A stretch of 64,000 nt of DNA from a bacterium (GTDB lineage: Bacteria > Patescibacteriota > Minisyncoccia > UBA6257 > GWB1-50-10): assembly GCA_021813265.1 (NCBI GenBank), contig JAKALF010000001.1, positions 2,548 through 66,547 of the forward strand. Reading direction: 5' to 3'. This document shows positions 1-64,000 of this stretch, piece by piece. Made by a program: the position numbers and the translations under genes. How positions within the stretch are numbered: the first letter of the stretch is position 1; every line of letters begins with the position of its first letter. The notes under the pieces are model-generated. The model ran no database searches. It had not been told where the DNA came from and worked only from the letters and a program-made list of their open reading frames with translations.

Positions 1-1
1 A

Positions 2-262
2 AAGATAGGTCTCTTTGACACCAGTCGATGGTTTTACGTCCTCATCTTTAGCGCATCGCTTGAACTTTCGGCTGAACTTAAAAATTTCAAGCCCGATCCG
101 GACGGCGATATCGTGAACCGGCAATGGTTCAATCCGGAAACCGACTTCAAGATTGGTTTCAACGGACTCTGCCTCAAAGGCTCGGAGGAGCCCGTCTACG
201 CCGATCACGTTGAGACAATCCGAAAATATATGATCGGATTGTTATCAAAAAAAATTAGATAA
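2..262 (+). CDS. 3' end of a hypothetical protein; the gene starts upstream of the window
   Basis: Open frame 2 runs from the window edge to TAA at 260-262 and is followed by a GC hairpin plus T-run. No recognisable motifs. Confidence 0.35.
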   Translation, partial: KIGLFDTSRWFYVLIFSASLELSAELKNFKPDPDGDIVNRQWFNPETDFKIGFNGLCLKGSEEPVYADHVETIRKYMIGLLSKKIR

Positions 263-284
263 AGCCCCCTTCGGGGCTTTTTAT
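262..284. terminator. bidirectional intrinsic terminator (agcccc-cttc-ggggct + T-run)
   Basis: Perfect 6-bp GC stem with a 4-nt loop, flanked by A-run and T-run, lying between convergent ORFs. Confidence 0.6.
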
Positions 285-748
285 TTCCCGCCCTTTCCTT
301 CAAAAGGACCGAGAATGTTAAAACTTCTTAAGATAAAGAGGAGAAGGGTGACTCCAATCGTCGCGATAACGGCGAAAGAAATGAGTCCGATACCGCACAA
401 AACTCCGATGGAAGCCACGAACCAAATCGTCGCGGCGGTTGTAAGGCTTCGCACGTGCGTTCCCTGCTTTACGATAATCCCCGCTCCCAAAAATCCGATG
501 CCTACGACGACATTCGCGATAACGGCGAAAAATCCGCTATTGCGGGCGATAACATCGGAAAGATTCCCGACCTCAACGACATACGGGAGCATGACGCCAA
601 TCATGGCAAAAATAGAAGCGCCCGCCGAGACCATCAAATCGGTTCTCACGCCCGCTTCTTTGTGAGCCAGCTCCCGTTCAATGCCGATAATGACTCCCAA
701 GAAAAGGGCGACACCGAGACGGAAAAGCATGTCGGATAAGGTAAGCAT
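281..748 (-). CDS. mgtC: MgtC/SapB family membrane protein
   Basis: 155 aa, multi-TM, with a GIERE-like motif near the N-terminus typical of MgtC. Confidence 0.6.
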   Translation of the reverse strand: MLTLSDMLFRLGVALFLGVIIGIERELAHKEAGVRTDLMVSAGASIFAMIGVMLPYVVEVGNLSDVIARNSGFFAVIANVVVGIGFLGAGIIVKQGTHVRSLTTAATIWFVASIGVLCGIGLISFAVIATIGVTLLLFILRSFNILGPFEGKGGK

Positions 749-779
749 ATACCATAGTATATCATACTTTCCCTCCCTT

Positions 780-1355
780 TTATTTTCTGAACATTTTTAT
801 TACCGGCAAAAACGAGATAACAATAACAGTCGCGATGATATAGGTAAGGTAGCGCTCTATTTCAGGAACCACGCCTCCCAAGAGATATCCTAAAAGAAGC
901 AGGCCGGCGGCCCACAGAATTCCTCCCCATACGTTGTATGAAAAAAAGGTTTTGTACTCCATTTCTCCCACGCCGGCAAATATGGGAACAAAGGTTCTCA
1001 CGATAGGAATGAAACGAGCCAGAATAACGGCCTTCTTCCCGTGTTCCTCGTAAAATATCCGAGCGCGTTCAATGTGCCGTTTATGAAAAAAGAAGGAATC
1101 TTCTCGTTTAAAAACCCTGGGACCGAACTTTTTTCCAAAAAAATATCCGAAGGTGTCTCCCAAGATCGCTCCCAAAACGCAGAGAACGAGAAGAATCCCT
1201 ACATGAAAATACCCCTGAGAAGCTAAAAGTCCGAGCGTGAAAAGAAGGGAATCTCCCGGAAGAAAAAATCCGAAGAGGAATCCCGATTCCGCGAAAAACG
1301 TAAAAAAGATTCCTATATACCCGAAGGTGATAATGCTATTTTGGAGATATTCCAT
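780..1355 (-). CDS. DedA family (VTT domain) membrane protein
   Basis: 191 aa with the characteristic FIPxVRTFxP...G DedA core and hydrophobic segments. Confidence 0.6.
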   Translation of the reverse strand: MEYLQNSIITFGYIGIFFTFFAESGFLFGFFLPGDSLLFTLGLLASQGYFHVGILLVLCVLGAILGDTFGYFFGKKFGPRVFKREDSFFFHKRHIERARIFYEEHGKKAVILARFIPIVRTFVPIFAGVGEMEYKTFFSYNVWGGILWAAGLLLLGYLLGGVVPEIERYLTYIIATVIVISFLPVIKMFRK

Positions 1356-1422
1356 AGATATATATAGTACCCGCGGGAGGGAAAATAAGAAATAGCCCCT
1401 TAGGATGGCTAAGGGGCATAGA

Positions 1423-1641
1423 TCAAACTTTCGATTTTCTAGAAGGAGAGAAACGCGAGAGAGTTTTTGCGAACGGCGGATTTAAAAATTCATCCAACTC
1501 GTTTCTTGTTCCAAGAAACGTGAAGCCGTCCGAGAAAGAGAATTCAAATCGCTGACAGTAATATCTCTTTCCATTTTCCATAAACTCCCTGACGCCTTTG
1601 GCGTCATGAATATCAAGAAGAACCGCTACATCTTTTTTCAT
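1423..1641 (-). CDS. hypothetical protein (72 aa)
   Basis: ORF only. Confidence 0.25.
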   Translation of the reverse strand: MKKDVAVLLDIHDAKGVREFMENGKRYYCQRFEFSFSDGFTFLGTRNELDEFLNPPFAKTLSRFSPSRKSKV

Positions 1642-1679
1642 ATTACCCTCCAGTTAAGAATCTGATATAAGTATAAGGG

Positions 1680-2048
1680 TTAGTTACCTAAAAACAAATA
1701 GATCGCGGCTCTTCCCACGTCGGAGAGAACTCCCCCTTTCACTTCTTCGCAAACGTCGTCAATACGCGCCCGCCTTCCGCCCTCATCCGCAAAAAGATAG
1801 TTGTCTTGAAGATATCCTATCTTATCCCCCTCTTCGTTATAGATTCTTTGGTCTATAAAGTAGCCGAGCTTTTTCCCGTCGCGGTTATAGATGCGGTTTT
1901 CATCATACCAACCGATCTTTTCTCCTCCCCTTCTTATATCATTATCTTCTATGTAAATCATGGGGTTTGATAAAGCAATTTTATGTATTGTTTTAAAAAT
2001 AAGCAATACGGTCCATATATTTTTTTCCGCAAGAATTTTCCAGCTCAA
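1680..2048 (-). CDS. hypothetical repeat protein (about 22-aa IGxYxDxxRIYNxxGxK repeats)
   Basis: Three imperfect tandem peptide repeats are visible in the translation. Confidence 0.35.
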   Translation of the reverse strand: MSWKILAEKNIWTVLLIFKTIHKIALSNPMIYIEDNDIRRGGEKIGWYDENRIYNRDGKKLGYFIDQRIYNEEGDKIGYLQDNYLFADEGGRRARIDDVCEEVKGGVLSDVGRAAIYLFLGN

Positions 2049-2595
2049 ATAAAATCATCTGTACGGATTTATAGGGACTTGCTGGCAACGAATCAATATA
2101 CTTATATCGCCTATATTTAGGTTGCCATAAAACACGCGATAATTCGTTCAAATTAACAAAGAGGGAATAAAGAATATTATCGCCTTGTTCTGGAGAAAAT
2201 TTATTCAAATCGGATTTATCGTTTGGAAAACGAATATGATAAGTTAATGGTCCAATTTCATGGCAAATCATTTTCACCGCGGCATGGCGAATATAGCCGT
2301 TTTGGTGTTGAAGTAGATGAAAAAGCCAAGGAAAAAGAAAATCAGGATCGTTTTCTCTGTTACGCAGAAAATATATAACTGAAATTGCCATCACGAAATT
2401 TTCCTGCCGCCAATCTTCGAAAACGCGGATATAATTTTCCGGCGCTGTATCAATGAGAATGGAAATTTCTTTGTATATATCCCTATTATTCGCTGATGAA
2501 CTATATAAAAGTTTTCTTACCTCGCGCGCGGCTTGGCGGCTTTTCTCTTTATCGCCATTTAAAATGGCGTTAAAACATTCTTTGATAGTATTCAT
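1993..2595 (-). CDS. hypothetical protein (200 aa)
   Basis: ORF only. Its 3' end overlaps the next ORF by 56 nt. Confidence 0.35.
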   Translation of the reverse strand: MNTIKECFNAILNGDKEKSRQAAREVRKLLYSSSANNRDIYKEISILIDTAPENYIRVFEDWRQENFVMAISVIYFLRNRENDPDFLFPWLFHLLQHQNGYIRHAAVKMICHEIGPLTYHIRFPNDKSDLNKFSPEQGDNILYSLFVNLNELSRVLWQPKYRRYKYIDSLPASPYKSVQMILFELENSCGKKYMDRIAYF

Positions 2596-2641
2596 GATTT
2601 ATTCCAGACTTTCATTTTTACGGACTACAAAATCAAGAATT

Positions 2642-3013
2642 TTAAATAATCTGACGATGTAATTCCGCTTCCAAGGAGCGGTAGAAATCGCGGATAATAA
2701 AGGTGTAAATACCGCTCTCTGTTTTTTCGCTATCCTCGGCGTCTTCCATTCCTTTCTCCACGATCTCACCCAGTTTTTCTTTAGTTTCCGCACTTGAAAA
2801 TTGTGGGGCAGATTGTTCGGCTGGATTTGCTTTCTGCATTAAGTCATAAGTTTGAGGATTGGTGTTAATACCGATCAAAATCCGAACTTTCTTTGTTTTC
2901 TCAAGAGATTTATAAATAGCGTGAAAACCACTGGCATAAAAATAACCGACCAAGCAATTAAAGAATTTGGTGTCTTTAATTCTTTCCGAATTGGTCTTGG
3001 GTTCTCGGTACAT
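2642..3013 (-). CDS. hypothetical protein, possibly an N-terminal fragment of a PLD-like nuclease/helicase
   Basis: 123 aa. LVGYFYASGF...KKVRILIG resembles the start of PLDc_2-type domains, but no HKD motif is present. Confidence 0.3.
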   Translation of the reverse strand: MYREPKTNSERIKDTKFFNCLVGYFYASGFHAIYKSLEKTKKVRILIGINTNPQTYDLMQKANPAEQSAPQFSSAETKEKLGEIVEKGMEDAEDSEKTESGIYTFIIRDFYRSLEAELHRQII

Positions 3014-3350
3014 ATTGCACCGTTAAAAGCTGTTCTTTCTGCCTTTTTTGAGCTAAAACTATATCTTTAAGCATATTATTTTACTTTCATTGGACAGGAT
3101 ATTTTTATTTTGTCCAATACATATAGTATAATGGACAAAAGAAGGAAATACAAGAGATAAGGTTTAAACCAAAAATTAGTGAATTAGAGAACCAAAAATC
3201 ATAATCGACATGACGGTCGAATTTACGCCCGTCGTAACCGACAAATCAAAACCCAAGATGATTGACCTTAAAACGCGAAAATCCCGACAGATTGGCGAGA
3301 TTCTCGAGATGGCGTCCAATCAACCGGACTTGGTTATATCAAATACCGTC

Positions 3351-3427
3351 TGGGGTGCCTGATGGGAATCGAACCCACGACGACTTGCTCCACAGGCAAG
3401 CGCTCTACCAACTGAGCTACAGGCACC
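3351..3427 (-). tRNA. tRNA-His (GTG) with G-1 and encoded CCA
   Basis: Cloverleaf folded by eye: 8-bp acceptor including G-1:C73, anticodon loop CTGTGGA, T-loop TTCGATT. Confidence 0.85.
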
Positions 3428-3447
3428 ATACAAGAAAAAGAATACTA

Positions 3448-3882
3448 TTATTCGTTTAGGTCTTCAAGATAAGGACGTTTGCTCTGATATCGATGTTTTT
3501 TCTTTAAACTATGCGTGTTTCTCTCTTCCCTAAATTTTTCTTCAATTCCTAAAGGAGGTTCCGTGGGAATACGGACTTTGGGAATTTCCAAGGCTTTTTC
3601 AATAAGAATATTCATGATTTCGAGAGCTCGATCGTGGTTTTGCTCCTGGGAACGTTCTTCTTCGCATGAAACTTCAAGTTCGTCATTTTTAGTAATATGA
3701 GAGGTAAGCTTTTCTCGCAAGAGACTCCGTTCTTCATCTCTTAGGGGAAGGTCAAAAATCTTCGCCCAAATTTGAACTTTCGTTGAGCGTTTGTTCACGT
3801 TCTGCCCTCCCGGACCTCTTGAACGGGCCGCCTTAAAACGCGTGTTTTCTTTGGTAACATAAACCATGATTGTCTTTTGCAA
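3448..3882 (-). CDS. arfB: peptidyl-tRNA hydrolase ArfB-like (RF-1 GGQ domain protein)
   Basis: GPGGQNVNK motif and a basic C-terminal tail, 144 aa. Confidence 0.6.
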   Translation of the reverse strand: MQKTIMVYVTKENTRFKAARSRGPGGQNVNKRSTKVQIWAKIFDLPLRDEERSLLREKLTSHITKNDELEVSCEEERSQEQNHDRALEIMNILIEKALEIPKVRIPTEPPLGIEEKFREERNTHSLKKKHRYQSKRPYLEDLNE

Positions 3883-3906
3883 GGAATCATAGTATATAAT
3901 GGTTGA

Positions 3907-4560
3907 ATGAGCAATTTAGTTGATATTTTCACAGGATTGGTTGCTCAATATCCTTCCTGGACGTATACCATATTGGGAATCGGCACGCTTCTTCAAGGTG
4001 AAGCGGCTATTTTATTCGCGACCTATCTTCTTATTAATAAGGTTATAACCTGGCCTGGATTTTTAGGATCAACGCTTTCCGGTCTTATTATCGGCGAAAC
4101 CTTCGTATATCTTTTCGGAAGAATCATGCGGAATACCCGCTTCGGATGGAAACTATACTACAAAAAGAAAGCGAGTAGAAAGCTTCAGTTGTATACCTAC
4201 TATCTGAAAAAGAACATGATCAAGCTTTTTGTTGTCGCGAAGTTCATTCCCGGAACCAATCTTGCTATCTTTGTTTTAAGCGGCTGGTCAAAAATACCCT
4301 TCAAGAAATTTATGAAAGCCTACCTCGCAAGCGTTATCGTGTGGTTTTCAGCCATGACCGCTATCGCCTATTCGGCCATGAGCGGTATCACCTACCTTAG
4401 AACGACGAAAATATTCAAACAAGCGGAAATAGGAATCGTGATACTCATTATCGTTATCATCATCGTTGAACGATTCTTGAGAAAATATTTCAACAAACAA
4501 ACCTTCGGTTTTGAAGCTAAGGAAGACAATGAATTGGAAGAAAAAGAAAATCCCATGTAA
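3907..4560 (+). CDS. DedA/VTT family membrane protein
   Basis: KFIPGTNLAIFVLSG...PFKKF motif, multi-TM. Confidence 0.5.
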   Translation: MSNLVDIFTGLVAQYPSWTYTILGIGTLLQGEAAILFATYLLINKVITWPGFLGSTLSGLIIGETFVYLFGRIMRNTRFGWKLYYKKKASRKLQLYTYYLKKNMIKLFVVAKFIPGTNLAIFVLSGWSKIPFKKFMKAYLASVIVWFSAMTAIAYSAMSGITYLRTTKIFKQAEIGIVILIIVIIIVERFLRKYFNKQTFGFEAKEDNELEEKENPM

Positions 4561-4562
4561 CG

Positions 4563-5441
4563 TTAAAATACATGGGATTTATTATTACCTGAAATCATGA
4601 GGGCGTATTGATACACCGCTCTCACGTACGCCCTGGAATTGTTATATCTCCAAAGCGCTTTATCTTGCTTTGATCTATTTTTACCCTTCCACCCGTTTTG
4701 GAAGAGATAATTTCCGACGCTTGCCATCGCGTCGTCTTTCTCGAAAAGATCCGCCCTGTGATCTCCATCCCAATCAACGGCATAGTGTTGATATGAGTAC
4801 GGCATGAACTGAGGCAGGCCAAACGCTCCCGCCCACGATCCCCGAATTTGAAGCGGATCCCATTTCATCTCTCTTGAAACTTCAAGAAACGACCTGAACT
4901 GTTTAAGAAGATGAGAAACGGGTCTCCCTCGTTTTCTATTTATATAATATCTGGTATAGAAAACGTTGGGAACGTAATATCTTCCGAGAAGTCTCCCGAG
5001 GTCAGTTTCAACTTTTAATATGGAAACGATAACGGGGGGCGGAACGGAAAAAACTGAACTAATCTTTTTGAGTTCCGCGAGGTTTTTATTCAAAAACCCC
5101 CTTCCTCTCTTAATGGATTGATCCGTAAAGAGAAAAGAATATCCTTTCCATTTTGGAATGACTTTTGGAGGAAAAAGGATAAGCGAATCGATTCCGAATC
5201 TCGGATCGTTAAACAGGGAATCGATAAGGGCGGGATCGTCAAACCCTCTTTCAAGGGTTATTTTGAGCTCGTTATGAAACCCGTGTCTCCCTCTAGGTTC
5301 GGGAGGATGGATATATGGAACGGGAACAGCTCTTTTTATCTCTGTCTTCCCCATCTTAAGAATATCTCCCCCTATGGTAACCGGAAGAATGAAAAAAAGA
5401 AGGAGAAAGAAAAGAAAAAACGAAATGTTTAGCAAGCGCAT
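4563..5441 (-). CDS. mltB: lytic murein transglycosylase (MltB-like)
   Basis: GAFGLPQFMPYSY...DWDGD...ASVGNYL block typical of the MltB/SLT-2 family, with an N-terminal signal/TM segment. Confidence 0.6.
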   Translation of the reverse strand: MRLLNISFFLFFLLLFFILPVTIGGDILKMGKTEIKRAVPVPYIHPPEPRGRHGFHNELKITLERGFDDPALIDSLFNDPRFGIDSLILFPPKVIPKWKGYSFLFTDQSIKRGRGFLNKNLAELKKISSVFSVPPPVIVSILKVETDLGRLLGRYYVPNVFYTRYYINRKRGRPVSHLLKQFRSFLEVSREMKWDPLQIRGSWAGAFGLPQFMPYSYQHYAVDWDGDHRADLFEKDDAMASVGNYLFQNGWKGKNRSKQDKALWRYNNSRAYVRAVYQYALMISGNNKSHVF

Positions 5442-5566
5442 AATGGCCTCCAGTTAATTAAATGACGCTGAAATCAGATTAAGAAAAAGGAGGAGGAAAG
5501 GCAAATGAGATAGTCTAGTTTTTAGTGAAATAATAAAGCTCCCAAAATTTTGAGAGCTTCTTTGTT

Positions 5567-5863
5567 TTACTTCAATGGTTTAAAGGATCCGTCTCCATAA
5601 AGAATCCCCTGAAGCGGCCTTGGATTTTTTAAGTAGGATCTTATCACTTCTGGATCCGTAATATACACTTTTTTCCCCTCGTATGTCGCGACCATAGCAA
5701 ACTTTGAATCAGCCTCCGACCACGAATCGAAGTAAAGGATTTTTTCGCCGACTTCAGTAAATCCTTTCTTCACTTTGTAAGCTACGAGTTGTAACGCCAT
5801 AACCAAGCAAATTACAAGGAGCGCCACAAAAAATACGCCTTTAGGAAGAATGAGCTTTTTCAT
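5567..5863 (-). CDS. hypothetical membrane-anchored protein
   Basis: N-terminal TM helix, then ORF only. Confidence 0.3.
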   Translation of the reverse strand: MKKLILPKGVFFVALLVICLVMALQLVAYKVKKGFTEVGEKILYFDSWSEADSKFAMVATYEGKKVYITDPEVIRSYLKNPRPLQGILYGDGSFKPLK

Positions 5864-6357
5864 TCCACACCTCCTTTAATAAATGTAATGGAGGGGCAAA
5901 GATATTTTCTCTTTTTCTCAACAATATATATTCCTACTATTTTCAAAAAAGAGGGTCCTTTATCCTTCTTTACGGTATCTTTTTTCTTCAAAGAGGAGTT
6001 TTCACGTTTTCTTCTTTCTCTTTCTTTTAAATATTCCGCCAAAGACTCCGTGAATTTATTCAAAAGAATGACTCCAACAATGATTATTGCTATAGTTCCA
6101 ACTGTTAAGCCATATCCGACGCCACCAAAGAGATATATCGGCAGTGTAATGATAGAGAAGAAAAATATCCCGACAAGAATGACGTGGAGTAGAAGAATAA
6201 TTGGAGCGTAGATCAACGTTACCCGCATGAAGTAGCATAAGTTTGTGCCATCCTCCGCGTAGTATGATCTGCTAGTCTCGAAGAATTCATCTACGATACT
6301 AAGAGACCAAAAGAACCATCGGACATGCCAAAGATCTCGATTCAGTTTGAGTTCCAT
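5860..6357 (-). CDS. hypothetical membrane protein
   Basis: Two to three TM segments. Its stop overlaps the next gene. Confidence 0.3.
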   Translation of the reverse strand: MELKLNRDLWHVRWFFWSLSIVDEFFETSRSYYAEDGTNLCYFMRVTLIYAPIILLLHVILVGIFFFSIITLPIYLFGGVGYGLTVGTIAIIIVGVILLNKFTESLAEYLKERERRKRENSSLKKKDTVKKDKGPSFLKIVGIYIVEKKRKYLCPSITFIKGGVE

Positions 6358-6513
6358 ATGAACCTCCTTTAAAATGTTATTTTAAATGATATTTTATCAC
6401 CAAAATCGGTGGATTTTTTAGAAAAATTACTGGGATAAAGATAATATATTTACACATACAAGTCAAGGATGCGTACAAAACTAAAAAACCTCGTAAAATG
6501 ATAAAATTATTTA

Positions 6514-6873
6514 ATGAACGACTGTATTTTTTGCAAGACAAATAACAAAGAAGTTTCCGCGAAAATTGTCTTCGAAAACGATGATGTTTCGGCGTTTGCG
6601 CCTATTAAACAAGTCTCAAAAGGATATACGCTTGTCGTTCCAAAGAATCATTTCGAAAGCATTTTTGATATTGATAAAAACACCCTTGAAAAACTGATCG
6701 CCGTGTCAAAAGACTTGAGTGAACAGTTAGTGAAAGAAAATAATGCTACGGGTATTAACCTTCTCCACGCTTCGGGAAAAGACGCCCAGCAATCAGTTTT
6801 TCATTTCCACTTGCACATTGTTCCCCGATACGAAAATGACGGTTTAGATTTATGGTTGAGAGAAAAACTTTAA
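6514..6873 (+). CDS. HIT family (histidine triad) hydrolase
   Basis: HFHLHIVPR histidine-triad motif. Confidence 0.8.
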   Translation: MNDCIFCKTNNKEVSAKIVFENDDVSAFAPIKQVSKGYTLVVPKNHFESIFDIDKNTLEKLIAVSKDLSEQLVKENNATGINLLHASGKDAQQSVFHFHLHIVPRYENDGLDLWLREKL

Positions 6874-6877
6874 TTTT

Positions 6878-7357
6878 ATGAATCGAGAAAAATACCTTGA
6901 CCAAAATGAAAATTTAGATATCGACCTACAAGTTGCGTCTCCCTTGGACATTCCAAAGATAATTGAAATTGAAAAGAGTGTTTCGGGTGATAAGACATAT
7001 TCACCAATATTAACCGAGGAGGAATGGCAAGAAGCATTTAAGAAAGTTAAAACTTTTTTAATCAAAAATAAAAATGATCTTGTGGGTGAGGTTTCTTATG
7101 AAATAAAAGACTCGGAACATTCATATATAGATGGTCTTGTTATCAAACCAGAGTTTCAGGGAAAAGGCTTCGCGAGAAAAGCTATGGAAAAAATAATGGA
7201 AGAACTAAAAATATATAAAAGAATTGATTTGGTCACGCATCCAAAAAACAAACGAGCAATACGGCTTTATGAGTCGCTTGGTTTTAAAATTGAAAAACAA
7301 GTTGAAAATTATTTTGGTGACGGAGAACCGAGAATAGTTATGGTTTTCAAAAAATAA
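6878..7357 (+). CDS. GNAT family N-acetyltransferase
   Basis: Q/RxxGxG/A-like acetyl-CoA motif (FQGKGFARKAM), 159 aa. Confidence 0.6.
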   Translation: MNREKYLDQNENLDIDLQVASPLDIPKIIEIEKSVSGDKTYSPILTEEEWQEAFKKVKTFLIKNKNDLVGEVSYEIKDSEHSYIDGLVIKPEFQGKGFARKAMEKIMEELKIYKRIDLVTHPKNKRAIRLYESLGFKIEKQVENYFGDGEPRIVMVFKK

Positions 7358-7394
7358 TTTATATCCACACTGAAATGGCTAATCTATAAAATTC

Positions 7395-7469
7395 TGGTGC
7401 CGCGGGAGGGAATTGAACCCCCGACGCCAGCCTCTTCAGGGCTGCGCTCTACCACTGAGCTACCGCGGC
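7395..7469 (-). tRNA. tRNA-Phe (GAA)
   Basis: Acceptor GCCGCGG/CCGCGGC, anticodon loop CTGAAGA, T-loop TTCAATT, encoded CCA. Confidence 0.85.
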
Positions 7470-7526
7470 GTTATCAAACCACGCATTCTAGGATAAATAA
7501 GAAAGACGATACTGTAAAGGAAAATT

Positions 7527-7602
7527 GGTGCCCCCGCCAGGACTCGAACCCGGAACCTTCTCCTTAGAACGGAGCCGCTCTATCCAGTTGAGCTACAGGG
7601 GC
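7527..7602 (-). tRNA. tRNA-Arg (TCT) (anticodon stem has one G.A mismatch)
   Basis: Acceptor GCCCCTG/CGGGGGC, anticodon loop GTTCTAA, T-arm CCGGG-TTCGAGT-CCTGG, encoded CCA. Confidence 0.65.
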
Positions 7603-7666
7603 ATGTTATTAAAGACAAATTGATTCTAGAATAAAATTAGGATAGATTAAAGTCCGAAGCAAAAAA

Positions 7667-7737
7667 CGGAGAGTAGTATAGTGGTAGTACGCGTGCTTTG
7701 GGAGCACGTAGTCCGGGTTCGATTCCCGGCTCTCCGA
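7667..7737 (+). tRNA. tRNA-Pro (TGG)
   Basis: Acceptor CGGAGAG/CTCTCCG, anticodon loop TTTGGGA, T-loop TTCGATT. Confidence 0.8.
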
Positions 7738-8089
7738 CAAATTTTTCTTAATCAAACCTATATAAAAATACCGGAGTAAAATACTCCGGCACCAATGTTA
7801 TTAAGAGAGCAGGCTGGGCTACTAGCCAGTTCAAGCTTTCTTTCCAAAAAGAAATACCCGACTTTTACATACCGTGATTCGCTTATGAGATCACACCTTT
7901 TCCAAAGGCCAAGGGTCAATAAAGTAAACGCGGGCTCTTAATTTATTGTAAAGGCACGAAAATTTCCTCCTTATATTATAGAATATTTCGTTTTAACAGA
8001 TAAAGCAACTTTTAAATTAGACTTTATTGAACAACACTATAACCCCTGACGTTCTGACTGCTACCTTTTGGCACGCCCCTCACATTCGC

Positions 8090-8117
8090 TTGACACTCAT
8101 ATTCAAAAGGGTATGAT
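8090..8117 (+). promoter_or_regulatory. sigma70-like promoter TTGACA-16-TATGAT
   Basis: Near-consensus -35/-10 pair about 140 nt upstream of the 8259 ORF. Confidence 0.45.
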
Positions 8118-8258
8118 AGTCATCAGTTTTCAATTTTTTCTAAAACTTTTAAAACAACATAAGGAGGTAATATGAGCCGATATCATTCCGGCTTCAGATA
8201 ACTTTTCCAAAAATCTTTTTATATTCAAATATTTATTCATAAAAAAGATGAGGAAAAG

Positions 8259-8735
8259 ATGAAAAAACGAGCACAACAATACTCAAAGGGGGAAATAAAA
8301 AACATGGAGATTATGGAAAAAATCCATGAAAAAATCCTAGAAGTTCTAGGAGATCAGGAGGCCGCGAAAGAATCAATAGCCATGCGGTCATCGGGTGATT
8401 CACCGTTTTCCCAAGGCTCCCAATTCGGGAGCAACGAACAGGTGATCGCAAACCGCGTGAGCGAAATAAACAGATGTGGCAGTTTACTGCCCTATCTTCA
8501 CCTAGCGATTCTTAAAATAGAAACGGGAAGATTTGGAGTATGCGAGTATGGATCTTCGGATCCAAAAATGAAACACCTGATTCCCAAAGAAAGATTGTCC
8601 GCGATCCCTTGGGCGCGAACATGTATAAGTTGTAAAAACAAGGGAACGTCCAACGTAGGGACGGCAATCTATGCCCTATCAAGGGGAAAGATACTAAAAA
8701 ATGAGGATGGTATATGGCTTTGCAGTACTGGATGA
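8259..8735 (+). CDS. DksA/TraR family zinc-finger-like protein
   Basis: C-terminal CEYG...RLSAIPWARTCISC aligns with the TraR/DksA C4 finger, though the second Cys is replaced. There is a good RBS. Confidence 0.45.
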   Translation: MKKRAQQYSKGEIKNMEIMEKIHEKILEVLGDQEAAKESIAMRSSGDSPFSQGSQFGSNEQVIANRVSEINRCGSLLPYLHLAILKIETGRFGVCEYGSSDPKMKHLIPKERLSAIPWARTCISCKNKGTSNVGTAIYALSRGKILKNEDGIWLCSTG

Positions 8736-8763
8736 TACGATGATGAGGTAGAATTTTTTAAAG

Positions 8764-8798
8764 ACCCCGCTTAGATGCATAGAGCGGGGTATATTTTT
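8764..8798. terminator. bidirectional intrinsic terminator (accccgc...gcggggt)
   Basis: 7-bp GC stem between convergent genes with a T-run. Confidence 0.55.
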
Positions 8799-8799
8799 G

Positions 8800-9402
8800 C
8801 TATCGAACCAAAGCGTCAAACTCCCCCATCTTTTGAAGGAACTGGTTATTTAAAGCGTTAATCTTTTTTACCCCCCCATTAGCTTCTTGAAGCGCCGACT
8901 GGACCGCTTGTCTGTTTGCTTGCGTGTTTTGGGATATAGTGGAAGAAAGTTCGTCTAAAAACGTGTTTACGTTTTTCGTGTAGACGATAAACTCGCTTAC
9001 GAGCGCGAGTTCGGTAGCGACGGCTTCATAGGCTATTCTCTGGCTTTCTCCCGAGATATTTTGCAAAGACTCTGCAAGGTTTTTAAGCTGACCGGAAAGT
9101 TCAAACGCTTTTTCATATGCCGTATTATTCTTTTTACGGGCTTGATTGATAAGACCTAAGGCATCCTTTCCTTTCCCTTGAATATCAAGTTTATTAGCGT
9201 CCTCAAGAGCCTTCTCGGTTTGATTGGTTAAGGTAACAATTTCCTGACTGATGGCCGCCGCGTTATCGCGACTTGAAATAAACGTCTCGGGGAGACTTTT
9301 TGTTGAAAAAGCGAGAACCCCCATGACGGATCCGGTGATAAAAAAGACTATTCCTACGATAACAAGAGCTCTTTTATGATGAAGAGCCTTTAGTATACTC
9401 AT
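8800..9402 (-). CDS. hypothetical membrane-anchored coiled-coil protein
   Basis: N-terminal TM helix, then Q/E/L-rich heptad-like sequence. Confidence 0.35.
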   Translation of the reverse strand: MSILKALHHKRALVIVGIVFFITGSVMGVLAFSTKSLPETFISSRDNAAAISQEIVTLTNQTEKALEDANKLDIQGKGKDALGLINQARKKNNTAYEKAFELSGQLKNLAESLQNISGESQRIAYEAVATELALVSEFIVYTKNVNTFLDELSSTISQNTQANRQAVQSALQEANGGVKKINALNNQFLQKMGEFDALVR

Positions 9403-9489
9403 AGTTTATGTACGTAAACGGTACTATAAACCATGAGTATTTTCAATAGGATTGCATTTAGCTATAGTTCTATATAATCTGAAGAGAAC

Positions 9490-9563
9490 GCGGGTATGGT
9501 ATAACGGTATTATGTCACCCTTCCAAGGTGAAGACACGGGTCCGACTCCCGTTACCCGCTCCA
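9490..9563 (+). tRNA. tRNA-Gly (TCC)
   Basis: Strong similarity to the canonical glyT pattern: GCGGGTA...CCTTCCAAGG...TACCCGCTCCA. Anticodon loop CTTCCAA. It is hidden inside a spurious 72-aa minus-strand ORF. Confidence 0.8.
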
Positions 9564-9684
9564 AGATTTCACTTTCGGATTTTTCACCGAGCATTTGGTG
9601 AGTAATGCTTATTACCTCCCGCACGAAATGAGAAAAACACATCTTTAAGTTCGGTCTCCAAGGAATATTTTTTGTGAATCGGCT

Positions 9685-9945
9685 TTAGTGTCCGCCTTCG
9701 AGTTTTGCCACCCGTACCTCAAGTCTCCTCACTTGACCGGCGAGGACCTCCATTTCTTGCTTAGAATCTTCATACAAAGAAATGAACTTATCCAATTTCG
9801 AGAATAATTCATTGGAGTTTGTTTTCATTTCCTTGACGTCGGTTTCTAACCCATCCAGCCGTTTATTCAATCCAAGAAATTCACCTTGCATTAATCGAGC
9901 TAGATCGCTGATTGTCATCTTATCATCGTTCATAACATTACCCAT
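9685..9945 (-). CDS. hypothetical coiled-coil protein (86 aa)
   Basis: ORF only. Confidence 0.3.
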   Translation of the reverse strand: MGNVMNDDKMTISDLARLMQGEFLGLNKRLDGLETDVKEMKTNSNELFSKLDKFISLYEDSKQEMEVLAGQVRRLEVRVAKLEGGH

Positions 9946-10082
9946 TATATCACAACCGGGCGAGGGTCAATGCCTCATTGTTTTTCATAAAAAAGTTGCC
10001 GAATTCTCTCTTACTGGTAGCTCATAATTCAGTTGCTGTAGTCCCAAGTTATATAAGGTAGTGGATTCTTTCACAATCTAAC

Positions 10083-10571
10083 CTACCGCTCCACTACAAT
10101 AGTGCCAATATCTCCTGGAGTAAGGTGATTATGATATTTCCACGTTCCGACTTTAGTAAATGTAAAACTCCATGAATTGCCAGGCTGAATGCCGACGCAA
10201 GCGTCAAACGCGATTCCTTTGGTATCGGGACAATGGCTATCAATAGAGGTCCCACTGTAAACAATATGACTCGGATGAACGGCTGAAGCGGTCCACATGC
10301 CCTGCGAACTCATGTTTTTGAAGCTGACCGTCGTTCCAACTTTTATCCTCAACACGCTTGGAGAATATCCAGAATCCGTGTATGTAACGATATATTGTTG
10401 TGTTTGAGGGGTTACTTGAGTAATGGGTGTTTGAGTAGCGGGAGATTCGGTAACTTGTTGCTTGCTAGGCGTCAAAGGAGTGGATGATGGCTGAGAGGAT
10501 TCTCCGAAAAGAAGATACCCGGCCAATACAATGATAGCGATAACAATAATGAAAATGACAGTTTTGTTCAT
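10083..10571 (-). CDS. secreted protein, possibly cupredoxin-like
   Basis: N-terminal TM/signal segment, a Pro/Thr/Gln linker, and His/Cys residues in a beta-rich C-terminal domain (SHCPDT, YHNHL). Confidence 0.3.
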   Translation of the reverse strand: MNKTVIFIIVIAIIVLAGYLLFGESSQPSSTPLTPSKQQVTESPATQTPITQVTPQTQQYIVTYTDSGYSPSVLRIKVGTTVSFKNMSSQGMWTASAVHPSHIVYSGTSIDSHCPDTKGIAFDACVGIQPGNSWSFTFTKVGTWKYHNHLTPGDIGTIVVER

Positions 10572-10590
10572 AATGCTTTAATAATTATAT

Positions 10591-10986
10591 TTAAGGTGTT
10601 TCCGAAGATCGACCTTGATCATTCTGATCCCCCGGTTTTCTAAAGGGATTAATATCAATAAAGAGAGCTATGGTAGCCGCCAAAATAGCGATATCTCTTA
10701 CGGTTATATCCGTAATACCGCTTACAATTAAAATGCCTATAAGATGAACCCCCCCTATCAAAGCCGCGAGCCATACAAGAGGATTAATGAAAAATGAGAC
10801 GCCAATAGCGATATCCAAAAGAGCCGTCCCAAACATAATCTGGCCTAAGGGTATAGGCAAAATACGAAGAACCCAGGGTTCAAGATATCCTCCCCAAGCT
10901 TCAGGTTGCTTCAAAATCAACACGCCAATCCAAATAAACGTTACGGCAAGCCCGATCCTTAAAACGTAAGATGAGGTTTTTTTCAT
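10591..10986 (-). CDS. DoxX-like membrane protein
   Basis: Four predicted TM helices, 131 aa. Confidence 0.35.
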   Translation of the reverse strand: MKKTSSYVLRIGLAVTFIWIGVLILKQPEAWGGYLEPWVLRILPIPLGQIMFGTALLDIAIGVSFFINPLVWLAALIGGVHLIGILIVSGITDITVRDIAILAATIALFIDINPFRKPGDQNDQGRSSETP

Positions 10987-11130
10987 ACTATATAGTATAA
11001 CTCCCTAAATCTAATACGTGTATCCCCCTATTCCTCTTTAGAAATTTTTGATACAGTAAGTCCACGTTCGCTCATAACTTATCGTTACAGAGCGTTACGA
11101 AACAAAAACCCTTCTATATCGTTTTATATT

Positions 11131-11664
11131 ATGAAAGACGAAGAACTGCTCATTCAAAAGGCGAAAAAAGGAGAACGAGAGGCTTTTGGTACGCTATACG
11201 ACCACTATATGCCCAATATATACCGATTCATCTTTTTCAAGATAGGAACCAAGCATGAAGCCGAAGACCTCACTCACCAGGTATTTTCCCAAGCGTGGGA
11301 AAACATGGAACGATACGAGCCTCGGGGATTTCCCCTTTCAAGCTGGCTATATCGAATAGCGTCCAATACCGTTATTGACTATTATCGAACATTCAAAAAC
11401 AATCTACAGATAGAAAATATTCCTGAAGAAACCTTCGCGCATGATCCATCATTTGAAAAAGATTTTGACGACAGATTGAGCATTGAACGGATACGAAAGG
11501 CTCTTAAAACCCTGGAGAGTGATCAGCAAAACGTCATCATTATGAAATTCGTCGATCAGCTTTCTAACAAAGAAATCGCGAAAGCGCTTGAAAAAACCGA
11601 GGGAGCGATACGCGTAATACAACACAGAGCCTTAAAACAACTAAAAAACCTTCTCAATGGATAA
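11131..11664 (+). CDS. ECF-type RNA polymerase sigma-70 factor
   Basis: Region 2 (YDHYMPNIYRFIFFK...DLTHQVF) and region 4 (LSNKEIAKALEKTEGAIRVIQHRALKQL) motifs. Confidence 0.75.
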   Translation: MKDEELLIQKAKKGEREAFGTLYDHYMPNIYRFIFFKIGTKHEAEDLTHQVFSQAWENMERYEPRGFPLSSWLYRIASNTVIDYYRTFKNNLQIENIPEETFAHDPSFEKDFDDRLSIERIRKALKTLESDQQNVIIMKFVDQLSNKEIAKALEKTEGAIRVIQHRALKQLKNLLNG

Positions 11665-12112
11665 AACATTACTAACACAACTTAACATGTTAAAGACCGT
11701 GGAACCCGACAAAGGGTTCGCGCGTCGTACAAGAAAAAAGATCCTTGCTCAAAAAGGAGGCGTGTTCTCGATGCCTTTTCCCCGCGTTATTATCGCCGGA
11801 TCATTAAGTTTCGCGCTTCTTTTTCTTGCTCTTATTGTCCCCGCGATCATTCCGGGCCCCAGGGTTCCCGCGGCGCTTTCAGCCGACGCTATCAATAAAG
11901 AATATGACAATCTTAGCATCAACATACAGCTTAAAAACCTTACCTACGATCAATCGGCCGAACAAACCATAAACTCGGCTATTAACGAGGTGGCAACGTC
12001 CAAAGGAAAACATCTCAATACCAACGTGTTGAAGTCGGAAAGCGCCGATGTCCAAAATTCAACGAGTACCGAAATGGACGTGGACGCGATGCTTAATAAA
12101 GTAATTAATTAA
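11657..12112 (+). CDS. putative anti-sigma factor / membrane protein
   Basis: Start overlaps the sigma-factor stop. Single TM helix. Confidence 0.4.
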   Translation: MDKTLLTQLNMLKTVEPDKGFARRTRKKILAQKGGVFSMPFPRVIIAGSLSFALLFLALIVPAIIPGPRVPAALSADAINKEYDNLSINIQLKNLTYDQSAEQTINSAINEVATSKGKHLNTNVLKSESADVQNSTSTEMDVDAMLNKVIN

Positions 12113-12116
12113 TCAT

Positions 12117-12971
12117 ATGAAACGTGTCGTAATCACAATAGGACTTTGCGCGAGCGTGCTCGCGTTCCCCGCGACATACGCGTTTGCGGAAAGCGGCCCC
12201 TCCCCTATCCAAAAAGTCCTAGAAAACGTAAAAGATACGGTAGACAATCTCGTAACCGCGAAAGACGAGAATAGCGCTCAAGAACTAAGCTTTCGCGTGC
12301 AAACCTTCAAAAAAGTTCTTGATTACGTTATGACGGAAGCGCGCGACACGCGAGTAAAGCTTTTCTTGGTGGAAGATTTTTCTAACAAAGATCTTATTAA
12401 CTGGAGGAATGAGAAAGTAAGCGTACTTGCTAACGCCATCAAATACTATGAATCAGAACAAAAACTCCTTGAAACGAAGGAAAAGTCCATGACTATTAAG
12501 GACATAAAATCATTCGCGAAAGATTTTAAGGAAGAACGAGACCTCGTCTACGCGCAACCCACGGAAGAAGCGAAAGAATTTCTCCTCGTAAACCAAGAAC
12601 GATCCTCTGTCGATATCGCGAAAACAAGGTTTGGGAAAATCGCGGACGACGTGCGAACGCTAAATTCAAGCAAATTAAACGCCTTGCTTCAGAAAGCGGA
12701 GATATTCGTAAATGATGCCGAGACTCTAAATGGCAAGGCGTACGATCTTTTCTGGAATACATACATAAATCCTAAAAAAGTAGTTCTAGAAAACCCGACG
12801 ATATCAACCAGCACGGCAACGAGCACCAATCAAGCGGCCGACAAGGGAACCGGCTCGGAAGAGCCTAAACAATCGTCAATAAAAGATTTGGTAAAAAGTT
12901 CTTTATTAAACATAAAGAACGCCTATCAAACCTTTATTGAAATGAGTTCTTTGGTGAGGAAAGGACTCTAA
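12117..12971 (+). CDS. hypothetical secreted protein
   Basis: Signal peptide, 284 aa, same operon as the sigma/anti-sigma pair. Confidence 0.35.
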   Translation: MKRVVITIGLCASVLAFPATYAFAESGPSPIQKVLENVKDTVDNLVTAKDENSAQELSFRVQTFKKVLDYVMTEARDTRVKLFLVEDFSNKDLINWRNEKVSVLANAIKYYESEQKLLETKEKSMTIKDIKSFAKDFKEERDLVYAQPTEEAKEFLLVNQERSSVDIAKTRFGKIADDVRTLNSSKLNALLQKAEIFVNDAETLNGKAYDLFWNTYINPKKVVLENPTISTSTATSTNQAADKGTGSEEPKQSSIKDLVKSSLLNIKNAYQTFIEMSSLVRKGL

Positions 12972-12974
12972 AGT

Positions 12975-13000
12975 AAAAACCCCCGAAATGGGGGTTTTTA
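12975..13000. terminator. bidirectional intrinsic terminator (aaaaaccccc gaaat gggggttttt)
   Basis: Perfect palindrome with flanking A- and T-runs between convergent genes. Confidence 0.7.
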
Positions 13001-13014
13001 CTTTACTCGACAAG

Positions 13015-13290
13015 CTAATTTACAGCTTCCTTCAAAAGTTTTCCCGCTCTGAATTTTGGTTTGATAGAAGCCTTGATTTGAATCTTCTCTCCCGTCTTTG
13101 GGTTTATCCCCATGCGAGCCGCGCGCTTCGCAACCTTGAAGGTTCCAAAACCGCTGATCGCGACCTCTTCTCCGTGGCTCATGGCTTTCACGATGGTGTC
13201 AAAGACAGTTTCAACGACCTGCTGAGCCTGCTTTTTAGTCTCGATACCCGCGGCATTCATAACCGCGTCAACTAATCCGTCTTTTTTCAT
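13015..13290 (-). CDS. hup: HU family DNA-binding protein
   Basis: 91 aa, GFGTF...R..R.G.NPKTG signature. Confidence 0.85.
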   Translation of the reverse strand: MKKDGLVDAVMNAAGIETKKQAQQVVETVFDTIVKAMSHGEEVAISGFGTFKVAKRAARMGINPKTGEKIQIKASIKPKFRAGKLLKEAVN

Positions 13291-13371
13291 AAATATATAT
13301 AATGGGTTTTAAAAAGATCGACCTTTACTCTTGGACTAGGGTAGTATAGCAAATAGCAAGGGGAAATGCCA

Positions 13372-14892
13372 CTATTTCGCGTATTCCACCGCTTTTACCT
13401 CTCGTATCACGACTACCTTGATTTCTCCGGGATATTGGACGTCGGATTGAATCTTTCCCGCTATCTGTTTCGCGATTTCAAAAGCTCCAAAGTCGTCAAT
13501 CTTCTCGGGAACGACAAAAACCCTAACTTCCCTTCCCGCGGAAACGGCGTACGCTTGCTTTACCCCTTCAAAACTCTTAGTAACGTTTTCAATGTCTTCC
13601 AAGCGTTTGATATATTTTTCAAGCGTGTCTCTTCGGGCTCCAGGACGAGCCGCGGAAATAGCATCGGCCGCCGCGACAACATACGCTTCGGGAATGGAAT
13701 ACGGATATTCGTCATGGTGAGATTCCATGGCTTTGATAACCTGATCATCAATGCCGTATTTTTTAAGAAGCTTTCTCCCTAATTCAACATGGGTTCCTTC
13801 GACTTCATGGTCAATAGCTTTCCCAATATCATGGAGAAGCGCTCCTTTTTTCGTGACTAAAACATTTAAATGGAGTTCGGAAGCGATCATGCCGGCGATG
13901 TGCGTCATTTCGATGGAGTGCTGGAGCACGTTTTGGCCATAGCTTGTGCGATAGTTGAGACGCCCTAAAATCTGGGTGATTTCTTTAGGAAGATCCAGGA
14001 TACCGACTTCATAGGCCGCGTCTTCTCCGACTTTCCTCATATGAGCTTCAAGCTCGTTGCGGGTTTGCTCGACAATCTCTTCAATCTTTGCCGGTTGAAT
14101 TCTTCCGTCCTTGATGAGTTTTTCTAAAGAAAGTTTCGCGAGTTCTCTTCGAAGCGGATCAAAGGAGGAAATAAGGATGCTTTCGGGGGTTTCGTCAACG
14201 ATGACTTCAACGCCCGTCGCGCGTTCAAACGCCCTCACGTTTCTTCCTTCTCTTCCGATAATCTTGCCTTTGATGTCCTCGTTCGAAAGCTGAACGACGC
14301 TTGTCGTCACGTCCGCGATCTTCTCCCGTGCGTACCGTTGAATGGCGGTTGTAATAATTTCAGAGGCTTTCCGTTCAATTTCACCTTCCTTTTCGCGCTC
14401 AAGACGAGCGAGAAGTTTCGCGAGTTCTTCGCGGTTGGCGTCCTCAAATTGTTTGAATATTTTTTTACGAGCCTCCTCTTCCGTAACGCCGGAGATTTTT
14501 TCAAGTTCGGATAGGGCTTTTTCTTTGAGATTTTGAATTTCTTTCTCGGACTCCTTAATCCGCTCGGCCTCGCTTTTCAGTTTTGTCGATTCCTCGGAAA
14601 GCTTGGATTTTTCAACATCCAGCGCGTCTTCCTTTTTAAGAAGACGCTCTTCAAGAAAACGGAGTTCCCGTTTTCGTTCCCTCTCTTCTTTCTGAAGATC
14701 GACAAGGATGGACGCCGCCTTGTCTTTGGCGCTTACGACGATCTCTTTAGCCTCGGCTCTGGCCTTTTCGAGTTCCTCTTTGATTGTTTGTTCGGACGAT
14801 TTTCGGGAACGTTGGGCGATGAGAAGTCTTGCTCCATACCCTATGGCTAGAGCAAGAACAGCCAACCCCCAAAACAACGGGTTTGTAATCAT
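13372..14892 (-). CDS. rny: ribonuclease Y
   Basis: N-terminal TM helix, coiled coil, KH domain (GREGRNVRAFE) and HD domain (HSIEMTHIAG...LLHDIGK). Confidence 0.85.
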   Translation of the reverse strand: MITNPLFWGLAVLALAIGYGARLLIAQRSRKSSEQTIKEELEKARAEAKEIVVSAKDKAASILVDLQKEERERKRELRFLEERLLKKEDALDVEKSKLSEESTKLKSEAERIKESEKEIQNLKEKALSELEKISGVTEEEARKKIFKQFEDANREELAKLLARLEREKEGEIERKASEIITTAIQRYAREKIADVTTSVVQLSNEDIKGKIIGREGRNVRAFERATGVEVIVDETPESILISSFDPLRRELAKLSLEKLIKDGRIQPAKIEEIVEQTRNELEAHMRKVGEDAAYEVGILDLPKEITQILGRLNYRTSYGQNVLQHSIEMTHIAGMIASELHLNVLVTKKGALLHDIGKAIDHEVEGTHVELGRKLLKKYGIDDQVIKAMESHHDEYPYSIPEAYVVAAADAISAARPGARRDTLEKYIKRLEDIENVTKSFEGVKQAYAVSAGREVRVFVVPEKIDDFGAFEIAKQIAGKIQSDVQYPGEIKVVVIREVKAVEYAK

Positions 14893-14992
14893 GATTATAT
14901 GCTATTGATTTATATATCGACATGTATATGGTTTTAGTATACCACTTGAAGGAACGAGAAAGCAACGATTGTGATACAATATACAAGAAAAT

Positions 14993-15904
14993 ATGCCTAA
15001 TGAAAGAAAAACAAGGGTTCTGCTTGTGATTTTAGACGGTTGGGGAATAGGAAACGATGATGAGAGCAATCCCATCCATTTCGCGAATCCTCAAACCCTT
15101 GGGTATATACAAAAAACCTTTCCCTCGGGAATGCTCCAAGCCTCGGGAGTCGCGATCGGTCTTTCATGGGAAGAATCGAGTTCAAGCGAGTTGGGCCATC
15201 TTGTGATGGGATCGGGACGCGCCCTCCACGCGTACGCGAAAGAAATTTTCTCAAAAACTTCTCCTATCTCAGAAACCCTTGGGGAGATTCTTTCTCAACA
15301 TAACAAAGTTCAAATGCGTATAGCGGAAGAAGCGAGGTATGAACATATTACGTACTTCTTTAATGGATTAAGAAACGATCCCTTTCCTAATGAGTATCGG
15401 GTACGGATCCCGTCGGAAAAAACCCTTCACCCCGAAACGCATCCCGAAATGATGGCCTCTGCCGTAACGGATCGGGTTATAATAAGTCTCAAGGAAAAGG
15501 CGTTTGATTTTATCGCCATAACCTACGCGAATCCCGATGTTATCGCCTTTACGGGAAACTATGAGGCGACCATAAAGACGGTTCAAACGATTGACGGAGA
15601 GTTAAAAAGACTAATGGATACCGTCTTAGAAGAAAGCATCCTTATGATTATAACCTCAAGCCATGGAAACGCCGAGGCGGTTTTAAATCTCAAAACGGGA
15701 GAGACGGAAAAGACTAACGATCCCAATCCCGTTCCCCTCTATCTTGTGGGAAATGAATATATCCTAAAAAACCCCCACCCCGACATCTATCACCTTCCTC
15801 CGCTCGGAATCATATCCGACATAGCTCCGACTATTTTAGATCTCATGGGAATCAAAAAACCCAAAAGCATGACGGGAGAGAGTTTGTTATCTCAGTTGAA
15901 ATAG
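14993..15904 (+). CDS. iPGM-like alkaline-phosphatase-superfamily protein lacking the central phosphotransferase domain
   Basis: N-terminus VLLVILDGWGIG...SELGHLVMGSGR and C-terminus ITSSHGNAE...DIAPTILDLMG match the two halves of the GpmI phosphatase domain. The intervening ~230 aa are absent. Confidence 0.55.
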   Translation: MPNERKTRVLLVILDGWGIGNDDESNPIHFANPQTLGYIQKTFPSGMLQASGVAIGLSWEESSSSELGHLVMGSGRALHAYAKEIFSKTSPISETLGEILSQHNKVQMRIAEEARYEHITYFFNGLRNDPFPNEYRVRIPSEKTLHPETHPEMMASAVTDRVIISLKEKAFDFIAITYANPDVIAFTGNYEATIKTVQTIDGELKRLMDTVLEESILMIITSSHGNAEAVLNLKTGETEKTNDPNPVPLYLVGNEYILKNPHPDIYHLPPLGIISDIAPTILDLMGIKKPKSMTGESLLSQLK

Positions 15905-16846
15905 CTTGTCTTCCAATTTTCTTGTGTTTCCGTGACACAAAAGGCCTCTGTATGAATTGAGTGTTTCTTGCGTCGCGCGGGTTTTAACACGATTGAACAT
16001 TCTCCGCTTTGTCGCGGTTCGCAGTACCCGATGATCGGGGAAATGGACCCAACCCAGGAAATCAACGCCGGAGCCGAGGGGTTTTACAAAAACCTTATGG
16101 CTGTGTAGATGAAGATTGAGACTTTCTTTTAAGAATAAATCTATTTGGGGAATACGTGACCACGCGCGTTTTTTGTCTCCAGAAAAAATCACGAAATCAT
16201 CCGCGTAACAGATATAGTACGGTTCTCTCAATGCGTGTTTTATAAACCTATCAAATCTATCCATATACACATTCGCGAAAAGCTGGCTCGTGAGATTTCC
16301 AAGCGGCAACCCCTTCCCCGGAGTTGCGTGAAAACTCTCAATAATGCTTCTGCAAAGCCAAAGCGTTTTTGTATCAACTCGCTTTTCTAATATTGAAAGA
16401 AGGATTTCGTGATCAATGCTCGCGAAGAACTTTTATATGTCGCATTTTAGTATCCAACACTGTTTTGTGTTGTTTTTGCTTACTCTGTACGCGAAGGCGC
16501 GGAAACGATCTAACGCCTTACGCATCCCCTTGTTGTTTCTGCACGAAAATGAATCGGAAATGAATTTCTTGTCGAAACAAGGATAAAGCACGCGATACAT
16601 TGCGTGATGCAGGAGACGGTCTCGAACGCGCGCTTTATGAATGTTTCTCGGTTTCGGATCGGAAATATTAAAAGCAACATAACCTCCGTGGCGGTAGGCG
16701 CGGTTTACAAGCTCGCGGTGGAGTGAGAAAACATGATCCATAAGGTGAAGCGAAAATTCCCGCACGTCCGGTTTGCCCCTCTTACCGTTCAGAAACTCCC
16801 GCCACGCTTCAAGTAGATTTTCAACGGAAATAATTTGTTCAAACAT
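15887..16846 (-). CDS. DGR-type reverse transcriptase interrupted by one in-frame TAA (16433-16435); possible pseudogene
   Basis: N-terminal part: RNIHKARVRDRLLHHA and ...KCDI*KFFASIDHEILL. C-terminal part: GNLTSQLFANVYMDRFD and YADDFVIF. The two ORFs are in the same frame, separated only by TAA at the motif-2 Arg/Lys position. Confidence 0.8.
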
Positions 16847-17260
16847 ACGTTATGGAATCAAATAAAACCTTTAACCCCCCCCCGACGGAATGACCTGCCG
16901 GTAATTCGGAAATTGATTGACGTTTACAAACTCTGGCATGAATTCGTACCGCACATTCCGAAGACCTCGCGATATACGTTGGGAGGGAAGATTGACTCAT
17001 TATTTTTGGACGTGATTGAATTGATATTTGCCGCGTCCTACGACACAATGTCCGAAAAAATCGCAAGACTAACTAACGCGAACGCAAAACTCGGAACACT
17101 CAAATTTTTTCTCCAGATCGGCTGGGAAATAAAGATGATGGATACGAAAAGATACATCGTTCTATCAGAAAAACTTGATGAAATTGGACGAATATTGGGA
17201 GGATGGAAACGCGGTATAGAAACAAAACTCCCCGCAGGAAAGCAAGGAGAACGGGGGTAA
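16835..17260 (+). CDS. avd: Avd-like four-helix-bundle protein (DGR accessory variability determinant)
   Basis: YKLWHEFVPHIPKTSRYTLGGK ... LDEIGRILGGWKR matches the Avd / 23S-IVS four-helix-bundle family. The start is uncertain (TTG at 16835) and overlaps the RT start on the opposite strand. Confidence 0.6.
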   Translation: MFKHTLWNQIKPLTPPRRNDLPVIRKLIDVYKLWHEFVPHIPKTSRYTLGGKIDSLFLDVIELIFAASYDTMSEKIARLTNANAKLGTLKFFLQIGWEIKMMDTKRYIVLSEKLDEIGRILGGWKRGIETKLPAGKQGERG

Positions 17261-17371
17261 GCTGCGAGAAAAAACGCGGCCGCCTTCGTTCCAGAAGACG
17301 TCACGAAGACCATACGCACCCAAGTACCACCCGCGATCGTCACCATCCCAGTACGCGTGCACGGCCACCAC
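17258..17371 (-). repeat. DGR variable-repeat-like copy B (orphan, abutting avd stop)
   Basis: 114-bp copy of 17710-17823. It differs at 22 positions, all in codon positions 1-2 of 13 codons. Confidence 0.7.
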
Positions 17372-17612
17372 GCTCAATATATGCGCGACGCGCCATCTAA
17401 ACCACCGCGTCTTGAACATTCTCGACGCTGTATCGTATGCCGAGGATAAAACCTCGAGAGCGCGTTGCACCAGCTGACCTTTTGTTTTTTAAGCGTTTTC
17501 TCGCGCTCCTCCGTAAAACATATCCGACGGAGTTCCCGCTTGAAAACCGCTTGAAACTTTCCCGCCGAAACCATAGCCGCGGCGAAAACGAAAATTTCAA
17601 AGTTTAGTATAC

Positions 17613-17659
17613 AAAAAAATCCCTCTTTCTCAAAGGATAAACATAAAAGAGAAAGAGGG
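17613..17659 (-). terminator. hairpin (11-bp stem ccctctttctc/gagaaagaggg) + T-run downstream of the DGR target gene
   Basis: Perfect inverted repeat with a T7 run on the minus strand, about 50 nt past the target stop. Confidence 0.5.
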
Positions 17660-17709
17660 AGAATGAAAAGGAAGAAGAGGGAAAAAGAAGAAAGGAAAAA
17701 AGGGGAAGG

Positions 17710-18414
17710 TCAGCTGCGAGAGAAAACGCGGTAGCCTTCGCGCCAGAAGGCACCATCAAGAACATACGCATCCAAGATCCACGCGCGATCGTCATCACCC
17801 CAGCGCGCGTCCACGGCCACCACGCGTCCATCTTCCAATTCAACATAGAAGATGGTGGCGTAGCCATTGACGAGTAGCTTGCCTTCCTCTCCTTCTGGTT
17901 GCTTCATGAGCAGATAGGAAAGGATTGAGGAGAATTCTAGGAGGGAGAAAGGCTTGGGATGTCCGAGTTCCTCGAGGATCTCGGAATCACGCATGTCCTT
18001 TGAAAGCTGAGTCGATTGGAGATTCCCTTGAAAGGCGGGGACAAGATTGGGGATTGCTTTTAGGATCCGATCCCTGAAACTATCCCAAATATATAACTTC
18101 ACGGGACCATTCTTGAAGAATGAGTCCCTTTGAAAGGGCTGGATGCTTATGGGGATCTGGTCCGTGATTAATTGTAGATGTTTCAGCGCGAACTTGGACG
18201 CACCAACGATAAGATCCGCTATTTTTTCGGCCATCTGCGGAATCAGATCTTTTTTATCCTTTAATGCGTCAAAAATCTGATCTTCAGAAACGTTCCTTTT
18301 CTTCAATTCTTTAAGTAATGAAGAAAAGAAATCGACTATAAACATTAAAGCGGCGAAGATTGATGATTTTTTCTGTGTCATTTGACACCTCCATATGTTG
18401 TGATGTTCCATCAT
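17710..18414 (-). CDS. DGR target protein with a C-terminal variable region
   Basis: 234 aa. The last ~37 codons (17713-17823) are one copy of the diversified repeat. Confidence 0.65.
   Translation of the reverse strand: MMEHHNIWRCQMTQKKSSIFAALMFIVDFFSSLLKELKKRNVSEDQIFDALKDKKDLIPQMAEKIADLIVGASKFALKHLQLITDQIPISIQPFQRDSFFKNGPVKLYIWDSFRDRILKAIPNLVPAFQGNLQSTQLSKDMRDSEILEELGHPKPFSLLEFSSILSYLLMKQPEGEEGKLLVNGYATIFYVELEDGRVVAVDARWGDDDRAWILDAYVLDGAFWREGYRVFSRS
17713..17823 (-). repeat. DGR variable repeat (VR) at the 3' end of the target gene
   Basis: See repeat B. It is followed by a roughly 70-nt homopurine(+)/CT-rich(-) tract. Confidence 0.7.
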
Positions 18415-18533
18415 TTCCTACTACCTTTCGGAAACATCGGAAACATCAGGTTTAAAAATCTAGTATAATGATATAACATATCAGATAAAAAGTCAAGTGC
18501 TATTTCTCCTGTAACATTATATACTTAACATCA

Positions 18534-18899
18534 ATGAAACTTATCGGAAAATTCATTATCCATGTAATCGCGAACATGATTGCGCTTCTTGCCGCGAATT
18601 ATTTCGTTTCGGGATTTTCTTTTTCGGGAGATTTCTATTCTCTCGTGGTCGTAAGCGCGTTATTTGCTCTGATACAGATGGTGATAAAGCCGATTTTGAG
18701 ACTTTTCTCGGGACCCTTAATCGTCTTAACCTTTGGACTCTTCTCAATCGTCGTAAACGCCATCTTGCTCTATATCCTTGACATATTAAGTTCTGACCTT
18801 ACAATCCAAGGATATGTTCCGCTTCTTCTGGGGACGCTTATCGTAAGCATAGCGCATATGGTTATAAGCGGAGCGGGAAGGAAGGTATATAAAGAATAA
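18534..18899 (+). CDS. DUF360 / phage-holin-4-like small membrane protein
   Basis: 121 aa, four TM helices with G-rich helix faces. Confidence 0.4.
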   Translation: MKLIGKFIIHVIANMIALLAANYFVSGFSFSGDFYSLVVVSALFALIQMVIKPILRLFSGPLIVLTFGLFSIVVNAILLYILDILSSDLTIQGYVPLLLGTLIVSIAHMVISGAGRKVYKE

Positions 18900-18901
18900 T
18901 C

Positions 18902-19114
18902 ATGCTTATTATCACAGAAATCATCGTGGCCATCGTTCTTATGATTCTCATTCTTCTTCAGGAACGATCGTCCGGCATGTCGGGTCTTTTTGGGGGAGGG
19001 GGAGCGGACGCCTCGTATCAGACTCGAAGAGGCTTAGAAAAGATAATCTTCTGGTCAACAATCGCGCTCGCGGTTGTCTTCGCCGCCCTTGCCATCTTAA
19101 AACTCATCGTCTAA
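18902..19114 (+). CDS. secG: preprotein translocase subunit SecG
   Basis: 70 aa, two TM helices with the Gly-rich loop LQERSSGMSGLFGGGG. Confidence 0.7.
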   Translation: MLIITEIIVAIVLMILILLQERSSGMSGLFGGGGADASYQTRRGLEKIIFWSTIALAVVFAALAILKLIV

Positions 19115-19121
19115 CCATTCC

Positions 19122-20723
19122 ATGTCTATCGCCTCGCTTTTGAAAAACGCTATGTCGTCTAAAGAACGCGTAGCTTTTGGAATCGCCTCTACCGCCCTTA
19201 TCGTCTCGGCTATCGCGACGGGAGTATTTTCCGTAAAAGAAAACAGCTCCTATGTCCCCGTTCGGGGAGGATCCTTCAGTGAAGGGATAATAGGACAGCC
19301 TGTTATGGTAAACCCCATACTTTCCAAGAATCAGGCTGATAGGGATATCAGTTCGCTTGTGTATAGCCCTCTTTCAAAACTCGTCTCAAGCTCCGAGACG
19401 GATCCCGATCAAAGGGTATATACTGTAAAGCTCAAAGAAGGACTCCTTTGGGATGACGGAAAGCCCCTCACGAGCGACGATGTTATCTTTACCATAAAAA
19501 CGATTCAAAATCCCGACGCGCGTTCTCCCTTTGAAAAAAACTGGAGAGGGATATCGGTTGAACGATCCAGCGAACTCCAAGTGGTCTTCACTCTTCCGGT
19601 TCCCTATTCTTTTTTCTCCGAGATTCTTTATAAAACTCCCATTATTCCAAGGCATATCTTCTCGGCTATTCCCGTGGAAAACTACAGACTCTCTTTGTAC
19701 AGCTTGAAACCCGTGGGAAGCGGACCGTATAAGGTAAAGAAAATTGATCAGCGAAGAGATGGATTCATAACCGAATATCAGTTGGTTCCCAATCCAAACT
19801 ACGCGGGAGATCCTCCCTTTATCACCAATTTCTATTTCAAATTCTATGAAACGGAAAACGATCTTTTCAAAGACTTAAGACTCCGAGAAATAAACGGATT
19901 CGGAAGTCTCTCTCCTTTGGATAAGCGTTTTGAAAACGTCGGGAACGTCAAACTTGAGAAAATCCCCATGTCTCGATACTACGCGATATTCTTTAATCCC
20001 ATAAACAACCCTTCTCTCAAGAACAAAAGCGTGCGGAAGGCGCTTGATCTCGCGATTGATAAAAACGAGTTGGTAAAAATCCTGGGAGATGGAAACGCGT
20101 TTCCCATAAACAGTCCGCTTGTTCCTCTCTTAAAAGAAAAAAACACCTTTGAAAACAAATACAACCAAGAAACGGCGAGAAACCTTCTTGAAAAGGCTAA
20201 AGTGACAAACCTTTCCATCAATCTCATTGTTCCCAACACGGATACGTTCAAAGCGATAGGAGAATTCATTAAAAACGCGTGGACGGGAATCGGAATAACG
20301 GGTGTGACTATAACCCCCGTTGACCCCGACGCCATCTTTGATAACGCGATCAAAACAAGAACCTATGAAGCGATTCTTTTTGGAAACGCGCTTGAAAATC
20401 CCCTTGATTTCTTCCCCTTCTGGCATTCATCTCAGCGGCTTTCTCCCGGACTCAACCTCTCCTTCTATCAAAACATTGATGTTGATAAGCTCATAGAAAA
20501 AATACAGGAGACACGGGATGAAACGGAACGCGAAAATCTCGCAAACCAAGCCGCTTCTCTCATTGAAAACGACGTTCCCGCCGTATTCCTTTACACTGAA
20601 CCCTATTTCTACCTGCGCTCGGAAAAACTTCAAGGAATGAACACGAACTTGATTACCGCCCCAAGCGACAGATTTTTGAACGTTCAGAATTGGAGCGTCA
20701 TCATGGCGAGGGTTTTGAAATAA
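19122..20723 (+). CDS. ABC transporter substrate-binding protein, family 5 (peptide/nickel type), orphan
   Basis: 533 aa with an N-terminal anchor and SBP_bac_5-like architecture. No permease or ATPase genes are adjacent. Confidence 0.55.
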   Translation: MSIASLLKNAMSSKERVAFGIASTALIVSAIATGVFSVKENSSYVPVRGGSFSEGIIGQPVMVNPILSKNQADRDISSLVYSPLSKLVSSSETDPDQRVYTVKLKEGLLWDDGKPLTSDDVIFTIKTIQNPDARSPFEKNWRGISVERSSELQVVFTLPVPYSFFSEILYKTPIIPRHIFSAIPVENYRLSLYSLKPVGSGPYKVKKIDQRRDGFITEYQLVPNPNYAGDPPFITNFYFKFYETENDLFKDLRLREINGFGSLSPLDKRFENVGNVKLEKIPMSRYYAIFFNPINNPSLKNKSVRKALDLAIDKNELVKILGDGNAFPINSPLVPLLKEKNTFENKYNQETARNLLEKAKVTNLSINLIVPNTDTFKAIGEFIKNAWTGIGITGVTITPVDPDAIFDNAIKTRTYEAILFGNALENPLDFFPFWHSSQRLSPGLNLSFYQNIDVDKLIEKIQETRDETERENLANQAASLIENDVPAVFLYTEPYFYLRSEKLQGMNTNLITAPSDRFLNVQNWSVIMARVLK

Positions 20724-20726
20724 AAA

Positions 20727-20751
20727 ACAAGTCGTGAATTTCACGACTTGT
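20727..20751. terminator. palindromic terminator (acaagtcgtga..tcacgacttgt)
   Basis: 11-bp perfect stem. The T-run is on the minus-strand side, serving the 20759-21976 gene. Confidence 0.55.
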
Positions 20752-20758
20752 AACAGTA

Positions 20759-21976
20759 TTAATTAGTCCCTAAAAAGGATGAAAAAGTCTTATTTTTCTC
20801 TAAATATTTCATGACTTTTTCTTCTTTAGGAAATTCCCCATATGAGGATAAGATAAAGACAATGTCTTTATCTTGATTTTCAATATACACAATGGGATCG
20901 TTTTTTATAACACCGGAAATTGCGTTAACAATTTCCTCTTTGTTTAAAACAATCGCCCCCAAACATGCCGCTATTTTTATAGAAAGATTATTTTGCCTTG
21001 CAAGACGAAGAACGTTTATAAAATGTTCGGTAGGTCTTGGCGCGAATCTAATCTTCACCCTCTCTTCTTCTCTTTCTGAAAGACTATCAACCATTTCAGA
21101 GAACGCGAACTTCACTACGGCATTTTTTGGTAAAAATCTTACCAAAACTTTCACTAAAACTGGAAAATTAATTTCGGACAAAAGAAGACATAACACGCTA
21201 AAGAACGAAAACATTATGATCATTATGTAATTTTCCATAGTTTTCAGAATAGTTGGGGCTAAAGAAATAAGAGAGGTGAGAATAATCCATGATAAAGATA
21301 AAGAAGAAGTAAAAAAAATACTAATTTTCTCCTTAAATCCTTCCTTTATTGCCTTTCTTCCTAAACCTGAAAATAAAAGATAAAGAGAAAGGAAAAAAAA
21401 TGGACCGCAGAAAAAGAGTATGCCAACGGCGGCAGAACCCCAAATTCCCATGTTAAACAAAGAATAAGCGAGTCCTGTTGAGATAAAAGAAAAAAGCGCG
21501 AGAAAAAAATATAAGAGAAAATTCAAAGGCGGGGTTGTACCAGTTTTTCCGTAGCAATCGATGTTTTCAAATCGATATAATCCTGCCTTTTTACAAATCC
21601 CCTTCCAAAGATGTTTAGGAAGGGTTGCTATAGGATTCAGTCCCATGTTTGAAAGATAAGTTTCAAATTTGGCTTTTTGAGAAAGAAAGGCGTCTACCTT
21701 TTCTTTTTTCTTTTCCTCTGCGGCGATTTGTTCTTTTTTTTGAATCGCTTTCCGCAACGCTTCCGGATCAGAAACAAAAACCTCCTTGGTTGAAATTTCC
21801 ATCTCAAAACCATAGAAGTTTTCTTGTTTTTTTTCTTGAGTCTTAATTTTTTTCTTCTCAAGATCTTCTACTTCGGAGCGAAAAGAAGATATTGTATTTT
21901 CGCTCTCTATAACTTCATTAGCCGCTTTTTCAAGCACTAACAAGTTAACACTACTTAAAAAATCTTCCGATTTCAT
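20759..21976 (-). CDS. hypothetical membrane protein (405 aa)
   Basis: K/E-rich cytoplasmic N-terminus, then six or more TM helices. Confidence 0.4.
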   Translation of the reverse strand: MKSEDFLSSVNLLVLEKAANEVIESENTISSFRSEVEDLEKKKIKTQEKKQENFYGFEMEISTKEVFVSDPEALRKAIQKKEQIAAEEKKKEKVDAFLSQKAKFETYLSNMGLNPIATLPKHLWKGICKKAGLYRFENIDCYGKTGTTPPLNFLLYFFLALFSFISTGLAYSLFNMGIWGSAAVGILFFCGPFFFLSLYLLFSGLGRKAIKEGFKEKISIFFTSSLSLSWIILTSLISLAPTILKTMENYIMIIMFSFFSVLCLLLSEINFPVLVKVLVRFLPKNAVVKFAFSEMVDSLSEREEERVKIRFAPRPTEHFINVLRLARQNNLSIKIAACLGAIVLNKEEIVNAISGVIKNDPIVYIENQDKDIVFILSSYGEFPKEEKVMKYLEKNKTFSSFLGTN

Positions 21977-22199
21977 GTTTTACCTCTTAATTTGTGAGAA
22001 AAATTGATTTAAAAATGCTGTGTAAACTATAAACCGAAAAGTTGAAAAAGTCAAATGTTTTCTGGATGGGATAGTAAGCAGCTTCCTGTGTGATTCTACA
22101 GCTACCTATACAAGGTGACACTTTAGAAGAGTAACCGTACAACCTTTGTCACCTCAATCCGCCGAGAATGTAACCCCATATGGGTAACTGTACGTAGAT

Positions 22200-22227
22200 T
22201 TGACATTTTAAAGAATTAGGTTACAAT
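22200..22227 (+). promoter_or_regulatory. sigma70-like promoter TTGACA-16-TACAAT upstream of tRNA-Leu
   Basis: Consensus -35, good -10, about 85 nt upstream of the tRNA. Confidence 0.4.
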
Positions 22228-22312
22228 GGTTTTAAAGTTGTCCCTCCTAAAAAGACATTTACCAAAAACAGATGTGAGTCGTTTTTAGATATCCATATAA
22301 TTCATATCTGTC

Positions 22313-22399
22313 GCTGAGGTGGCGGAACTGGCAGACGCACCGGGTTCAGGGCTCGGCGGGAGCGATCCCTTGGGAGTTCAAATCTCCCCCTCAGCACCA
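22313..22399 (+). tRNA. tRNA-Leu (CAG), class II with long variable arm
   Basis: Acceptor GCTGAGG/CCTCAGC, anticodon loop TTCAGGG, long variable arm, T-loop TTCAAAT, encoded CCA. Confidence 0.8.
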
Positions 22400-22505
22400 T
22401 TGAAATAACGCTCAAAAAACGTTGCTTTCAATATAAATACATTTCTTTCGATTTAACTGCTAATCACGGTTTGTAACTGGAAATTAGCTTTTAAACGCTG
22501 GAAAT

Positions 22506-24278
22506 ATGACAAGTATGGTTTCAACAAAAACCACACGAGGAGCCTCTTCTCAAAGAAGAAGAGCTCCGTATAAACCTACGACATCAAAGGTCGCGCGCGA
22601 CTCTCAAGAAGACGTGCTTCGCTTTATCCCCCTTGGCGGATTTGAAGAAATCGGAAGAAATATGATGCTTTTCGAATACAAGGACGAGATCCTTGTTATT
22701 GACGCCGGACTTCAATTCCCCGAACGAGAAACTCCCGGAGTAGACTATATCATCCCGAACGTCTCGTATCTTGCGGAACGCAAGGAAAACATTAAAGGCA
22801 TCATCATAACCCATGGCCACTATGACCACATCGGGGCGATTCCCCACGTCTTGGAAAAACTTGGAAACCCCACCTTTTATACCACGCGTCTCACGAAAGA
22901 AATTATCATGAAACGCCAAGAAGACTACCCCAACTCTCCGAAACCCATATTTGAAGTGGTAAAAGCCGGAGATGACGCGACCATCGGAAAATATTTTGAA
23001 GTAAAATTCTTCGATGTCGTGCACAATATCCCCGACGGATTCGGCATGATCATCAAAACTCCGATCGGTAACGTTGTTCATCCGGGAGAATTCAAATTCG
23101 ACTATGATCGAGAAGGAAAACCCAAAGGTCTTGAGGTTTGGAAACAAGTCGGAGACCAGGGAATCCACACGCTTCTTTTGGACTCAACGGGAGCGGAAAC
23201 TCCGGGACACTCGCTCTCGGAACGCGTGGTCGAATCAGAGCTTGAAAAACTCTTCAAATCGGTGAAAGGAAGAATCCTCGTGGGAAGTTTTGCTTCCCTT
23301 CTTGATCGTTTGGGGGAGATTATAAAAATAGCGGAAAAACTGGGAAGGAAGGTAGCGATAAGCGGAAGATCCATGAAAACAAACATACAGATAGCCGAGA
23401 ATCTCGGGTATCTGAAGTTTGATAAAGGAACGATTGTCCCCTTGGAAGATATTAACAAATATCATGATGAAAACCTTCTCCTTCTTTGCACGGGAGCCCA
23501 AGGGGAAGCAAACGCAAGTTTCGCCCGAATCGCGAACGGGGAACATAAACAAATAAGACTAAAACCAACCGATACGGTTATTCTTTCATCCTCGGTCGTC
23601 CCGGGAAACGAAAAAAGCGTTCAAGACTTGAAAGATAATCTCGCGAGACAAGGAGCCACTATCTATCACTATAAAATGCTTGACATTCATTCCTCGGGAC
23701 ACGCTCCTCAGGAGGAATTAAAAACGGTCATGAAACTCATTCATCCAAAATTCTTCATTCCCATGCACGGATATTACTTCATGAGACAAAGAAACGCTCA
23801 TCTCGCTCAGGAAGTCTTGGGACTTAAACCCGAACACACGATCTTGGGCGATAACGGACTCGTGATTGAGTTAAGAAAAGACTCAGCGAAACTCACCGAC
23901 GAACAAGTCCCCGCTTACTACGTCATGGTTGACGGGTTGGGAGTCGGAGACGTGGGAGAAGTCGTTCTTCGAGATCGTATCACTCTCTCGCAAGAAGGCA
24001 TGATCGTGATCATCACGACCGTCTCCAAACAAGGAGGAAAGATTCTCAAGAATCCCGACATTATCTCTCGCGGATTCATCTATCTTAAGGAAAATCAGCC
24101 TCTTTTGGATGATGTGCGAAGAAAAATCAGATCCCTTGTCGGAAGAATACCCAGTAATTACAAACAATCCATTGACGCGGATTACGTGAAAACCATTATC
24201 CGCGATCAGATCGGACAGTTTTTGTATAACAAAACCAAGAGGAGACCCATGATTTTGCCCGTGATTATTGAGGTATAA
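22506..24278 (+). CDS. rnj: ribonuclease J
   Basis: MBL motif HGHYDHIG, then beta-CASP and a C-terminal domain, 590 aa. Confidence 0.8.
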   Translation: MTSMVSTKTTRGASSQRRRAPYKPTTSKVARDSQEDVLRFIPLGGFEEIGRNMMLFEYKDEILVIDAGLQFPERETPGVDYIIPNVSYLAERKENIKGIIITHGHYDHIGAIPHVLEKLGNPTFYTTRLTKEIIMKRQEDYPNSPKPIFEVVKAGDDATIGKYFEVKFFDVVHNIPDGFGMIIKTPIGNVVHPGEFKFDYDREGKPKGLEVWKQVGDQGIHTLLLDSTGAETPGHSLSERVVESELEKLFKSVKGRILVGSFASLLDRLGEIIKIAEKLGRKVAISGRSMKTNIQIAENLGYLKFDKGTIVPLEDINKYHDENLLLLCTGAQGEANASFARIANGEHKQIRLKPTDTVILSSSVVPGNEKSVQDLKDNLARQGATIYHYKMLDIHSSGHAPQEELKTVMKLIHPKFFIPMHGYYFMRQRNAHLAQEVLGLKPEHTILGDNGLVIELRKDSAKLTDEQVPAYYVMVDGLGVGDVGEVVLRDRITLSQEGMIVIITTVSKQGGKILKNPDIISRGFIYLKENQPLLDDVRRKIRSLVGRIPSNYKQSIDADYVKTIIRDQIGQFLYNKTKRRPMILPVIIEV

Positions 24279-24286
24279 CGAAGAAA

Positions 24287-24319
24287 ATCAGCACATACTA
24301 CATGTGCTGATTTTTTTAT
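24287..24319 (+). terminator. intrinsic terminator (atcagcacat...atgtgctgat + T8)
   Basis: 10-bp stem followed by a T-run after rnj. Confidence 0.65.
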
Positions 24320-24320
24320 T

Positions 24321-25574
24321 TTGTTTTACAATAATCATGTTATGTCTCGAAGAAAAAAACCTGATTTGATATTCCCTAAAGGGTTTCTATGGGGAGCCTC
24401 AACGAGTTCTCATCAGGTTGAGGGAAATACGCGTAACGAATGGAGCGAGTGGGAACTTTCAGAGTCCCGCGTGAGAGATCTCGAGCGTAGAGGACTCATA
24501 CGGCAATACGGTCTTGAAACCTACGTGTCGGGAAAAGCGTGCGATCACTATAATCGCTTTGAAAAAGATTTTAACCTCGCGAAAAAACTGGGTCACAACG
24601 CTCATCGGTTTTCCTTAGAATGGTCGCGTGTTGAACCGGAAAAAGGCGTCTTTGATGAAAGAGAAATCAAGCATTATAAACAAGTCGTAAAAACATTAAA
24701 AGACTTGGGAATAGAACCGTTCGTAACTCTTTGGCATTGGACCCTTCCCTTATGGCTTGTCCGTGAAGGCGGCTGGGAATCAAAACACGCGCCTCACTAT
24801 TTCACTCGTTTCGTGGAGCGAATGGTTTCGGCTCTCGGAAAAGACGTGGCGTTTTGGATAACGATAAACGAACCTGAAATATACGCTTCTTTCTCCTACC
24901 TAAAAGGCGAGTGGCCCCCCGAGAAAACAAACCCCCTGACTTTTTTGAAGGTTATTAAAAATCTCATAGCGGGACATAAAAAGGCGTATGAGGTGATAAA
25001 ACGGTATTCCAAAGAAGCTTCGGTTGGTATAGCAAAAAATAACACATATTTTGAGGCCTCTCACGGATGGGCAAACAAAATCGTAAAACAAATCTCCGAT
25101 AGATTTTGGAATTTCTGGTTTTTAAACGCCATACAAAAGCATCAGGATTTTATAGGCTTAAATTATTATTTCCACAGCGTCATACGGAACGGGTTTAATA
25201 AAAACAAGAACAAGCTCGTATCTGATCTTGGATGGGAATTGTATCCCGAAGGAATCTATCATTGCCTCAAAGACCTGGGGAAATATGAGAGGCCTATCTA
25301 TATAACCGAAAACGGCCTTGCTGACGCGCGCGATAAACATCGCTCATGGTTTATAAAAAAAACATTATTCTATATCCACAAAGCGATCCAAGAAGGAAGT
25401 GATGTCCGTGGATACCTCCACTGGTCACTTATGGACAACTTTGAGTGGGCTCATGGTTTTCTCCCGCGTTTTGGGCTTATAGAAATAGATTATAAAAAAC
25501 AAAAACGCGTTCCGCGTCCTTCGGCAATGTTATACCAAGAAATCATTAAACAAAACGGGATCATTACATCATGA
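24321..25574 (+). CDS. glycoside hydrolase family 1 (beta-glucosidase-like)
   Basis: NEP acid/base region, ITENG nucleophile motif and C-terminal HWSLMDNFEWAHGF. Confidence 0.75.
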   Translation: MFYNNHVMSRRKKPDLIFPKGFLWGASTSSHQVEGNTRNEWSEWELSESRVRDLERRGLIRQYGLETYVSGKACDHYNRFEKDFNLAKKLGHNAHRFSLEWSRVEPEKGVFDEREIKHYKQVVKTLKDLGIEPFVTLWHWTLPLWLVREGGWESKHAPHYFTRFVERMVSALGKDVAFWITINEPEIYASFSYLKGEWPPEKTNPLTFLKVIKNLIAGHKKAYEVIKRYSKEASVGIAKNNTYFEASHGWANKIVKQISDRFWNFWFLNAIQKHQDFIGLNYYFHSVIRNGFNKNKNKLVSDLGWELYPEGIYHCLKDLGKYERPIYITENGLADARDKHRSWFIKKTLFYIHKAIQEGSDVRGYLHWSLMDNFEWAHGFLPRFGLIEIDYKKQKRVPRPSAMLYQEIIKQNGIITS

Positions 25575-27409
25575 GCTATGTCCTTATATCCCTTTTAGCG
25601 TATGTTCTAAATGGCGTAGCGGTATTAACCGACAAGTTTTTACTTACCAAAAAAATCCCTCATCCGATTTCATATGTTTTTTACATAAGCGCGATAAGTC
25701 TCGTAGTATTATTCGCGCTTCCCTTCGCGCCCGTCCCAGGCGCTTCGGTGATGATACTCATTTCAATATCAACGCTTCTCTGGACTGCGGGAGCGTATTT
25801 TCTTTTCTCCGCCTTAAAGACCGGTCTTGCGTCACGAGTCGCTCCGATTATAGGCACCCTTACGCCAATCTTTCTCATCGTCTACTACTCGTTCCTTGAA
25901 ACATCAATCTCCCTCAATCAAACGTGGGGAGCTATCATCGCGACCCTCGGTATGACTATTCTCATCCTCCATGACATAAGACATGGGGGAAGAAGAGAAA
26001 AAACGGAAGAGAGAAAAGAACTGATACTCGAGATAGCCTCGGCTCTTCTTTTTGCCGCGTCATATGTCATCCTGAAAGAAGCTTATGAAACCATATCATT
26101 CTTGAGCGCCCTCGTCTGGTCCCGTTTTATCCTCATTCCCATAGGAATAACGATTCTCGTCATCCCCTCCCTTAAAAAACATATTTTCGCGTCAAAGGAA
26201 GACGCCATAAAACCATTTTCAAAAACAGGACTCATCTTCTTCTTTGGACAATTAAGCGGGGGGTTGTCTCAGATTCTCATTCTTTTCTCGATCTCGCTCG
26301 CGAACCCCGCGCTCGTAAACTCGCTTCAAGGAACGCAATACGCCTTTCTTTTTCTTGTAAGTCTTTGTCTTAAAAAGAAATTCCCAAAAAGCTTCAATGA
26401 AAATTATTCCTGGAAAATTATCACTCAAAAAGTATTAGGAATTCTTCTCATAGCAATGGGATTGTACGCTATGACCTTCACGGAAAGCAAGGTAAAAAAA
26501 GTAGAACTCGGAATAACGTTTTCTCCCCGCTACGCGGAGGAATTACACATGAATCCCAGATCTCTTTTCGAACGCGTCATACAAGATCTTCACCCTCAAA
26601 AGATCCGTATCCCCGTATACTGGGATGAGATACAACCTAACGCGACAAGCTCTCCTAATTTTTCCCATCTTGACTTCTATGTCCGCCGAGCGGAAGAAAA
26701 GGGCGTTAAACTCATCCTCGCTCTAGGCTATAAAGTGCCGCGATATCCCGAATGCTTCATTCCCCCGTGGGCGGAGCGTCTCAAAGAGAAAGATTTTAAC
26801 GCGGCTCTCCTTCGGGAAATCGGGATGGTTGTTGAGCGATACAAACACTCCCCCGCGATCAAGGCATGGCAAGTGGAAAACGAGCCTTTCTTTCCTTTCG
26901 GACAATGTTCTCCGTCAATAAGCGGAGATCGGTTGAAATTAGAAATAAATGAAGCGCGTAAACGGGACCCTCTCCATCCCGTCATGATTACGGAATCGGG
27001 AGAGTTTGGTTTTTGGCCCATAACCCCTCAAAACGTGGACATATTGGGAATATCGTTATATCGCAGGCAACTAAGCCCTTACATACCTTGGTTTAAGTCC
27101 CCTCTTCCGCCTCTTTTTTATGAAATAAAGGCTAAGATGTTTAAATTCCTTCATGGGAGAAATAAAAATGTTATCGTGTCGGAGCTTCAAATGGAACCTT
27201 GGGCGAACGACCCTCTCACGGAAACCTCGATTCCCTATCAAATACGCGTCATGCCTCTAAAAGACATGGGAAACAATATCCAATTCAGCAAAGACGCGGG
27301 CTTTCGCGAGGTATACTCTTGGGGCGTTGAATGGTGGTATTATATGGAAAAACAAGGGCATCCGGAGTACCTAAACACGGCTATCCAACTGTTTCAACAT
27401 GAAAAATAG
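25571..27409 (+). CDS. fusion protein: N-terminal EamA/DMT-like 10-TM domain + C-terminal GH-A clan glycoside hydrolase domain
   Basis: First ~300 aa are hydrophobic and EamA-like. The C-terminal ~310 aa contain WQVENEPFF and ITESGEFGFW TIM-barrel hydrolase motifs. The start overlaps the GH1 stop (ATGA). Confidence 0.5.
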   Translation: MSYVLISLLAYVLNGVAVLTDKFLLTKKIPHPISYVFYISAISLVVLFALPFAPVPGASVMILISISTLLWTAGAYFLFSALKTGLASRVAPIIGTLTPIFLIVYYSFLETSISLNQTWGAIIATLGMTILILHDIRHGGRREKTEERKELILEIASALLFAASYVILKEAYETISFLSALVWSRFILIPIGITILVIPSLKKHIFASKEDAIKPFSKTGLIFFFGQLSGGLSQILILFSISLANPALVNSLQGTQYAFLFLVSLCLKKKFPKSFNENYSWKIITQKVLGILLIAMGLYAMTFTESKVKKVELGITFSPRYAEELHMNPRSLFERVIQDLHPQKIRIPVYWDEIQPNATSSPNFSHLDFYVRRAEEKGVKLILALGYKVPRYPECFIPPWAERLKEKDFNAALLREIGMVVERYKHSPAIKAWQVENEPFFPFGQCSPSISGDRLKLEINEARKRDPLHPVMITESGEFGFWPITPQNVDILGISLYRRQLSPYIPWFKSPLPPLFYEIKAKMFKFLHGRNKNVIVSELQMEPWANDPLTETSIPYQIRVMPLKDMGNNIQFSKDAGFREVYSWGVEWWYYMEKQGHPEYLNTAIQLFQHEK

Positions 27410-27447
27410 GGCTTCAAGATTTCTCTAACATCATATATACTATTTTC

Positions 27448-28494
27448 ATGAAACCTACGACCATCTCGGGAGTACAACCATCAGGAAGGCTTCATTTGGG
27501 AAATTACCTGGGCGCCCTCAAAAATTTTGTGGAACTCCAAAACGCGGGAGAATATAACCCCTTTTTCTTTATCGCGGATCTTCATTCCCTTACCGAGTTT
27601 CCCAAAACAGCGGATGAAAAACAAAAACAAATTTTCGATCTCGCGGCGGATTTTCTCGCGGCGGGACTCGATCCTAAACAATCAACCCTTTTTATCCAAT
27701 CAGCCGTACCGGCTCATGCGGAAACATATTGGATCTTGGGATCTTTAACGCCCTTGGGAGAACTCGGACGAATGACCCAGTTTAAAGACAAGGGAAAAAT
27801 AGAGACGCAAAAAAAAGAAAAGAAAGAAGATGGGTTTATAAAAGCCGTTGAGGCGCGAGAAGGACGAGAAAGCGTAAACGCCGGGCTTCTTACATACCCC
27901 ATCCTCATGGCCTCGGACATTCTCCTCTATGACGCGGAGACTGTTCCCGTCGGAGAAGATCAGCTTCAACATCTTGAATTCACGAGAACGCTCGCGAGAA
28001 AGTTTAATAACACGTTTGGAAAAACCTTCGTGGAACCCAAACCGATCTTAACCTCCACTCCCCGCCTTATGAGCCTTGATGATCCGACAAAAAAGATGTC
28101 GAAATCAAGTCCTTCGGGATGCGTGTTCCTTGATGATACTCCGGAAACTATCACGGAAAAGATAAAGCGAGCCGTTACCGATTCGGGGAAAACAATCGAA
28201 TATGATCCTCTAAACCGACCCGGAATATCCAATCTCCTTCTTATTCTTTCCGCTTTCTCCGGAATGTCTCCTAAAAAACTTGAAAAAGATTTTTCCGGAA
28301 CCGGATATGGGGAATTTAAAACGATGGTAGCTGAAAAAATTATCGCTTCTCTTGAACCGTTCAGAAAGAAAAAACTCTTCTTTAAAAGAAACCCGTCTCT
28401 CGTCAAAAAAGCGTTTGAAAAGGGAAATAAAACGGCGGAGAAACAGTCGGGGAAAAAGCTCATGGAAATAAAGAAAAAGGTTGGACTTCTCTAA
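27448..28494 (+). CDS. trpS: tryptophan--tRNA ligase
   Basis: HLGNYLGA (HIGH) and KMSKS motifs, with a K/E-rich insertion. Confidence 0.85.
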   Translation: MKPTTISGVQPSGRLHLGNYLGALKNFVELQNAGEYNPFFFIADLHSLTEFPKTADEKQKQIFDLAADFLAAGLDPKQSTLFIQSAVPAHAETYWILGSLTPLGELGRMTQFKDKGKIETQKKEKKEDGFIKAVEAREGRESVNAGLLTYPILMASDILLYDAETVPVGEDQLQHLEFTRTLARKFNNTFGKTFVEPKPILTSTPRLMSLDDPTKKMSKSSPSGCVFLDDTPETITEKIKRAVTDSGKTIEYDPLNRPGISNLLLILSAFSGMSPKKLEKDFSGTGYGEFKTMVAEKIIASLEPFRKKKLFFKRNPSLVKKAFEKGNKTAEKQSGKKLMEIKKKVGLL

Positions 28495-29554
28495 CTATAT
28501 GTTTGACAACTTAAGCAAAAAACAAGAAAAAATAATAGACGCGCATTACAAGTATGGGACTCTTGTCTCCCTGTACAATACCAACAACTCGGCAAAAAAG
28601 AAAAAAATGGACGCCGCGATAACCGATGAGGACAGGAAATTGATAGAAACATACAAACGAAAGCCAGATGATGACATAGACCCGGAAACCCGTCTTAAAT
28701 CAAAAATATTTGAGGGGGCGCTTATAAAACACGGAGAAACAATGTTTGGAGAAAAGACTTTCCTTTCTCCCGCGTCGGAATATGATGATTGGATAAACGG
28801 CACAGACGCCGTGCTTGAAATAGAAAATGGAAATGAAGAACCTATCCGTATCGCCATTGACGCGACGCTTTGTAAAACCAGCGAAAGGGCTGATATTAAA
28901 TTAAGAAATATAACACAAAATATTGAAACGTTGGATAATAAAAAAACAGAACAGTTCTATCTAAAATACTTCGAATCACGATTTAAAAACGAGGGGATAA
29001 AAGGATATTCATCGATTCCTAAGGTTATTCTGGGAGAATACGCCGAGGATTTCGATAGAATCTTGGAAGAAATGAAATCCGAACATTCAGTTATGCCCTA
29101 TATATTTCTCAAAATGATGAAAGCGCAGCTTGAAAGTTGGTTCGTGTTCGTTCTTATGGTAAATAGTCAAAAAATAGACGCCGCGAAAGGAGATATAATA
29201 AAACCGGAATTATGGTATAAAGACAAAAAGATGAGAAAAATGTATAAATCAGCTATACAATCGGTTGATAATAGTTGGAACAAAGAAAAAACAGAAGAAG
29301 CCCTGAAATTATACGAGAAAGAGGAGGGCGTGTTCGGGACAGATGATTTTTCAATTCCGAAATACGCCTCGCTCGTTTCGAACACAAAAAACGCTCTTGA
29401 CTGGATATGCGCCGAACTTGAAACGCAGAAAAAAAGATTAGAAGAACTTGATGCCGAAAAAATAAAAGATTTTGAAAACAACGAGGTGGTTCAGAAATTG
29501 GAATCCCATTTAGAAAGAGATGTTGTGCTTAAATACAGACCTATTTTTGTGTGA
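28481..29554 (+). CDS. hypothetical protein (357 aa)
   Basis: ORF only. Overlaps the trpS stop by 14 nt. Confidence 0.35.
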   Translation: MDFSNYMFDNLSKKQEKIIDAHYKYGTLVSLYNTNNSAKKKKMDAAITDEDRKLIETYKRKPDDDIDPETRLKSKIFEGALIKHGETMFGEKTFLSPASEYDDWINGTDAVLEIENGNEEPIRIAIDATLCKTSERADIKLRNITQNIETLDNKKTEQFYLKYFESRFKNEGIKGYSSIPKVILGEYAEDFDRILEEMKSEHSVMPYIFLKMMKAQLESWFVFVLMVNSQKIDAAKGDIIKPELWYKDKKMRKMYKSAIQSVDNSWNKEKTEEALKLYEKEEGVFGTDDFSIPKYASLVSNTKNALDWICAELETQKKRLEELDAEKIKDFENNEVVQKLESHLERDVVLKYRPIFV

Positions 29555-29557
29555 AAA

Positions 29558-29585
29558 AAAGCGGCATACATAATGCCGCTTTTAG
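29558..29585. terminator. bidirectional terminator (aaagcggcat...atgccgcttt)
   Basis: 10-bp stem with flanking A/T runs. Confidence 0.6.
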
Positions 29586-29590
29586 AGACA

Positions 29591-29770
29591 TCAAAGAAAA
29601 TCTTCTTTGTGCCTCTTCTTATATTCCTCTACCTTCTTTTCTATTTCCCCTCTTACTCCCCTCATAGAATCGTTGGTAAATTTTTCGAAATTTCGAACAA
29701 GTTTTTTCCTGTTTTTTTCTTGTTCTTTTTTTTCTTTTTCTCTTTGAAAAATTGAGTTTTTACTCATCAT
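29591..29770 (-). CDS. small K/E-rich hypothetical protein (59 aa), absent from the ORF track
   Basis: ATGATG start preceded by AAAGGAGGTAGAA. Stop is immediately followed by the terminator. Confidence 0.3.
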   Translation of the reverse strand: MMSKNSIFQREKEKKEQEKNRKKLVRNFEKFTNDSMRGVRGEIEKKVEEYKKRHKEDFL

Positions 29771-29897
29771 TTCTACCTCCTTTAGGTTAATGAGCTATAT
29801 ATTTAATAACCTAAAATAATATCTATGTCAAGCTTTCGCAAAAATGCAAAGTGATAAAAATAAAGAGGCACGCAAGTGCCTCTGAATGGATATTTTT

Positions 29898-30599
29898 CTA
29901 TTTAAAAACTCTAAGGTCTATTTCTTCTACAACTCTTCCCTGTTGTTTTACGATGATCTTATTATCGCTATATTTTTCGAATGATATTGAATAATCAACA
30001 CTATCCTCTTTTTTTGCTCTATACTCGTCCACTATATTAGTAACATCTGGATCTATAACTGGGATCCAATTTAGACGGTATTCCTTATCACCATGAATAA
30101 CTAGAGTGTAGTCATATCCTTCCCAAAATCTATCGATTAAGTCATAAGAATCTGTGGCAGAGTATCTATCTCTCGTCCGGCTTTCGAACAACGTAACCGA
30201 GTAAATTGGCTGAGGGATAAATTTTTCTTCAGTTGTTTTACCCGCTATTTTCCAGCACTTATTCTTTCTAGGAATTTCATATACTTTGCCGTGATAATCT
30301 TTTACTTTGTGTGGAACCAAAATATCTTGATTGTTTGTTAAAACAAATATTGATTTTTTCCTACTAGTTCCCGGCTTTCCCCATGCTATAGTTATTGGAT
30401 TGTTATAGACGTTAATTTGATCAAGCTCATCATCTGTTATAACCAAAAAATCTGTCGTTCCGGGTATCTTTACTACATCACTAACCTCTCGTTTTAATTG
30501 TAGTGCCCCGTGATATAACTTAAGCAGTGGTGTCCTGATTTTTTCTTTAGCAACTACAAAAACTTTTTCTGCTTCGGGCGTAAAATTTAATGCATTCAT
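29898..30599 (-). CDS. hypothetical protein (233 aa)
   Basis: ORF with RBS GGAGGA. Confidence 0.35.
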   Translation of the reverse strand: MNALNFTPEAEKVFVVAKEKIRTPLLKLYHGALQLKREVSDVVKIPGTTDFLVITDDELDQINVYNNPITIAWGKPGTSRKKSIFVLTNNQDILVPHKVKDYHGKVYEIPRKNKCWKIAGKTTEEKFIPQPIYSVTLFESRTRDRYSATDSYDLIDRFWEGYDYTLVIHGDKEYRLNWIPVIDPDVTNIVDEYRAKKEDSVDYSISFEKYSDNKIIVKQQGRVVEEIDLRVFK

Positions 30600-30788
30600 T
30601 CTATCCTCCTTAAATATTTTTAAATTATTTATTATTTACCTCATATCGTAGACAACCTGCAAATGCAAAAGTCCACACCAAGCCAGCTTGTCTTGGGTAT
30701 AAATAAATCACGGGAATTATCCACGAAACGAGATAAATAACGATTTTTTCAGTTTCTGAATAAAAAATAGCATAATATATTTTTTATG

Positions 30789-33700
30789 TCAAGCTTTCGC
30801 AATTCCAACCCACACCTTCTCTCCGTCAAACGCTGTATCAAGTTCAACCAGCATTCTTTGAACGCGTTTCATGTAAATATGTTTCGCGCTTACCTGAGAC
30901 GCTATCACAAGCTTATAAACTTCAAGAATCCTTTCGATATGGGGGGTTGTTTCAATAAAAAGCTCAATTGTTTCTCCCGCTTCAAGTTTCCCGTCTTGGC
31001 GAAGCCCCTGGACGGTTCGAACTAATTCTCTAAATATCCCCTCGTCTTTAAGCTCCTCGGTAATCTCGGTATCAAGTTTGAGCGACTCTTCAATGTCCTT
31101 CTCAAATAGAACGTCTTTCACGTTTACTTCGTCTTTTAAAATATCGAGAAATTGATGTTTTCCTTGAAGAGTCAAATCTTTTAGGGTAAGGGAAGAAAGG
31201 GGTTGTCTTACCTTTATACCGAGCTCCGCTCGTTTCGCGAGAGCGTCGCTTGCGACTTTTCTAACTGTTTCCATGAGAGAGATAAATTCCTTATTAGGTT
31301 TTTTTGTCGAAATTTCGGGCCATGTATCCATATGAACGGAAAGGGGTAACCCCTTTCCCCTGTTACGAAGCGACTGATACAAAGCTTCGGCAAAAAAGGG
31401 AGTAAAGGGAGCAATGAGTTTTGAGATTTGAAGAAGAACATATCCCAGCGTTTCGGAAGCCGAATTATAATCATTGGAATCTTCGGGTTTCTGGAGACGT
31501 TTCCTTGAACGCCTGATATACCACCTTGAAAAATCTCCGATAAAATTCTCAATTATTCTTCCGGCCCCGCCTATATCATATCGCTCCAAATGTTCCGTTA
31601 TGGATATAACGGTTTCGTCTAATAACTCTAAAATCCATGTATCTAAAATATGTCGAGATTTCGGCCTCCCCCCTATCACGCGCCCGCGATCCGCGTAGGT
31701 CTCAAAAAATATAAATGAGTTATATATGAGGAGAATAAACTGACGGAGGGTTTTTTGAAGGTCGGCTTCGTCAAATTTCTTGGGTTCTCCCGGAGGATTT
31801 ACGGTGTAGAAATACCAGCGTACCGTATCGGCTCCATATTTTTCTACCATATCCCACGGACTCACGGTGTTCCCCTTGGACTTAGACATTTTCTGTCCAT
31901 TTTTGTCGAGGATAAGGCCGAGAGAGATAACGTGACGATAGGGTTCTTGGTTCCCTAAAAGCACTGAAATCGCGAGAAGGGTGTAAAACCACCCTCGTGT
32001 TTGATCAATTCCCTCGCTGATATAATCGGCCGGAAAATATTGAGGAGTCTCGCGTTTTTTTCTATCGGTAAAAGGAAAATGATCTTGAGCAAAAGGCATA
32101 GCTCCGGAATCAAACCAAACGTCAAGCACCTCGGGAACTCTCCGCATAATTCCCTTTTCACAGGCTTTACAGGAGAAAGTAACATCATCAATGAAGGGCT
32201 TATGAAGATCGAACGCCCCCGTATCATCCCGTGGAACCATCTTACACGAAAGAGCTTTAACCTCGGCGTTTCCAAAATAATGACGTTTTTTTCCCTCCCA
32301 TGCCTTTAGGGAATCGGTGGGTATCCAACCCCTTAAAACACTCTCAAGCATCCAAAGAACATCTCCGTGACTTATAATCACGAGAGTTTTCCTGGAATAG
32401 GTTTTCTCCATTTCCTTGATAAAGGAAAACACTCGTTTCCGGACGTCGGTAAGAGACTCGCCGTTCGGATAACGCTTTATAAATCTTTCGGCTCTTGATC
32501 CAAAAAGTTCGTGGTTTCGAGAAAGAGGACTTCCATTAAAATCGCCCGAGTCGACTTCTCTTAAACGCTCGTCAAAACGCGCGTCTTGTATCCCAAGCTT
32601 TTCCGAAATAATATCGGCGCTCTCTTTAGTTCGCGTCATATCGGAGGAATATATGACATGAGGCTTGTGTCGCTTCAATATCCTTGCCGCTTTTTCAATT
32701 TCCACTCTTCCTTTTAGGGTAATGTGGCACGGTTCTTTTTCCGGCCACGAGCTCAAGATGTTTTTCACGTTATTTTCCGCCTCTCCATGGCGAATCAAGA
32801 TATACGTGTTCCCGCTTGATGTCTGAAGACGCGCGAGCTCATCCACGCTTTCGCATACGTGAGTTTTGCGGCAAATATCACACTCCCAAATAGGGAGCGG
32901 AGTTCCCCAATATCGAGAACGCGAAATCGCCCAATCTTTTACCTCCCTCAACCATTCTCCAAATCTTCCATCTTTTATATACTCGGGAATCCAATCAACG
33001 CGGGAATTCGCGGAAAGAAGATCGGCTCTCAAAGAACTCATGGAGATAAACCAGGAATCGCGGGCGTAGTATAAAAGAGAAGAAGAACATCTCCAACAGA
33101 AAGGATACTCATGGTTATAATCCTCGGTTCTAAGAAAGAAATTTTTGGATTTTAAATGATCAAAAATTACTCCTTCGGTTTCTCTGGATTTTACGTACAT
33201 GCCCGCCAAACCTGGAACGTTATCCATAAATTTCCCCTGCTCATCAACGGTATGGTATTGAGGCAACCCGATTTCTTTTCCGAGCGCGTAGTCATCCTCT
33301 CCATACATTACGGCGGTGTGAACGATACCCGTTCCATCCGTTGTTGTTACAAAATCAGCGGAATATATCGTATACGACGTGTTCGTCTTAAGTTTTGAAA
33401 CCTCGAAAAGAGGAGTGTACGTCAGTCCCAAAAGATCGGACCCTTTAACTTCCTCTATTTCTTCAATTGATCCATCGGGGAAAAGTTTTTGAAGGAGATC
33501 TTTTCCTAAAATATACACTTCTCCGCTTTCTTTATGTTTTGCTAGGGAATACGCTATGTCCTTTCCCGCGGCAAGCGCAACATTTCCGGGGAGCGTCCAA
33601 GGAGTCGTGGTCCAGGAGAGAATATAGGTGTTACGATCCGAGACGAAGTTCCCTATCTTCTGTCCTTCTGAAAGTCTAAATTTTATATAGACTGAGGTAT

Positions 33701-34370
33701 CGGTAATTTCTCTGTATCCTAAAGCAAGCTCGTGGGATGAAAGTCCCGTTCCGCAACGCGGACACCATGGAACAACCTTGTGTCCCTTGTATAGAAGCTC
33801 TTTTTTTGAAATCTGTTTTAAAATCCACCAGATGGATTCCATATATGAATTTTCATAGGTGATATAGGGATGTTTCATATCAAGCCAAAATCCTATACGC
33901 TCCGTAAGGCGCTCCCATTCATCCTTATATCTCCAGACAGACTCCCTGCATTTCGCGTTAAACGCGGCAATGCCGTATTCTTCCACTTGATTCTTTGAGG
34001 TAAGTCCGAGTTCTTTTTCAACCTCTATTTCAACCGGAAGACCGTGAGTATCCCATCCTCCCTTTCTTGGAACATGAAATCCCCGCATGGTTTTGTAGCG
34101 CAAGATAATGTCCTTAAACGATCGTGCCAAGACATGGTGAATTCCCGGATGTCCGTTAGCGGTCGGGGGGCCTTCATAAAAAACGAATACGCGTTTTTTC
34201 TTTGGAAAGAACGTTGAAAAAACGTTCTTCTTTTTTTGAGACACGGTTTTTTCAAAAACATCATGCTTTCTCCAAAATTCCAGCACGCGATGTTCGGTAT
34301 CGGGAAGTGAAAATGGTCCTTGTTTCTTAAGCATACGCGATGCATCTATAGTAATAAAAAATACGGACAA
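30789..34370 (-). CDS. ileS: isoleucine--tRNA ligase with an inserted histidine-phosphatase (PGAM-family) domain
   Basis: HIGH-like PTANGHPGIHH, KMSKS, and editing/zinc-knuckle motifs WCPRCGT, WECDICRK ... SCKACEKG. Residues ~515-715 contain LIRHGEAENN ... RTKESA ... ISHGD. Confidence 0.85.
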   Translation of the reverse strand: MSVFFITIDASRMLKKQGPFSLPDTEHRVLEFWRKHDVFEKTVSQKKKNVFSTFFPKKKRVFVFYEGPPTANGHPGIHHVLARSFKDIILRYKTMRGFHVPRKGGWDTHGLPVEIEVEKELGLTSKNQVEEYGIAAFNAKCRESVWRYKDEWERLTERIGFWLDMKHPYITYENSYMESIWWILKQISKKELLYKGHKVVPWCPRCGTGLSSHELALGYREITDTSVYIKFRLSEGQKIGNFVSDRNTYILSWTTTPWTLPGNVALAAGKDIAYSLAKHKESGEVYILGKDLLQKLFPDGSIEEIEEVKGSDLLGLTYTPLFEVSKLKTNTSYTIYSADFVTTTDGTGIVHTAVMYGEDDYALGKEIGLPQYHTVDEQGKFMDNVPGLAGMYVKSRETEGVIFDHLKSKNFFLRTEDYNHEYPFCWRCSSSLLYYARDSWFISMSSLRADLLSANSRVDWIPEYIKDGRFGEWLREVKDWAISRSRYWGTPLPIWECDICRKTHVCESVDELARLQTSSGNTYILIRHGEAENNVKNILSSWPEKEPCHITLKGRVEIEKAARILKRHKPHVIYSSDMTRTKESADIISEKLGIQDARFDERLREVDSGDFNGSPLSRNHELFGSRAERFIKRYPNGESLTDVRKRVFSFIKEMEKTYSRKTLVIISHGDVLWMLESVLRGWIPTDSLKAWEGKKRHYFGNAEVKALSCKMVPRDDTGAFDLHKPFIDDVTFSCKACEKGIMRRVPEVLDVWFDSGAMPFAQDHFPFTDRKKRETPQYFPADYISEGIDQTRGWFYTLLAISVLLGNQEPYRHVISLGLILDKNGQKMSKSKGNTVSPWDMVEKYGADTVRWYFYTVNPPGEPKKFDEADLQKTLRQFILLIYNSFIFFETYADRGRVIGGRPKSRHILDTWILELLDETVISITEHLERYDIGGAGRIIENFIGDFSRWYIRRSRKRLQKPEDSNDYNSASETLGYVLLQISKLIAPFTPFFAEALYQSLRNRGKGLPLSVHMDTWPEISTKKPNKEFISLMETVRKVASDALAKRAELGIKVRQPLSSLTLKDLTLQGKHQFLDILKDEVNVKDVLFEKDIEESLKLDTEITEELKDEGIFRELVRTVQGLRQDGKLEAGETIELFIETTPHIERILEVYKLVIASQVSAKHIYMKRVQRMLVELDTAFDGEKVWVGIAKA

Positions 34371-34421
34371 ACGCCACTTTTACGCGTTCCCAAAATCATA
34401 AAAAAGCACCATAATGATATT

Positions 34422-35369
34422 ATGATGGCATTTCTCATTTTGCTGCTTTTTATTCTGTTTTATCTCCTCGGTAAATCAGCGGATCTTGTCGTTCTTCAAG
34501 TAAAAGGACTGGGGGAACGTTTCGGCATTCCCCTTTCATTTCTTGGAATCATCTTAGGTCTTTTGACTTCCGTGCCGGAACTTTCAGTTGGGATCAACGC
34601 GCTCCTCGAAAACGCGGTCGCGGTTTCGGTCGGGAATCTCTTTGGAGGAGTTATAGTCCTTTTCGGTCTTATCTACGGGGGAGGAATTATATTAAACAGA
34701 AAAACAAAAACGGACGGGAAAATCTGGCACATTATCCCCTTTTTCTCCTATATTCTCCTCGCTATTATCTTTGGAATTACGGGAACAATAACCGAGGTGG
34801 AGGGAGGAATTCTCATGGCGGGATATCTTGCCTTCATATTTTTCCTCTATCTCAAAGGAGAGAAAAAACAATCAGACCATCACTTCAAAAGAACTCCCAT
34901 TTCTCTTACAAAAAGTGTTTTGATCGTCATCGCGGGTCTTCTTGGAGTAATCGTTCTTTCAAAACTTATTGTCTTTCTCTCGCTTGAATTTATAAAAGAT
35001 TTTCATATTCCTGAATTTCTTACTGGGTTTCTTGTGTTTTCCATAGGAACAAATCTGCCTGAAGTCACTATTACCATACGATCATGGCGAAAACATATCA
35101 AAGATTTGTCAGTTGCGAATATCTACGGATCGGCAATCGCCAACATCTTTATCATAGGCCTTCTCGCCTTTTTAAAACCCATACCTATACAAACAGGGAT
35201 GTCATATTACGCGATGGCTGTAGCGTTTCTCGTACTATTTATTCTCACGGTGTTTTTTTATAAAAGCGACAAAAAACTCACGCGACCCGAGGGTTTCGCT
35301 CTTCTTGGTTTCTACGTCCTTTCCGTTGGAACTGAACTTATCTTGTTCATTCTCGGAAAAATGGGGTAA
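34422..35369 (+). CDS. Ca2+/cation antiporter (CaCA / YrbG-like)
   Basis: Two alpha-repeats (GNLFGGVIVLFGL; GTNLPEVTITI). The track ORF starts at 34320 and would overlap ileS by 50 nt, so the M at 34422 is preferred. Confidence 0.6.
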   Translation: MMAFLILLLFILFYLLGKSADLVVLQVKGLGERFGIPLSFLGIILGLLTSVPELSVGINALLENAVAVSVGNLFGGVIVLFGLIYGGGIILNRKTKTDGKIWHIIPFFSYILLAIIFGITGTITEVEGGILMAGYLAFIFFLYLKGEKKQSDHHFKRTPISLTKSVLIVIAGLLGVIVLSKLIVFLSLEFIKDFHIPEFLTGFLVFSIGTNLPEVTITIRSWRKHIKDLSVANIYGSAIANIFIIGLLAFLKPIPIQTGMSYYAMAVAFLVLFILTVFFYKSDKKLTRPEGFALLGFYVLSVGTELILFILGKMG

Positions 35370-35417
35370 TATGAAAGAAAGAGGTTTTAATGTATGTATT
35401 AGAAACGTACCTCGCCT

Positions 35418-35993
35418 ATGAAAAAAAGGGAGCATTATTCGGAAAAAACGGATGAAGAACTGATTACGCTCACGCTCCAAGATAACAAGTATTATCTGTA
35501 CCTTATGGAACGCTATGAAAAAAAGCTTCTTCGGTACATTATGAGAATTTCATCGCTCCAAAAAGAAGACGCTGAAGACGTGCTCCAAGAAACCTTTATC
35601 AAGGCGTATAAAAACATGAATGACTTCGATGTTTCACTGAAGTTTTCTTCGTGGATTTACAGAATAACGCATAATGAAACTATCAATTTTCTGAGGAAAA
35701 ACCGGGTAATTAAAAACGCCATCAACAACGCTTTCAATGAAGAGGAAATTGGAAGTCTTGTTTCGGAAATAAATCAGGAGGAGGAGTTTGAAAATAACGC
35801 GCTGAAAGGTCGGGTTCAGGAAATTCTTAACGCCATGGACGAAAAATATAAGACGGTTCTTGTTTTAAAATTCATAGAAGAAAAGAGTTACAAAGAAATT
35901 TCCGACATTCTTCAAAAACCTTCGGGGACTATTGCTACCCTGATTAACAGAGCGAAAAAACAATTCAGAGAGCTTGCGGACGCCAATTTTTAA
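35418..35993 (+). CDS. ECF-type sigma-70 factor
   Basis: Region 2 (QETFIKAYKNMNDFD...FSSWIYRITHNETINFLR) and region 4 (SYKEISDILQKPSGTIATLINRAKKQ). Confidence 0.75.
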   Translation: MKKREHYSEKTDEELITLTLQDNKYYLYLMERYEKKLLRYIMRISSLQKEDAEDVLQETFIKAYKNMNDFDVSLKFSSWIYRITHNETINFLRKNRVIKNAINNAFNEEEIGSLVSEINQEEEFENNALKGRVQEILNAMDEKYKTVLVLKFIEEKSYKEISDILQKPSGTIATLINRAKKQFRELADANF

Positions 35994-35995
35994 CC

Positions 35996-36739
35996 ATGAC
36001 TCTAAGCGAAAAAACATTTGAAAAGATAGGGAAAGAAGAGATAACGCCAATTGCGAAATGGAAATTCTTCCTAAAAAACGTCGCGGTTTGGACGACGGGT
36101 GTTTTTGTCATCATCGCGGGAGGAATAGTAACCGCCCTCACCATCTATCGGGTAAGGGACAGCGACTGGGGGGTGTATAAAAACCTCGGAGAAAGTCCTT
36201 TTATCTATACGATTCGCATCCTTCCATATGTTTGGATTATAGTCGTCATCCTCTTTATCGCCATAGCGTATTACAACGTACGCAACACAAAGGGCGGATA
36301 TCGGTACGCGACTCACATCATCGTGTTTGGAAGTATTTTTGGATCGTTGCTTCTTGGAACCGCCTTCTTTTCTTTAGGATTCGGAGAACATATTGACGCT
36401 CAAATAGGAATATCAGTCCCCGCGTATGAATATCTTGGATATAACAAGCAAAAGATCTGGACGAATCCTGGCGAGGGTTTGCTTTCAGGCCAAATTATCG
36501 CTCTAAGAAACAGCTCTTCCAGCTTCATAATTAGGGATTTTACGGGGAAACCGTGGGTAATATATAGCGACCCTAACGCGCGATGGGACGCTTTCGTGCT
36601 CCCCAGGGTTGGGGAACAGATAAAGATTATAGGAAAACAAGAAACCCACGACATATTCTTTGCAAGTGAAATACGCCCCTGGAAATCTCTAAGCGACCCC
36701 AACGAAAGAAAAATATTTTACCTGCGTACTACTAAGTGA
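35996..36739 (+). CDS. hypothetical membrane protein (possible anti-sigma partner)
   Basis: Three TM helices. Starts 3 nt after the sigma-factor stop. Confidence 0.35.
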   Translation: MTLSEKTFEKIGKEEITPIAKWKFFLKNVAVWTTGVFVIIAGGIVTALTIYRVRDSDWGVYKNLGESPFIYTIRILPYVWIIVVILFIAIAYYNVRNTKGGYRYATHIIVFGSIFGSLLLGTAFFSLGFGEHIDAQIGISVPAYEYLGYNKQKIWTNPGEGLLSGQIIALRNSSSSFIIRDFTGKPWVIYSDPNARWDAFVLPRVGEQIKIIGKQETHDIFFASEIRPWKSLSDPNERKIFYLRTTK

Positions 36740-37017
36740 GGCCCCAAAAAATATTCAACTCTGGGGCGGAAAAGGTCGAAAAGCAATATTCTTGTTGGTG
36801 CGGTATATCACTCATTAAATAACACTTACAATTAAAGGACTTCCTCCAATCATATCTATATATCATCAAAGGAGGGTCATATACTAGCCAAATTATACGT
36901 AAGAATGAATGAGAAAAAAACGCGCTAATAATATAACGGCTCATGACGTAGGGTAAAAAAACACACAACATACACAGAGGGACAAAAACAAAAGCCTCGA
37001 ACCTGCGGGGCTTTTGT

Positions 37018-38616
37018 TTACATTTTTTTAAGAAAGGAAATTCCTAAAACAGAAAAGAGGTTTTTGAAAACAATCAAGGTGGCGGAGATAAGAGTCAGAC
37101 GAGCGCGAACGACGTTCTTTTCTTCTCCCAAAACCCGTTCTTTTTCATAGAAGCCGTGAAAAACCTTGGCAAGCTCAAGAGCGTACTGGGTAAGGCGGCG
37201 GATGTTGTAACTTGAGGAAACGCTCAAAATAATTTCGGGAAATTGCGCGAGGGTTTTCATAAGACGGATATCTTCTTCCGTTGAAAGAACGGCAAGATCG
37301 GAAAGATCGGGAATAGCTGGTTTTTTGACTTTCCGCATAATGCTCTTGGCGCGTACGGCGGCATATTGGACATAGAATACGGGGTTTTTTAGTGTCCGTT
37401 CTTTCGCGAGAGACATATCAAAATCCATATGCGTTTCTGGAGTAATCATGAGAAAGAAAAAACGCGCGGAATCTTTCCCCACCTCATCAACAAGCTCCTC
37501 AAAGGTAACAAACATACCCTTTCGCTTCGACATCTTTACCTCTCTTCCGTTCTCTAAAAGACGTACCGCTTGCGTTATCATAACATCGGATTTTTGGATG
37601 CCAACCATGCTCGCGACGGCCTGAATACGAGCCATATATCCATGGTGATCGGGGCCTAAGATAAGGATTTTTGAATCAAATCCGCGCTTTTTCGTTTCAA
37701 GGTAATGCCCGGCATCGGCAAGAAAATAGGTTGGAACTCCGTCTTTTTTCAAAACCACTCGATCTTTATCATCCCCGTACTCGGTTGTTTTGAGCCATAG
37801 AGCTCCATCGGATTCATAAATAGACCGGTTTTTTTGAAAAAGCGACAAAGCCTTTTTAACATACCCCTTCCCGTGAATATCATTGTCCTCGGATGTATAG
37901 CGATCAAAATATATGCCCGCTTTCTTTTCAATAACATTCCGTGTCGCTTTCAAAAAATCTTTCGCGGCCCGCTTCCCAAGCTTCAAAGGATCGTGTTTTA
38001 AGCGTTTAACGATAGCTACGTGAGCACGAGCCCAATAATCTACGTATTCTCCTTTGTAAAATGTTTCTTCGTAAGGAATGAGGCGAGACGCGGCGAGAAT
38101 GGAATTACCCAATGTTTCAATCTGATTTCCCGTGTCGTTTACATAATATTCCTTTTCAACGTCAAAACCCGACATCTGAAGAACGTTTCCCAAAACATCT
38201 CCTAAGAATCCTCCTCTTCCATTTGCGAGGGTAAGGGGACCGGTTGGATTAGCTGATATAAATTCAATTTGAACCTTTTTTCTTCGACTTCGGGAAATTT
38301 TTCGTTTCCCGTATCGATCTCCCTCCTTTAGAATAAATTTGAGTTCACGAAAAAATACCTCAGGTTTTACCCACATATTCACGAACCCGGGAGCTTTTGC
38401 TTCAACGCGATCAAAAATATCAGAGGTTGTGTTAAGATACGAGGCGAGTTCTTCCGCCATGTCAATGGGAGAGATATGTTTTTCCTTAGCGAGCAAAAAA
38501 GCAACCGTTGTGCTGTAGTGGCCCAATGATTCATGTTCGGGAACGGAAATATCGATATCCACGGAATTTCCTGAAAAATTCCGTATAACGCGAGTAATAT
38601 TTTCTTTGATACTCAT
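37018..38616 (-). CDS. argS: arginine--tRNA ligase
   Basis: Class I HIGH region (SANPTGPLTLANGRGG) and C-terminal anticodon-binding DALR domain. Confidence 0.85.
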   Translation of the reverse strand: MSIKENITRVIRNFSGNSVDIDISVPEHESLGHYSTTVAFLLAKEKHISPIDMAEELASYLNTTSDIFDRVEAKAPGFVNMWVKPEVFFRELKFILKEGDRYGKRKISRSRRKKVQIEFISANPTGPLTLANGRGGFLGDVLGNVLQMSGFDVEKEYYVNDTGNQIETLGNSILAASRLIPYEETFYKGEYVDYWARAHVAIVKRLKHDPLKLGKRAAKDFLKATRNVIEKKAGIYFDRYTSEDNDIHGKGYVKKALSLFQKNRSIYESDGALWLKTTEYGDDKDRVVLKKDGVPTYFLADAGHYLETKKRGFDSKILILGPDHHGYMARIQAVASMVGIQKSDVMITQAVRLLENGREVKMSKRKGMFVTFEELVDEVGKDSARFFFLMITPETHMDFDMSLAKERTLKNPVFYVQYAAVRAKSIMRKVKKPAIPDLSDLAVLSTEEDIRLMKTLAQFPEIILSVSSSYNIRRLTQYALELAKVFHGFYEKERVLGEEKNVVRARLTLISATLIVFKNLFSVLGISFLKKM

Positions 38617-38658
38617 TGAATAGAAGTATAGCGGAAATATGCTAATCTAAAAACACCC

Positions 38659-39102
38659 ATGAAATACCTTTCCGAAAACAAAAACGCGTATATTGAGTAT
38701 GAGATACTCTCTACGTATGAAGCGGGTATTGAGCTTTTAGGAAGTGAAGTAAAATCCATCATGTCGCGCGGGGTAAGTCTGAGAGGAGTATATGCTGTCT
38801 TGAAAAACAACGAAGTCTGGGTTATAAACTGCGACATCTCCCCCTATCAACCCAAAAACACGCCTCAAGAATACAATACCAAACGAAGCAGAAAACTGCT
38901 TCTTCATAAGTCGGAGATAAAAGAACTCATTGGAAAAACCAAAGAAAAGGGGTTGACGCTTATCCCTCTTCGGATGTATAAAAAAGGAAGCAGGGTAAAG
39001 ATAGAGATCGGACTTGCGAGACATAGAAAAAAATGGGACAAGCGGGAGGTAATAAGAAAGCGGGAGATGGAAAGAGAGATTCGAAGAGAAACGAGACTGT
39101 AG
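38659..39102 (+). CDS. smpB: SsrA-binding protein SmpB
   Basis: 147 aa. GIELLGSEVKS...LKNNEVWVINCDISPY is typical of SmpB. Confidence 0.85.
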   Translation: MKYLSENKNAYIEYEILSTYEAGIELLGSEVKSIMSRGVSLRGVYAVLKNNEVWVINCDISPYQPKNTPQEYNTKRSRKLLLHKSEIKELIGKTKEKGLTLIPLRMYKKGSRVKIEIGLARHRKKWDKREVIRKREMEREIRRETRL

Positions 39103-39118
39103 CGTTAAAAACATATAA

Positions 39119-39469
39119 GGGGATGTCGGGCTTCGATAAAGTGTGTCTGGATATGCTGCAAGCTGAGCTGATTGACTCATACATCCAATCAAAACAAATA
39201 ACTGTCAAAAACACAGTTAGGACGCCCGCTTTTGCGTTTGCATAAGTGAACGTCTTCTCTTATCATTTAAGATTAGAGCATCAGTCCCCGAATCTTCATA
39301 GGGGAACCACTGGTGTTATACATGAAGATCGCCGAATATCGCGGTTAATTAGTTCTACCGCCTTCGGTTAATAATTAAAGAACTAAATTCTGTTTCTTTT
39401 GAAACTAAGCTTGTAGAGTGCGTATTCAAAACATTTTAGATGGCGGTTCAACTCCGCCCATCTCCACCA
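39119..39469 (+). ncRNA. ssrA: tmRNA (ssrA)
   Basis: 5' GGGGATGTCGGGCTTCGA pairs with 3' ...CATCTCCACCA. T-arm GGCGGTTCAACTCCGCC. In-frame tag ends ...RTPAFAFA-TAA. Lies immediately downstream of smpB. Confidence 0.8.
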
Positions 39470-39661
39470 ACAGGAATTCCTGCGCCGCCTCCGCTTCCAA
39501 AAGGTTTCGAACTGATAAGACCATGAAAAAAGATAAGGCATATATCCAATTTGGCAATTTTAAGGGAGCAACTACCCAAGGCTGTTTTTGTATTGGGCGA
39601 AATCTCAAAACCTTTGAACATATAGCGACAAGCTAAAATATTTTTCAAAGATTTTTCGAGA

Positions 39662-39690
39662 AAGCCCAGTAGATGCTGGGCTTCTTAATT
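39662..39690 (+). terminator. hairpin aagcccag-tagatg-ctgggctt
   Basis: 8-bp stem downstream of tmRNA. Confidence 0.45.
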
Positions 39691-39705
39691 GTTAAAAACA
39701 ATACC

Positions 39706-41166
39706 ATGATTATCATTAAAAATCTTACAAAAAATATTTTAGGAGAAACTCTTTTTGAAAAGGTGTCTTTTGCGTTGCATAAAGGAGATAAGGTTGGACT
39801 TGTTGGACCGAATGGTTCTGGAAAATCAACGCTCTTGAAAATCATTCTTGGCAATGTTGAAGCTGACGATGGTGATGTTCGAGTCGAATATGAAAATATC
39901 GGATATCTATCGCAGAAATTGCCTTTTAAGAGCGACGTGACAGTAGAAAGTTTTTTGTCCGCTTCCGGAAATCCAAAAGCAAAAATTGTTCTTGAAAAAG
40001 TTGGGCTTGGTAACATCTCGCATGATATTGCTGTTACTAAACTCAGTGGTGGACAAAAAACGAGATTGTCGCTGGCAAGAATTTTATTGGACAAACCAAG
40101 CGTATTACTCTTAGACGAGCCAACAAACCATCTTGATTTGAAAGGTTTGGAATGGTTAGAGAATTTCATACGCGAATTTAGGGGCGGTGTTTTGATTGTC
40201 TCTCATGACCGCCGTCTGCTTGATAATTCCGTCAATAGAATTCTTGAGATTGATTCGGTAAATCATAAATTCGCTGAATATGTCGGTGGATATACCGAAT
40301 ACATGATGGAAAAAGAAAAGAAGTTGGTGAAATGGGAAGACGATTACCAACGACAGCAGAAGGAAAAGAGGCGTCTTGAACTTTGGCTCGCACTGAAGCG
40401 GCAAGAAGCGCATATTCATCCCGATCCAACAAAAGGCAGAATGATTCGAGCAAAGGAAAAATATCTGCAACGAGAAATATACGACAAGGAAATTCCAAAA
40501 CCCAAGAGCCAGAAAAAGATAAGCGGTTTGGAACTCAAAGGTAAAACCGCTTCTGCAAAACTTATCGTGCGAGTCAAAGACATCGTAAAAAGTTTTCCCG
40601 GTAAACAATTGCTTCGTGGAGTTAGTTTTGAATTGCGTGGTAGAGAGCATGTTTTGTTGGCTGGAGATAATGGATCGGGGAAAACTACCTTACTCAAAAT
40701 TCTTACTGGAGAATTGCAACCAGATAGCGGAGAATTTAAGCTTGGCGAAAATGTCCGTTTTGGTTATTTTGCTCAAGAGCACGAAATTTTAAACCCTGAC
40801 AAAACAGTAATGGACGAATTTTTGAGTACCGACCGATTACTCAGTTCGTCTAGAAACCCGCGCTCTATTCTCGGCACTTTCCTTTTTAGCGGACAAAACG
40901 CCTTCAAGAAAGTTTCAAGTTTGAGCCTTGGTGAGCGCGTGCGTCTCATTTTCGCTAAACTAACGAACCAAGAAAACGAACTTCTCATTCTTGATGAGCC
41001 GACTAACCATCTCGACATTCGGTCGCGAGAAGTTATTGAAGACGCACTTCTGGGTTACAAAGGAGCTATTCTTGTCGTATCTCACGACAGGTATTTTCTT
41101 GATAAAATTTCCATCAATAAAACACTGACGATCCAAAATGGAATTATCAAGGAAAAACTTGTGTAA
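39706..41166 (+). CDS. ABC-F family ATPase (two tandem ABC domains, no TMD)
   Basis: Two Walker A motifs (GPNGSGKST; GDNGSGKTT), two LSGGQ-like signatures and an inter-domain basic linker. Confidence 0.75.
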   Translation: MIIIKNLTKNILGETLFEKVSFALHKGDKVGLVGPNGSGKSTLLKIILGNVEADDGDVRVEYENIGYLSQKLPFKSDVTVESFLSASGNPKAKIVLEKVGLGNISHDIAVTKLSGGQKTRLSLARILLDKPSVLLLDEPTNHLDLKGLEWLENFIREFRGGVLIVSHDRRLLDNSVNRILEIDSVNHKFAEYVGGYTEYMMEKEKKLVKWEDDYQRQQKEKRRLELWLALKRQEAHIHPDPTKGRMIRAKEKYLQREIYDKEIPKPKSQKKISGLELKGKTASAKLIVRVKDIVKSFPGKQLLRGVSFELRGREHVLLAGDNGSGKTTLLKILTGELQPDSGEFKLGENVRFGYFAQEHEILNPDKTVMDEFLSTDRLLSSSRNPRSILGTFLFSGQNAFKKVSSLSLGERVRLIFAKLTNQENELLILDEPTNHLDIRSREVIEDALLGYKGAILVVSHDRYFLDKISINKTLTIQNGIIKEKLV

Positions 41167-41339
41167 TTCTTCCATATAGTCCGAAATCTTTTGGAAACGG
41201 TGGAGGAATTCCCTTTCCTCCCAATCTTTCCTTCCCGCTTCACCGGAGCGATTTGGGATTTCGCGAAAGCTCGAGCTATGTTCAGGATATCCCACTGTAT
41301 AAAATTAATCCCCGATTTAAGTATCGGGGATTTCAAATT

Positions 41340-41708
41340 TTATCTGTCCCTTATTTTTCTTATAAGAACTCCCTCATTTGTTGAGGTTGTTCCTAAGGCA
41401 ATAATCCACGTTATTACGCATAACGTGGGGTTGGTGTTCCAATATAACGTTGTCGCGATAATCGCCGCGTATATTCTTGGGACTACCAACCAACCGAACC
41501 AGCCGCCAAATCCTATAGGAAAGGGCGTTGCCACAAGCATAGTGATTCTTGGAAACAGATTCATAAAAATCAAGAACCAAACACTGTGGACTCTCCAGAA
41601 GTCGGTTTGGGTCGTCATTTCATGACCAGCAACCGAACATCCTGTTAAAAATAAGGCGGAAAATAAAAAGAGAAAGAAAAAATAACGATTTTTCATGACT
41701 AACTCCAT
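41340..41708 (-). CDS. lipoprotein, hypothetical
   Basis: Lipobox LFLTGC after a signal peptide. Confidence 0.4.
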   Translation of the reverse strand: MELVMKNRYFFFLFLFSALFLTGCSVAGHEMTTQTDFWRVHSVWFLIFMNLFPRITMLVATPFPIGFGGWFGWLVVPRIYAAIIATTLYWNTNPTLCVITWIIALGTTSTNEGVLIRKIRDR

Positions 41709-41926
41709 TCAATTATTAAGGATTTTTGCTGATTTAATCAAAACAGCAATAACCTATTCTGTCAAATAGAAGATTTCTAATAAATTACCCACTATTTTCT
41801 TATCTCACCCCATCAACTTGAGTAGTAGGAATAGAAATATTTTTAGGCGCGGGAACAAACATCGCGATAATAAGAAGCGCTATAAGAATAACAAGAAGAA
41901 GCGATAAGGAACGTATGTTCATGCTG

Positions 41927-42193
41927 TTATAATCCCTTTAACAAATCTTGGAGCTGACTTCCCCCCGATCCTGAATTCAAAATGTTTTGCAGGTTTTCCA
42001 CGTTAGAAAAATTTGAAAGATATTTTAGATAATAGAAATACCCATAGACAAGAGAAAGAATAATGAAAAGAATCTTCACTATCCCCCATATACGCATATG
42101 TCTATACCGCTTCTCAAGCTTCTTTAACCGTTCGTTATTCTCCTCGGCTAGTATGGATGTTTTCTGAAGTAATGTTTTTTCTTCGTCAGTCAT
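41927..42193 (-). CDS. hypothetical small membrane protein
   Basis: ORF with one TM helix. Confidence 0.3.
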   Translation of the reverse strand: MTDEEKTLLQKTSILAEENNERLKKLEKRYRHMRIWGIVKILFIILSLVYGYFYYLKYLSNFSNVENLQNILNSGSGGSQLQDLLKGL

Positions 42194-42236
42194 GGATACG
42201 GGCTCATTCTAACATATAATTGACGGGGGGCAAAAA

Positions 42237-42758
42237 ATGCCCTATGATACGCGTATACGATATAAAGTAAACAAAGAAATAACGGAATCGGAGCTTCGGG
42301 TGATTGATGAGCACGGAGTCAACCTCGGCATCATGAAACGAGAAGACGCTTTTCGCCTGGCTTGGAACAACAATAAAGATGTTGTGGAAATTTCAGGAAC
42401 GGCCAAACCACCGGTTGTAAAAATTATCGATTTTGATAAGTTCAGATATCAAAAAGAAAAGGAGGAAAAGAAACAACGGTTGGCCGAAAAAGCAAAGGAG
42501 CTGAAACACGTGCGTATCACCCCCCGAGCGGCTGAAAACGATCTTCAGGTTAAGCTCCGCAAAGTTGAGGAATTCCTAAAAAACGGCCACAACGTAGAAA
42601 TCGGAATCCTCTTCAAGGGAAGAGAGAAGGGAAATAAGATGTGGGGACTCGAGAAACTCAACCAATTTCTTCAAAAGATCCAAACTCCTCATATCGTCAC
42701 TATGTCACCACGACAAGGAGGGAGAGGAATGATAAGTCAGGTAGCGCCAAAAAAATAA
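42237..42758 (+). CDS. infC: translation initiation factor IF-3
   Basis: LRVIDEHGVNLGIMKREDAFRLAWNNNKDVVEI and C-terminal domain. It heads an infC-rpmI-rplT operon. Confidence 0.85.
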   Translation: MPYDTRIRYKVNKEITESELRVIDEHGVNLGIMKREDAFRLAWNNNKDVVEISGTAKPPVVKIIDFDKFRYQKEKEEKKQRLAEKAKELKHVRITPRAAENDLQVKLRKVEEFLKNGHNVEIGILFKGREKGNKMWGLEKLNQFLQKIQTPHIVTMSPRQGGRGMISQVAPKK

Positions 42759-42759
42759 C

Positions 42760-42939
42760 ATGAAAAACAGAAAGAGTATTTCAAAAAGGATAAAAATAAC
42801 CAAAACGGGAAAGGTTGTAAGGAGATCTATGGGTCTTGGTCACTCAAGAGGAAATAAATCCACAACTCAAAAAATGAGGAGGAGAAGTTCCCGCGATCTT
42901 CGGACGCTCGGAAAAATAATTAAGAAGAAATACCTTTAA
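42760..42939 (+). CDS. rpmI: 50S ribosomal protein L35
   Basis: 59 aa, MKNRKSISKRIKITKTGKVVRR..., absent from the ORF track (below 60 aa). Confidence 0.8.
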   Translation: MKNRKSISKRIKITKTGKVVRRSMGLGHSRGNKSTTQKMRRRSSRDLRTLGKIIKKKYL

Positions 42940-42984
42940 TTTCTTGACTAACGCGCCCATAGAAGGTATTCTCATACTACGCAT

Positions 42985-43329
42985 ATGACACGAGTAAAAC
43001 GAGGAACTCTGGCAAATAAAAAGAGAAGGAAAATTCTAAAACTCACGAAAGGATTCAAGTGGGGAAGAAAATCAAAAGAACGCGCGGCGAAAGAAGCGCT
43101 TCTTCACGCGCTCACGGCATCCTTTAGAGGACGAAAACAAAAAAAACGCGATTATCGCTCGCTATGGAATACCCGAATAAACGCGGGGGCAAGAAAGGAA
43201 GGATTAACCTATAGCTCTTTCATAAACGCTCTGAAGAAAAAAAATATAAGATTGGATAGGAAAATACTCGCGGGACTCGCGAAAGACGAACCGGAAACAT
43301 TTAAAAAAATTGTCGAAGAAGTAAGATAA
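42985..43329 (+). CDS. rplT: 50S ribosomal protein L20
   Basis: MTRVKRGTLANKKRRKILKLTKGF... is typical of L20. Confidence 0.9.
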   Translation: MTRVKRGTLANKKRRKILKLTKGFKWGRKSKERAAKEALLHALTASFRGRKQKKRDYRSLWNTRINAGARKEGLTYSSFINALKKKNIRLDRKILAGLAKDEPETFKKIVEEVR

Positions 43330-43330
43330 T

Positions 43331-43352
43331 CCGCCAAATAGGCGGATTTTTT
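43331..43352 (+). terminator. intrinsic terminator ccgcc-aaata-ggcgg + T6
   Basis: Sequence inspection. Confidence 0.6.
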
Positions 43353-43653
43353 AAACTCGTGCTTTATACAACATAAGGTCTACTCTTCCCCTTTTTACCA
43401 AAACTCCTTCCTTACGAAGTTTTTCGATCTTTTTGCTTGTTCCTCCCGCGTATCCGCCGATTTTTCCATCAGAACAAACCACTCTATGACACGGAATGGT
43501 TTTCATATCGGGGTTTTTATGAAGAGCGTTTCCAACCGCCCTCGACCCTCGCGGGCTCTCTACTGCCGTGGCGATATCGCTGTATGTTGCCACCTTGCCG
43601 CGCGGAATGCGGGCGGTTATCTGATATACCCTTTTTGTGAATGAGATTCTCAT
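43351..43653 (-). CDS. ogt: methylated-DNA--protein-cysteine methyltransferase, C-terminal domain type
   Basis: PCHRVV active-site motif, 100 aa. Confidence 0.75.
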   Translation of the reverse strand: MRISFTKRVYQITARIPRGKVATYSDIATAVESPRGSRAVGNALHKNPDMKTIPCHRVVCSDGKIGGYAGGTSKKIEKLRKEGVLVKRGRVDLMLYKARV

Positions 43654-44077
43654 AAATATGGCTTATGTGACCTTTCATCACGGTTCCTGATATAAGGCGA
43701 ACGGCTTCTTTGTGAAGAAACCACCCGTATCCCTCGTGATGTTCCCCTTTGTGATGCTCGGGCTTTATATTAATTTGTATCTTCTGATTTCTGGTTTCCG
43801 CGAGATAATATATGACTGTTTTATAAATCTTCTCTCTATTGCGAATAAAGGAAAATGTATCCTGTACTTTGAACCATTCTCTGAAATGAAGGTCTTGAGA
43901 AGAAAGCCCCGTTTCTTCGTATACCTCTCTAAGCGCCGCCTGAAAACTCCTCTCGCCGTCCGCCAGTTTGCCCTTCGGAAAATTCCAATACTTTCCCCCG
44001 TTATAGAGCAACAAAAATTTAGGACCTTCTGATGTCCTTCTATAGATAATAATTCCCGCGGATAGTTCTTTAGTCAT
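43517..44077 (-). CDS. NUDIX hydrolase
   Basis: Nudix box GKLADGERSFQAALREVYEETG. The ORF's last ~45 codons overlap ogt in another frame. Confidence 0.7.
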   Translation of the reverse strand: MTKELSAGIIIYRRTSEGPKFLLLYNGGKYWNFPKGKLADGERSFQAALREVYEETGLSSQDLHFREWFKVQDTFSFIRNREKIYKTVIYYLAETRNQKIQINIKPEHHKGEHHEGYGWFLHKEAVRLISGTVMKGHISHIYENLIHKKGISDNRPHSARQGGNIQRYRHGSREPARVEGGWKRSS

Positions 44078-44079
44078 GG

Positions 44080-46575
44080 TTATTTCTTCTGAATAGTAAA
44101 CGTATGGTTATAAATGTCAAAAATAATTTCATCTCCCTTCCCTATCTCTTTCCTTAGTATTTTTTCAGCGAGAGCTCCTCGCACGTTATCGGATATAACT
44201 TGACGAAGGGGTCGAGCTCCAAAGGTGGGATCATATCCCAATTCGGCAATCTTTTCCACGGCGGAATCGGAAAAAGAAAGGGCGATTCCGTGAGACGTCT
44301 GAATGGTTTTTACGACCTCTTCCAAAAGAAGTTTGGCTATGGAAACAATCTCTTTTTTCCCCAGATTCTTAAAAACAATAATGTCGGAAAAACGGTTGAT
44401 AAGTTCAGGCTTGAAATAATCGGTAAGTTTCTTTTTAAGGACTTCTGAAATATCGGATATGGTTTTTCCTGATTCAATGGATTCTTTAATGAACTCGGAA
44501 TGGGCGTTTGAGGTCGCGATAATAACGGTGTGTTCAAAATTTACCGTCCTCCCCAATCCGTCCGTAAGTCTCCCATCATCAAATACCTGGAGAAAGAGGT
44601 TTAAGATGTCGGGATGAGCCTTCTCGAATTCATCAAGAAGAATGAGGGTATAGGGATGAGCCATAATAGCATCGGTAAGCGAACCCGTGTTTTTTCCATC
44701 CGGCGTCCCTATAAACCTGAAAATACTTTGTTTGTCTTGATACTCGGACATGTCAAAACGACTCATCGCGTCTTTTGAACCAAATTGGACGGAAGCGAGT
44801 ATTTTTGAAAGTTCGGTCTTTCCAACACCCGTCGGTCCAACAAAAAGAAAGGTTGCTATGGGTCCCCCTTTTCTTGAAAGTCCGCTCCTATATTCCCTAA
44901 GCGCCCGAGAAACGGCGGAAACGGCTTCGTTCTGATTAATAAAACACGTATGAATATATTCCTCAAGACGGAGAAGTTTTTCGGTCTCCTCTTTTCCAGC
45001 CCCTTGAATTGGTATGCGGGTCTCGGTTTCCGCGACTTCTTCAACACACATCTCGTTAATAATGTTTTTCTTCTCATGAGACGCCTTCGCGAAAACCCTT
45101 TTTAAAAGATCGACCGCGCTTCCAGGAAGAGGCTTTGAAGAAAAATAGCGATGAGCGATCTCAACTGATCTCTTTATCGCCCGAAATGAGGCCGGAATCC
45201 CGAACTGCCGTTCAAGAAGAACGCTCATGTAAATAAGAAACTCGATCGATTCATCGGGAGATATGGGATTCACGGTAATGACATCAAATTGTTCCAAAAA
45301 ATCCGTACGGGGAGAGATCAATTGTTTAAATTCCCTTGGATAGGATTCTCCAATCAAGGGAATGGCTTCGGAAGAAACGATAGGCAAGAGAAGATCGATA
45401 GCGTTCATTTCTCCCGAACCGGAAGTTTTGAAAAGATCGTGCATATTGGGGATAAAAAGAACGATATTTCCGGCGAATAAAATCTCTTTTACTATATTCT
45501 GAAGCCTCCCGGCCAGTTCCTCGTTTGTCGCGTTAGCGAGAAGGGCGGGAACATTTAAAGAAACGAGCCGTTTGTCAAAAAGTATGGAAGGAACGCGGTC
45601 TTTGATAATACGATAGGCAAGGTGAGCGATAAGGGTTGATTTTCCGGACCCGGGATCTCCGACAAGGATCGCGTTGGGTTTCCCGGGACGAGAAATAACT
45701 TCTAAAAGTTCTTCAAATTCTTTCTTGTGTCCAATCAAAAAACCCGCCTTTTCTGAACGCGCGAGGTCCGTGAAGTCGGAACTAAATCTATCAAGAATAG
45801 GCGTGGGCCGAGAAGTCCATGATCGGTTAACGACCCTATGACGGATAAACATCGATTGATGGGCAAATCCTCCCAAAACAGCTGGAACGCGTTTTATAAA
45901 AGAAAACGAACTTTGTATTCTCCCGAAAACGAGCGCGTTTTTTACGTCATCTGAAGAAAGATCCATGCGACGGAAAAGAGAGACGAGCGCTTGGTCGTTG
46001 AGAGAAAAAAGCGCGAGAAAGATATGGCGAGGATAAACAAATAACTCTCCTCCATCATGCGCGTTTCTAAACGCTTGCATCCCAAGATGAGAAATTCTCT
46101 CTATATATTCTCGGCTTTCCTGTTTTTCTGAAGGAGAATCCGATATGGCTTTCTCTGTTTTCTCTAAACTTTCTTTCAGGTTGTAATCCAGGCGACTCAA
46201 AATATTTTTTACGTCTTTTTCTTCCATGAGAACCTTGAAAAGAAAAAGGGTAAGGGGCTTTCCTGAAGAAACTGTTTTTCTGAACGCCTTATTGACCGCC
46301 CCATATGCCCGAGGAGTAAAAGAAAACGCGGCGTTTCCCGTCCCTCCCATAACTTCGGAAATCATGTGCTCTCCCTCTTTCCTGTGAAAACTCCTATCAA
46401 GAAGAAAAAGGATGACAAGAACCCCGAGTCCCTTGAGGGGCGCGGGTCCTCTAAAAATATAAAATATCGATCCTAGAGCGAGAACACCATAGGTTAATCG
46501 CGAAAAACCTTTCACAAAAATCTCTCCTGGTCGTGAAAGAAAAAGTCTGCGCTCTTTAAAGTAAAGATCCTTCAT
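44080..46575 (-). CDS. Clp-type AAA+ unfoldase (ClpC/ClpA-like, two NBDs) with N-terminal transmembrane helices
   Basis: NBD1 Walker A GDPGSGKST and NBD2 GPTGVGKTE. The first ~65 aa are predicted to form two TM helices. Confidence 0.7.
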   Translation of the reverse strand: MKDLYFKERRLFLSRPGEIFVKGFSRLTYGVLALGSIFYIFRGPAPLKGLGVLVILFLLDRSFHRKEGEHMISEVMGGTGNAAFSFTPRAYGAVNKAFRKTVSSGKPLTLFLFKVLMEEKDVKNILSRLDYNLKESLEKTEKAISDSPSEKQESREYIERISHLGMQAFRNAHDGGELFVYPRHIFLALFSLNDQALVSLFRRMDLSSDDVKNALVFGRIQSSFSFIKRVPAVLGGFAHQSMFIRHRVVNRSWTSRPTPILDRFSSDFTDLARSEKAGFLIGHKKEFEELLEVISRPGKPNAILVGDPGSGKSTLIAHLAYRIIKDRVPSILFDKRLVSLNVPALLANATNEELAGRLQNIVKEILFAGNIVLFIPNMHDLFKTSGSGEMNAIDLLLPIVSSEAIPLIGESYPREFKQLISPRTDFLEQFDVITVNPISPDESIEFLIYMSVLLERQFGIPASFRAIKRSVEIAHRYFSSKPLPGSAVDLLKRVFAKASHEKKNIINEMCVEEVAETETRIPIQGAGKEETEKLLRLEEYIHTCFINQNEAVSAVSRALREYRSGLSRKGGPIATFLFVGPTGVGKTELSKILASVQFGSKDAMSRFDMSEYQDKQSIFRFIGTPDGKNTGSLTDAIMAHPYTLILLDEFEKAHPDILNLFLQVFDDGRLTDGLGRTVNFEHTVIIATSNAHSEFIKESIESGKTISDISEVLKKKLTDYFKPELINRFSDIIVFKNLGKKEIVSIAKLLLEEVVKTIQTSHGIALSFSDSAVEKIAELGYDPTFGARPLRQVISDNVRGALAEKILRKEIGKGDEIIFDIYNHTFTIQKK

Positions 46576-46922
46576 AGATTAAAAAAAGAAAACGACTTAA
46601 AGATAATAAGAGGAGGAATGGCAATCCAAATACAATATAAGATAAGGGCAAGAATAATAATAAAAAGATAAAGGATTCCCGCTATAGCGAGACGGAAAAC
46701 TCTAAAAAAGAATCCCAAGATCCTTCCCACAAACGAATAGTCTCCGTATAAAGGGTGAAAAAGAAAACGGAGGGTTATTTTCCAAGCGAAATACCGGTCA
46801 AGTTTTCCCAAAACATCAAGGATAAAATCAACATACATTCTGATGCTTTTTATATACCAATGACGCAAAAACTCGCCCAAGCGGTAGAGAAATCGCCATC
46901 CAAGGTAGGTTATGGCCATCAT
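46572..46922 (-). CDS. hypothetical membrane protein
   Basis: ORF with two TM helices. Its stop overlaps the clp start. Confidence 0.3.
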   Translation of the reverse strand: MMAITYLGWRFLYRLGEFLRHWYIKSIRMYVDFILDVLGKLDRYFAWKITLRFLFHPLYGDYSFVGRILGFFFRVFRLAIAGILYLFIIILALILYCIWIAIPPLIIFKSFSFFNL

Positions 46923-46951
46923 TATGGTTATTATAACCCAATAACGAGTCT

Positions 46952-47563
46952 TTATAAAAGCTTCTCTTGTTCAGGGTCCGCCTTACCAAAAAATCCACTC
47001 GTCGGCATAGACTTATGTTTCCGAACGATAGCGGGAAGATTTTTAAAACTTTTCTGAAGGGCTTCTTTCATGGAGGGGGAACGTAAGGCCGCCGCGGGAT
47101 GAAAAAGAGGAACAATAAATTTGTCTTTTATTCTAAAAACTTTGCCTTGATCTCTGCTAATTTTTCCGGACGGTAAAAAATAATTCATGGAAAATCTTCC
47201 CAAGGGAGCGATAACGCGAGGACTAATGATTGTAATCTGCTCTTTAAGATATGGTTTATAGCGTTCAATCTCTTCAGGTAAGGGGTCTCGGTTCATGGGA
47301 GGTCTTCGTTTCACGATGTTGGTTATATACACATCCTCGCGCTTCCACCCAATTCCCTCTATTAAAACATCAAGGAGTTTCCCCGCTCTTCCCACAAAAG
47401 GACGTTTCAATTCGTTTTCCCGTTCTCCCGGAGCTTCTCCTATAAACATAATATCGCAATCAACGTTTCCCTCGCCAAAAACGAGGTTTGATTCCTGAAG
47501 AGGAAGAGACGCGTCTTTCAAGATGCGTTCTAAAAGATCGATTAGGCGTTCTTGTTTCGTCAT
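46952..47563 (-). CDS. uracil-DNA glycosylase, family 4
   Basis: GEAPGERE...PFVGRAGKLL motif A and HPAA motif. Confidence 0.75.
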   Translation of the reverse strand: MTKQERLIDLLERILKDASLPLQESNLVFGEGNVDCDIMFIGEAPGERENELKRPFVGRAGKLLDVLIEGIGWKREDVYITNIVKRRPPMNRDPLPEEIERYKPYLKEQITIISPRVIAPLGRFSMNYFLPSGKISRDQGKVFRIKDKFIVPLFHPAAALRSPSMKEALQKSFKNLPAIVRKHKSMPTSGFFGKADPEQEKLL

Positions 47564-48867
47564 GATCCTCTTTTTTTAAATGATAAAAGAAATCCTATGG
47601 AAATCCACATCATAAGTTCCCCCGCGGGAAGATCCCACATAAAATGATCAAAAAGGCCGAATAATAAAAAAGAGACGGCTATAAGGGAAAAAACAAAAAA
47701 CGCCATGTTTTTTATATTTCTAGATTCAAAAAATAGAAAAAAGAGGAAGAGGAGAAAGGTAATGAGACCTAACACTCCGATCTCCGAGGCGATAAGAATG
47801 TAGAGGTTGTGAACCGGCTGCCACAACCACCAGGTTGAAAATCCCTTTTTCTGGTAGAGGTTTTGAGAAACGGCCTGAGAAACTTCATTTCCAACGCCAA
47901 CACCCAGAGGATGATCTTTTATAAGCTCAATCCCTATAGCGTTATACAAAACCCTGTTATCAACCGAGGGCTCTCCCGGAATAAATCCCGCTCGAGGAAC
48001 AATAGCCCATCCGAGAATCATGAAGATGATTCCTATATACACCAAAAGAACGGAGAGTAATGATAGCGCGTTTTTTCTGAACTGAGATTTCCAAAAAGCG
48101 TATATGAGGAGAATAAGGGTTGTGATAATCGCGACAATCCATCCCGAACGAGAAAAGGTGGTTATAAGGCCAAGAAAAACAATGAATATCCCCGTTAAAG
48201 AAAGGACTCTGCTCCAAAAACCTTTTAATCCGTGTCCCTCTTCCGAGAGAAAAAGATAAAAAAGACATAAGAGACCTATACCAAGAAAAGCTCCTAAAAT
48301 ATTCGCGTGAGGGAGGGTCCCGTACGCTCTCAAGAGGGGTTCTCCTCCAATAAATACGCGCGCGACGCCCTTGGTCGCTGGAGTTATAACCGACTCCCCC
48401 AACAATCTTAGACCGACACTCGATCCCTTAAGAAACTGAAAGAATCCGACAATAGACTGAAAAACCGCTGAAACTGACATAGTGGAAAAGATTGTCTTAA
48501 AACCAACCAATCCTTTTTGTATAAAAAAGGAGAGGGAAAGAGTCGTCATGGCGTACAAGAACACGCGAATCGCGTGATACAACGCGAGACCGGCATCAGA
48601 AGCGAATCCTACTGAAAAAAACACGAGGACAAGAAAAAAAGCGAGTGCTTTTCCCGAAGTCGAGTCTAGCGCCCTTTTTAACGATCCTCCTTCCAAAAAG
48701 AAGAGGGTGATCAGCAACACGCAAATAATGTCGGTGAAGTAAAAAAATACTGAAAAATATTCATTAACATGAGGAGAAAAAGAAAAAAGAAATTTTTTAG
48801 CGTTAAAGGAAGTAAAAAAAATCAGAAGAACGCTGAGTATTCCCGCGAGATTTTTTCTCCTTGTCAT
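47560..48867 (-). CDS. O-antigen ligase / Wzy-like polymerase family membrane protein
   Basis: 435 aa, about 10-12 TM helices with a large periplasmic loop. Confidence 0.45.
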   Translation of the reverse strand: MTRRKNLAGILSVLLIFFTSFNAKKFLFSFSPHVNEYFSVFFYFTDIICVLLITLFFLEGGSLKRALDSTSGKALAFFLVLVFFSVGFASDAGLALYHAIRVFLYAMTTLSLSFFIQKGLVGFKTIFSTMSVSAVFQSIVGFFQFLKGSSVGLRLLGESVITPATKGVARVFIGGEPLLRAYGTLPHANILGAFLGIGLLCLFYLFLSEEGHGLKGFWSRVLSLTGIFIVFLGLITTFSRSGWIVAIITTLILLIYAFWKSQFRKNALSLLSVLLVYIGIIFMILGWAIVPRAGFIPGEPSVDNRVLYNAIGIELIKDHPLGVGVGNEVSQAVSQNLYQKKGFSTWWLWQPVHNLYILIASEIGVLGLITFLLFLFFLFFESRNIKNMAFFVFSLIAVSFLLFGLFDHFMWDLPAGELMMWISIGFLLSFKKRGS

Positions 48868-48869
48868 AT

Positions 48870-50225
48870 CTAAAGTTCTACAACATCCCCGGACTTAGGA
48901 ACAGAAGTGTAAACCCCAAGATCGGCTTTTGCTTTTCTGGCAAGCTCTGAAGCTTCATTGCTTTCGCCTTGAACCACGAACACCCGCTTCACGGTATCCT
49001 TCATGGCGTTTATCCATTGAAGAAGCTGGGGCTGATCGGCGTGTCCGGAATACCCGCCAATAGATTTTACCTTCGCGAGAACAGGTATATTCTCTCCTAA
49101 AATAGTCACGAATTTTTCTCCATCGAGAATTTTTCTCCCTAAGGAGCCCTCGGCCTGATATCCAACGAACAAAATGGCGTTTTGGGGATCTGAAAGATAC
49201 CGCTTCTCGTGATGAATGACGCGTCCTCCGTGAGACATCCCCGATCCGGCGATAATAATCTTGGGCGGAAGAACGCTCGCTATAGCCATTGACTCTTGAC
49301 GCGTAAGGCAGAGGGAAAGTCCGGGAAAATTAAAAATCGCGTCTCCTCCTTTTATTTGGGAGATGGTTTCGTCTTTAAAATACATGGGATTTTTAGAATA
49401 TTTCTGATATACAGCCGTAAGTTTTATAGCAAGAGGACTGTCAATGAAAACAGGGATCCTTGAAACGCGCTTTTGTTCGACAAGATTGTTCATGAGATAA
49501 ATCATCTCCTGGGTGCGTTCAAGCGCAAACGCCGGAATAATAACCACTCCCTTATCGCGCACGACTTCTTTTATCGTCGTCTCAATCAGCTCTTCCCTAC
49601 TATCGGATCCCTCATGCACCCTTCCTCCGTACACGGATTCGATAAGGGCGTAATCGACATTCTCTATATATTCCGTTCCTTTTATAAAAGGCGTGGGAAT
49701 GTTTCCTAAATCGCCGCTAAAAACTATGGTTTTCCCCTCAGTTTTTATCACAACCGAAGCGGACCCCAAAACGTGCCCCGCGTTTATAAACGTAATCTCA
49801 AAAGGGCCAATTGAAAAAGATTGGCGATAAGGAATGCCATCCCACAATGAACGCATGCGCTCAACATCAGATTCATCATACATGGTCTCTCTTTTAGAGC
49901 GCTCGGCTTCTTTCCTTAAAATGTGCTGAGAATCAAGAAGAAGCATTTCAGCGAAATCTCTTGTCGGAGGAGTGGAATATATTCGTCCTTTAAATCCACA
50001 TTTTACAAGCTGAGGAAGCCTTCCTGTGTGATCAATGTGCGCGTGAGTCACGAAAACAGCGGATATTTCTTCGGGGTTATAAGAAAAAGGATTAAAGTTA
50101 TCAATCTCGCAAAAAACTCCTCCTTGCTTCAAGCCGCAATCAACAAGGATTTTTACTCCTCCGGATTCAAGCATATAGTTCGCTCCCGTAACGGATTCGG
50201 CGCCTCCAAAGAATGTAAGCTTCAT
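48870..50225 (-). CDS. MBL-fold beta-CASP RNA-metabolising hydrolase
   Basis: HAHIDHTG motif and beta-CASP motifs, 451 aa. Confidence 0.65.
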   Translation of the reverse strand: MKLTFFGGAESVTGANYMLESGGVKILVDCGLKQGGVFCEIDNFNPFSYNPEEISAVFVTHAHIDHTGRLPQLVKCGFKGRIYSTPPTRDFAEMLLLDSQHILRKEAERSKRETMYDESDVERMRSLWDGIPYRQSFSIGPFEITFINAGHVLGSASVVIKTEGKTIVFSGDLGNIPTPFIKGTEYIENVDYALIESVYGGRVHEGSDSREELIETTIKEVVRDKGVVIIPAFALERTQEMIYLMNNLVEQKRVSRIPVFIDSPLAIKLTAVYQKYSKNPMYFKDETISQIKGGDAIFNFPGLSLCLTRQESMAIASVLPPKIIIAGSGMSHGGRVIHHEKRYLSDPQNAILFVGYQAEGSLGRKILDGEKFVTILGENIPVLAKVKSIGGYSGHADQPQLLQWINAMKDTVKRVFVVQGESNEASELARKAKADLGVYTSVPKSGDVVEL

Positions 50226-50318
50226 AGTAACTTCAGTATATCAGGATATGAAACGCGCGTGAGATTGACATTTTATATTTTTTAGTATACATTTTAAAAT
50301 AGTAATATTGGAGGCAAC

Positions 50319-50510
50319 ATGAGAGTGCTAAAACTTGACGACCAAAGAGTCGTCATAACGGTGGGAGGAAAGGATGTCACGTACGTAAAAAATGGCAATG
50401 ATGTCCAAATAACCTCTAAGGAGTCGGGATTTTTCTCTAAAAAAGATTTTGGTATATCAAAATCTTTGGCAAAGAAAATCCTTTTCCCAAAAATCACTCG
50501 TTCGTTTTAA
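50319..50510 (+). CDS. hypothetical small protein (63 aa)
   Basis: RBS GGAGG 7 nt upstream, a promoter-like TTGACA-17-TACATT upstream, and a terminator downstream. Confidence 0.35.
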   Translation: MRVLKLDDQRVVITVGGKDVTYVKNGNDVQITSKESGFFSKKDFGISKSLAKKILFPKITRSF

Positions 50511-51799
50511 GAGCCCCATTCCAATCTTTGGGCTCTTTTTTCTTTTAAGACTTCCTCCACCATCTCCCGCTCATTCCAGGGAATAGTCTCTCCATGAGCC
50601 ATGTGAATGAATGACTCGCTTCCCTTTCCTGAAAACACTATCGCGTCCCCGCTTTTAGCGAGAGATACGGCTTTTCTAATAGCCTCTTTTCTATCTAAGA
50701 TTTCATATATGTTGTTTTGAGGAAAATCTTTAGAGATTCCGGACCGTACGGCACGAATAATTTCCAAAGGATCTTCGTCGTAAGGATCTTCGTTCGTGAG
50801 AACAATACATGAGCAATACTTCCCGGCGATTTCTCCCATCGCGGGACGTTTCCACTTGTCCCTCCCCCCTCCCGCGGAACCTAAAACACCTATTAAACCC
50901 GCTCCTTTTTTCATATATTCATTTTGTATGGTCTCGTATATGCTCCGAAGCGAGTCTGGAGTATGGGCGTAATCAACGACGGCGATAAAAGGTTCTCTTT
51001 GGATAAAATCCATGCGTCCTGGAATTCCTTTAAAGGCGTTGAACGCTTGATATATGCGTTCGTCTGAAACGCCCAATAAACGCCCTATTTGAAACGCGAG
51101 CGCCATATTGTCTTTGTAAAAATCACCTTTTATAAGATCGTTCTTGATGGGTTTCTCTTTAAAAATATCCCGAGAAAAGGTTCTCGCTTCTTTCAATTTT
51201 TCTTTAAAAAACTCGTAGCGCGCGTCGTATATATTTAAAAATACGTGAGCACCCCTCCGAGCCGCGTAGTTGAGAAAAGAACGTTTCGCGTCGCGATATT
51301 TTTCAAACGACCCATGGGCTTCTATGTGTTCCGGAGCAAGATTTGTAAGAGCGGCAACAGTCCAGGGAATAAACCGGTGACGTGAAAGCGCGATGCCTTG
51401 GGACGTGACTTCAATAATGGCGTGCGTGCACGTTTCTTGTTCGGCCTGTTTTAAAAAGTTCTGGATAAAAAAATGTCCGGGCATTGAATTTCCTAACGTG
51501 TTTTTCTCGCTCTTTTCTCCAAGCTTCACGCGCAACGATGAGAGGAGGGCTGTTTTTTTCCCTTCCATTTCAAGAATGGCGTTTACGAGCTCAACAGTCG
51601 TTGTCTTCCCCTTGGTCCCCGTTATTCCAATCACACAAAGCTTTCTTCCTGGAAAACGGTACAGAAGAGAACCGAAAAGAGCGAGACTAAAATGGTACGC
51701 CTTAGGAGCCCATGAAACGCGATATAGAAGTTTAAATAAAGGAAACTTCTTTATACGAGAAAGGATCAAATGCGTAACGTTCCATACGGATGATTTCAT
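50507..51799 (-). CDS. Mur ligase family protein (MurE-like)
   Basis: GITGTKGKTTT P-loop and DYAHTPDSL motif. Confidence 0.55.
   Translation of the reverse strand: MKSSVWNVTHLILSRIKKFPLFKLLYRVSWAPKAYHFSLALFGSLLYRFPGRKLCVIGITGTKGKTTTVELVNAILEMEGKKTALLSSLRVKLGEKSEKNTLGNSMPGHFFIQNFLKQAEQETCTHAIIEVTSQGIALSRHRFIPWTVAALTNLAPEHIEAHGSFEKYRDAKRSFLNYAARRGAHVFLNIYDARYEFFKEKLKEARTFSRDIFKEKPIKNDLIKGDFYKDNMALAFQIGRLLGVSDERIYQAFNAFKGIPGRMDFIQREPFIAVVDYAHTPDSLRSIYETIQNEYMKKGAGLIGVLGSAGGGRDKWKRPAMGEIAGKYCSCIVLTNEDPYDEDPLEIIRAVRSGISKDFPQNNIYEILDRKEAIRKAVSLAKSGDAIVFSGKGSESFIHMAHGETIPWNEREMVEEVLKEKRAQRLEWGS
50511..50542. terminator. bidirectional intrinsic terminator (gagcccca...tgggctc + T-run)
   Basis: Sequence inspection. 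Confidence 0.55.
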
Positions 51800-51804
51800 A
51801 TATC

Positions 51805-52380
51805 CTATGATTTCCCTAATTCCTTAAGAGCAAGCCTTAATCGTTCCTCTATGGACTTCTCTCTAGGAAGAGTCTGAATAATATCGCGAACATGGTTCCT
51901 CGAATACCCTAAATCCACGAGAGCGTCTTCAATATCTTTATCTTGTCGAGCGTTCCTGGTTTCTCCCCTCATGTCAAAAAGTTTGGTTTTAGCGTGAAGT
52001 TCAAGAACAATGCGCTCGGCGGTCTTTTTTCCAACCCCCGGGGCTCGGGACAAAAGATCCGCTCGTTTTTCAAGAATGGCCGCGGTGATATTGGGAACCG
52101 TATCAATATCCAAAACCCCAAGAGCAGTTTTGGGACCAACGCCGCTTACGGTTCTTAAAAGCTCAAAAAGCGTCAGAGTCTCTTCTCCAAGAAATCCGTA
52201 GAGTTCCATCTGTTCTTCTCTTATATAAAGATGGGAGAAGATAAAAACGGATTGTCCCAGCGAAGGAAGTTTTGAAAGCGTGCTTTTATTCCCGAAAATC
52301 TTGTACCCCACGCCCCCGCACTCAACTACAAAAAAGGTGTCTCCTTTTTTAATAAGTTTCCCGGAAAGAGAGTGGATCAT
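51805..52380 (-). CDS. ruvA: Holliday junction branch migration protein RuvA
   Basis: 191 aa with an OB domain and two HhH motifs (GVGPKTA...; APGVGKKTAERI). Confidence 0.85.
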   Translation of the reverse strand: MIHSLSGKLIKKGDTFFVVECGGVGYKIFGNKSTLSKLPSLGQSVFIFSHLYIREEQMELYGFLGEETLTLFELLRTVSGVGPKTALGVLDIDTVPNITAAILEKRADLLSRAPGVGKKTAERIVLELHAKTKLFDMRGETRNARQDKDIEDALVDLGYSRNHVRDIIQTLPREKSIEERLRLALKELGKS

Positions 52381-52458
52381 ATAACGCTATTGTAGAACGT
52401 AATGGGGTAATAAACAATTGACAACGGAGGTGTAGTCGTCTAATCTAAACCCCATACT

Positions 52459-52701
52459 ATGCCTAACACAAAAACAGCAAAAAAAGCTTTGCGACAAAAT
52501 ATTCGCAGGAGAAAAATGAATCTTGATCGTCAAAAGAAAATGAAAGAAACGATCAAAAGTTTCAAAAAATCTCCGAGTTCCGAGAAACTCAAAGAAACAT
52601 ATAAGACGCTTGATAGGATGGCTAAAACGGGGGTTATAAAAAAGAATAAGGCGAATAGACTTAAATCAAGGCTTTCAAAGAAAATAAAAAACACCTCGTA
52701 A
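52459..52701 (+). CDS. rpsT: 30S ribosomal protein S20
   Basis: MPNTKTAKKALRQNIRRR... is typical of S20. Confidence 0.85.
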   Translation: MPNTKTAKKALRQNIRRRKMNLDRQKKMKETIKSFKKSPSSEKLKETYKTLDRMAKTGVIKKNKANRLKSRLSKKIKNTS

Positions 52702-52714
52702 GAGGTGTTTTTAT
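52691..52714 (+). terminator. intrinsic terminator acacctc-gtaa-gaggtgt + T-run
   Basis: Sequence inspection. Confidence 0.55.
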
Positions 52715-53547
52715 CTCAAAACAAAATCAAGAAGCGCTTCCTCATATTCCAATCCCCCGCTTTTTACAGAAACATCGTAGCGAGAAAGAGAAACTAGGCT
52801 TTCTTCCCTGGCGTTGTAGGCCAATGAATTAAAAACATACGCGGGATCTTCATTTTGAGAGAACGCTTTCTCCAACATACCCACTCTCTCTTTCCAGCTC
52901 TTTGAACTCAAAATCCCGCGAGTAAGGACATATACCTCGTCACGGGAAAACCAGTGAGTTGTTTCTTTAACTAACGAAAGGGAAATTTCTTTTTCTCCAG
53001 AAATGGGAGCGAGTTTTTCTAACGTTTTTATTCCCAACCAAACGCTGTGCTCGCTCGAGATTTTTTTTGAAAGGAATTCTCCTCCTTCTAAAACATAGAC
53101 CATAAAGAAACTCCACGCCGGCTGAGAAAAGGAAATTCCGAAATCTTTGGCTTTTTTCTTTAAAAACGCTTGAAGTTTTACTCCCTCAAGCTTTTCAAAT
53201 TCCTGAGATAGTATGGGTTTTTTAAGGAGAAATGAAAACGCTTTTTTGGGAGGTTTTAGGTCGGAAATAATAATAAAGGCATTCTTGTTTTCAATATAGA
53301 ATTTCAGTACCGCTATCCATTCCTTGGAGTCGGGGGTGGTTGCCTCCCGAATAACCGCGCATTTAACAGACTGAAACATAGACGGTTGTTCAAGAAAATC
53401 CCTCGCTTCAATCCAACCATCACCCTCTTCTTCAAAATCAAAATGACGCAAATCCATGGAGGGGTTCTTTTGTTTGTACGAACAAAGAAGATCTTTTAAT
53501 TTTTCTCCTCTCCTATATGAATCGGGTCCGTAGAGATAGACGATCAT
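52711..53547 (-). CDS. DNA polymerase III delta subunit (HolA)-like
   Basis: N-terminal MIVYLYGPDSYRRGEKL pattern as in HolA, 278 aa. Confidence 0.4.
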   Translation of the reverse strand: MIVYLYGPDSYRRGEKLKDLLCSYKQKNPSMDLRHFDFEEEGDGWIEARDFLEQPSMFQSVKCAVIREATTPDSKEWIAVLKFYIENKNAFIIISDLKPPKKAFSFLLKKPILSQEFEKLEGVKLQAFLKKKAKDFGISFSQPAWSFFMVYVLEGGEFLSKKISSEHSVWLGIKTLEKLAPISGEKEISLSLVKETTHWFSRDEVYVLTRGILSSKSWKERVGMLEKAFSQNEDPAYVFNSLAYNAREESLVSLSRYDVSVKSGGLEYEEALLDFVLR

Positions 53548-53592
53548 GAGGTTAGTATATAAAAAAGGGCGCCCGTGTGCTAGGCGCCGAAA

Positions 53593-54012
53593 TTAATACC
53601 TTGGAAAATCGTACTTTTGAACATCCCAATAACTTTTATAGGACGTTCCACTGAAATAAAAGCTTCTGCTCGTTGCGGAGTAGAAAACCTTTTCTCCAGC
53701 TTTGGTGGTATACGCTCTAAGAGTAACCACCATACTCTCTTGTCCCCACACGCTCGTGGGAACAAATAAAACTGTACCGGGTTTTATATCCCCGAACGAT
53801 CTCGAGTAATTGCCGGTCACAATTACGTCAAGGGTTAAATCCTGGGTTGTATTGATTATCACAACCCCCTCTCTCCCGGAAAATCCGGGAAGATTGGACT
53901 CAACTTGGACGCGGCGCCCCATCTCATTCACGATGGCAACGGGAAGCGCGCATCCAAAAACAAAAAGGGATAACAAAGCGAAAATAACTATTCTCATCTT
54001 TTCCTCCTTCAT
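53593..54012 (-). CDS. hypothetical secreted protein
   Basis: Signal peptide, 139 aa. Confidence 0.3.
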   Translation of the reverse strand: MKEEKMRIVIFALLSLFVFGCALPVAIVNEMGRRVQVESNLPGFSGREGVVIINTTQDLTLDVIVTGNYSRSFGDIKPGTVLFVPTSVWGQESMVVTLRAYTTKAGEKVFYSATSRSFYFSGTSYKSYWDVQKYDFPRY

Positions 54013-54401
54013 TTCAAGTAGATTTTCTTGTTATCGCGAGCGATAACAAGAACCATTGAGTTTCCCACGCGCGGCGCGCGCTCAAACAGCTCCCTTGGGA
54101 GTCCGTAGGTCTGAACGTCTTTTTTTGAATCAACCGTCATCAGGTTGTAGTATTTGGTGGTTGTTGTATCAACCGCAATGACGGAAACTACCTCCCCTTC
54201 TGTTAGGCTTTCAACGCCTAACGGGTTTTCTAATTCTGGGATTAAAACCAGAATCAGTAGTAGTAAAAGAATAATACTACCTAAAGAACCTACAATACTA
54301 AAAAAGAAATTTTCAGGATTATCAGCAGCATTACAAAAAAGGACGGTAGAACAAATAATAAGAAGAATAGTGAAAATAAGAATAACTACTATACCGGTCA
54401 T
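54009..54401 (-). CDS. hypothetical membrane protein
   Basis: Two TM helices. Confidence 0.3.
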   Translation of the reverse strand: MTGIVVILIFTILLIICSTVLFCNAADNPENFFFSIVGSLGSIILLLLLILVLIPELENPLGVESLTEGEVVSVIAVDTTTTKYYNLMTVDSKKDVQTYGLPRELFERAPRVGNSMVLVIARDNKKIYLK

Positions 54402-54528
54402 AAAGCCTCCTATATGTTAAAGTTAATACTGATGTAGATAATAGCATATATGATAGAAAATGTCAATCAACGCAAAGATTGGGTATTCCCATTGTTGCTT
54501 CTCGCGTTACGTTCTACAATAAGGATGC

Positions 54529-56202
54529 ATGTTTAAAGGAAAAAACGATCTTGAGGAAAAACTGTCGGCCCAAAGAAAACTAGCCGAAGAAAATGACGCC
54601 AAACGAAGAGCCGCGCAATATAATTTCCCCTATCTGAATCTCGTTTCAACGAAAGCCCCAACCGAGATGCGGGCGCTTGAGCTTGTTTCGGAAGAAACGG
54701 CGAAAAAAGCGAAGATCGCCCCCCTCCAGGAAATACGGAAAAAACTTGTAATCGCTGTTTTTAATCCCAGCTTTCCGGAAACCCAAAAAATCTTGGAAGA
54801 CCTCAAAAAAAAATTCGAACTTGAGATTTTTATATCCTCCCTTTCTGGCTTGGAACACGCCTGGGAATATTACGCGTTCGCGTCAGAAGAACAAAAAGAA
54901 ATCAGCGGAAAAATTGAAATAAACAACGAAAACCTTAAGAATCTCTCGGAAACAATCAGGGACTTTAAAAGCCTTGACGGTCTCTTCACTGGTCTCAAAA
55001 ACCCTCTTACCTCCCAACTTTTAGAAATTATTTTGGGCGGAGCTCTTGCCCTCAAGGCATCGGATATACATTTTGAACCCAAAGAAGAATCTCGAATTTT
55101 GCGTTTTAGAATTGACGGCCTTCTACATTCCGCGTATGAGGGATTTTCAGAAAACTCATACAAATCCATCGTGATGCGCATAAAACTCCTGTCGGGAATG
55201 AAACTTAATATCGTAAACGAAGCTCAAGACGGACGTTTCACGATAGATTTAAAGGATAGAGACATTGAAATACGAACCTCTATCATTCCTTCGGAATACG
55301 GGGAAACGGTTGTGATGCGTCTTTTAGATCCTTTGGCGCTTAAAACTAATTTAGAAGATTTAGGATGGAGGAAAGACGATCTTGATATCATTAAAAAAAT
55401 ACTTGCCGAACCTAATGGTCTTGTTCTAAACACGGGACCCACGGGATCGGGAAAAACAACAACCCTTTACGCTTTCTTGAAGCACGTTCAAAATCCTGAA
55501 ATAAAGATCATAACTATTGAGGACCCCATTGAATATCATCTTAATGGAATATCCCAAACTCAAGTGAATAACGCGGCGCGCTACACGTTCGCGAGCGGAT
55601 TAAGATCCATACTAAGACAAGATCCCGATGTCGTGCTTGTCGGAGAAATTAGAGACACGGAAACCGCGGAAATCGCTTTAAACGCTTCCCTTACGGGACA
55701 TATGGTTTTCTCAACGCTTCACACGAACGACGCTGTGGGAGCGATCCCACGTCTCTTGGATCTTGGGATAAAAACCCAAACGCTGGGCCCCGCCCTCACG
55801 CTTGTCATAGCCCAGCGTCTCGTGCGCGTTCTCTGTCCTCACTGTAAAGAAAAAATGGAAACACAAGAAGATCTTAAAATGAAAATACAAAGGTTTGTGG
55901 AAAACCTTCCCGCCAGAGTTGATAAATCACCCTTTAAAACCTTTGAGGTGTTTAAACCTCATGGATGCCCCGAGTGCGGGGGGTTGGGATACAGAGGAAG
56001 GACATCGATATTTGAGCTCTTCGTAATAGATGAAAATCTGGAGCAAGCGATCTATAAAACCCCCAATGAGATAGAACTTAAAAACTTGGCAAAAGGGCAA
56101 GGTATGACTACAATGCAAGAAGACGGTATTCTAAAAGTCCTCAAGGGAATTACGAGTATGGAAGAGGTCCAAAGACTCACGGGAGAAATTGATTGGAAAT
56201 AA
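54529..56202 (+). CDS. GspE/PilB family secretion/type IV pilus assembly ATPase
   Basis: Walker A GPTGSGKTTT, Asp and His boxes, and tetracysteine CPHC...CPEC motif. Confidence 0.85.
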   Translation: MFKGKNDLEEKLSAQRKLAEENDAKRRAAQYNFPYLNLVSTKAPTEMRALELVSEETAKKAKIAPLQEIRKKLVIAVFNPSFPETQKILEDLKKKFELEIFISSLSGLEHAWEYYAFASEEQKEISGKIEINNENLKNLSETIRDFKSLDGLFTGLKNPLTSQLLEIILGGALALKASDIHFEPKEESRILRFRIDGLLHSAYEGFSENSYKSIVMRIKLLSGMKLNIVNEAQDGRFTIDLKDRDIEIRTSIIPSEYGETVVMRLLDPLALKTNLEDLGWRKDDLDIIKKILAEPNGLVLNTGPTGSGKTTTLYAFLKHVQNPEIKIITIEDPIEYHLNGISQTQVNNAARYTFASGLRSILRQDPDVVLVGEIRDTETAEIALNASLTGHMVFSTLHTNDAVGAIPRLLDLGIKTQTLGPALTLVIAQRLVRVLCPHCKEKMETQEDLKMKIQRFVENLPARVDKSPFKTFEVFKPHGCPECGGLGYRGRTSIFELFVIDENLEQAIYKTPNEIELKNLAKGQGMTTMQEDGILKVLKGITSMEEVQRLTGEIDWK

Positions 56203-56500
56203 TATTCTCTGAGAGGAAAATAAAATCCTGAGTTGGGGTCTGTGGGCACAAATGAGCCGAAAGCAGGCAAATTTTTAAAAGCTTTTCCGAACGCATCAGA
56301 AAAGACGAGATCTTTTCGAGGAGTGATCCAGCCGGAGCCAAATCATCCTTGTCATAAAAAGTATCCCTATTACCCACAGACCTCACATCAAGATTTCTAC
56401 GGAAAAGTCTATCACAAAACAAATATATTGTCAATAGCAAGTATGAGTCGCCAAAGAAGGATTATTTCATATCTAATTATTTTGTCAAGCCTATAAAACC

Positions 56501-57496
56501 ATGGGAAAAAAGAATGAAAAATCTGAGGAAATAAGTATTGATATAACTCTAAGACCGGACAGGTGGGATGAGTATGTTGGTCAAGAAAAGGTAAAAACCA
56601 ACCTTAGACTTATAATAGACGCCGCTAAAGGAAGGGGTGAAAACTGCGATCATCTTCTCTTCTATGGTCAGCCGGGTCTTGGAAAAACCACGCTCGCTTA
56701 TCTTATAGGAAAAGAAATGGGCGTTTCTATAAAATCCACATCGGGACCCGCTCTTGAAAAAACGGGCGACATTGCCGCGCTCCTCACGAACCTGGAACCA
56801 AACGACATATTATTTATAGACGAAGCTCATAGAATAAACAAAACCGTGGAAGAGGTATTATATCCAGCCATGGAAAGCAGGCAGCTTCATCTTATTATAG
56901 GAAAAGGTCCTTCCGCGAGAACCTTTTCTCTTGATCTTCCTCCTTTCACGATTATCGCGGCAACCACGAAAGCAAGCCTTATTTCAGCTCCCCTCAGATC
57001 AAGGTTTGGGGCAACGTTTAAGCTTGATTACTATAACGAATCCGATATTGAAAAAATCATAGAGCGATCGGCGAGGCTCTTAAAAATCGACATAACAAAA
57101 GAGGCTCGATTAAAACTCGGGAAAGCTTCCCGATTTACTCCCCGTGTGGCGAATAGACTCTTAAGACGCGCGAGAGATTACGCTCAGGTATACAAAAACG
57201 GAACTATAGACGATTCTTCCGCGCAAAAAACCCTGGAACTTCTTGAAATAGACGACTTGGGACTTGAGCGCGCCGATAAAGAACTTATTTCAGCCATCAT
57301 CAATAAATTTAATGGGGGTCCGGTTGGCCTTAAGGCTTTAGGGTCGGCTTTGAATGAAGAAATAGGAACTATAGAAGATGTCTACGAGCCTTTTCTTATG
57401 AAACTCGGTCTCATCCATAGAAGTCCGGGCGGACGCATAGCGACGGAACGCGCGTACGAACATTTTGGGACTAAAAACAAAAAGAGCATGGTCTAA
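56501..57496 (+). CDS. ruvB: Holliday junction DNA helicase RuvB
   Basis: GQPGLGKTTLA Walker A and sensor motifs, 331 aa. Confidence 0.9.
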   Translation: MGKKNEKSEEISIDITLRPDRWDEYVGQEKVKTNLRLIIDAAKGRGENCDHLLFYGQPGLGKTTLAYLIGKEMGVSIKSTSGPALEKTGDIAALLTNLEPNDILFIDEAHRINKTVEEVLYPAMESRQLHLIIGKGPSARTFSLDLPPFTIIAATTKASLISAPLRSRFGATFKLDYYNESDIEKIIERSARLLKIDITKEARLKLGKASRFTPRVANRLLRRARDYAQVYKNGTIDDSSAQKTLELLEIDDLGLERADKELISAIINKFNGGPVGLKALGSALNEEIGTIEDVYEPFLMKLGLIHRSPGGRIATERAYEHFGTKNKKSMV

Positions 57497-57944
57497 TATG
57501 ATAGTTAAAAGCCGGACAACGAAAGAAACAAGAGAGTTTGGAAAATTATTAGGAGAGACTCTCAAAGACGCGTTTTTCAACCAAGCTATTCTTATAACTC
57601 TATCAGGAAACCTGGGATCGGGGAAAACAACCCTCATACAAGGAATAGGGAGGGGGCTCGGAATAAAAAGGCAAATCACAAGTCCGACTTTTCTTATAAT
57701 GAGAAGTTACCCTTTTTCAAAAGAGAGGAAGTTATACCATATCGACGCGTACAGAATAGAAAACAAAAAAGACGCGGCTGTTATAGAAGGAGAAAAATCA
57801 ATCTTCAAAGACCCCTCAAACATTATCGTTATAGAGTGGCCGGAACGCGTACGCCACCTTCTTTTAAAAGAAAAAATTGTTATCATTCTCTCCCACGGAA
57901 AAAAAGAATTCGAGCGAACGATTGTTATACGAAAGAACGCATGA
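57465..57944 (+). CDS. tsaE: tRNA t6A37 biosynthesis protein TsaE
   Basis: LSGNLGSGKTTLIQGI P-loop, 159 aa. Confidence 0.75.
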   Translation: MGLKTKRAWSNMIVKSRTTKETREFGKLLGETLKDAFFNQAILITLSGNLGSGKTTLIQGIGRGLGIKRQITSPTFLIMRSYPFSKERKLYHIDAYRIENKKDAAVIEGEKSIFKDPSNIIVIEWPERVRHLLLKEKIVIILSHGKKEFERTIVIRKNA

Positions 57945-60334
57945 AAAAATTTATCATTATAGACTCTCACGGATTAATTCATAGAGCGTTTCACGCCCTT
58001 CCTCCCCTTAAGACCCCCGAGGGTCATCCTATAGGAGCAATATACGGTCTCGCGACTATGGTTCTAAAAATCATAACAAAGCACCGACCGAACTATATAG
58101 TCGCGGCGTTTGATAGACCGGAACCGACGTTTAGAAAAGAAATGTTTGCGGAATATAAAGCCCAGAGACCCGAGGTTCCTCCTGACCTTATCTCCCAATT
58201 CAATGAAGCGAGGAGGTTTTTTGAAGCCATTACCATACCTGTTTGGGAAAAAGCGGGATTTGAAGCGGATGATGTTATAGGAACCTTGGTAAAACGTTTT
58301 TCAAAAGAACGTGAGTTAGAAACCGTAATTCTCACGGGAGATCTTGATACTCTTCAACTTGTAGGCGGTTCTGTTACGGTAGAAACGCCACAAAAGGGAA
58401 CTCAAGAAACCAAGCAATACGACGAATCCGAAGTCCTTAAACGCTTTGGAATATATCCTCAACAACTTATTGACTACAAAGGACTCGTAGGAGACGTTTC
58501 TGATAATATTCCCGGCGTTCCGGGAATTGGAGCAAAAACAGCGGCAACTATATTAGAAAAATTCAAAACCATTGAAAGCGCCATTGAAAAAATAGGAAGC
58601 GATCCGATTCTCAAAAAGCTTGATGGGAATGAAAAACAAGCGCTTCTTTCAAAAAATCTCGCGACAATACGCGCCGACGTTCCCCTATCCATCCCGTCAC
58701 TCGAGATGTTTTCCTTTAAAGAAATTAACAAAGAAAAACTTTCCTTGTATTTCGAAAGGGTTGGATTTCAGAGTCTTATAAAAAGATTAGGAAATAACTC
58801 CCCAAAAGAAGTTTCTCAAAAATCTTTTTTCAATGAAAACCTGGTAGTTTCTGAAAACGCCGGATTAAAGGAAGAAACACGAATCGCTTTTGATTGGAAA
58901 GAAATCATAAAAGAAAATCCCGCGTACTCCAAAGAAACGTTATTTGACGTGCGTATAGCGGCCTGGCTTCTCAATCCGGACAGAAGATTCGATTCCGAAA
59001 GAGAGGTGTTTGAAACCTATCTTAAAGACCCTATTGAAAACGCTGAAACAAATTTAAAAAAAGCATATGAAGTTCTTTCTAAAAAACTCCTAGACGAGGG
59101 CCTTATTCCCGTGTTCAAAACCCTAGAAATGCCTCTTCTTGAAATCCTCGGGGAAATGGAAAAAAATGGAATCTTGGTTGATAAAAAAGATCTTGATCTG
59201 TTGCATAAGAAAATTTCGAAAGAAACGGGAGTTCTCGCTGAAAAAATATATAAAGAAGCCGGAGAACGGTTTAATATAAATTCTCCTCAACAAGTTGCTC
59301 GTGTTATATTCGAAAAAATCGGCATAGATTCCAAGAAAAAAACTCCCACGGGAAAGCTGAAAACGGGACGAGGAATACTGGAAGACTTAAAAACCGAACA
59401 TCCCATAATCCCCCTTCTTCTAGGATATCGGGAATATTTCAAAATAGATTCCGGCTTTGTTCTTCCTTTAGCTGAACTGGTCGGAGAAGACGGAAAAATA
59501 CACACAACGTATCTCCAAACAGGAACCGCGACGGGAAGGATTTCTTCAGAAAAACCCAACCTTCAAAATATTCCTCAAGAATCTCGCTGGTCGGAAGAGG
59601 TAAGGAACGTGTTTAAATCATCTCCTCAAAAAACATTGGTTTCTTTTGATTATTCGCAAATAGAACTTCGTCTCCTTGCTTATTTAAGCAAGGACGAAGG
59701 CCTTGTGCGCGCGTTTAAAGAAGGGAAAGATATTCACACCTTGACGGCAATGCGGGTTTTTGGAGTTCCCAGTGAATCGGTAACTAAAAATATGCGGAGG
59801 GTGGGGAAAACGCTCAATTTTGGCGTTATCTATGGAATGGGACCCAGATCCTTCGCGAAAACCAGCGGAGTTTCCGTAGAAGAAGCGAAAACAATCATTA
59901 AAAACTATTTCCAAAACTTTCCTGGAGTAAAGAATTGGCAGAATAAAATTTTAGAAAACGTGAGAAAAAATCATTACGCGGAAAATATACATGGAAGAAA
60001 AAGGTGGTTTAAAACTGAAAAATCGTACGCGGGAGAATTTGAACGGGCGGCTATTAATATGCCCATACAAAGCCTCGGCGCGGACACGATTAAAAAAGCT
60101 ATGATTGAGACAAAGAGAACGCTTCTTAAAAAGGGTTTTTGGGGGAGTGGAGTTAATCTACTACTCACAATACACGATGAATTGCTCTTTGAAATAAGCG
60201 ATGATATCCTAAACAAAACAGTTCCTTTAATTAAAGAAATTATGGAGTCTTCCTCAAACATTTCAATCCCTCTTGTGGTGGAAATAAAGACCGGAAAACG
60301 TTGGGGAAGCATGATTCCGTTTCAAATACTATGA
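57941..60334 (+). CDS. polA: DNA polymerase I (5'-3' exonuclease + polymerase domains)
   Basis: N-terminal FEN-like MKKFIIIDSHGLIHRAF, polymerase motifs A (DYSQIELRLLAY), B (RRVGKTLNFGVIYG) and C (HDEL). ATGA overlap with tsaE. The track's 57836 start was rejected. Confidence 0.85.
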   Translation: MKKFIIIDSHGLIHRAFHALPPLKTPEGHPIGAIYGLATMVLKIITKHRPNYIVAAFDRPEPTFRKEMFAEYKAQRPEVPPDLISQFNEARRFFEAITIPVWEKAGFEADDVIGTLVKRFSKERELETVILTGDLDTLQLVGGSVTVETPQKGTQETKQYDESEVLKRFGIYPQQLIDYKGLVGDVSDNIPGVPGIGAKTAATILEKFKTIESAIEKIGSDPILKKLDGNEKQALLSKNLATIRADVPLSIPSLEMFSFKEINKEKLSLYFERVGFQSLIKRLGNNSPKEVSQKSFFNENLVVSENAGLKEETRIAFDWKEIIKENPAYSKETLFDVRIAAWLLNPDRRFDSEREVFETYLKDPIENAETNLKKAYEVLSKKLLDEGLIPVFKTLEMPLLEILGEMEKNGILVDKKDLDLLHKKISKETGVLAEKIYKEAGERFNINSPQQVARVIFEKIGIDSKKKTPTGKLKTGRGILEDLKTEHPIIPLLLGYREYFKIDSGFVLPLAELVGEDGKIHTTYLQTGTATGRISSEKPNLQNIPQESRWSEEVRNVFKSSPQKTLVSFDYSQIELRLLAYLSKDEGLVRAFKEGKDIHTLTAMRVFGVPSESVTKNMRRVGKTLNFGVIYGMGPRSFAKTSGVSVEEAKTIIKNYFQNFPGVKNWQNKILENVRKNHYAENIHGRKRWFKTEKSYAGEFERAAINMPIQSLGADTIKKAMIETKRTLLKKGFWGSGVNLLLTIHDELLFEISDDILNKTVPLIKEIMESSSNISIPLVVEIKTGKRWGSMIPFQIL

Positions 60335-61626
60335 AGAGATTTTTAAAAAACTATTCCCATTATATATGGAGTGAAGAGGTTTCCTCTTTTTGGGTTCTCC
60401 TTGTTATAGAAATCGCGGCCTCTATCGCGCTTCTTATTTTTCCGAAATCAACCATCCTGCTTCTTGGTATTGTTCTTGTATTTTGTCTTAGCCTGCTCCT
60501 GCTTCTTAAAAGCGCTGTCTCGGAAGCTCTCTTTAAGGAACGATCAATGAAGCAAGACAAGGGTTTTTCTTCGCTCATAGAGAGCCTCGAAGACGCTGTG
60601 GTTATCTATGACCAGAACTTTAAGATACTCGCGATTAATAGGGCGACCGAGACGATGTTTGACGTCAAAAAAAACGAGATTGAAGAATCTTATATATCCC
60701 CCGCGTCCATAAAAAACAAGCGCCTTTTTCTTTTAACACAGGTTCTCTTTCCGTCTCTTGCCCCGGGAGCAAAACAGCTATCAGAAGTGAACGCGTGGCC
60801 TAATATCGTAAACCTCTCGTTTGAAAATCCTAGAATGGAGATGACAACAACTTTAAACAGAATTCTTGATGAGCGCGGGGGCGTTACGGCTTTTATAAAA
60901 GTCATAAAAGACAAGACTCACGAAGCTTCGGTTTTATCTTCAAAAAATGAATTTATCGATGTTGCGGCGCATCAACTAAGAACCCCTCTGACCGCTATTC
61001 ATTGGGCAATGGAAAATATCGTAAAGTCCTCAGAAAATAACCCTGAAATCCTAGAAATCGCGAAAGAGGGCCTTAAGGTTTCGGAGCGCTCGCTTAAAAT
61101 AACCAACGATCTTTTGGACGCGTCAAAAATAGAAGACGGGAGATTTGGTTACACGTTTAAAGAAACAGACCTAGGACAACTCATAGGATCGGTGATAAAA
61201 GAAATGAGTCCAATCGCGAAAGAATATGGGGTTGAAATTATAAGCCCCTCCCCCATAAACAATCTTTTAGCGACTCTGGACGAAAACAGTATTGGTATGG
61301 TTCTTTTCAATCTCATTGACAACGCCATAAGATACAACACAAAAAACGGTAGGGTTTTTGTTTCTACTGAAAAAACAGATAATAATGTCAGAATTTCTAT
61401 AAAAGACACGGGGGTTGGTATTCCTGAGAAAGACTTGCCTTATGTGTTTGAAAAACTACACAGAGGATCCAACGTCGTACAGATCGAACCAAACGGAACA
61501 GGGTTGGGTCTTTATATAGCGAGAAATATCATAAAAAGACATGGTGGTGAAATGGGGGTTGATTCAATAATAAACAGGGGCACCACGTTTTGGTTCACAA
61601 TCCCCACAAACCAAACAAAAGCGTAG
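60301..61626 (+). CDS. sensor histidine kinase (two TM helices, PAS-like domain, HisKA, HATPase_c)
   Basis: H-box AAHQLRTPLTAI, N-box NLIDNAIRYN, G-boxes DTGVGIP and GTGLGL. Confidence 0.8.
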   Translation: MGKHDSVSNTMKRFLKNYSHYIWSEEVSSFWVLLVIEIAASIALLIFPKSTILLLGIVLVFCLSLLLLLKSAVSEALFKERSMKQDKGFSSLIESLEDAVVIYDQNFKILAINRATETMFDVKKNEIEESYISPASIKNKRLFLLTQVLFPSLAPGAKQLSEVNAWPNIVNLSFENPRMEMTTTLNRILDERGGVTAFIKVIKDKTHEASVLSSKNEFIDVAAHQLRTPLTAIHWAMENIVKSSENNPEILEIAKEGLKVSERSLKITNDLLDASKIEDGRFGYTFKETDLGQLIGSVIKEMSPIAKEYGVEIISPSPINNLLATLDENSIGMVLFNLIDNAIRYNTKNGRVFVSTEKTDNNVRISIKDTGVGIPEKDLPYVFEKLHRGSNVVQIEPNGTGLGLYIARNIIKRHGGEMGVDSIINRGTTFWFTIPTNQTKA

Positions 61627-61628
61627 TT

Positions 61629-62105
61629 ATGACTATCATCGGCATAGATCCTGGTTTTGCTAGAGTTGGATACGGAGTTATTCAAAAAAGAGGCGAACGT
61701 ATCATATATAGATCGGCCGGAATCATTGAAAGCGCGAACGGATCTTCGTCAGAGCGTGTTTGTTTAATGGAAAAAGAACTTGAGACTGTTATAAAAAAAG
61801 AAAAGCCCTTTTTGGTCGGAGTTGAAAAACTTTTTTTCTCAAAAAACAAAAAAACGGCTCTTTTAGTCGCGGAAGCCCGTGGAGTTATTATAAACACACT
61901 TTTAAAGAAAAATATTCGCGTTCTTGAGCTTTTCCCGTCGGAAGTAAAAATGGGAGTAACGGGAAGTGGAAACGCCTCAAAACAAAGCGTGGCTTTTATG
62001 GTCTCTAGAATTCTTGGCATAAAAACCGATTTTCTTCTAGACGACGTAACCGACGCTCTCGCCATCGCTATAACCGCGGCAAATACGCGATCTTTTGGGG
62101 GTTGA
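61629..62105 (+). CDS. ruvC: crossover junction endodeoxyribonuclease RuvC
   Basis: MTIIGIDPGFARVGYGVI... start. The 61629 ATG is preferred over the 61590 track start. Confidence 0.8.
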   Translation: MTIIGIDPGFARVGYGVIQKRGERIIYRSAGIIESANGSSSERVCLMEKELETVIKKEKPFLVGVEKLFFSKNKKTALLVAEARGVIINTLLKKNIRVLELFPSEVKMGVTGSGNASKQSVAFMVSRILGIKTDFLLDDVTDALAIAITAANTRSFGG

Positions 62106-62150
62106 CTTCCTTAAAATCTTGGTTATACTTTCCTCAATATATAATTTCCG

Positions 62151-62363
62151 TTGTGCGGAAAAGGTCGTATAGAAATGTTCAATATAACCTTAATAATGAG
62201 CATTAAAGAATTAACCAAAACAAAAATGAGGGTTAATGAAGATGGGCTTTCTGAAAATGACGAGGATATAGAGGAAGATTATGGCTTGGTGGATGAAGAA
62301 GAGAATGAGACGGAGAAGCCCCTTGAAAAAGAAGAGTTTGAAGACGAAGAGGAGGGTTATTAG
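62151..62363 (+). CDS. hypothetical acidic small protein
   Basis: D/E-rich C-terminus. Confidence 0.25.
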   Translation: MCGKGRIEMFNITLIMSIKELTKTKMRVNEDGLSENDEDIEEDYGLVDEEENETEKPLEKEEFEDEEEGY

Positions 62364-62435
62364 TATTTTAGGAAAACAACGTCCCATAGCGATATGGGAT
62401 TTTGTTTTTTATGAAAAAACGCTAAAGTTAAAGCG

Positions 62436-64000
62436 ATGGTTATGATCAAAAGAAAAAAAATTTCGTTAAAAAAACAAAAAAAGAGCGGAAGGGCCGCGTC
62501 GCGTTTTTTTATCATTCTCTCGATTTTTTTTGCTCTTCTTATTATATCAACCGCGTATGTTTTAAGTTTTATTCAAAACCTTCCTTCTCCCGAGCAATTC
62601 GCGACAAGACAAATAAGCCAAACTACGAAGATCTACGACAGAACAGGTAAGGTTCTTTTATACGAAATACATGGGGACGAGAAGAGAACCGTGGTCCCAT
62701 TCTCTGAAATTCCTGATTATGTGAAAAGAGCGACCCTGGCGGCGGAAGATGCCGCCTTTTACAACGAACCGGCGTTTAATTGGAGGGGTATTGTACGAGC
62801 CATGATCGCTAATATAAAAAGCGGAAGCTTTTCCCAAGGAGGATCCACTATTACCCAACAGTTGGTTAAAAAATCTCTCCTTTCGTCAGACAAAACCATC
62901 ACAAGAAAAATAAAGGAGTTGGTTCTTGCTATAGAACTCGAATCAAAATATTCAAAAGACGAGATTCTCTATTATTATCTAAACCAGATACCCTATGGAT
63001 CAAACGCGTATGGGGTAGAAGCCGCGAGTCAGACGTATTTTAACAAATCAGTAAGAGATATAGATGTCGCGGAGGCGGCGATACTCGCTTCTCTCATTAA
63101 AGCTCCTTCGTATTATTCCCCATGGGGAAATAACGTAAAAGAACTTATAAGCCGACAAAAATATGTTCTTGAAAGAATGCGTTCTCTGGGATTCATATCA
63201 GAAGATCAGTACAATAACGCGGTAAAAGAAAAACTCGAGTTCGCCCCCCAATCTCTTGGTCTCATTAAAGCCCCCCATTTCGCGCTTATGGTAAAAGACT
63301 ACCTTATTGGGCGATATGGGGAATACACAGCGCTCCAAGGAGGGTTAAAGGTTGTAACAACGCTCGATATGAATCTTCAAAACATAGCGGAAAAGGTTGT
63401 TGAGGATGGCGTAAAAAGGAATAAAGAGCTCTACGGAGGAACCAATGGCGCGTTAGTTGCGGAGGATCCGCGTACGGGCCAGATACTTGCTTTTGTGGGA
63501 TCAAGAAATTATTTTAATGATGAAATAGATGGGAAGTTTAACGTTCCCATCCAGGGATTAAGGCAGCCCGGATCCGCTCTGAAACCTTTTGTGTATCTTA
63601 CAGCCTTTGAAAAAGGATATTCCCCTAAAACGGTTCTTTTTGACGCCAAAACAGAATTTGACACCAGAAACGATCCTCAAAAAAGCTATCAACCCGAAAA
63701 CTTTGAAGGAACATTTGTTGGTCCTGTAAAAATGGAAACAGCTCTTGCTCAGTCCATGAATGTTCCTGCGGTTAAAACACTTTATCTTGTGGGAATCAAT
63801 TCCGCGCTTAAAACATTCAACACGTTTGGAATATCAACCCTGAAAGACCCGTCAAGGTATGGTCTTTCTCTCACGCTTGGAGGAGGAGAAGTAACCATGA
63901 TGGATCTTATTAAAGCGTATTCCGTTCTCTCACAAGAAGGGGTTTTACATCAACAAAAAATAGTTTTAAGAGTAGAGGATGGATTGGGAAATGTGCTTGA
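62436..64000 (+). CDS. class A penicillin-binding protein (GT51 transglycosylase + transpeptidase), 5' part; continues past the window
   Basis: TM anchor, GT51 motifs EDAAFY...GGSTITQQLVK, then transpeptidase SALKPF. No stop before the window end. Confidence 0.8.
   Translation, partial: MVMIKRKKISLKKQKKSGRAASRFFIILSIFFALLIISTAYVLSFIQNLPSPEQFATRQISQTTKIYDRTGKVLLYEIHGDEKRTVVPFSEIPDYVKRATLAAEDAAFYNEPAFNWRGIVRAMIANIKSGSFSQGGSTITQQLVKKSLLSSDKTITRKIKELVLAIELESKYSKDEILYYYLNQIPYGSNAYGVEAASQTYFNKSVRDIDVAEAAILASLIKAPSYYSPWGNNVKELISRQKYVLERMRSLGFISEDQYNNAVKEKLEFAPQSLGLIKAPHFALMVKDYLIGRYGEYTALQGGLKVVTTLDMNLQNIAEKVVEDGVKRNKELYGGTNGALVAEDPRTGQILAFVGSRNYFNDEIDGKFNVPIQGLRQPGSALKPFVYLTAFEKGYSPKTVLFDAKTEFDTRNDPQKSYQPENFEGTFVGPVKMETALAQSMNVPAVKTLYLVGINSALKTFNTFGISTLKDPSRYGLSLTLGGGEVTMMDLIKAYSVLSQEGVLHQQKIVLRVEDGLGNVL

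Follow-up and report, generated by a model that had tools for sequence, protein, structure and literature searches.

A 64-kb stretch of DNA (64,000 nucleotides, hereafter the window) from a bacterium of the Patescibacteriota contains what is very probably the relic of a CPR diversity-generating retroelement (DGR) of architecture B3, in which the template was overwritten, the reverse transcriptase (RT) was lost afterwards and the VR was frozen. Comparison with related loci indicates that the locus is, by descent, a DGR cassette of the Patescibacteria (CPR) type, since homologous loci of identical gene order carry TR/VR pairs of the canonical A-to-N kind. Yet the copy in the window looks dead, with a premature stop codon in its RT and a template short of the adenines that drive diversification. 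The order of the parts is target gene with C-terminal VR (minus strand), template RNA gene (minus), avd (plus) and RT (minus), and the features are as follows.

15887..16846, minus strand: DGR-type RT frame of 319 codons, treated as a pseudogene (translation; RVT_1, E 2.3e-21).
16835..17260, plus strand, opposite to target, template and RT: avd, encoding the accessory four-helix-bundle protein (Pfam bAvd, NCBIfam DivGenRetAVD).
17218..17249, minus strand: terminator-like hairpin and T-run directly after the template, CTCCTTGC...GCGGGGAG TTTTGTTTCT.
17256..17373, minus strand: template repeat by position and flanks, adenine-depleted (TR'), assigned from its boundary, TTA signature and flanks.
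17385..17468, minus strand: structured RNA domain, a three-way junction, immediately 5' of the template (37-locus alignment).
17468-17459 with 17394-17385, minus strand: P1 of the 5' RNA domain.
17455-17452 with 17445-17442, minus strand: P2 of the 5' RNA domain.
17428-17425 with 17410-17407, minus strand: P3 of the 5' RNA domain.
17606..17633, minus strand: weak sigma-70-like promoter match, TTGAGA-16-TATACT, upstream of the template RNA.
17613..17659, minus strand: terminator-like hairpin of the target gene, stem CCCTCTTTCTC / GAGAAAGAGGG followed by T7 (read from the sequence).
17708..17825, minus strand: VR, including the TGA stop at 17710-17712 (repeat family D1 and alignment).
17710..18414, minus strand: target gene of 234 aa with an N-terminal hydrophobic helix and the C-terminal VR.

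All of the parts that the initial annotation had listed, namely an RT, an Avd, a target gene and a repeat pair, were recovered. The RT frame carries LGNLTSQLFANVY and YADDFVIF, and its catalytic motifs LGNLTSQ and YADD are intact, conforming to the [LIV]GxxxSQ motif and the YxDD box of the DGR clade. RVT_1 is its sole Pfam domain. The RVT_1 palm and fingers are common to this RT and to those of group II introns and retrons, and the best NCBIfam match was group_II_RT_mat (TIGR04416), but its score of 124 bits is below the cut-off of 300 and no maturase (X) or endonuclease domain is present. Likewise, retron_St85_RT reached 47.5 bits against a cut-off of 235, a search of Rfam found no retron RNA family, and the locus contains neither intron RNA nor msr/msd. 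Clustering with group II intron or retron RTs, which had been named as an argument against a DGR, was thus not observed. The motifs GNLTSQ and YADDFVIF and the lack of maturase and endonuclease domains were as annotated, whereas the supposedly intact ORF of about 318 aa was not: an in-frame TAA at 16433-16435 (codon 138) splits the frame into ORFs of 137 and 140 aa, and no intact, expressible RT gene is left. The TAA replaces the conserved R/K of the motif DI[RK]KFF, a position held by R or K in the 26 other full-length RTs of the family, and it is present in all six assemblies that cover 16433-16435, representing four haplotypes that differ by SNPs elsewhere. Recoding of TAA was ruled out, since 17 of the 31 long ORFs in the window end with this codon, more than with any other stop. 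We also rejected an RT that is split yet functional, because the TAA is not followed by a canonical start and motifs 1-2 are missing from the 140-aa ORF downstream. Among more than 7,900 RT homologues we found no near-identical intact RT, the best being only 72% identical. The 26 other full-length family RTs and these nearest homologues all adjoin avd and A-biased TR/VR pairs; the locus of the closest RT and one other (L093 and L095) have different targets and canonical A-biased repeats.

The Avd assignment rests on profile matches, to Pfam PF22296 bAvd (E 1.3e-17, 64.7 bits against a cut-off of 40) and to NCBIfam DivGenRetAVD, where the score of 77.4 bits is just below the cut-off of 80. The annotated Avd-like ORF on the opposite strand therefore does have four-helix-bundle homology, the absence of which had been put forward as a ground for rejection. 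Its start would also overlap that of the RT, the overlap with the RT ATG (16846) being 12 nt if TTG at 16835 is the start codon. This start is supported by an N-terminal motif, TPPRR..LPVI, that is conserved across relatives. An exact-sequence look-up of the 141-aa Avd gave no match; public gene calls use a later ATG, which yields 70 aa. The divergent arrangement of RT and avd had been considered atypical, but it corresponds to the published architecture B3, TR-(avd)-RT, which makes up 90% of the DGRs of CPR bacteria according to Wu et al. (2018, NAR 46:11, PMC5758913). The window locus shows the B3 order, a reverse-strand avd and a CPR host, and about 40 related loci of Patescibacteria have kept the same layout with reversed avd. 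For a patescibacterial DGR the locus is ordinary and belongs to a known kind of system, so the main point of interest of the initial annotation fails.

The two repeats, 17708-17825 and 17256-17373, are 118 nt long, 82% identical and 452 nt apart. In agreement with the annotation, the recurring segment forms the end of the 234-aa ORF, and variation is restricted by codon position, since 19 of the 21 mismatches fall at codon positions 1 or 2 (binomial P = 0.013). The VR thus lies at the 3' end of a coding target and ends at its stop codon, where the two copies diverge (TTA in the template, TGA in the VR); no GC-rich IMH is evident. Neither a third copy nor a paralogue was found within the 64-kb window. 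Many relatives have a short hairpin directly after the VR; a pyrimidine tract occupies this place in the window and its closest relatives. Hairpins equivalent to that at 17613..17659 follow the target gene in relatives. The fold of the target is not demonstrably that of a C-type lectin.

Mismatches between the repeats show no adenine specificity in either direction: of the 21, the template copy has A at 6 and the gene copy has A at 5. Among 37 relatives, by contrast, TR adenines account for 85-100% of TR/VR mismatches in most cases, for example, 21/21 in L041, 22/22 in L073 and 17/18 in L010. The template contains 12% A and 2 AA dinucleotides, compared to 19-30% and 8-15 in 37 family TRs, and the VR contains 11% A and 1 AA dinucleotide. 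At the 29 sites where the family has A, the template has kept 11, versus 20-26 in those TRs whose alignment covers these sites fully or almost fully; the window copy is not an A-rich template with AAY codons. The mismatches occupy 15 of the 29 family-A sites but 5 of 85 sites elsewhere (Fisher odds ratio 17, P = 2.8e-7), which marks the changes as targeted rather than random. Five high-confidence A sites have a non-A base in both copies, and the two bases are the same at 2 of them, as expected for independent draws. Given its RT nonsense codon and a template that has lost most adenines, the window copy does not follow the A-to-N rule of working DGRs.

The sequences that flank the template are those of a TR. 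Together with its position, its 5' boundary, shared with relatives' TRs, and the TTA-versus-TGA signature at its 3' end, the flanking RNA structures argue that the window template is orthologous to the TRs of relatives. On the 5' side, an alignment of 37 loci (A5) folded with RNAalifold gave a domain of 18 pairs, 17 of which show compensatory changes. In this alignment 96% of cells are paired, compared to 35-46% when the partners are slid, and the covariation score is 0.81 versus 0.13-0.17. The window copy retains 17 of the 18 pairs. We found no matching Rfam family; the three-way-junction domain, previously uncatalogued, may be the CPR counterpart of the BPP-1 spacer RNA. On the 3' side, the template is flanked by the GGGAGUUUUG hairpin. 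Most family loci likewise have this hairpin after their TR, with GGGAGTTTTG as its end, and in the window its sequence runs into the 3' end of avd, encoded on the opposite strand. The promoter match at 17606..17633 is a lead and not significant, because the region contains 4 such matches and 3.9 are expected by chance. Together with the conserved hairpin on the 3' side, the 5' domain delimits the template RNA of the DGR class that is most abundant in CPR bacteria, a definition that could guide reconstitution experiments and improve DGR finders.

Following the BPP-1 model, we infer that in working relatives the template RNA would consist of the 5' three-way junction, an A-rich TR and the 3' hairpin with its U-tract. 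The RT-Avd complex would copy this RNA with misincorporation opposite adenines, and the resulting cDNA would replace the VR. In the window lineage, the mismatch pattern points to a template that would first have been overwritten by an adenine-mutagenized copy, most of the AAY adenines being erased and the capacity for diversification coming to an end. The RT would then have acquired its nonsense mutation. Erasure would have preceded the loss of the RT, since adenine mutagenesis needs an active RT. The target gene would persist intact with a frozen VR. How the overwriting came about is less certain. Most likely, the cDNA of the element itself homed into the TR instead of the VR, and we give about even credence to the full sequence of events, a natural DGR "template suicide" in which the mutagenized cDNA erased the adenines of its own template, froze the target irreversibly and left the RT to decay. 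Engineered DGRs without directional homing "continuously erase adenine from TR" (bioRxiv 10.64898/2026.07.21.739853) and TR self-mutagenesis was also observed in DGRec (10.1101/2025.03.24.644984), which makes such a mechanism plausible. No sister strain with an intact A-rich template or an intact RT was found, the closest RT being that with 72% identity, so the ancestral template is reconstructed from distant relatives whose targets are at most 48% identical. The avd gene, the 5' RNA domain and the rest of the RT are still intact despite the stop codon, and thus either the inactivation is recent or some residual function is kept. The analysis covered the 64-kb window, and a DGR acting in trans may exist elsewhere in the genome.

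The template might instead have been overwritten when another VR allele, from a second strain or a paralogous target, was copied into it by gene conversion or homologous recombination, before the RT decayed. The outcome would be the same, a VR-like template between TR-type flanks, and the pattern does not distinguish direct self-homing from conversion of the TR by another VR allele. Paralogous target genes do exist in some related genomes (L036, L043, L057 and L060), and RT-independent TR-VR recombination has been seen in engineered systems (10.1101/2025.03.24.644984). However, conversion needs an extra donor that was not observed, the 64-kb window being devoid of one. Differences at non-A sites exclude the present VR as that donor. 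We therefore consider conversion rather unlikely.

The view that the cassette is an active canonical DGR, with a functional RT, a working template at 17256-17373 and a VR undergoing diversification, is already largely refuted, and we judge it highly improbable. In its favor, all components are present, the RT motifs, avd and the structure of the template RNA are intact, and 14 adenines remain in the template. Against it, the in-frame TAA falls at a conserved residue and is the usual stop codon in the window. Moreover, the present template has a base other than A at 15 of the 21 positions where TR and VR differ, and hence cannot have given rise to the present VR. For the same reason, the idea that the template is simply a functional TR of low A content was discarded. 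In addition, a single VR allele is on record across the four haplotypes. The VR was identical in seven assemblies retrieved by the exact sequence of the target protein, and independently of that retrieval the 90% protein cluster of the target has a single member, found on 7 contigs. In the six assemblies spanning both repeats (four haplotypes, several accessions), VR and template were both identical. Thus, no ongoing diversification of the VR was seen at the level of assembly consensus, where rare variants are invisible. Two pattern scans of JGI metagenome contigs, with N at the variable sites, returned 0 matches to variant VR alleles or to an intact ancestral TR. Records of the window lineage come from NCBI and ENA sources only. 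As far as assemblies show, population variation at the VR is absent, one of the outcomes that the initial annotation had listed as contradicting its proposal. Its description of a DGR cassette accordingly holds for the parts and their descent but not for present mutagenic homing, of which the cassette does not look able, given the RT nonsense codon, the adenine-poor template and the one VR allele. The target gene appears intact and its VR frozen.

We also considered that 17256-17373 could be a VR left behind by a truncated second target gene, with the true TR deleted or located elsewhere in the genome. The VR-like composition of the segment and the 101-aa ORF (17165-17470) that runs through it are compatible with such an origin. 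But homology to the target begins exactly at the TR boundary of relatives, without upstream extension into coding sequence, and the segment has TR-specific structures on either side, the RNA domain at 5' and the hairpin at 3'. Furthermore, it has TTA instead of a stop codon, as do the TRs of the closest relatives L010 and L013, and the 101-aa ORF overlaps avd and is devoid of family matches. A leftover VR is thus very improbable. Decay of the template by ordinary neutral point mutations after loss of the RT is likewise very improbable. The RT is indeed a pseudogene, and L071, a family member that also carries a stop codon in its RT, has many non-A mismatches. Nevertheless, the changes in the window cluster at family-A sites, third codon positions contribute only 2 of 21 differences, and the flanking RNA domain is nearly free of mutation. 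Moreover, the TR of L071 is still A-rich (24% A, 10 AA dinucleotides), a pattern unlike that of the window. Finally, although the sources are MAGs and metagenome contigs, a mix-up of TR and VR during metagenome assembly has next to no likelihood, as identical sequence was obtained in six independent assemblies spanning both repeats from several accessions, and a 118-nt repeat of 82% identity has neither the length nor the similarity to be collapsed.

The DGR of Bordetella phage BPP-1 (mtd-avd-TR-brt) is the mechanistic prototype. The window locus has the same components, namely an RT that carries [LIV]GxxxSQ and YxDD, a bundle protein (Avd) and, at the 3' end of the target gene, the VR of a ∼120-nt TR/VR pair; its relatives likewise diversify AAY codons at positions 1 and 2. 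In contrast, avd is on the opposite strand and 3' of the TR, so that a spacer RNA like that of BPP-1 would not fit between TR and RT; the window instead has the covarying domain 5' of the TR and the short U-tract hairpin 3' of it. The criteria established for BPP-1 include the IMH/IMH* asymmetry and a hairpin 3' of the VR (PMC3240598), and no GC-rich IMH/IMH* pair is recognizable at the window locus. With the CPR B3 DGRs (PMC5758913), the window shares gene order and orientations, host clade, a single adjacent target and a short RT without extra domains, and it differs from them by the RT nonsense codon and by a template that has been stripped of most of its adenines.

Natural DGRs have been described as not self-inactivating (PMC3521204), and the directional transfer from TR to VR has been attributed to the IMH (PMC3240598). 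Adenine erasure has so far been described only for engineered DGRs without directional homing, and an adenine-erased template with intact TR flanks would represent a natural record of the directionality safeguard failing. If template suicide did occur, this safeguard would be leaky in natural DGRs, and self-erasure would be one evolutionary route by which hypervariable genes are fixed. A VR-like template between TR-specific flanks also provides a signature for finding further erasure events, with which the frequency of frozen DGR targets could be estimated. What merits further study is the erased natural template and the RNA domain 5' of it. In DGRs engineered in E. coli (10.1101/2025.03.24.644984; 10.64898/2026.07.21.739853), the TR receives mutagenized cDNA and progressively loses its adenines, until the capacity for diversification is lost. 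Those systems are synthetic and bypass the IMH requirement with RecT, whereas the window comes from a natural chromosome and the route is only inferred; the template in the window shows the matching end state.

The minus-strand target ORF ends in a repeated segment and lies in a cassette with the following parts.

17710-18414, minus strand: target ORF, 234 aa, whose 3' end is a 118-nt repeat segment
17708-17825, minus strand: VR, the 118-nt gene copy of the repeat, which recurs at 17256-17373
16835-17260, plus strand: avd, ORF of 141 aa, matching Pfam bAvd (64.7 bits, cut-off 40) and NCBIfam DivGenRetAVD (77.4 bits, cut-off 80)
15887-16846, minus strand: RT frame of 319 codons with LGNLTSQLFANVY and YADDFVIF, whose sole Pfam domain is RVT_1

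These ORFs, the repeat pair and the Pfam and NCBIfam matches confirmed the initial annotation's list of DGR parts (RT, Avd, target with VR, second repeat), including the repeated segment at the C terminus of the target. The two repeat copies are 82% identical and spaced 452 nt apart, and no third copy was found in the 64-kb window. The reported restriction of their differences by codon position was also real, with 6, 13 and 2 of the 21 mismatches at positions 1, 2 and 3, respectively (binomial P = 0.013). Adenine specificity was absent in both directions, since A was the base of the intergenic copy at 6 mismatches and of the gene copy at 5. The RT retains the motifs and domain content first ascribed to it; the intact ORF of about 318 aa did not hold up, as an in-frame TAA at 16433-16435 (codon 138) cuts the frame, leaving one ORF of 137 aa and another of 140 aa. 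When 26 other full-length RTs of the family are aligned with it, this TAA occupies the position of the conserved R/K of DI[RK]KFF. TAA is the most frequent stop among the long ORFs of the window (17/31). Overall, the initial observation is largely right, and the DGR interpretation stands by descent; as a working DGR, the window copy fails the defining tests (RT stop, mismatches not adenine specific, adenine-poor template).

The 12-nt overlap of the avd and RT starts holds only with TTG at 16835 as the avd start, which is plausible because the encoded N-terminal motif, TPPRR..LPVI, is conserved in relatives. The avd 5' ends of five related loci (L014, L017, L025, L027, and L041) conserve the motif as (T)PPPR..LP(V/I)I. 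In several species, the motif is in frame, yet no ATG, GTG, or TTG occurs back to the upstream stop, a hint that initiation is noncanonical or that the short divergent region between avd and RT holds a conserved nucleotide element.

The target protein has few close homologues. A degenerate-pattern scan retrieved 79 related loci, every one in Patescibacteria (CPR) metagenome-assembled genomes, and ∼40 of them have the order target(+), repeat, avd(−), RT(+). The nearest RT homologues (72% identical) share the layout of the window, with other targets. This layout is architecture B3, TR-(avd)-RT, which makes up 90% of the CPR collection of Wu et al. 2018 (PMC5758913). Therefore, the divergent avd, initially considered atypical, is the norm of the clade, and the architecture of the element is already known and abundant. 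Among the 79 target homologues, about half (L008, L018, L021, L023, L024, and ∼35 others) lack RT, avd, and TR alike within 5 kb, and several have RT fragments alone (L015, L032, L053, L068, L084, and L085). The closest target homologue, at L008 (65% identity), is itself an orphan without a cassette. Thus, members of this family seem to have often lost the cassette while keeping the target.

In most of the ∼38 family TR/VR pairs, 85 to 100% of mismatches fall at TR adenines (17/18 in L010, 21/21 in L041, and 22/22 in L073). Family TRs contain 19 to 30% A and 8 to 15 AA dinucleotides, versus 5 to 19% and 0 to 7 for VRs. By these sequence features, the intergenic copy of the relatives is a canonical template.

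In the window, position and flanks designate 17256-17373 as the template. It has the 5' boundary of family TRs, reads TTA, as they do, in place of the TGA stop of the VR, and is followed by a hairpin ending in GGGAGTTTTG, as in the family; its 5' flank is conserved even with relatives whose targets are 45 to 48% identical. These flanks are TR specific, which makes a truncated second target gene at 17256-17373 an unlikely reading. Its composition is VR-like (12% A, 2 AA dinucleotides). We defined 29 family-A columns by the presence of A in 50% or more of 37 family TRs. The window template keeps A at 11 of them and the window VR at 9, versus 20 to 26 in the family TRs aligned across all or nearly all 29 columns. 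Near-invariant AAC codons read CAC, TAC, GAT, TAC, GGT, and GGC in the window template, and one AAC is left. The window copies mismatch each other at 15/29 family-A columns versus 5/85 columns elsewhere (Fisher odds ratio, 17; P = 2.8e-7). At high-confidence A columns where both copies are non-A, they share the same base at 2/5, as expected for independent random replacement. Furthermore, 15 of their mismatches sit at non-A bases of the window template, so the present template cannot have yielded the present VR. Most simply, the two copies are read as independent adenine-mutagenized derivatives of an A-rich ancestral TR, the template having been overwritten.

Such overwriting would have preceded the RT nonsense mutation, because adenine-specific loss requires an active DGR RT. 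Either direct self-homing of cDNA into the TR or gene conversion, with a different VR allele as donor, could have produced it. The site specificity of the changes makes neutral decay of the template unlikely. L071, listed with L082, is the second member of the family whose RT has an internal stop (codon ∼114), and it shows a different decay pattern: its TR (2182-2291; VR, 1728-1837) is still A-rich (24% A), yet 15/29 TR/VR mismatches are at non-A bases, in contrast to the A-poor template of the window.

The allele record likewise argues that the element is inactive now. Eleven contigs on record (11) encode the exact target protein. We retrieved seven loci from different assemblies by this exact sequence, which makes VR identity among them partly circular; six cover both repeats and are 99.85 to 100% identical over the 2.7-kb cassette, forming four haplotypes. 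The differences among them comprise three synonymous single-nucleotide polymorphisms (SNPs) in the RT, four noncoding SNPs, and one homopolymer indel. At the level of assemblies, the population variation at the VR looked for after the initial annotation was absent, as the VR, the template, and the RT stop showed no difference among the six loci, and the 90%-identity protein cluster of the target, a less circular check, has one member sequence. The SNPs at 16640, 16643, and 16649, common to haplotypes L003 and L006, are third-position RT changes (P66, N68, and I69) within 10 nt, and this clustering suggests one small recombination or multinucleotide event. L003 also has an extra G in a 9-nt G/C run (C/G homopolymer) at 16876-16884, just inside the avd 5' end; it would frameshift the Avd N terminus and reflects either an additional step of decay or a sequencing error in the homopolymer.

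The TR is flanked by two RNA elements.

17385-17468, minus strand: 5' RNA domain, with 17/18 pairs intact in the window
17218-17249, minus strand: 3' hairpin and U-tract, overlapping the 3' end of the convergent avd

For the 5' domain, the 137 nt preceding the TR were aligned across 37 loci (e.g., L010:6723-6859 and L014:5872-6008), and the alignment folds as a three-way junction of 18 base pairs adjoining the TR 5' side. Compensatory changes occur at 17/18 pairs. Paired cells reached 96%, versus 35 to 46% with partners slid by 1 to 3 columns, and the covariation score was 0.81, versus 0.13 to 0.17 in the slid controls. We assigned the junction to the TR strand because G-U pairs are frequent. 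No Rfam family matched the domain. A conserved A-run lies just upstream (∼17483-17488). Most family members (TR 3' flanks, L016 to L092) carry, ∼10 to 20 nt after the TR, a hairpin ending in conserved GGGAGUUUUG, whose stem covaries (CTCTCGTC/GGCGAGAG, CTCCCGC/GCGGGAG, CTTCCGC/GCGGAAG) and which could serve in template-RNA termination, priming, or both. The 5' domain, the TR, and the 3' hairpin with its U-tract outline a predicted compact template RNA.

The window also contains a tmRNA gene (39119-39469, plus strand; tag peptide, VKNTVRTPAFAFA) and six tRNA genes (3351-3426, 7395-7738, 9490-9563, and 22313-22399). All belong to an ordinary chromosomal setting; alongside RNase Y, SecG, and further housekeeping genes, they point to a chromosomal rather than a phage cassette.

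What is noteworthy here is a naturally adenine-erased template and, 5' of the TR, a conserved RNA domain. BPP-1 has a structured spacer 3' of the TR, whereas in the B3 layout the antisense avd occupies that space; the 5' RNA domain may be equivalent in function to the BPP-1 spacer RNA, placed at the opposite side of the TR. For TR-to-VR directionality, BPP-1 relies on IMH and a hairpin close by (PMC3240598), and natural DGRs have been described as non-self-inactivating (PMC3521204). In engineered E. coli systems, where IMH is bypassed by recombineering, the TR itself is mutagenized and its adenines are "continuously erased," limiting sustained mutagenesis (10.1101/2025.03.24.644984; 10.64898/2026.07.21.739853). 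An adenine-erased TR is the end state in both those systems and the window, where it lies on a natural chromosome.

Follow-up and report, generated by a model that had tools for sequence, protein, structure and literature searches.

The window, by which we mean the whole stretch of 64,000 nucleotides that was analysed, carries a target gene with its VR, a second repeat (copy A) at the position of a template repeat (TR), an Avd gene and an RT gene (Table 1). The same parts make up the cassettes of related loci. A scan of GTDB genomes gave the best 80 related RT loci, at 59-73% identity, and a cassette was identifiable in 65 of them, ordered as target gene with C-terminal VR, TR in the same orientation, a gap containing the antisense Avd gene, and RT gene. 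The TR-to-RT gap of these 65 relatives measures 386-631 nt, mostly 395-453 nt. The window's own genome is absent from the best 80 loci, probably since the stop codon in its RT gene splits the match into two weaker segments.

Table 1. Positions of the cassette features in the window
Feature	Position	Strand	Remarks
DGR-type RT pseudogene	15887..16846	-	319 sense codons, one internal TAA, terminal TAA
Nonsense codon TAA	16433..16435	-	LKCDI-stop-KFFASIDH, two residues past the first catalytic Asp of the RT
N-terminal RT fragment, 137 aa	16433..16846	-	Expected translated product; lacks most of motif A
Avd accessory gene	16835..17260	+	Antisense to and divergent from the RT gene
Repeat copy A, TR by position	17260..17373	-	Adenine-depleted, VR-like
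Target gene, 234 aa	17710..18414	-	ORF with VR at the C-terminus
VR	17712..17825	-	3' end of the target gene, ends at the target stop

Both this order and a TR about 400-450 nt upstream of the RT gene are known from the DGRs of CPR/Patescibacteria ('CPR set', Wu et al. 2018, PMC5758913; 'DGR clade 2', Roux et al., bioRxiv 10.1101/2020.04.01.020958), to which the window RT is 59-73% identical and which likewise possess Avd, the motif LGxxxSQ and a small uncharacterised protein with a VR at its C-terminus. This clade and its abundance have already been described (PMC5758913; 10.1101/2020.04.01.020958). Unlike these elements, the window has an RT gene interrupted by TAA and a TR-position repeat of deviating base composition (see below).

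The Avd product matches the Pfam family bAvd with 64.7 bits (cut-off 40) over residues 25-127 and the NCBIfam family DivGenRetAVD with 77.4 bits, just under the cut-off of 80, over residues 21-125, and we regard the accessory gene of a DGR as present. Neither match starts before about residue 21-25 of the listed ORF, which probably puts the true start near 16895. In many loci (L009-L091), there is no ATG between the upstream stop and the conserved Avd N-terminus (PPP, followed by LPVIxKL), and Avd therefore probably starts at a non-ATG codon near 'LPVI'. The gene is antisense to the RT gene in 78 of 78 loci, the window counted. A tract of nine G residues (16875..16883, minus strand), 29 nt upstream of the RT ATG, provides Pro codons in the long Avd ORF, and a 'PPP' stretch is conserved at this position in relatives. 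Two Logan assemblies (L004 and L008) have a G10 tract instead. The extra G may stem from assembly noise, or the tract that separates the divergent Avd and RT genes may vary in length.

The target protein, whose second-closest homolog is P0123, contains no Pfam or NCBIfam domain. Its VR is placed as in a DGR, at the 3' end of a protein-coding gene. The cassette is chromosomal and lies within no obvious mobile element. The RT ORF and a metalloenzyme-family gene (14993..15904, plus strand) converge and share their last 18 nt (15887-15904), and the cassette is thus tightly wedged among housekeeping genes, with RNase Y, HU and SecG nearby.

The interrupted RT gene

According to the sequence-only reading from which this analysis started, two RT ORFs (16846-16436 and 16432-15890) share one frame and are parted by a TAA, and translation of 16846..15887 in a single frame confirmed this. 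Positions 16444..16409 of the minus strand read tgc gac ata TAA aag ttc ttc gcg agc att gat cac, that is C D I stop K F F A S I D H, with the TAA as codon 138 of the RT. The ORF is therefore interrupted, although the catalytic YxDD is present as YADD. The stop had been assigned to RT motif 2, but its distance from the first catalytic Asp places it in motif A, which is domain 3 in the seven-domain numbering. The description of the lesion as a single nonsense codon within an otherwise intact DGR-type RT held up. The remaining ORF is open and homology is continuous over the stop. When the two parts are joined, the protein matches Pfam RVT_1 over residues 65-265, spanning the stop, with E=2.3e-21, and it aligns with 36 full-length homologs without any indel; their consensus at the stop site is LKCDIRKFFASIDH. 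The RT also keeps YADD and, as LGNLTSQ, the 'SQ' of motif 4. The latter corresponds to the pattern [I/L]GxxxSQ in RT domain 4, a motif regarded as typical of DGR RTs (PMC3521204).

The best NCBIfam match of the window RT is a group II intron RT/maturase family, and motif A is similar in these proteins (DIxxFFxSIDH). But the score for TIGR04416 is 124 bits against a cut-off of 300, and neither a group II intron RNA nor any other Rfam family was found in 14500-19500. We therefore ruled out a group II intron RT. In addition, the locus has Avd and TR/VR repeats, unlike a group II intron. NCBIfam holds no model specific for DGR RTs, hence it does not provide a classification of this RT.

Searching 5.8 billion proteins yielded at least 8000 homologs. 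The 120 homologs listed are all uninterrupted (316-393 aa), with a best identity of 72%, and those with a name belong to Patescibacteria/CPR MAGs. A basic residue had been expected at the stop site, and this is borne out by the 120 listed homologs, which have R in 70 cases, K in 47 and Q in 3. The homologous codon in 77 related genes is AGA (17), AAA (17), AAG (10), CGA (9), AGG (8), CGG (6), CGC (5), CGT (4) or CAA (1). Locus L016, for example, reads ATA-AAA-AAG where the window has ATA-TAA-AAG. A single substitution is therefore sufficient, as had been proposed: both AAA and CAA are one step away from TAA. The suggested comparison with orthologous RTs revealed a stop at this site in none of the 120 listed proteins and none of the 77 genes, and none of the 80 related RT loci that were scanned in frame contains an in-frame stop.

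Apart from the stop, the RT departs from the family at four columns that are at least 98% conserved (H109R, N196D, R213C and L228A), and R213C adjoins YADD. Other homologs have on average 0.71 departures at such columns, and four are reached by 1 of 120. With a conservation threshold of 90%, the RT shows eight departures compared to 4.08 ± 2.31, a number reached by 10 of 120, which is a modest excess. A second RT was not detected in the 64-kb window by tblastn.

Translation that ends after residue 137 stops ahead of most of motif A and of all motifs B-E, YADD included, and therefore yields no active polymerase. We also considered an RT that is made in two pieces. In the RT frame, no ATG, GTG or TTG follows the TAA before 16309, so that a C-terminal piece would be devoid of the FFASIDH segment, which rules out a two-piece split RT.

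Other genes of the window were included by a scan for pairs of open stretches, each of at least 90 codons, that share a frame and are parted by one stop; nine such stops were returned in 64 kb. Among the pairs examined, the RT is the sole one that aligns as two halves of one protein family; the check for in-frame TAA in other genes thus gave no second case in the window. Three other TAA codons separate long ORFs. One of these pairs, RNase J and GH1, clearly represents two different genes. The other two (ABC-F ATPase and an unknown; two unknowns) have at least one side without Pfam support, and neither displayed signs of a split gene. The rest of the nine comprise the stop of the target gene itself and stops among shorter or overlapping ORFs, outside this comparison. 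The split pattern of the RT exceeds chance expectation.

Reproducibility and reading of the stop codon

The exact 137-aa product that ends at the TAA has been called on 15 contigs. The eight that are listed come from eight accessions, namely three NCBI assemblies (GCA_027423395.1, GCA_021840345.1 and GCA_027423375.1), four Logan assemblies (SRR13241953, SRR17201078, SRR13300764 and SRR13299515), and one ENA assembly (ERZ27237541). The contigs with the truncated RT are 99.86-100% identical to the window, and the contig-naming styles differ between the three repositories, suggesting different assemblers. One contig (L001) has three differences to the window at 16640-16649 within the RT N-terminus, all at third codon positions, which must be synonymous because the RT product is unchanged. 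Another (L002) shows seven differences in 20297-20396, in an SBP_bac_5 gene. The distances between sites are multiples of three in either cluster. Both look like short recombination tracts from diverged relatives, and a paralogous RT copy is possibly the source of the cluster in the RT gene. The presence of such small SNP clusters in some contigs indicates that the contigs are not all one identical sequence.

All sampled contigs carry the TAA, and among assembled contigs an intact allele has not been recorded. The 5.8 billion proteins do not include a near-identical uninterrupted RT; the best match remains the one at 72%. An exact-pattern scan of JGI metagenome contigs for the RT site, with NNN at the stop, gave no matches and hence no extra strains. 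The sequence-only reading had mentioned a sequencing or assembly error as one explanation, in which case the true codon would be a sense codon and the RT intact. Such an error would involve a single base (from AAA or CAA), and the same caveat has been raised for nonsense-truncated DGR RTs (PMC3521204). But since the stop is common to slightly different strains, with SNPs elsewhere, and to three repositories, and since no allele above 72% identity exists in the protein collection, an error is excluded for practical purposes, and we consider it extremely improbable. Pseudogenisation, a second explanation offered by that reading, is supported. Its being fresh, in the sense of still polymorphic, is not, given a stop in every sampled contig. 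The comparison covers assembled contigs; a minority sense allele, or microdiversity of the VR, may occur within the population.

Readthrough had been the third explanation. Of 59 long, non-overlapping ORFs in the window, 37 terminate with TAA, and the tetranucleotide found at the RT site, TAAA, occurs most often among their stops (15 cases). The stop of RNase J is a TAA exactly at the final position of its Pfam C-terminal domain. There is no suppressor tRNA among the six tRNAs of the window. Reassignment of TAA is ruled out by this stop-codon usage, and readthrough has no support either, TAA being the commonest true terminator. It could still be imagined that termination is leaky by design, with few ribosomes passing the TAA and a deliberately low dose of full-length RT as the result. 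DGR activity needs little RT, the downstream ORF is fully open with intact catalytic motifs, and a TAA as the sole disabling lesion of the RT also fits a regulated leaky stop. However, the codon and its context are those of ordinary termination in the window, and the lack of a suppressor tRNA and of an Rfam match nearby provides no hint of recoding. Moreover, no relative has a stop at this site, hence there is no conservation that would mark a programmed signal. Finally, full-length RT would have to work with a TR that has lost its adenines and from which the VR was not copied (see below). We regard a programmed leaky stop as very improbable. With the RT being a pseudogene and recoding discounted, the gene should be annotated as a pseudogene and the cassette should not be counted as an active DGR.

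The repeat at the template position

With its end 410 nt upstream of the RT start and directly against the Avd stop, copy A sits where the 65 relatives have their TR. It forms a repeat pair of 118 nt with the VR, with 82% identity and 20-21 mismatches, while 94 non-variable positions are still identical between the two. Our own codon parsing of the repeat alignment placed 18 of 20 mismatches at codon positions 1-2, a bias that represents the AAY-codon signature of DGR mutagenesis. In a DGR, mismatches are expected almost only at adenines of the TR. Among the 65 relatives, the fraction of mismatches that carry A in the TR is never below 0.60 and has a median of 0.94. Of the 21 mismatch sites in the window, by contrast, 6 (29%) are A in copy A and 5 are A in the VR. 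The overall A content of copy A is 0.12, compared to medians of 0.25 for the TR and 0.11 for the VR of the relatives. The two repeats had been described as two VR copies. Judged by its composition and position, copy A is instead a former TR whose adenines were overwritten, next to a single VR.

Two consequences follow. Because the adenines of the TR are gone, even a repaired RT would have no proper template. Furthermore, 15 mismatches are at non-A bases of copy A, and the present VR can therefore not derive from the present copy A. We also considered that copy A originated as a chimera by VR/TR recombination (VR2/TR deletion), but this is unlikely, since non-A mismatches are found all along the repeat. 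No convincing hairpin that could account for target recognition or mis-targeting emerged when the DNA of the 3' flanks of VR and copy A was folded (VR, -2.9 kcal/mol; copy A, z = -0.41).

Alternatively, copy A could be the VR of a truncated second target, and the real TR, perhaps together with a working RT, would then reside elsewhere and act in trans. The VR-like composition of copy A would agree with this, as would its location within a 101-aa ORF in the VR reading frame. Several related MAGs carry two DGR cassettes, and a third VR variant exists in a sister genome (L092, see below). But copy A occupies the very place, 410 nt upstream of the RT gene and against the Avd stop, of the A-rich TR in 65 relatives, and non-A mismatches along the whole repeat do not indicate a VR/TR chimera. 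A third repeat copy or an A-rich TR was not found in the 64-kb window with three mismatches allowed. An intact TR, with A at the variable columns, should follow the pattern GCGTGGTGGCCGTGAACGCGAAC..., and an exact-pattern scan of JGI metagenome contigs for the core shared by VR and TR, with every variable column set to N, produced no matches and hence no intact TR. In addition, both copies are invariant across assemblies. A second VR served in trans is therefore an improbable explanation, and we return to copy A as a former TR.

Decay of the cassette and related loci

The VR is identical in the window, L001, L002 and L005, that is in all contigs spanning it, and copy A is likewise identical in every contig that spans copy A. 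Seven contigs encode one and the same target protein, whose 90% cluster consists of a single sequence. Ongoing diversification is thus not seen between assembled contigs. The system had been thought to have been active very recently, because the non-variable positions of the repeats are perfectly conserved. With VR and target protein identical in all spanning assemblies and a TR without adenines, this could not be supported, and the cassette in its present state is not compatible with very recent activity. The conserved positions do speak for a young decay on an evolutionary scale, but not for recent activity of the system. We read the decay as young in this sense because a single disabling mutation is present and the 94 non-variable positions of the repeats have stayed identical, yet it is found in every sampled contig and shows no fresh polymorphism.

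Taken together, the cassette is very probably a decaying DGR relic, in which a genuine nonsense mutation killed the RT, now an ordinary pseudogene, and in which the TR is devoid of its adenines. The loss of the TR adenines is a second, independent lesion, and the cassette is doubly dead. A second DGR with an intact RT and an A-rich TR might still exist beyond the 64-kb window and act on it in trans.

Two related loci were informative in this respect. In Candidatus Brennerbacteria (L019, JACPEK010000006.1), the TR-position repeat (2482-2599) has an A content of 0.08 and three mismatches to the VR (2045-2162), while the RT (345-aa ORF) and Avd (127 aa) are intact. An erased TR beside intact RT and Avd genes indicates that TR erasure can precede the loss of the RT, and L019 may show this decay at an earlier point. 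The second locus (L092, DAIBZO010000005.1, 3652-4395) is a target-gene homolog in the sister MAG GCA_027423415.1, which is apparently from the same assembly batch (consecutive accessions). It shares 65% protein identity with the target gene and 89% DNA identity over the 3' 531 nt. No TR, Avd or RT lies within about 4 kb downstream of it, where a Fic gene and an unrelated ORF follow; the sister MAG has either lost the cassette by deletion or carries it at another place in its genome. The VR of L092 is a third variant, which differs at the same variable columns as the window copies and additionally at sites where both window copies keep A (e.g., GACGAT vs GGCGCT). This pattern indicates that the three copies are independent A-mutagenised derivatives of one A-rich ancestral TR. 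Together, L019, the window and L092 look like stages of decay.

The same molecular outcome would result if the loss of the RT and of the TR adenines had been favoured by selection, freezing an advantageous variant of the target. A stop in all sampled contigs together with an invariant VR, two independent inactivating lesions in one cassette, and a sister lineage without a cassette downstream of the target gene would all agree with such a selected lock-in. However, drift or hitch-hiking is equally expected in a near-clonal population (at least 99.86% identity), and we consider selection to be a rather unlikely cause of the decay.

DGRs with RTs disrupted by nonsense mutations, frameshifts or IS elements have been documented, for example in Ruminococcus gnavus ATCC 29149 (Schillinger et al. 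2012, PMC3521204, Fig. 4). The nonsense mutation in the window RT is a further case of these known inactivated DGR RTs, with which it shares a premature stop in a recognisable RT and perfectly conserved non-variable repeat positions. In contrast to the window, where the TR is scrambled, the TR/VR pairs of the published cases are intact and differ by A-only mutations, from which recent inactivation was inferred (PMC3521204). The published cases also represent single genomes, whereas the stop described here is reproducible across many assemblies. Full-length RTs with non-A mutations in the VR were reported as well (PMC3521204, Fig. 4D), and these may overlap with loci that have an adenine-stripped TR. 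A TR-position repeat without adenines was not found in our limited full-text literature search.

How the TR could have lost its adenines is suggested by the DGR of Bordetella phage BPP-1. There, a 21-bp IMH segment, which differs between VR and TR, sets the direction of information transfer (PMC3240598). A TR that received mutagenised information would resemble copy A, being an independent A-mutagenised copy of the ancestral TR at the TR locus. In work by Doulatov from 2004, replacing IMH* by IMH is reported to turn the TR into a target. However, this loss of directionality was engineered and concerns a phage DGR, whereas the window represents a natural locus of a CPR clade for which IMH and IMH* are undefined. 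The TR of the window was probably overwritten first, either by mutagenised cDNA that homed into the TR rather than the VR, which would account for the pattern in a single step, or by VR-to-TR recombination. With an erased TR the RT would have become useless, and a nonsense mutation from AAA (Lys) or CAA (Gln) to TAA would then have drifted, or been selected, to fixation, leaving the VR of the target gene frozen. As a whole, this natural failure of a DGR, in which homing of mutagenised cDNA into the TR erased the adenines and disarmed the element, the RT nonsense mutation came later, and L019, the window and L092 are snapshots, is a tentative scenario to which we give somewhat less than an even chance. 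If it is true, self-targeting of the TR has a real evolutionary cost, would be visible in about 2 in 66 cassettes of the clade, and is what the directionality signals of DGRs exist to prevent.

Adenine-erased TRs at the canonical position provide direct evidence of natural DGR death and suggest that TR-to-VR directionality sometimes fails. This is relevant for estimates of DGR turnover in CPR bacteria as well as for engineered DGR mutagenesis systems. Automated DGR finders demand A-biased TR/VR pairs and would reject or mislabel both the window cassette and L019. As an alternative to self-targeting, the VR could have recombined into the TR, with the VR allele later being replaced in an exchange between strains. 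This route needs more steps; such recombination tracts are visible among the contigs.

Follow-up and report, generated by a model that had tools for sequence, protein, structure and literature searches.

The biology of diversity-generating retroelements (DGRs) assumes a protected template repeat (TR), from which the target gene can be rewritten indefinitely. The locus described here raises the question of what has become of its template. The earlier note on this DNA had reported two near-identical repeat copies, both resembling products of adenine-directed mutagenesis, and had placed the true TR elsewhere in the genome. The locus was analysed within the window (the whole stretch of 64 kb) and compared with related loci, which are designated below by L numbers.

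The repeat pair and its cassette

The two copies are real and form a direct repeat of 118 nt on the minus strand, at 17256-17373 and 17708-17825, with 82.2% identity and an offset of 452. The limits first proposed needed a small correction, since the start of the second copy at 17713 lies 3-5 nt inside its true end. The 22 differences first counted become 21 over 118 nt and 20 within the narrower coordinates, while all 13 codon pairs that had been listed are exact on the minus strand. These 13 variable codons hold 19 of the 21 mismatches, including a single change at position 3 (GGT/GAC), as had been described; the two mismatches that had been missed lie beyond them, and are a third-position TTC/TTT and the TGA stop codon of the target gene facing a sense codon, TTA. 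The degenerate pattern of the fixed bases of the repeat matched only these two places in the 64-kb window, with none expected from shuffled sequences.

The mismatch pattern agrees with the origin by adenine mutagenesis that had been suggested for both copies, as 18 of the 21 differences affect position 1 or 2 of codons for which the TRs of relatives have AAY or xAy, and two are at position 3. The claim that neither copy is the template of the other also stands. Adenine occupies 6 of the 21 mismatches in the 17256-17373 copy and 5 in the 17708-17825 copy, and neither copy has it at 10. The cut-off for a DGR used by Roux et al. 2021 is at least 75% of mismatches at TR adenines, and in 62 related loci the copy in the template position has A at a median of 93% of mismatches, the VR having it at 0-2.

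The copy at 17708-17825 is the VR. It comprises the last 38 codons of the target gene (17710-18414, minus strand, an ORF of 234 aa), ending in TGA (17712-17710), and is found in a frozen state. The true start of the target may be the conserved Met12, and its protein matched no Pfam or NCBIfam family. A probable terminator of this gene, read from the sequence, lies at 17613-17660 (minus strand) as an inverted repeat (arms of 12 nt, 17660-17649 and 17631-17620) with a T-run behind it. The inverted repeat is conserved beside an orphan target in L008, and homology between L008 and the window stops at 17613.

The proposal that the locus is a DGR is borne out by the avd and reverse transcriptase (RT) genes beside the repeats. 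The avd accessory gene (16835-17260, plus strand) encodes 141 aa from a TTG start and is inverted relative to the TR, RT and target. It matches Pfam bAvd (PF22296) at 1.3e-17 and NCBIfam DivGenRetAVD at 8.7e-22, the latter with 77.4 bits, just below the cutoff of 80. Its start overlaps that of the RT gene divergently by 12 nt, as it does in L013, and the 142-aa avd of that locus can be aligned with it over the entire length. Inversion of an avd-TR segment was considered as the cause of the odd orientation of avd and was rejected, this orientation being the norm of the clade. A frameshift at the poly-C run of avd was likewise discarded, because the L013 avd can be aligned with the 141-aa frame across the run; L003 carries a 10-C variant of the run, and the frameshifted form would be that of L003.

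The RT gene (15887-16846, minus strand, 319 codons) is a pseudogene with one in-frame TAA at 16433-16435 (CDI*KFFASIDH), so that the product ends after 137 aa, directly past the first catalytic Asp and ahead of the LGNLTSQ and YADD motifs. Both motifs are present in the reading frame, the distal part of which matches RVT_1 at 3.7e-12. Identity to the intact 321-aa RT of L010 is 65% over 320 aa, with R at the position of the stop, and the RTs of relatives have Arg there. The TAA was found in all six assemblies covering the RT. More than 100 RTs of this DGR type are 57-72% identical to that of the window, and at over 60 loci RTs in this range stand next to canonical TR/VR pairs with A bias. In the search for closer relatives, the target protein gave two loci only in JGI metagenomes, both distant and short, and the RT gave none above 72% identity; since the closest are only 69-72% identical, there is no sister lineage with which to date the events at this locus.

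The template slot and its flanks

The order target-VR, 230-420 nt, TR, inverted avd and RT is shared by L009-L013 and about 60 Patescibacteria loci in GTDB. By order, orientation and orthologous flanks the window has CPR architecture B3, TR-(avd)-RT, which makes up 90% of the CPR set of Wu et al. 2018 (PMC5758913) and corresponds to DGR clade 2 of Roux et al. 2021 (PMC8144416); gene order and orientations, the avd family and the leader RNA are the same as in these DGRs. In more than 60 related Patescibacteria DGRs the TR slot is filled by a canonical TR rich in adenine. In the window this slot, between the leader RNA and the avd stop, is occupied by the copy at 17256-17373, while the VR stands at the 3' end of the 234-aa ORF.

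The TR-slot copy is non-coding and ends with SRS-Leu (TTA), and the TAA stop of avd (17258-17260) is the reverse complement of its final TTA codon. Contact with the avd stop and a 101-aa ORF had been assigned by the earlier note to the copy at 17713-17823; both belong to the 17256-17373 copy. The ORF (17165-17470, minus strand) was rightly described as unlike the target scaffold, being without homology to the target upstream of the repeat. It overlaps avd in antisense as well as the leader RNA, and is regarded as spurious.

The TR class of the window is shared with L010, L013, L014, L017 and L101, whose TRs follow the pattern VVAVNxNWN..W N L N A N..RWNxGN..SRSL. They carry Asn codons (AAC/AAT) at the variable codons of the window, and close with a Leu codon, which is TTA or, in L101, CTA, in place of the TGA of the VR. 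The TTT at codon 34 of the TR-slot copy is also present in the L101 TR. In composition the TR-slot copy is VR-like: it contains 11.9% A and one AAY codon, against 19.5-30.6% A and 5-13 AAY codons in the TRs of the 62 relatives, whose VRs contain 3.8-20.1% A and 0-5 AAY codons. When only the core is counted, the window has 9 non-A mismatches versus 0-3 in 57 of 60 other loci. A low A bias was also calculated for L017, L019, L030 and L041, where the alignments ran into the flanks, and for L089, where the core shows drift-like third-position transitions; the TR cores of all five are otherwise canonical.

The flanks of the slot are those of a TR. Directly 5' of it, at 17374-17600 (minus strand), lies a structured leader RNA with six helices, including a three-way junction that closes about 10 nt before the TR. 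RNAalifold applied to 63 loci predicted 38 pairs, with compensatory changes in 36. Paired cells amounted to 93.7%, compared with 38-48% when partners were slid, and covariation was 0.741 against 0.13-0.18. The leader is intact in the window, which keeps 37 of the 38 pairs. A leader of some 200 nt with such strong covariation 5' of the TR is an observation in its own right; a search of Rfam with the leader and all other parts matched no family. Upstream of the leader is a promoter-like site for a leader-TR transcript (17606-17633, minus strand; TTGAGA, 16 nt, TATACT), and a TTGATATAAT-like conserved block stands at an equal distance from the TR across the 63 loci. On the other side, 7 nt after the TR and within the antisense of the avd 3' end, a hairpin with a T-run (17218-17249, minus strand; stem 17249 to 17228) probably represents the 3' end or terminator of the TR RNA. 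RNAalifold gave no structure for the hairpin 3' of the TR, the variable loops having been misaligned by MAFFT, and it was scored instead by a per-sequence fold test, which in its strict form placed a hairpin and T-run at the same position in 51 of 63 loci.

Taken together, the promoter-like site, the covarying leader, the 3' hairpin, the inverted avd and the TTA codon indicate that the copy beside avd is, by position and flanks, the locus's own TR, now adenine-depleted. The statement that the true TR is not at this locus is accordingly not upheld, as the avd-side copy occupies the conserved TR slot with TR-type flanks and TTA instead of TGA. With its adenines depleted, this TR would no longer be able to diversify the target gene.

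Origin of the adenine-depleted template

A third state of the VR is provided by L008, which contains the VR-bearing 3' half of the target and its terminator at 89% identity, in a different genome context and without the cassette; the VR-bearing segment thus moves or recombines between lineages. Comparison with this VR defines 24-25 ancestral A sites, of which the TR-slot copy has kept A at 10 and the window VR at 9. Between 9 and 10 of these sites are mutated in both copies, with the same base at only 2-3, and both copies show the G-rich substitution spectrum of the clade. By this comparison the TR-slot copy and the VR are independent draws.

Both copies and the RT stop are identical in all six assemblies containing them, which differ elsewhere by 0-12 SNPs; the VR alone is present in a seventh, without VR differences, and the exact 234-aa target protein occurs on 11 public contigs. 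No differences in either copy were seen among the loci read, which are consensus assemblies. There is no sign of continuing homing, although "fixed" covers the recent past only, as all assemblies are about 99.9% identical and represent one clonal lineage. A blastn search (word size 7) with both copies and an all-A reconstruction gave no third copy in the 64-kb window. A pattern of 37 nt, in which the A sites were set to N, had 0 matches in GTDB representative genomes and 0 in JGI metagenomes, these scans being uninformative if the source genome lies outside those collections or is masked there. The earlier note had reasoned that a missing third copy together with fixed differences would mean an ancient duplication and not a DGR. 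Both were observed, but this conclusion does not follow, because the mismatch pattern and the orthology point to a DGR that died rather than to a mere ancient duplication.

The explanation that we consider probable is that of a dead chromosomal DGR, the TR of which was overwritten by adenine-mutagenised sequence, most simply by self-homing, and the RT of which then decayed; the route and the order of events are inferred. In the working form, as represented by the relatives, the promoter would give rise to a short non-coding RNA made up of the structured leader, the TR and the terminal hairpin. The RT with Avd would copy the TR into cDNA, misreading adenines, and this cDNA would be exchanged for the VR with which the target gene ends, 452 bp upstream. 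The lineage of the window would have departed from this when the TR-slot copy (17256-17373) was itself overwritten by such a mutagenised sequence, most simply by homing of a cDNA to the TR and not to the VR. The last 35 nt or so of the two copies are one base apart, the copies are co-oriented, and a hairpin follows each. The overwrite would have removed 12 of the 13 AAY-type codons and with them most of the mutagenic capacity. Since 15 of the VR differences lie at positions that have no A in the present TR, no later homing into the VR would have been fixed. The nonsense mutation in the RT would have been acquired after the overwrite. We know of no documented case of self-homing into a TR in nature.

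Gene conversion would leave an identical end state: a VR that was already diversified, belonging to a paralogous target or to the allele of another strain, could have recombined into the TR, or the local VR could have converted the TR before the VR-bearing 3' half of the target was replaced. The presence of that 3' half and its terminator at 89% identity in L008 shows that the segment moves or recombines between lineages. We nevertheless regard ectopic conversion as unlikely, since it requires two events or an unseen paralogue, and since the TR-slot copy retains the TR markers TTA and codon-34 TTT. Conversion by the local VR alone fails on the 15 positions just mentioned. Among the homologues of the target, no VR matched the TR-slot copy. 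The pair might alternatively belong to an active DGR with an RT that is not adenine-specific, or have drifted apart by ordinary mutation. A relaxed RT and extra mutations are the two options offered by Roux et al. 2021 for rare atypical DGRs, among them seven clusters that look like genuine DGRs but show an A bias below 75% and no bias of another kind (PMC8144416), and L089, with its drift-like third-position transitions, belongs to the present clade. This reading is disfavoured and appears highly improbable here: the differences are concentrated at positions 1-2 of AAY/xAy codons, with only two at position 3, all sampled RTs of the clade show a canonical A bias, and in the window the RT is truncated and the VR invariant.

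The interpretation given in the earlier note, in which both copies are VRs, the true TR is encoded at another place in the genome and the avd-side copy is an orphan VR still receiving homing, has in its favour that neither copy templates the other, that remote targets are known for some DGRs (Wu et al. 2018, PMC5758913) and that the search of the source for a third copy covered only the 64-kb window. It is very unlikely given that the copy is non-coding and sits in the orthologous TR slot, between flanks specific to a TR and with the TTA marker, given the in-frame stop that truncates the local RT, the invariance of both copies in six assemblies, and the lack of a third copy in the window or the two public collections. 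Least weight of all, next to none, is given to an assembly artefact in which population variants of the VR were mis-assembled into the TR position. The copies do share 118 nt, and the contig of L004 ends between them, at window position 17528; yet the sequence across the copies and their unique flanks is identical in six assemblies, which come from two or more submitters (ENA ERZ2723..., NCBI DAI..., JAKBYV...), and the variable core of about 80 nt is spanned by single short reads that include unique flanks.

Known DGRs and the meaning of a depleted template

The window differs from CPR B3 DGRs in general as follows: the TR has one AAY codon instead of 5-13, the mismatches are not A-biased (6/21), the RT has a premature stop and the VR shows no variation between assemblies. 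A parallel is L096 (GCA_027310365.1), which has the same architecture and one of the closest RTs (72%). Its TR carries the same kind of lesion, with six non-A sites in the core, all at codon positions 1-2, at which the VR has A (4) or another base (2). Unlike the window, L096 is hit at these six sites only and retains 17 canonical A-to-N sites; it has an intact RT of 325 aa and a different TR/VR class. L096 is possibly an intermediate stage.

The DGR of Bordetella phage BPP-1 shares with the working form the use of Avd and RT for mutagenic retrohoming, which is adenine-specific and leads from the TR to a VR at the target's 3' end. Doulatov et al. 2004 are reported to have found that a TR given an IMH becomes a recipient of mutagenesis itself. 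The BPP-1 derivative in which the IMH* of the TR is replaced by the IMH of the VR seems to be a laboratory analogue of the event proposed here, which would have been natural and terminal where the derivative was engineered. In BPP-1 the IMH at the 3' end of the VR sets the directionality of homing, deciding which repeat is the recipient (PMC3240598; PMC5703328). Integration of cDNA prefers exposed single-stranded targets and is helped by a downstream stem-loop (PMC12875486). These properties lend plausibility to the proposed route. The two systems differ in other respects. BPP-1 has the order avd-TR-brt, all on one strand, whereas avd is inverted in the window; its priming spacer is 3' of the TR, whereas the conserved RNA structure of the window is 5' of it; and the 3' ends of TR and VR, which differ at 5/21 in BPP-1, differ by a single base in the window. 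This one-base difference raises the question of what directs cDNA to one copy.

The window also resembles the seven "atypical mutation bias" clusters of Roux et al. 2021 (Supplementary Note 4), which have genuine DGR RTs, a plausible target and mismatches without any bias. Those clusters were left unexplained, while for the window the orthologous TRs allow an explanation, namely that the TR carries adenine-site substitutions. Overwriting of the TR by its own element would be a concrete explanation for some of the atypical-bias DGRs that have been set aside or left open in surveys. In annotation, where a DGR-clade RT stands next to TR/VR repeats that lack adenine bias, the locus may be a dead DGR and not a false positive.

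More tentatively, homing directionality in this Patescibacteria DGR clade could be intrinsically leaky, the element's own TR being an occasional recipient of the mutagenised cDNA, which would amount to built-in self-inactivation. Under this suggestion, for which the case is perhaps a little short of even, the window would represent complete erasure followed by RT decay, L096 a partial and still active stage, and some of the atypical-bias DGRs would be alike. The conserved RNA formed by leader, TR and hairpin may matter more, for the priming or templating of reverse transcription in the very abundant DGRs of CPR. The probable erasure of a TR in nature is a rare hint that DGRs can overwrite and disable their own template, and a natural TR bearing the mutational signature of its own element suggests that the protection of the template can fail, and that such a failure ends the element.

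The repeat pair and its cassette

The repeat search revealed one long direct repeat near the finding, with copies of 118 nt at 17256-17373 and 17708-17825 that are 82% identical and offset by 452 nt, in agreement with the two-copy repeat described in the earlier note. The informative strand is the minus strand, on which the 17708-17825 copy forms the final 38 codons of a 234-aa open reading frame (ORF; 17710-18414). Codon comparison on this strand reproduced exactly all 13 codon pairs listed in that note, and 21 differing positions were counted instead of the 22 given there. Of the 21 differences, 19 fall in these pairs, 18 of them at the first or second codon position and one at the third; the two missed earlier are TTC/TTT and the last codon, where the ORF copy has the stop TGA and the 17256-17373 copy has TTA. 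Adenine occupies 6 of the 21 mismatches in the 17256-17373 copy and 5 in the 17708-17825 copy; 10 mismatches have A in neither. When the fixed bases were searched as a degenerate pattern, the window matched at the two copies alone, and shuffles gave no match.

Read 5' to 3' on the minus strand, the cassette of this diversity-generating retroelement (DGR) begins with the target ORF (18414-17710; 234 aa), which ends in the variable repeat (VR). Direct reading of the sequence shows an inverted repeat with 12-bp arms and a T-run (17660-17613), followed by a predicted promoter-like site, TTGAGA-16-TATACT (17633-17606), about 230 nt before the second repeat copy (17373-17256), which occupies the slot of the template repeat (TR) behind a non-coding stretch of about 225 nt. 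A hairpin with a T-run (17249-17218) lies 7 nt past this copy, within the antisense of the avd 3' end. The avd gene (16835-17260) is on the opposite, plus strand and matches Pfam bAvd (1.3e-17) and, just below the cutoff, NCBIfam DivGenRetAVD (77.4 bits); its stop codon, TAA, is the TTA of the TR-slot copy read on the other strand. The 101-aa ORF spanning this copy runs antisense over avd and, as stated earlier, has nothing in common with the target upstream of the repeat. The reverse transcriptase (RT) gene (16846-15887, minus strand; RVT_1 match) contains one in-frame TAA at 16433-16435, directly past the first catalytic Asp (CDI*KFFASIDH).

The start codons of avd and RT overlap divergently by 12 nt, both in the window (16835-16846) and in L013, a related contig (5381-5392), so each gene's promoter must lie inside the 5' end of the other. 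The region encoding the N-terminus of Avd includes a run of 9 C (16875-16883, encoding TPP), which has 10 C in assembly L003; the longer run would frameshift avd and reflects either a homopolymer sequencing error or a genuine length polymorphism.

Identity and mutational state of the copy beside avd

Homologues of the target are few, and their variability falls exactly in the VR. Contigs L009-L013 have the layout of the window and an intact RT, to which the window RT is 65% identical, with Arg at the position of the window's stop. In two of them, L010 and L013, the repeat next to the stop codon of avd is a classic TR, with A at 17 of 18 and 16 of 19 mismatches, respectively; one non-A difference in each is TTA (TR) versus TGA (VR). 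An RT-alignment scan of GTDB representative genomes retrieved 80 Patescibacteria loci (57-68% identity), 62 of them with a detectable repeat pair; in these, A accounts for a median of 93% of mismatches in the RT-proximal copy, and the VR has A at 0-2 mismatches. The less biased-looking loci are mostly alignments extending into the flanks, with drift-like third-position differences contributing in L089; their cores are otherwise canonical. The layout corresponds to 'TR-(avd)-RT', architecture B3 in Wu et al. 2018, to which 90% of their Patescibacteria (CPR) set belonged (PMC5758913).

Two of the loci deserve mention in their own right. L014, the best GTDB match to the window RT (68%), has two separate A-biased repeat pairs in tandem (1398-1971 and 3119-3596) upstream of a single RT and is possibly a double TR/VR cassette. 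L089 (2985-3113 / 3452-3580) shows several third-position C/T differences in the core besides A-to-N sites, a pattern that resembles neutral drift between repeats, as in a DGR without homing for a long time.

The TRs of the window's class (those of L010, L013, L014, L017 and L101, the last with an RT among the closest, at 72% identity) read VVAVNxNWNxxDRxWNLNANxL...RWNxGNxVFSRSL. Their Asn codons coincide exactly with the codons that differ between the window copies, and they terminate in a Leu codon (TTA; CTA in L101) at the stop position of the VR. The sequence upstream of the TR-slot copy is also orthologous, comprising a conserved structured leader with 37 of 38 base pairs kept in the window. 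Judged by this sequence comparison (layout, Asn codons, Leu end and leader), the 17256-17373 copy is the cassette's own TR and not an orphan VR, as had been proposed.

The composition of this copy is VR-like: A makes up 11.9% of it and a single codon is AAY (AAC or AAT), versus 19.5-30.6% A and 5-13 such codons in relatives' TRs, and 3.8-20.1% A and 0-5 such codons in their VRs.

A related target gene, encoding P0002, is present in L008 (GCA_027423415.1, 3579-4493), with a third, independently diversified VR state and the same terminator. Homology of this contig to the window ends at 17613 and is followed by a Fic gene, without leader, TR, avd or RT; the gene is either an orphan DGR target or a target segment moved between genomes.

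Comparison of the three states (TR-slot copy, VR and L008) identified 24-25 sites of ancestral adenine, none of them at a third codon position; 10 are still A in the TR-slot copy, 9 in the VR and 2 in L008. Both window copies are mutated at 9-10 ancestral A sites, and they share the base at just 2-3, about the figure from independent draws; both have a G-rich substitution spectrum, as in the clade's VRs. Independent-draw sharing and this spectrum show that the TR-slot copy is an independent adenine-mutagenesis product of the ancestral TR, not copied from the present VR.

Inactivity of the element and a proposed route to its present state

Identical 234-aa target proteins are encoded on 11 public contigs. 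Seven loci were read from consensus assemblies, all of one clonal lineage, six spanning both copies and the RT stop and one (L004) the VR alone; they show zero differences in the repeat copies or the stop codon, and are 99.9% identical to the window with 0-12 SNPs elsewhere. Fifteen of the differences between VR and TR fall where the present TR lacks A, which means that homing from this TR into the VR has not been fixed. Searches of the window, GTDB representative genomes and JGI metagenomes found no third repeat copy. The element is inactive. In these consensus assemblies the locus departs from the functional definition of a DGR on three points: its mismatches are not adenine-biased, its RT is interrupted and its VR does not vary. 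Although a CPR B3 DGR by descent, it is therefore best classed as a DGR remnant.

Two features of these assemblies lie outside the repeats. L004 ends at window position 17528, between the copies, the type of assembly break that TR/VR pairs tend to cause. L001 and L005, otherwise almost identical to the window over 10-17 kb, differ from it by 7-10 SNPs clustered in about 170 bp of an SBP_bac_5 gene (20228-20396), probably a short recombination tract.

From the relatives and established DGR biology, the promoter of the working form would drive a leader-TR-hairpin RNA, RT and Avd would produce adenine-mutagenised cDNA, and this cDNA would replace the VR. The simplest account of the window lineage, requiring a single class of event, is that such cDNA took the place of the TR instead; with the TR erased, most mutagenic capacity would have been lost, selection on RT relaxed and the nonsense mutation followed. 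Since leader, hairpin and avd are still intact, the decay appears to be recent. The sequences themselves show the orthology of the slot, the VR-like TR, the independence of the two copies and the inactivity, whereas self-homing of cDNA into the TR and the order in which the changes came are inferred.

In BPP-1 the recipient is set by the IMH element at the VR 3' end (PMC3240598; PMC5703328). In the window's clade only the stop-codon base separates TR from VR over about 35 nt at their 3' ends; TR and VR are co-oriented, 452 bp apart, with an inverted repeat after each. Reportedly, Doulatov et al. 2004 placed the IMH on the TR, which then became variable. Integration of cDNA has been tied to exposed single-stranded target DNA and is helped by a downstream stem-loop (PMC12875486). 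Together these points make occasional mis-targeting of cDNA to the TR plausible.

Another relative, L096 (GCA_027310365.1; 4058-4179 / 4464-4585), has an intact RT that is among the closest to the window's (72%). Six positions in the core of its TR, each the first or second of a codon, are non-A; the VR has A at 4 of them and another base at 2. The pair also has 17 canonical A-to-N sites. It is possibly a partial stage of the same process, with the TR eroding in a still-intact DGR.

The same end state as by self-homing would result if another diversified VR had converted the TR, but this requires an unseen donor or two events and is rather unlikely. The model of the earlier note, a trans-acting TR elsewhere together with an orphan VR, is very improbable, since the slot is orthologous to that of relatives' TRs, the RT is truncated and the copies do not vary. 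Hardly credible is an RT of relaxed specificity or plain drift, given that the differences are confined to positions 1-2 of Asn codons and that the whole clade behaves canonically; drift has another look, with third-position transitions as in L089. Agreement of six assemblies leaves an artefact of assembly as the most remote explanation. To our knowledge, a natural TR bearing its own element's mutational signature, backed by orthologous TRs, is undescribed, and the literature searched yielded no description of a TR with such a signature. In Roux et al. 2021, genuine DGRs lacking adenine bias made up just 7 clusters (about 1%) and were left unexplained (PMC8144416), and the maximum of Wu et al. 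2018 was 11 non-A differences per target (PMC5758913).

The leader RNA

About 200 nt directly 5' of the TR (17374-17600, minus strand) form an RNA structure conserved in 63 Patescibacteria DGR loci, at the same position in L010 and L013-L092. It comprises six helices with 38 pairs, 36 of which show compensatory changes; 93.7% of cells are paired, versus 38-48% with slid partners, and the covariation score of 0.741 (0.13-0.18 in controls) was reached by none of 500 shuffles. Abundant G-U pairs assign the structure to the TR-sense strand. A search for an Rfam family gave no match. A conserved promoter-like block precedes the leader, and a hairpin with a U-run follows the TR in 51 of the 63 loci. 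The bracketing of leader and TR in the window by the promoter-like site (17606-17633) and the hairpin with its T-run (17218-17249) suggests that leader, TR and hairpin form a short transcript of their own, convergent with avd.

In BPP-1 the RNA element of known function is located 3' of the TR, whereas the structure in the window's clade is 5' of it, and it is likewise on the opposite side of the TR from the DGR RNA of Weinberg et al. The structure thus looks like a distinct DGR non-coding RNA with another layout, and it merits separate study.
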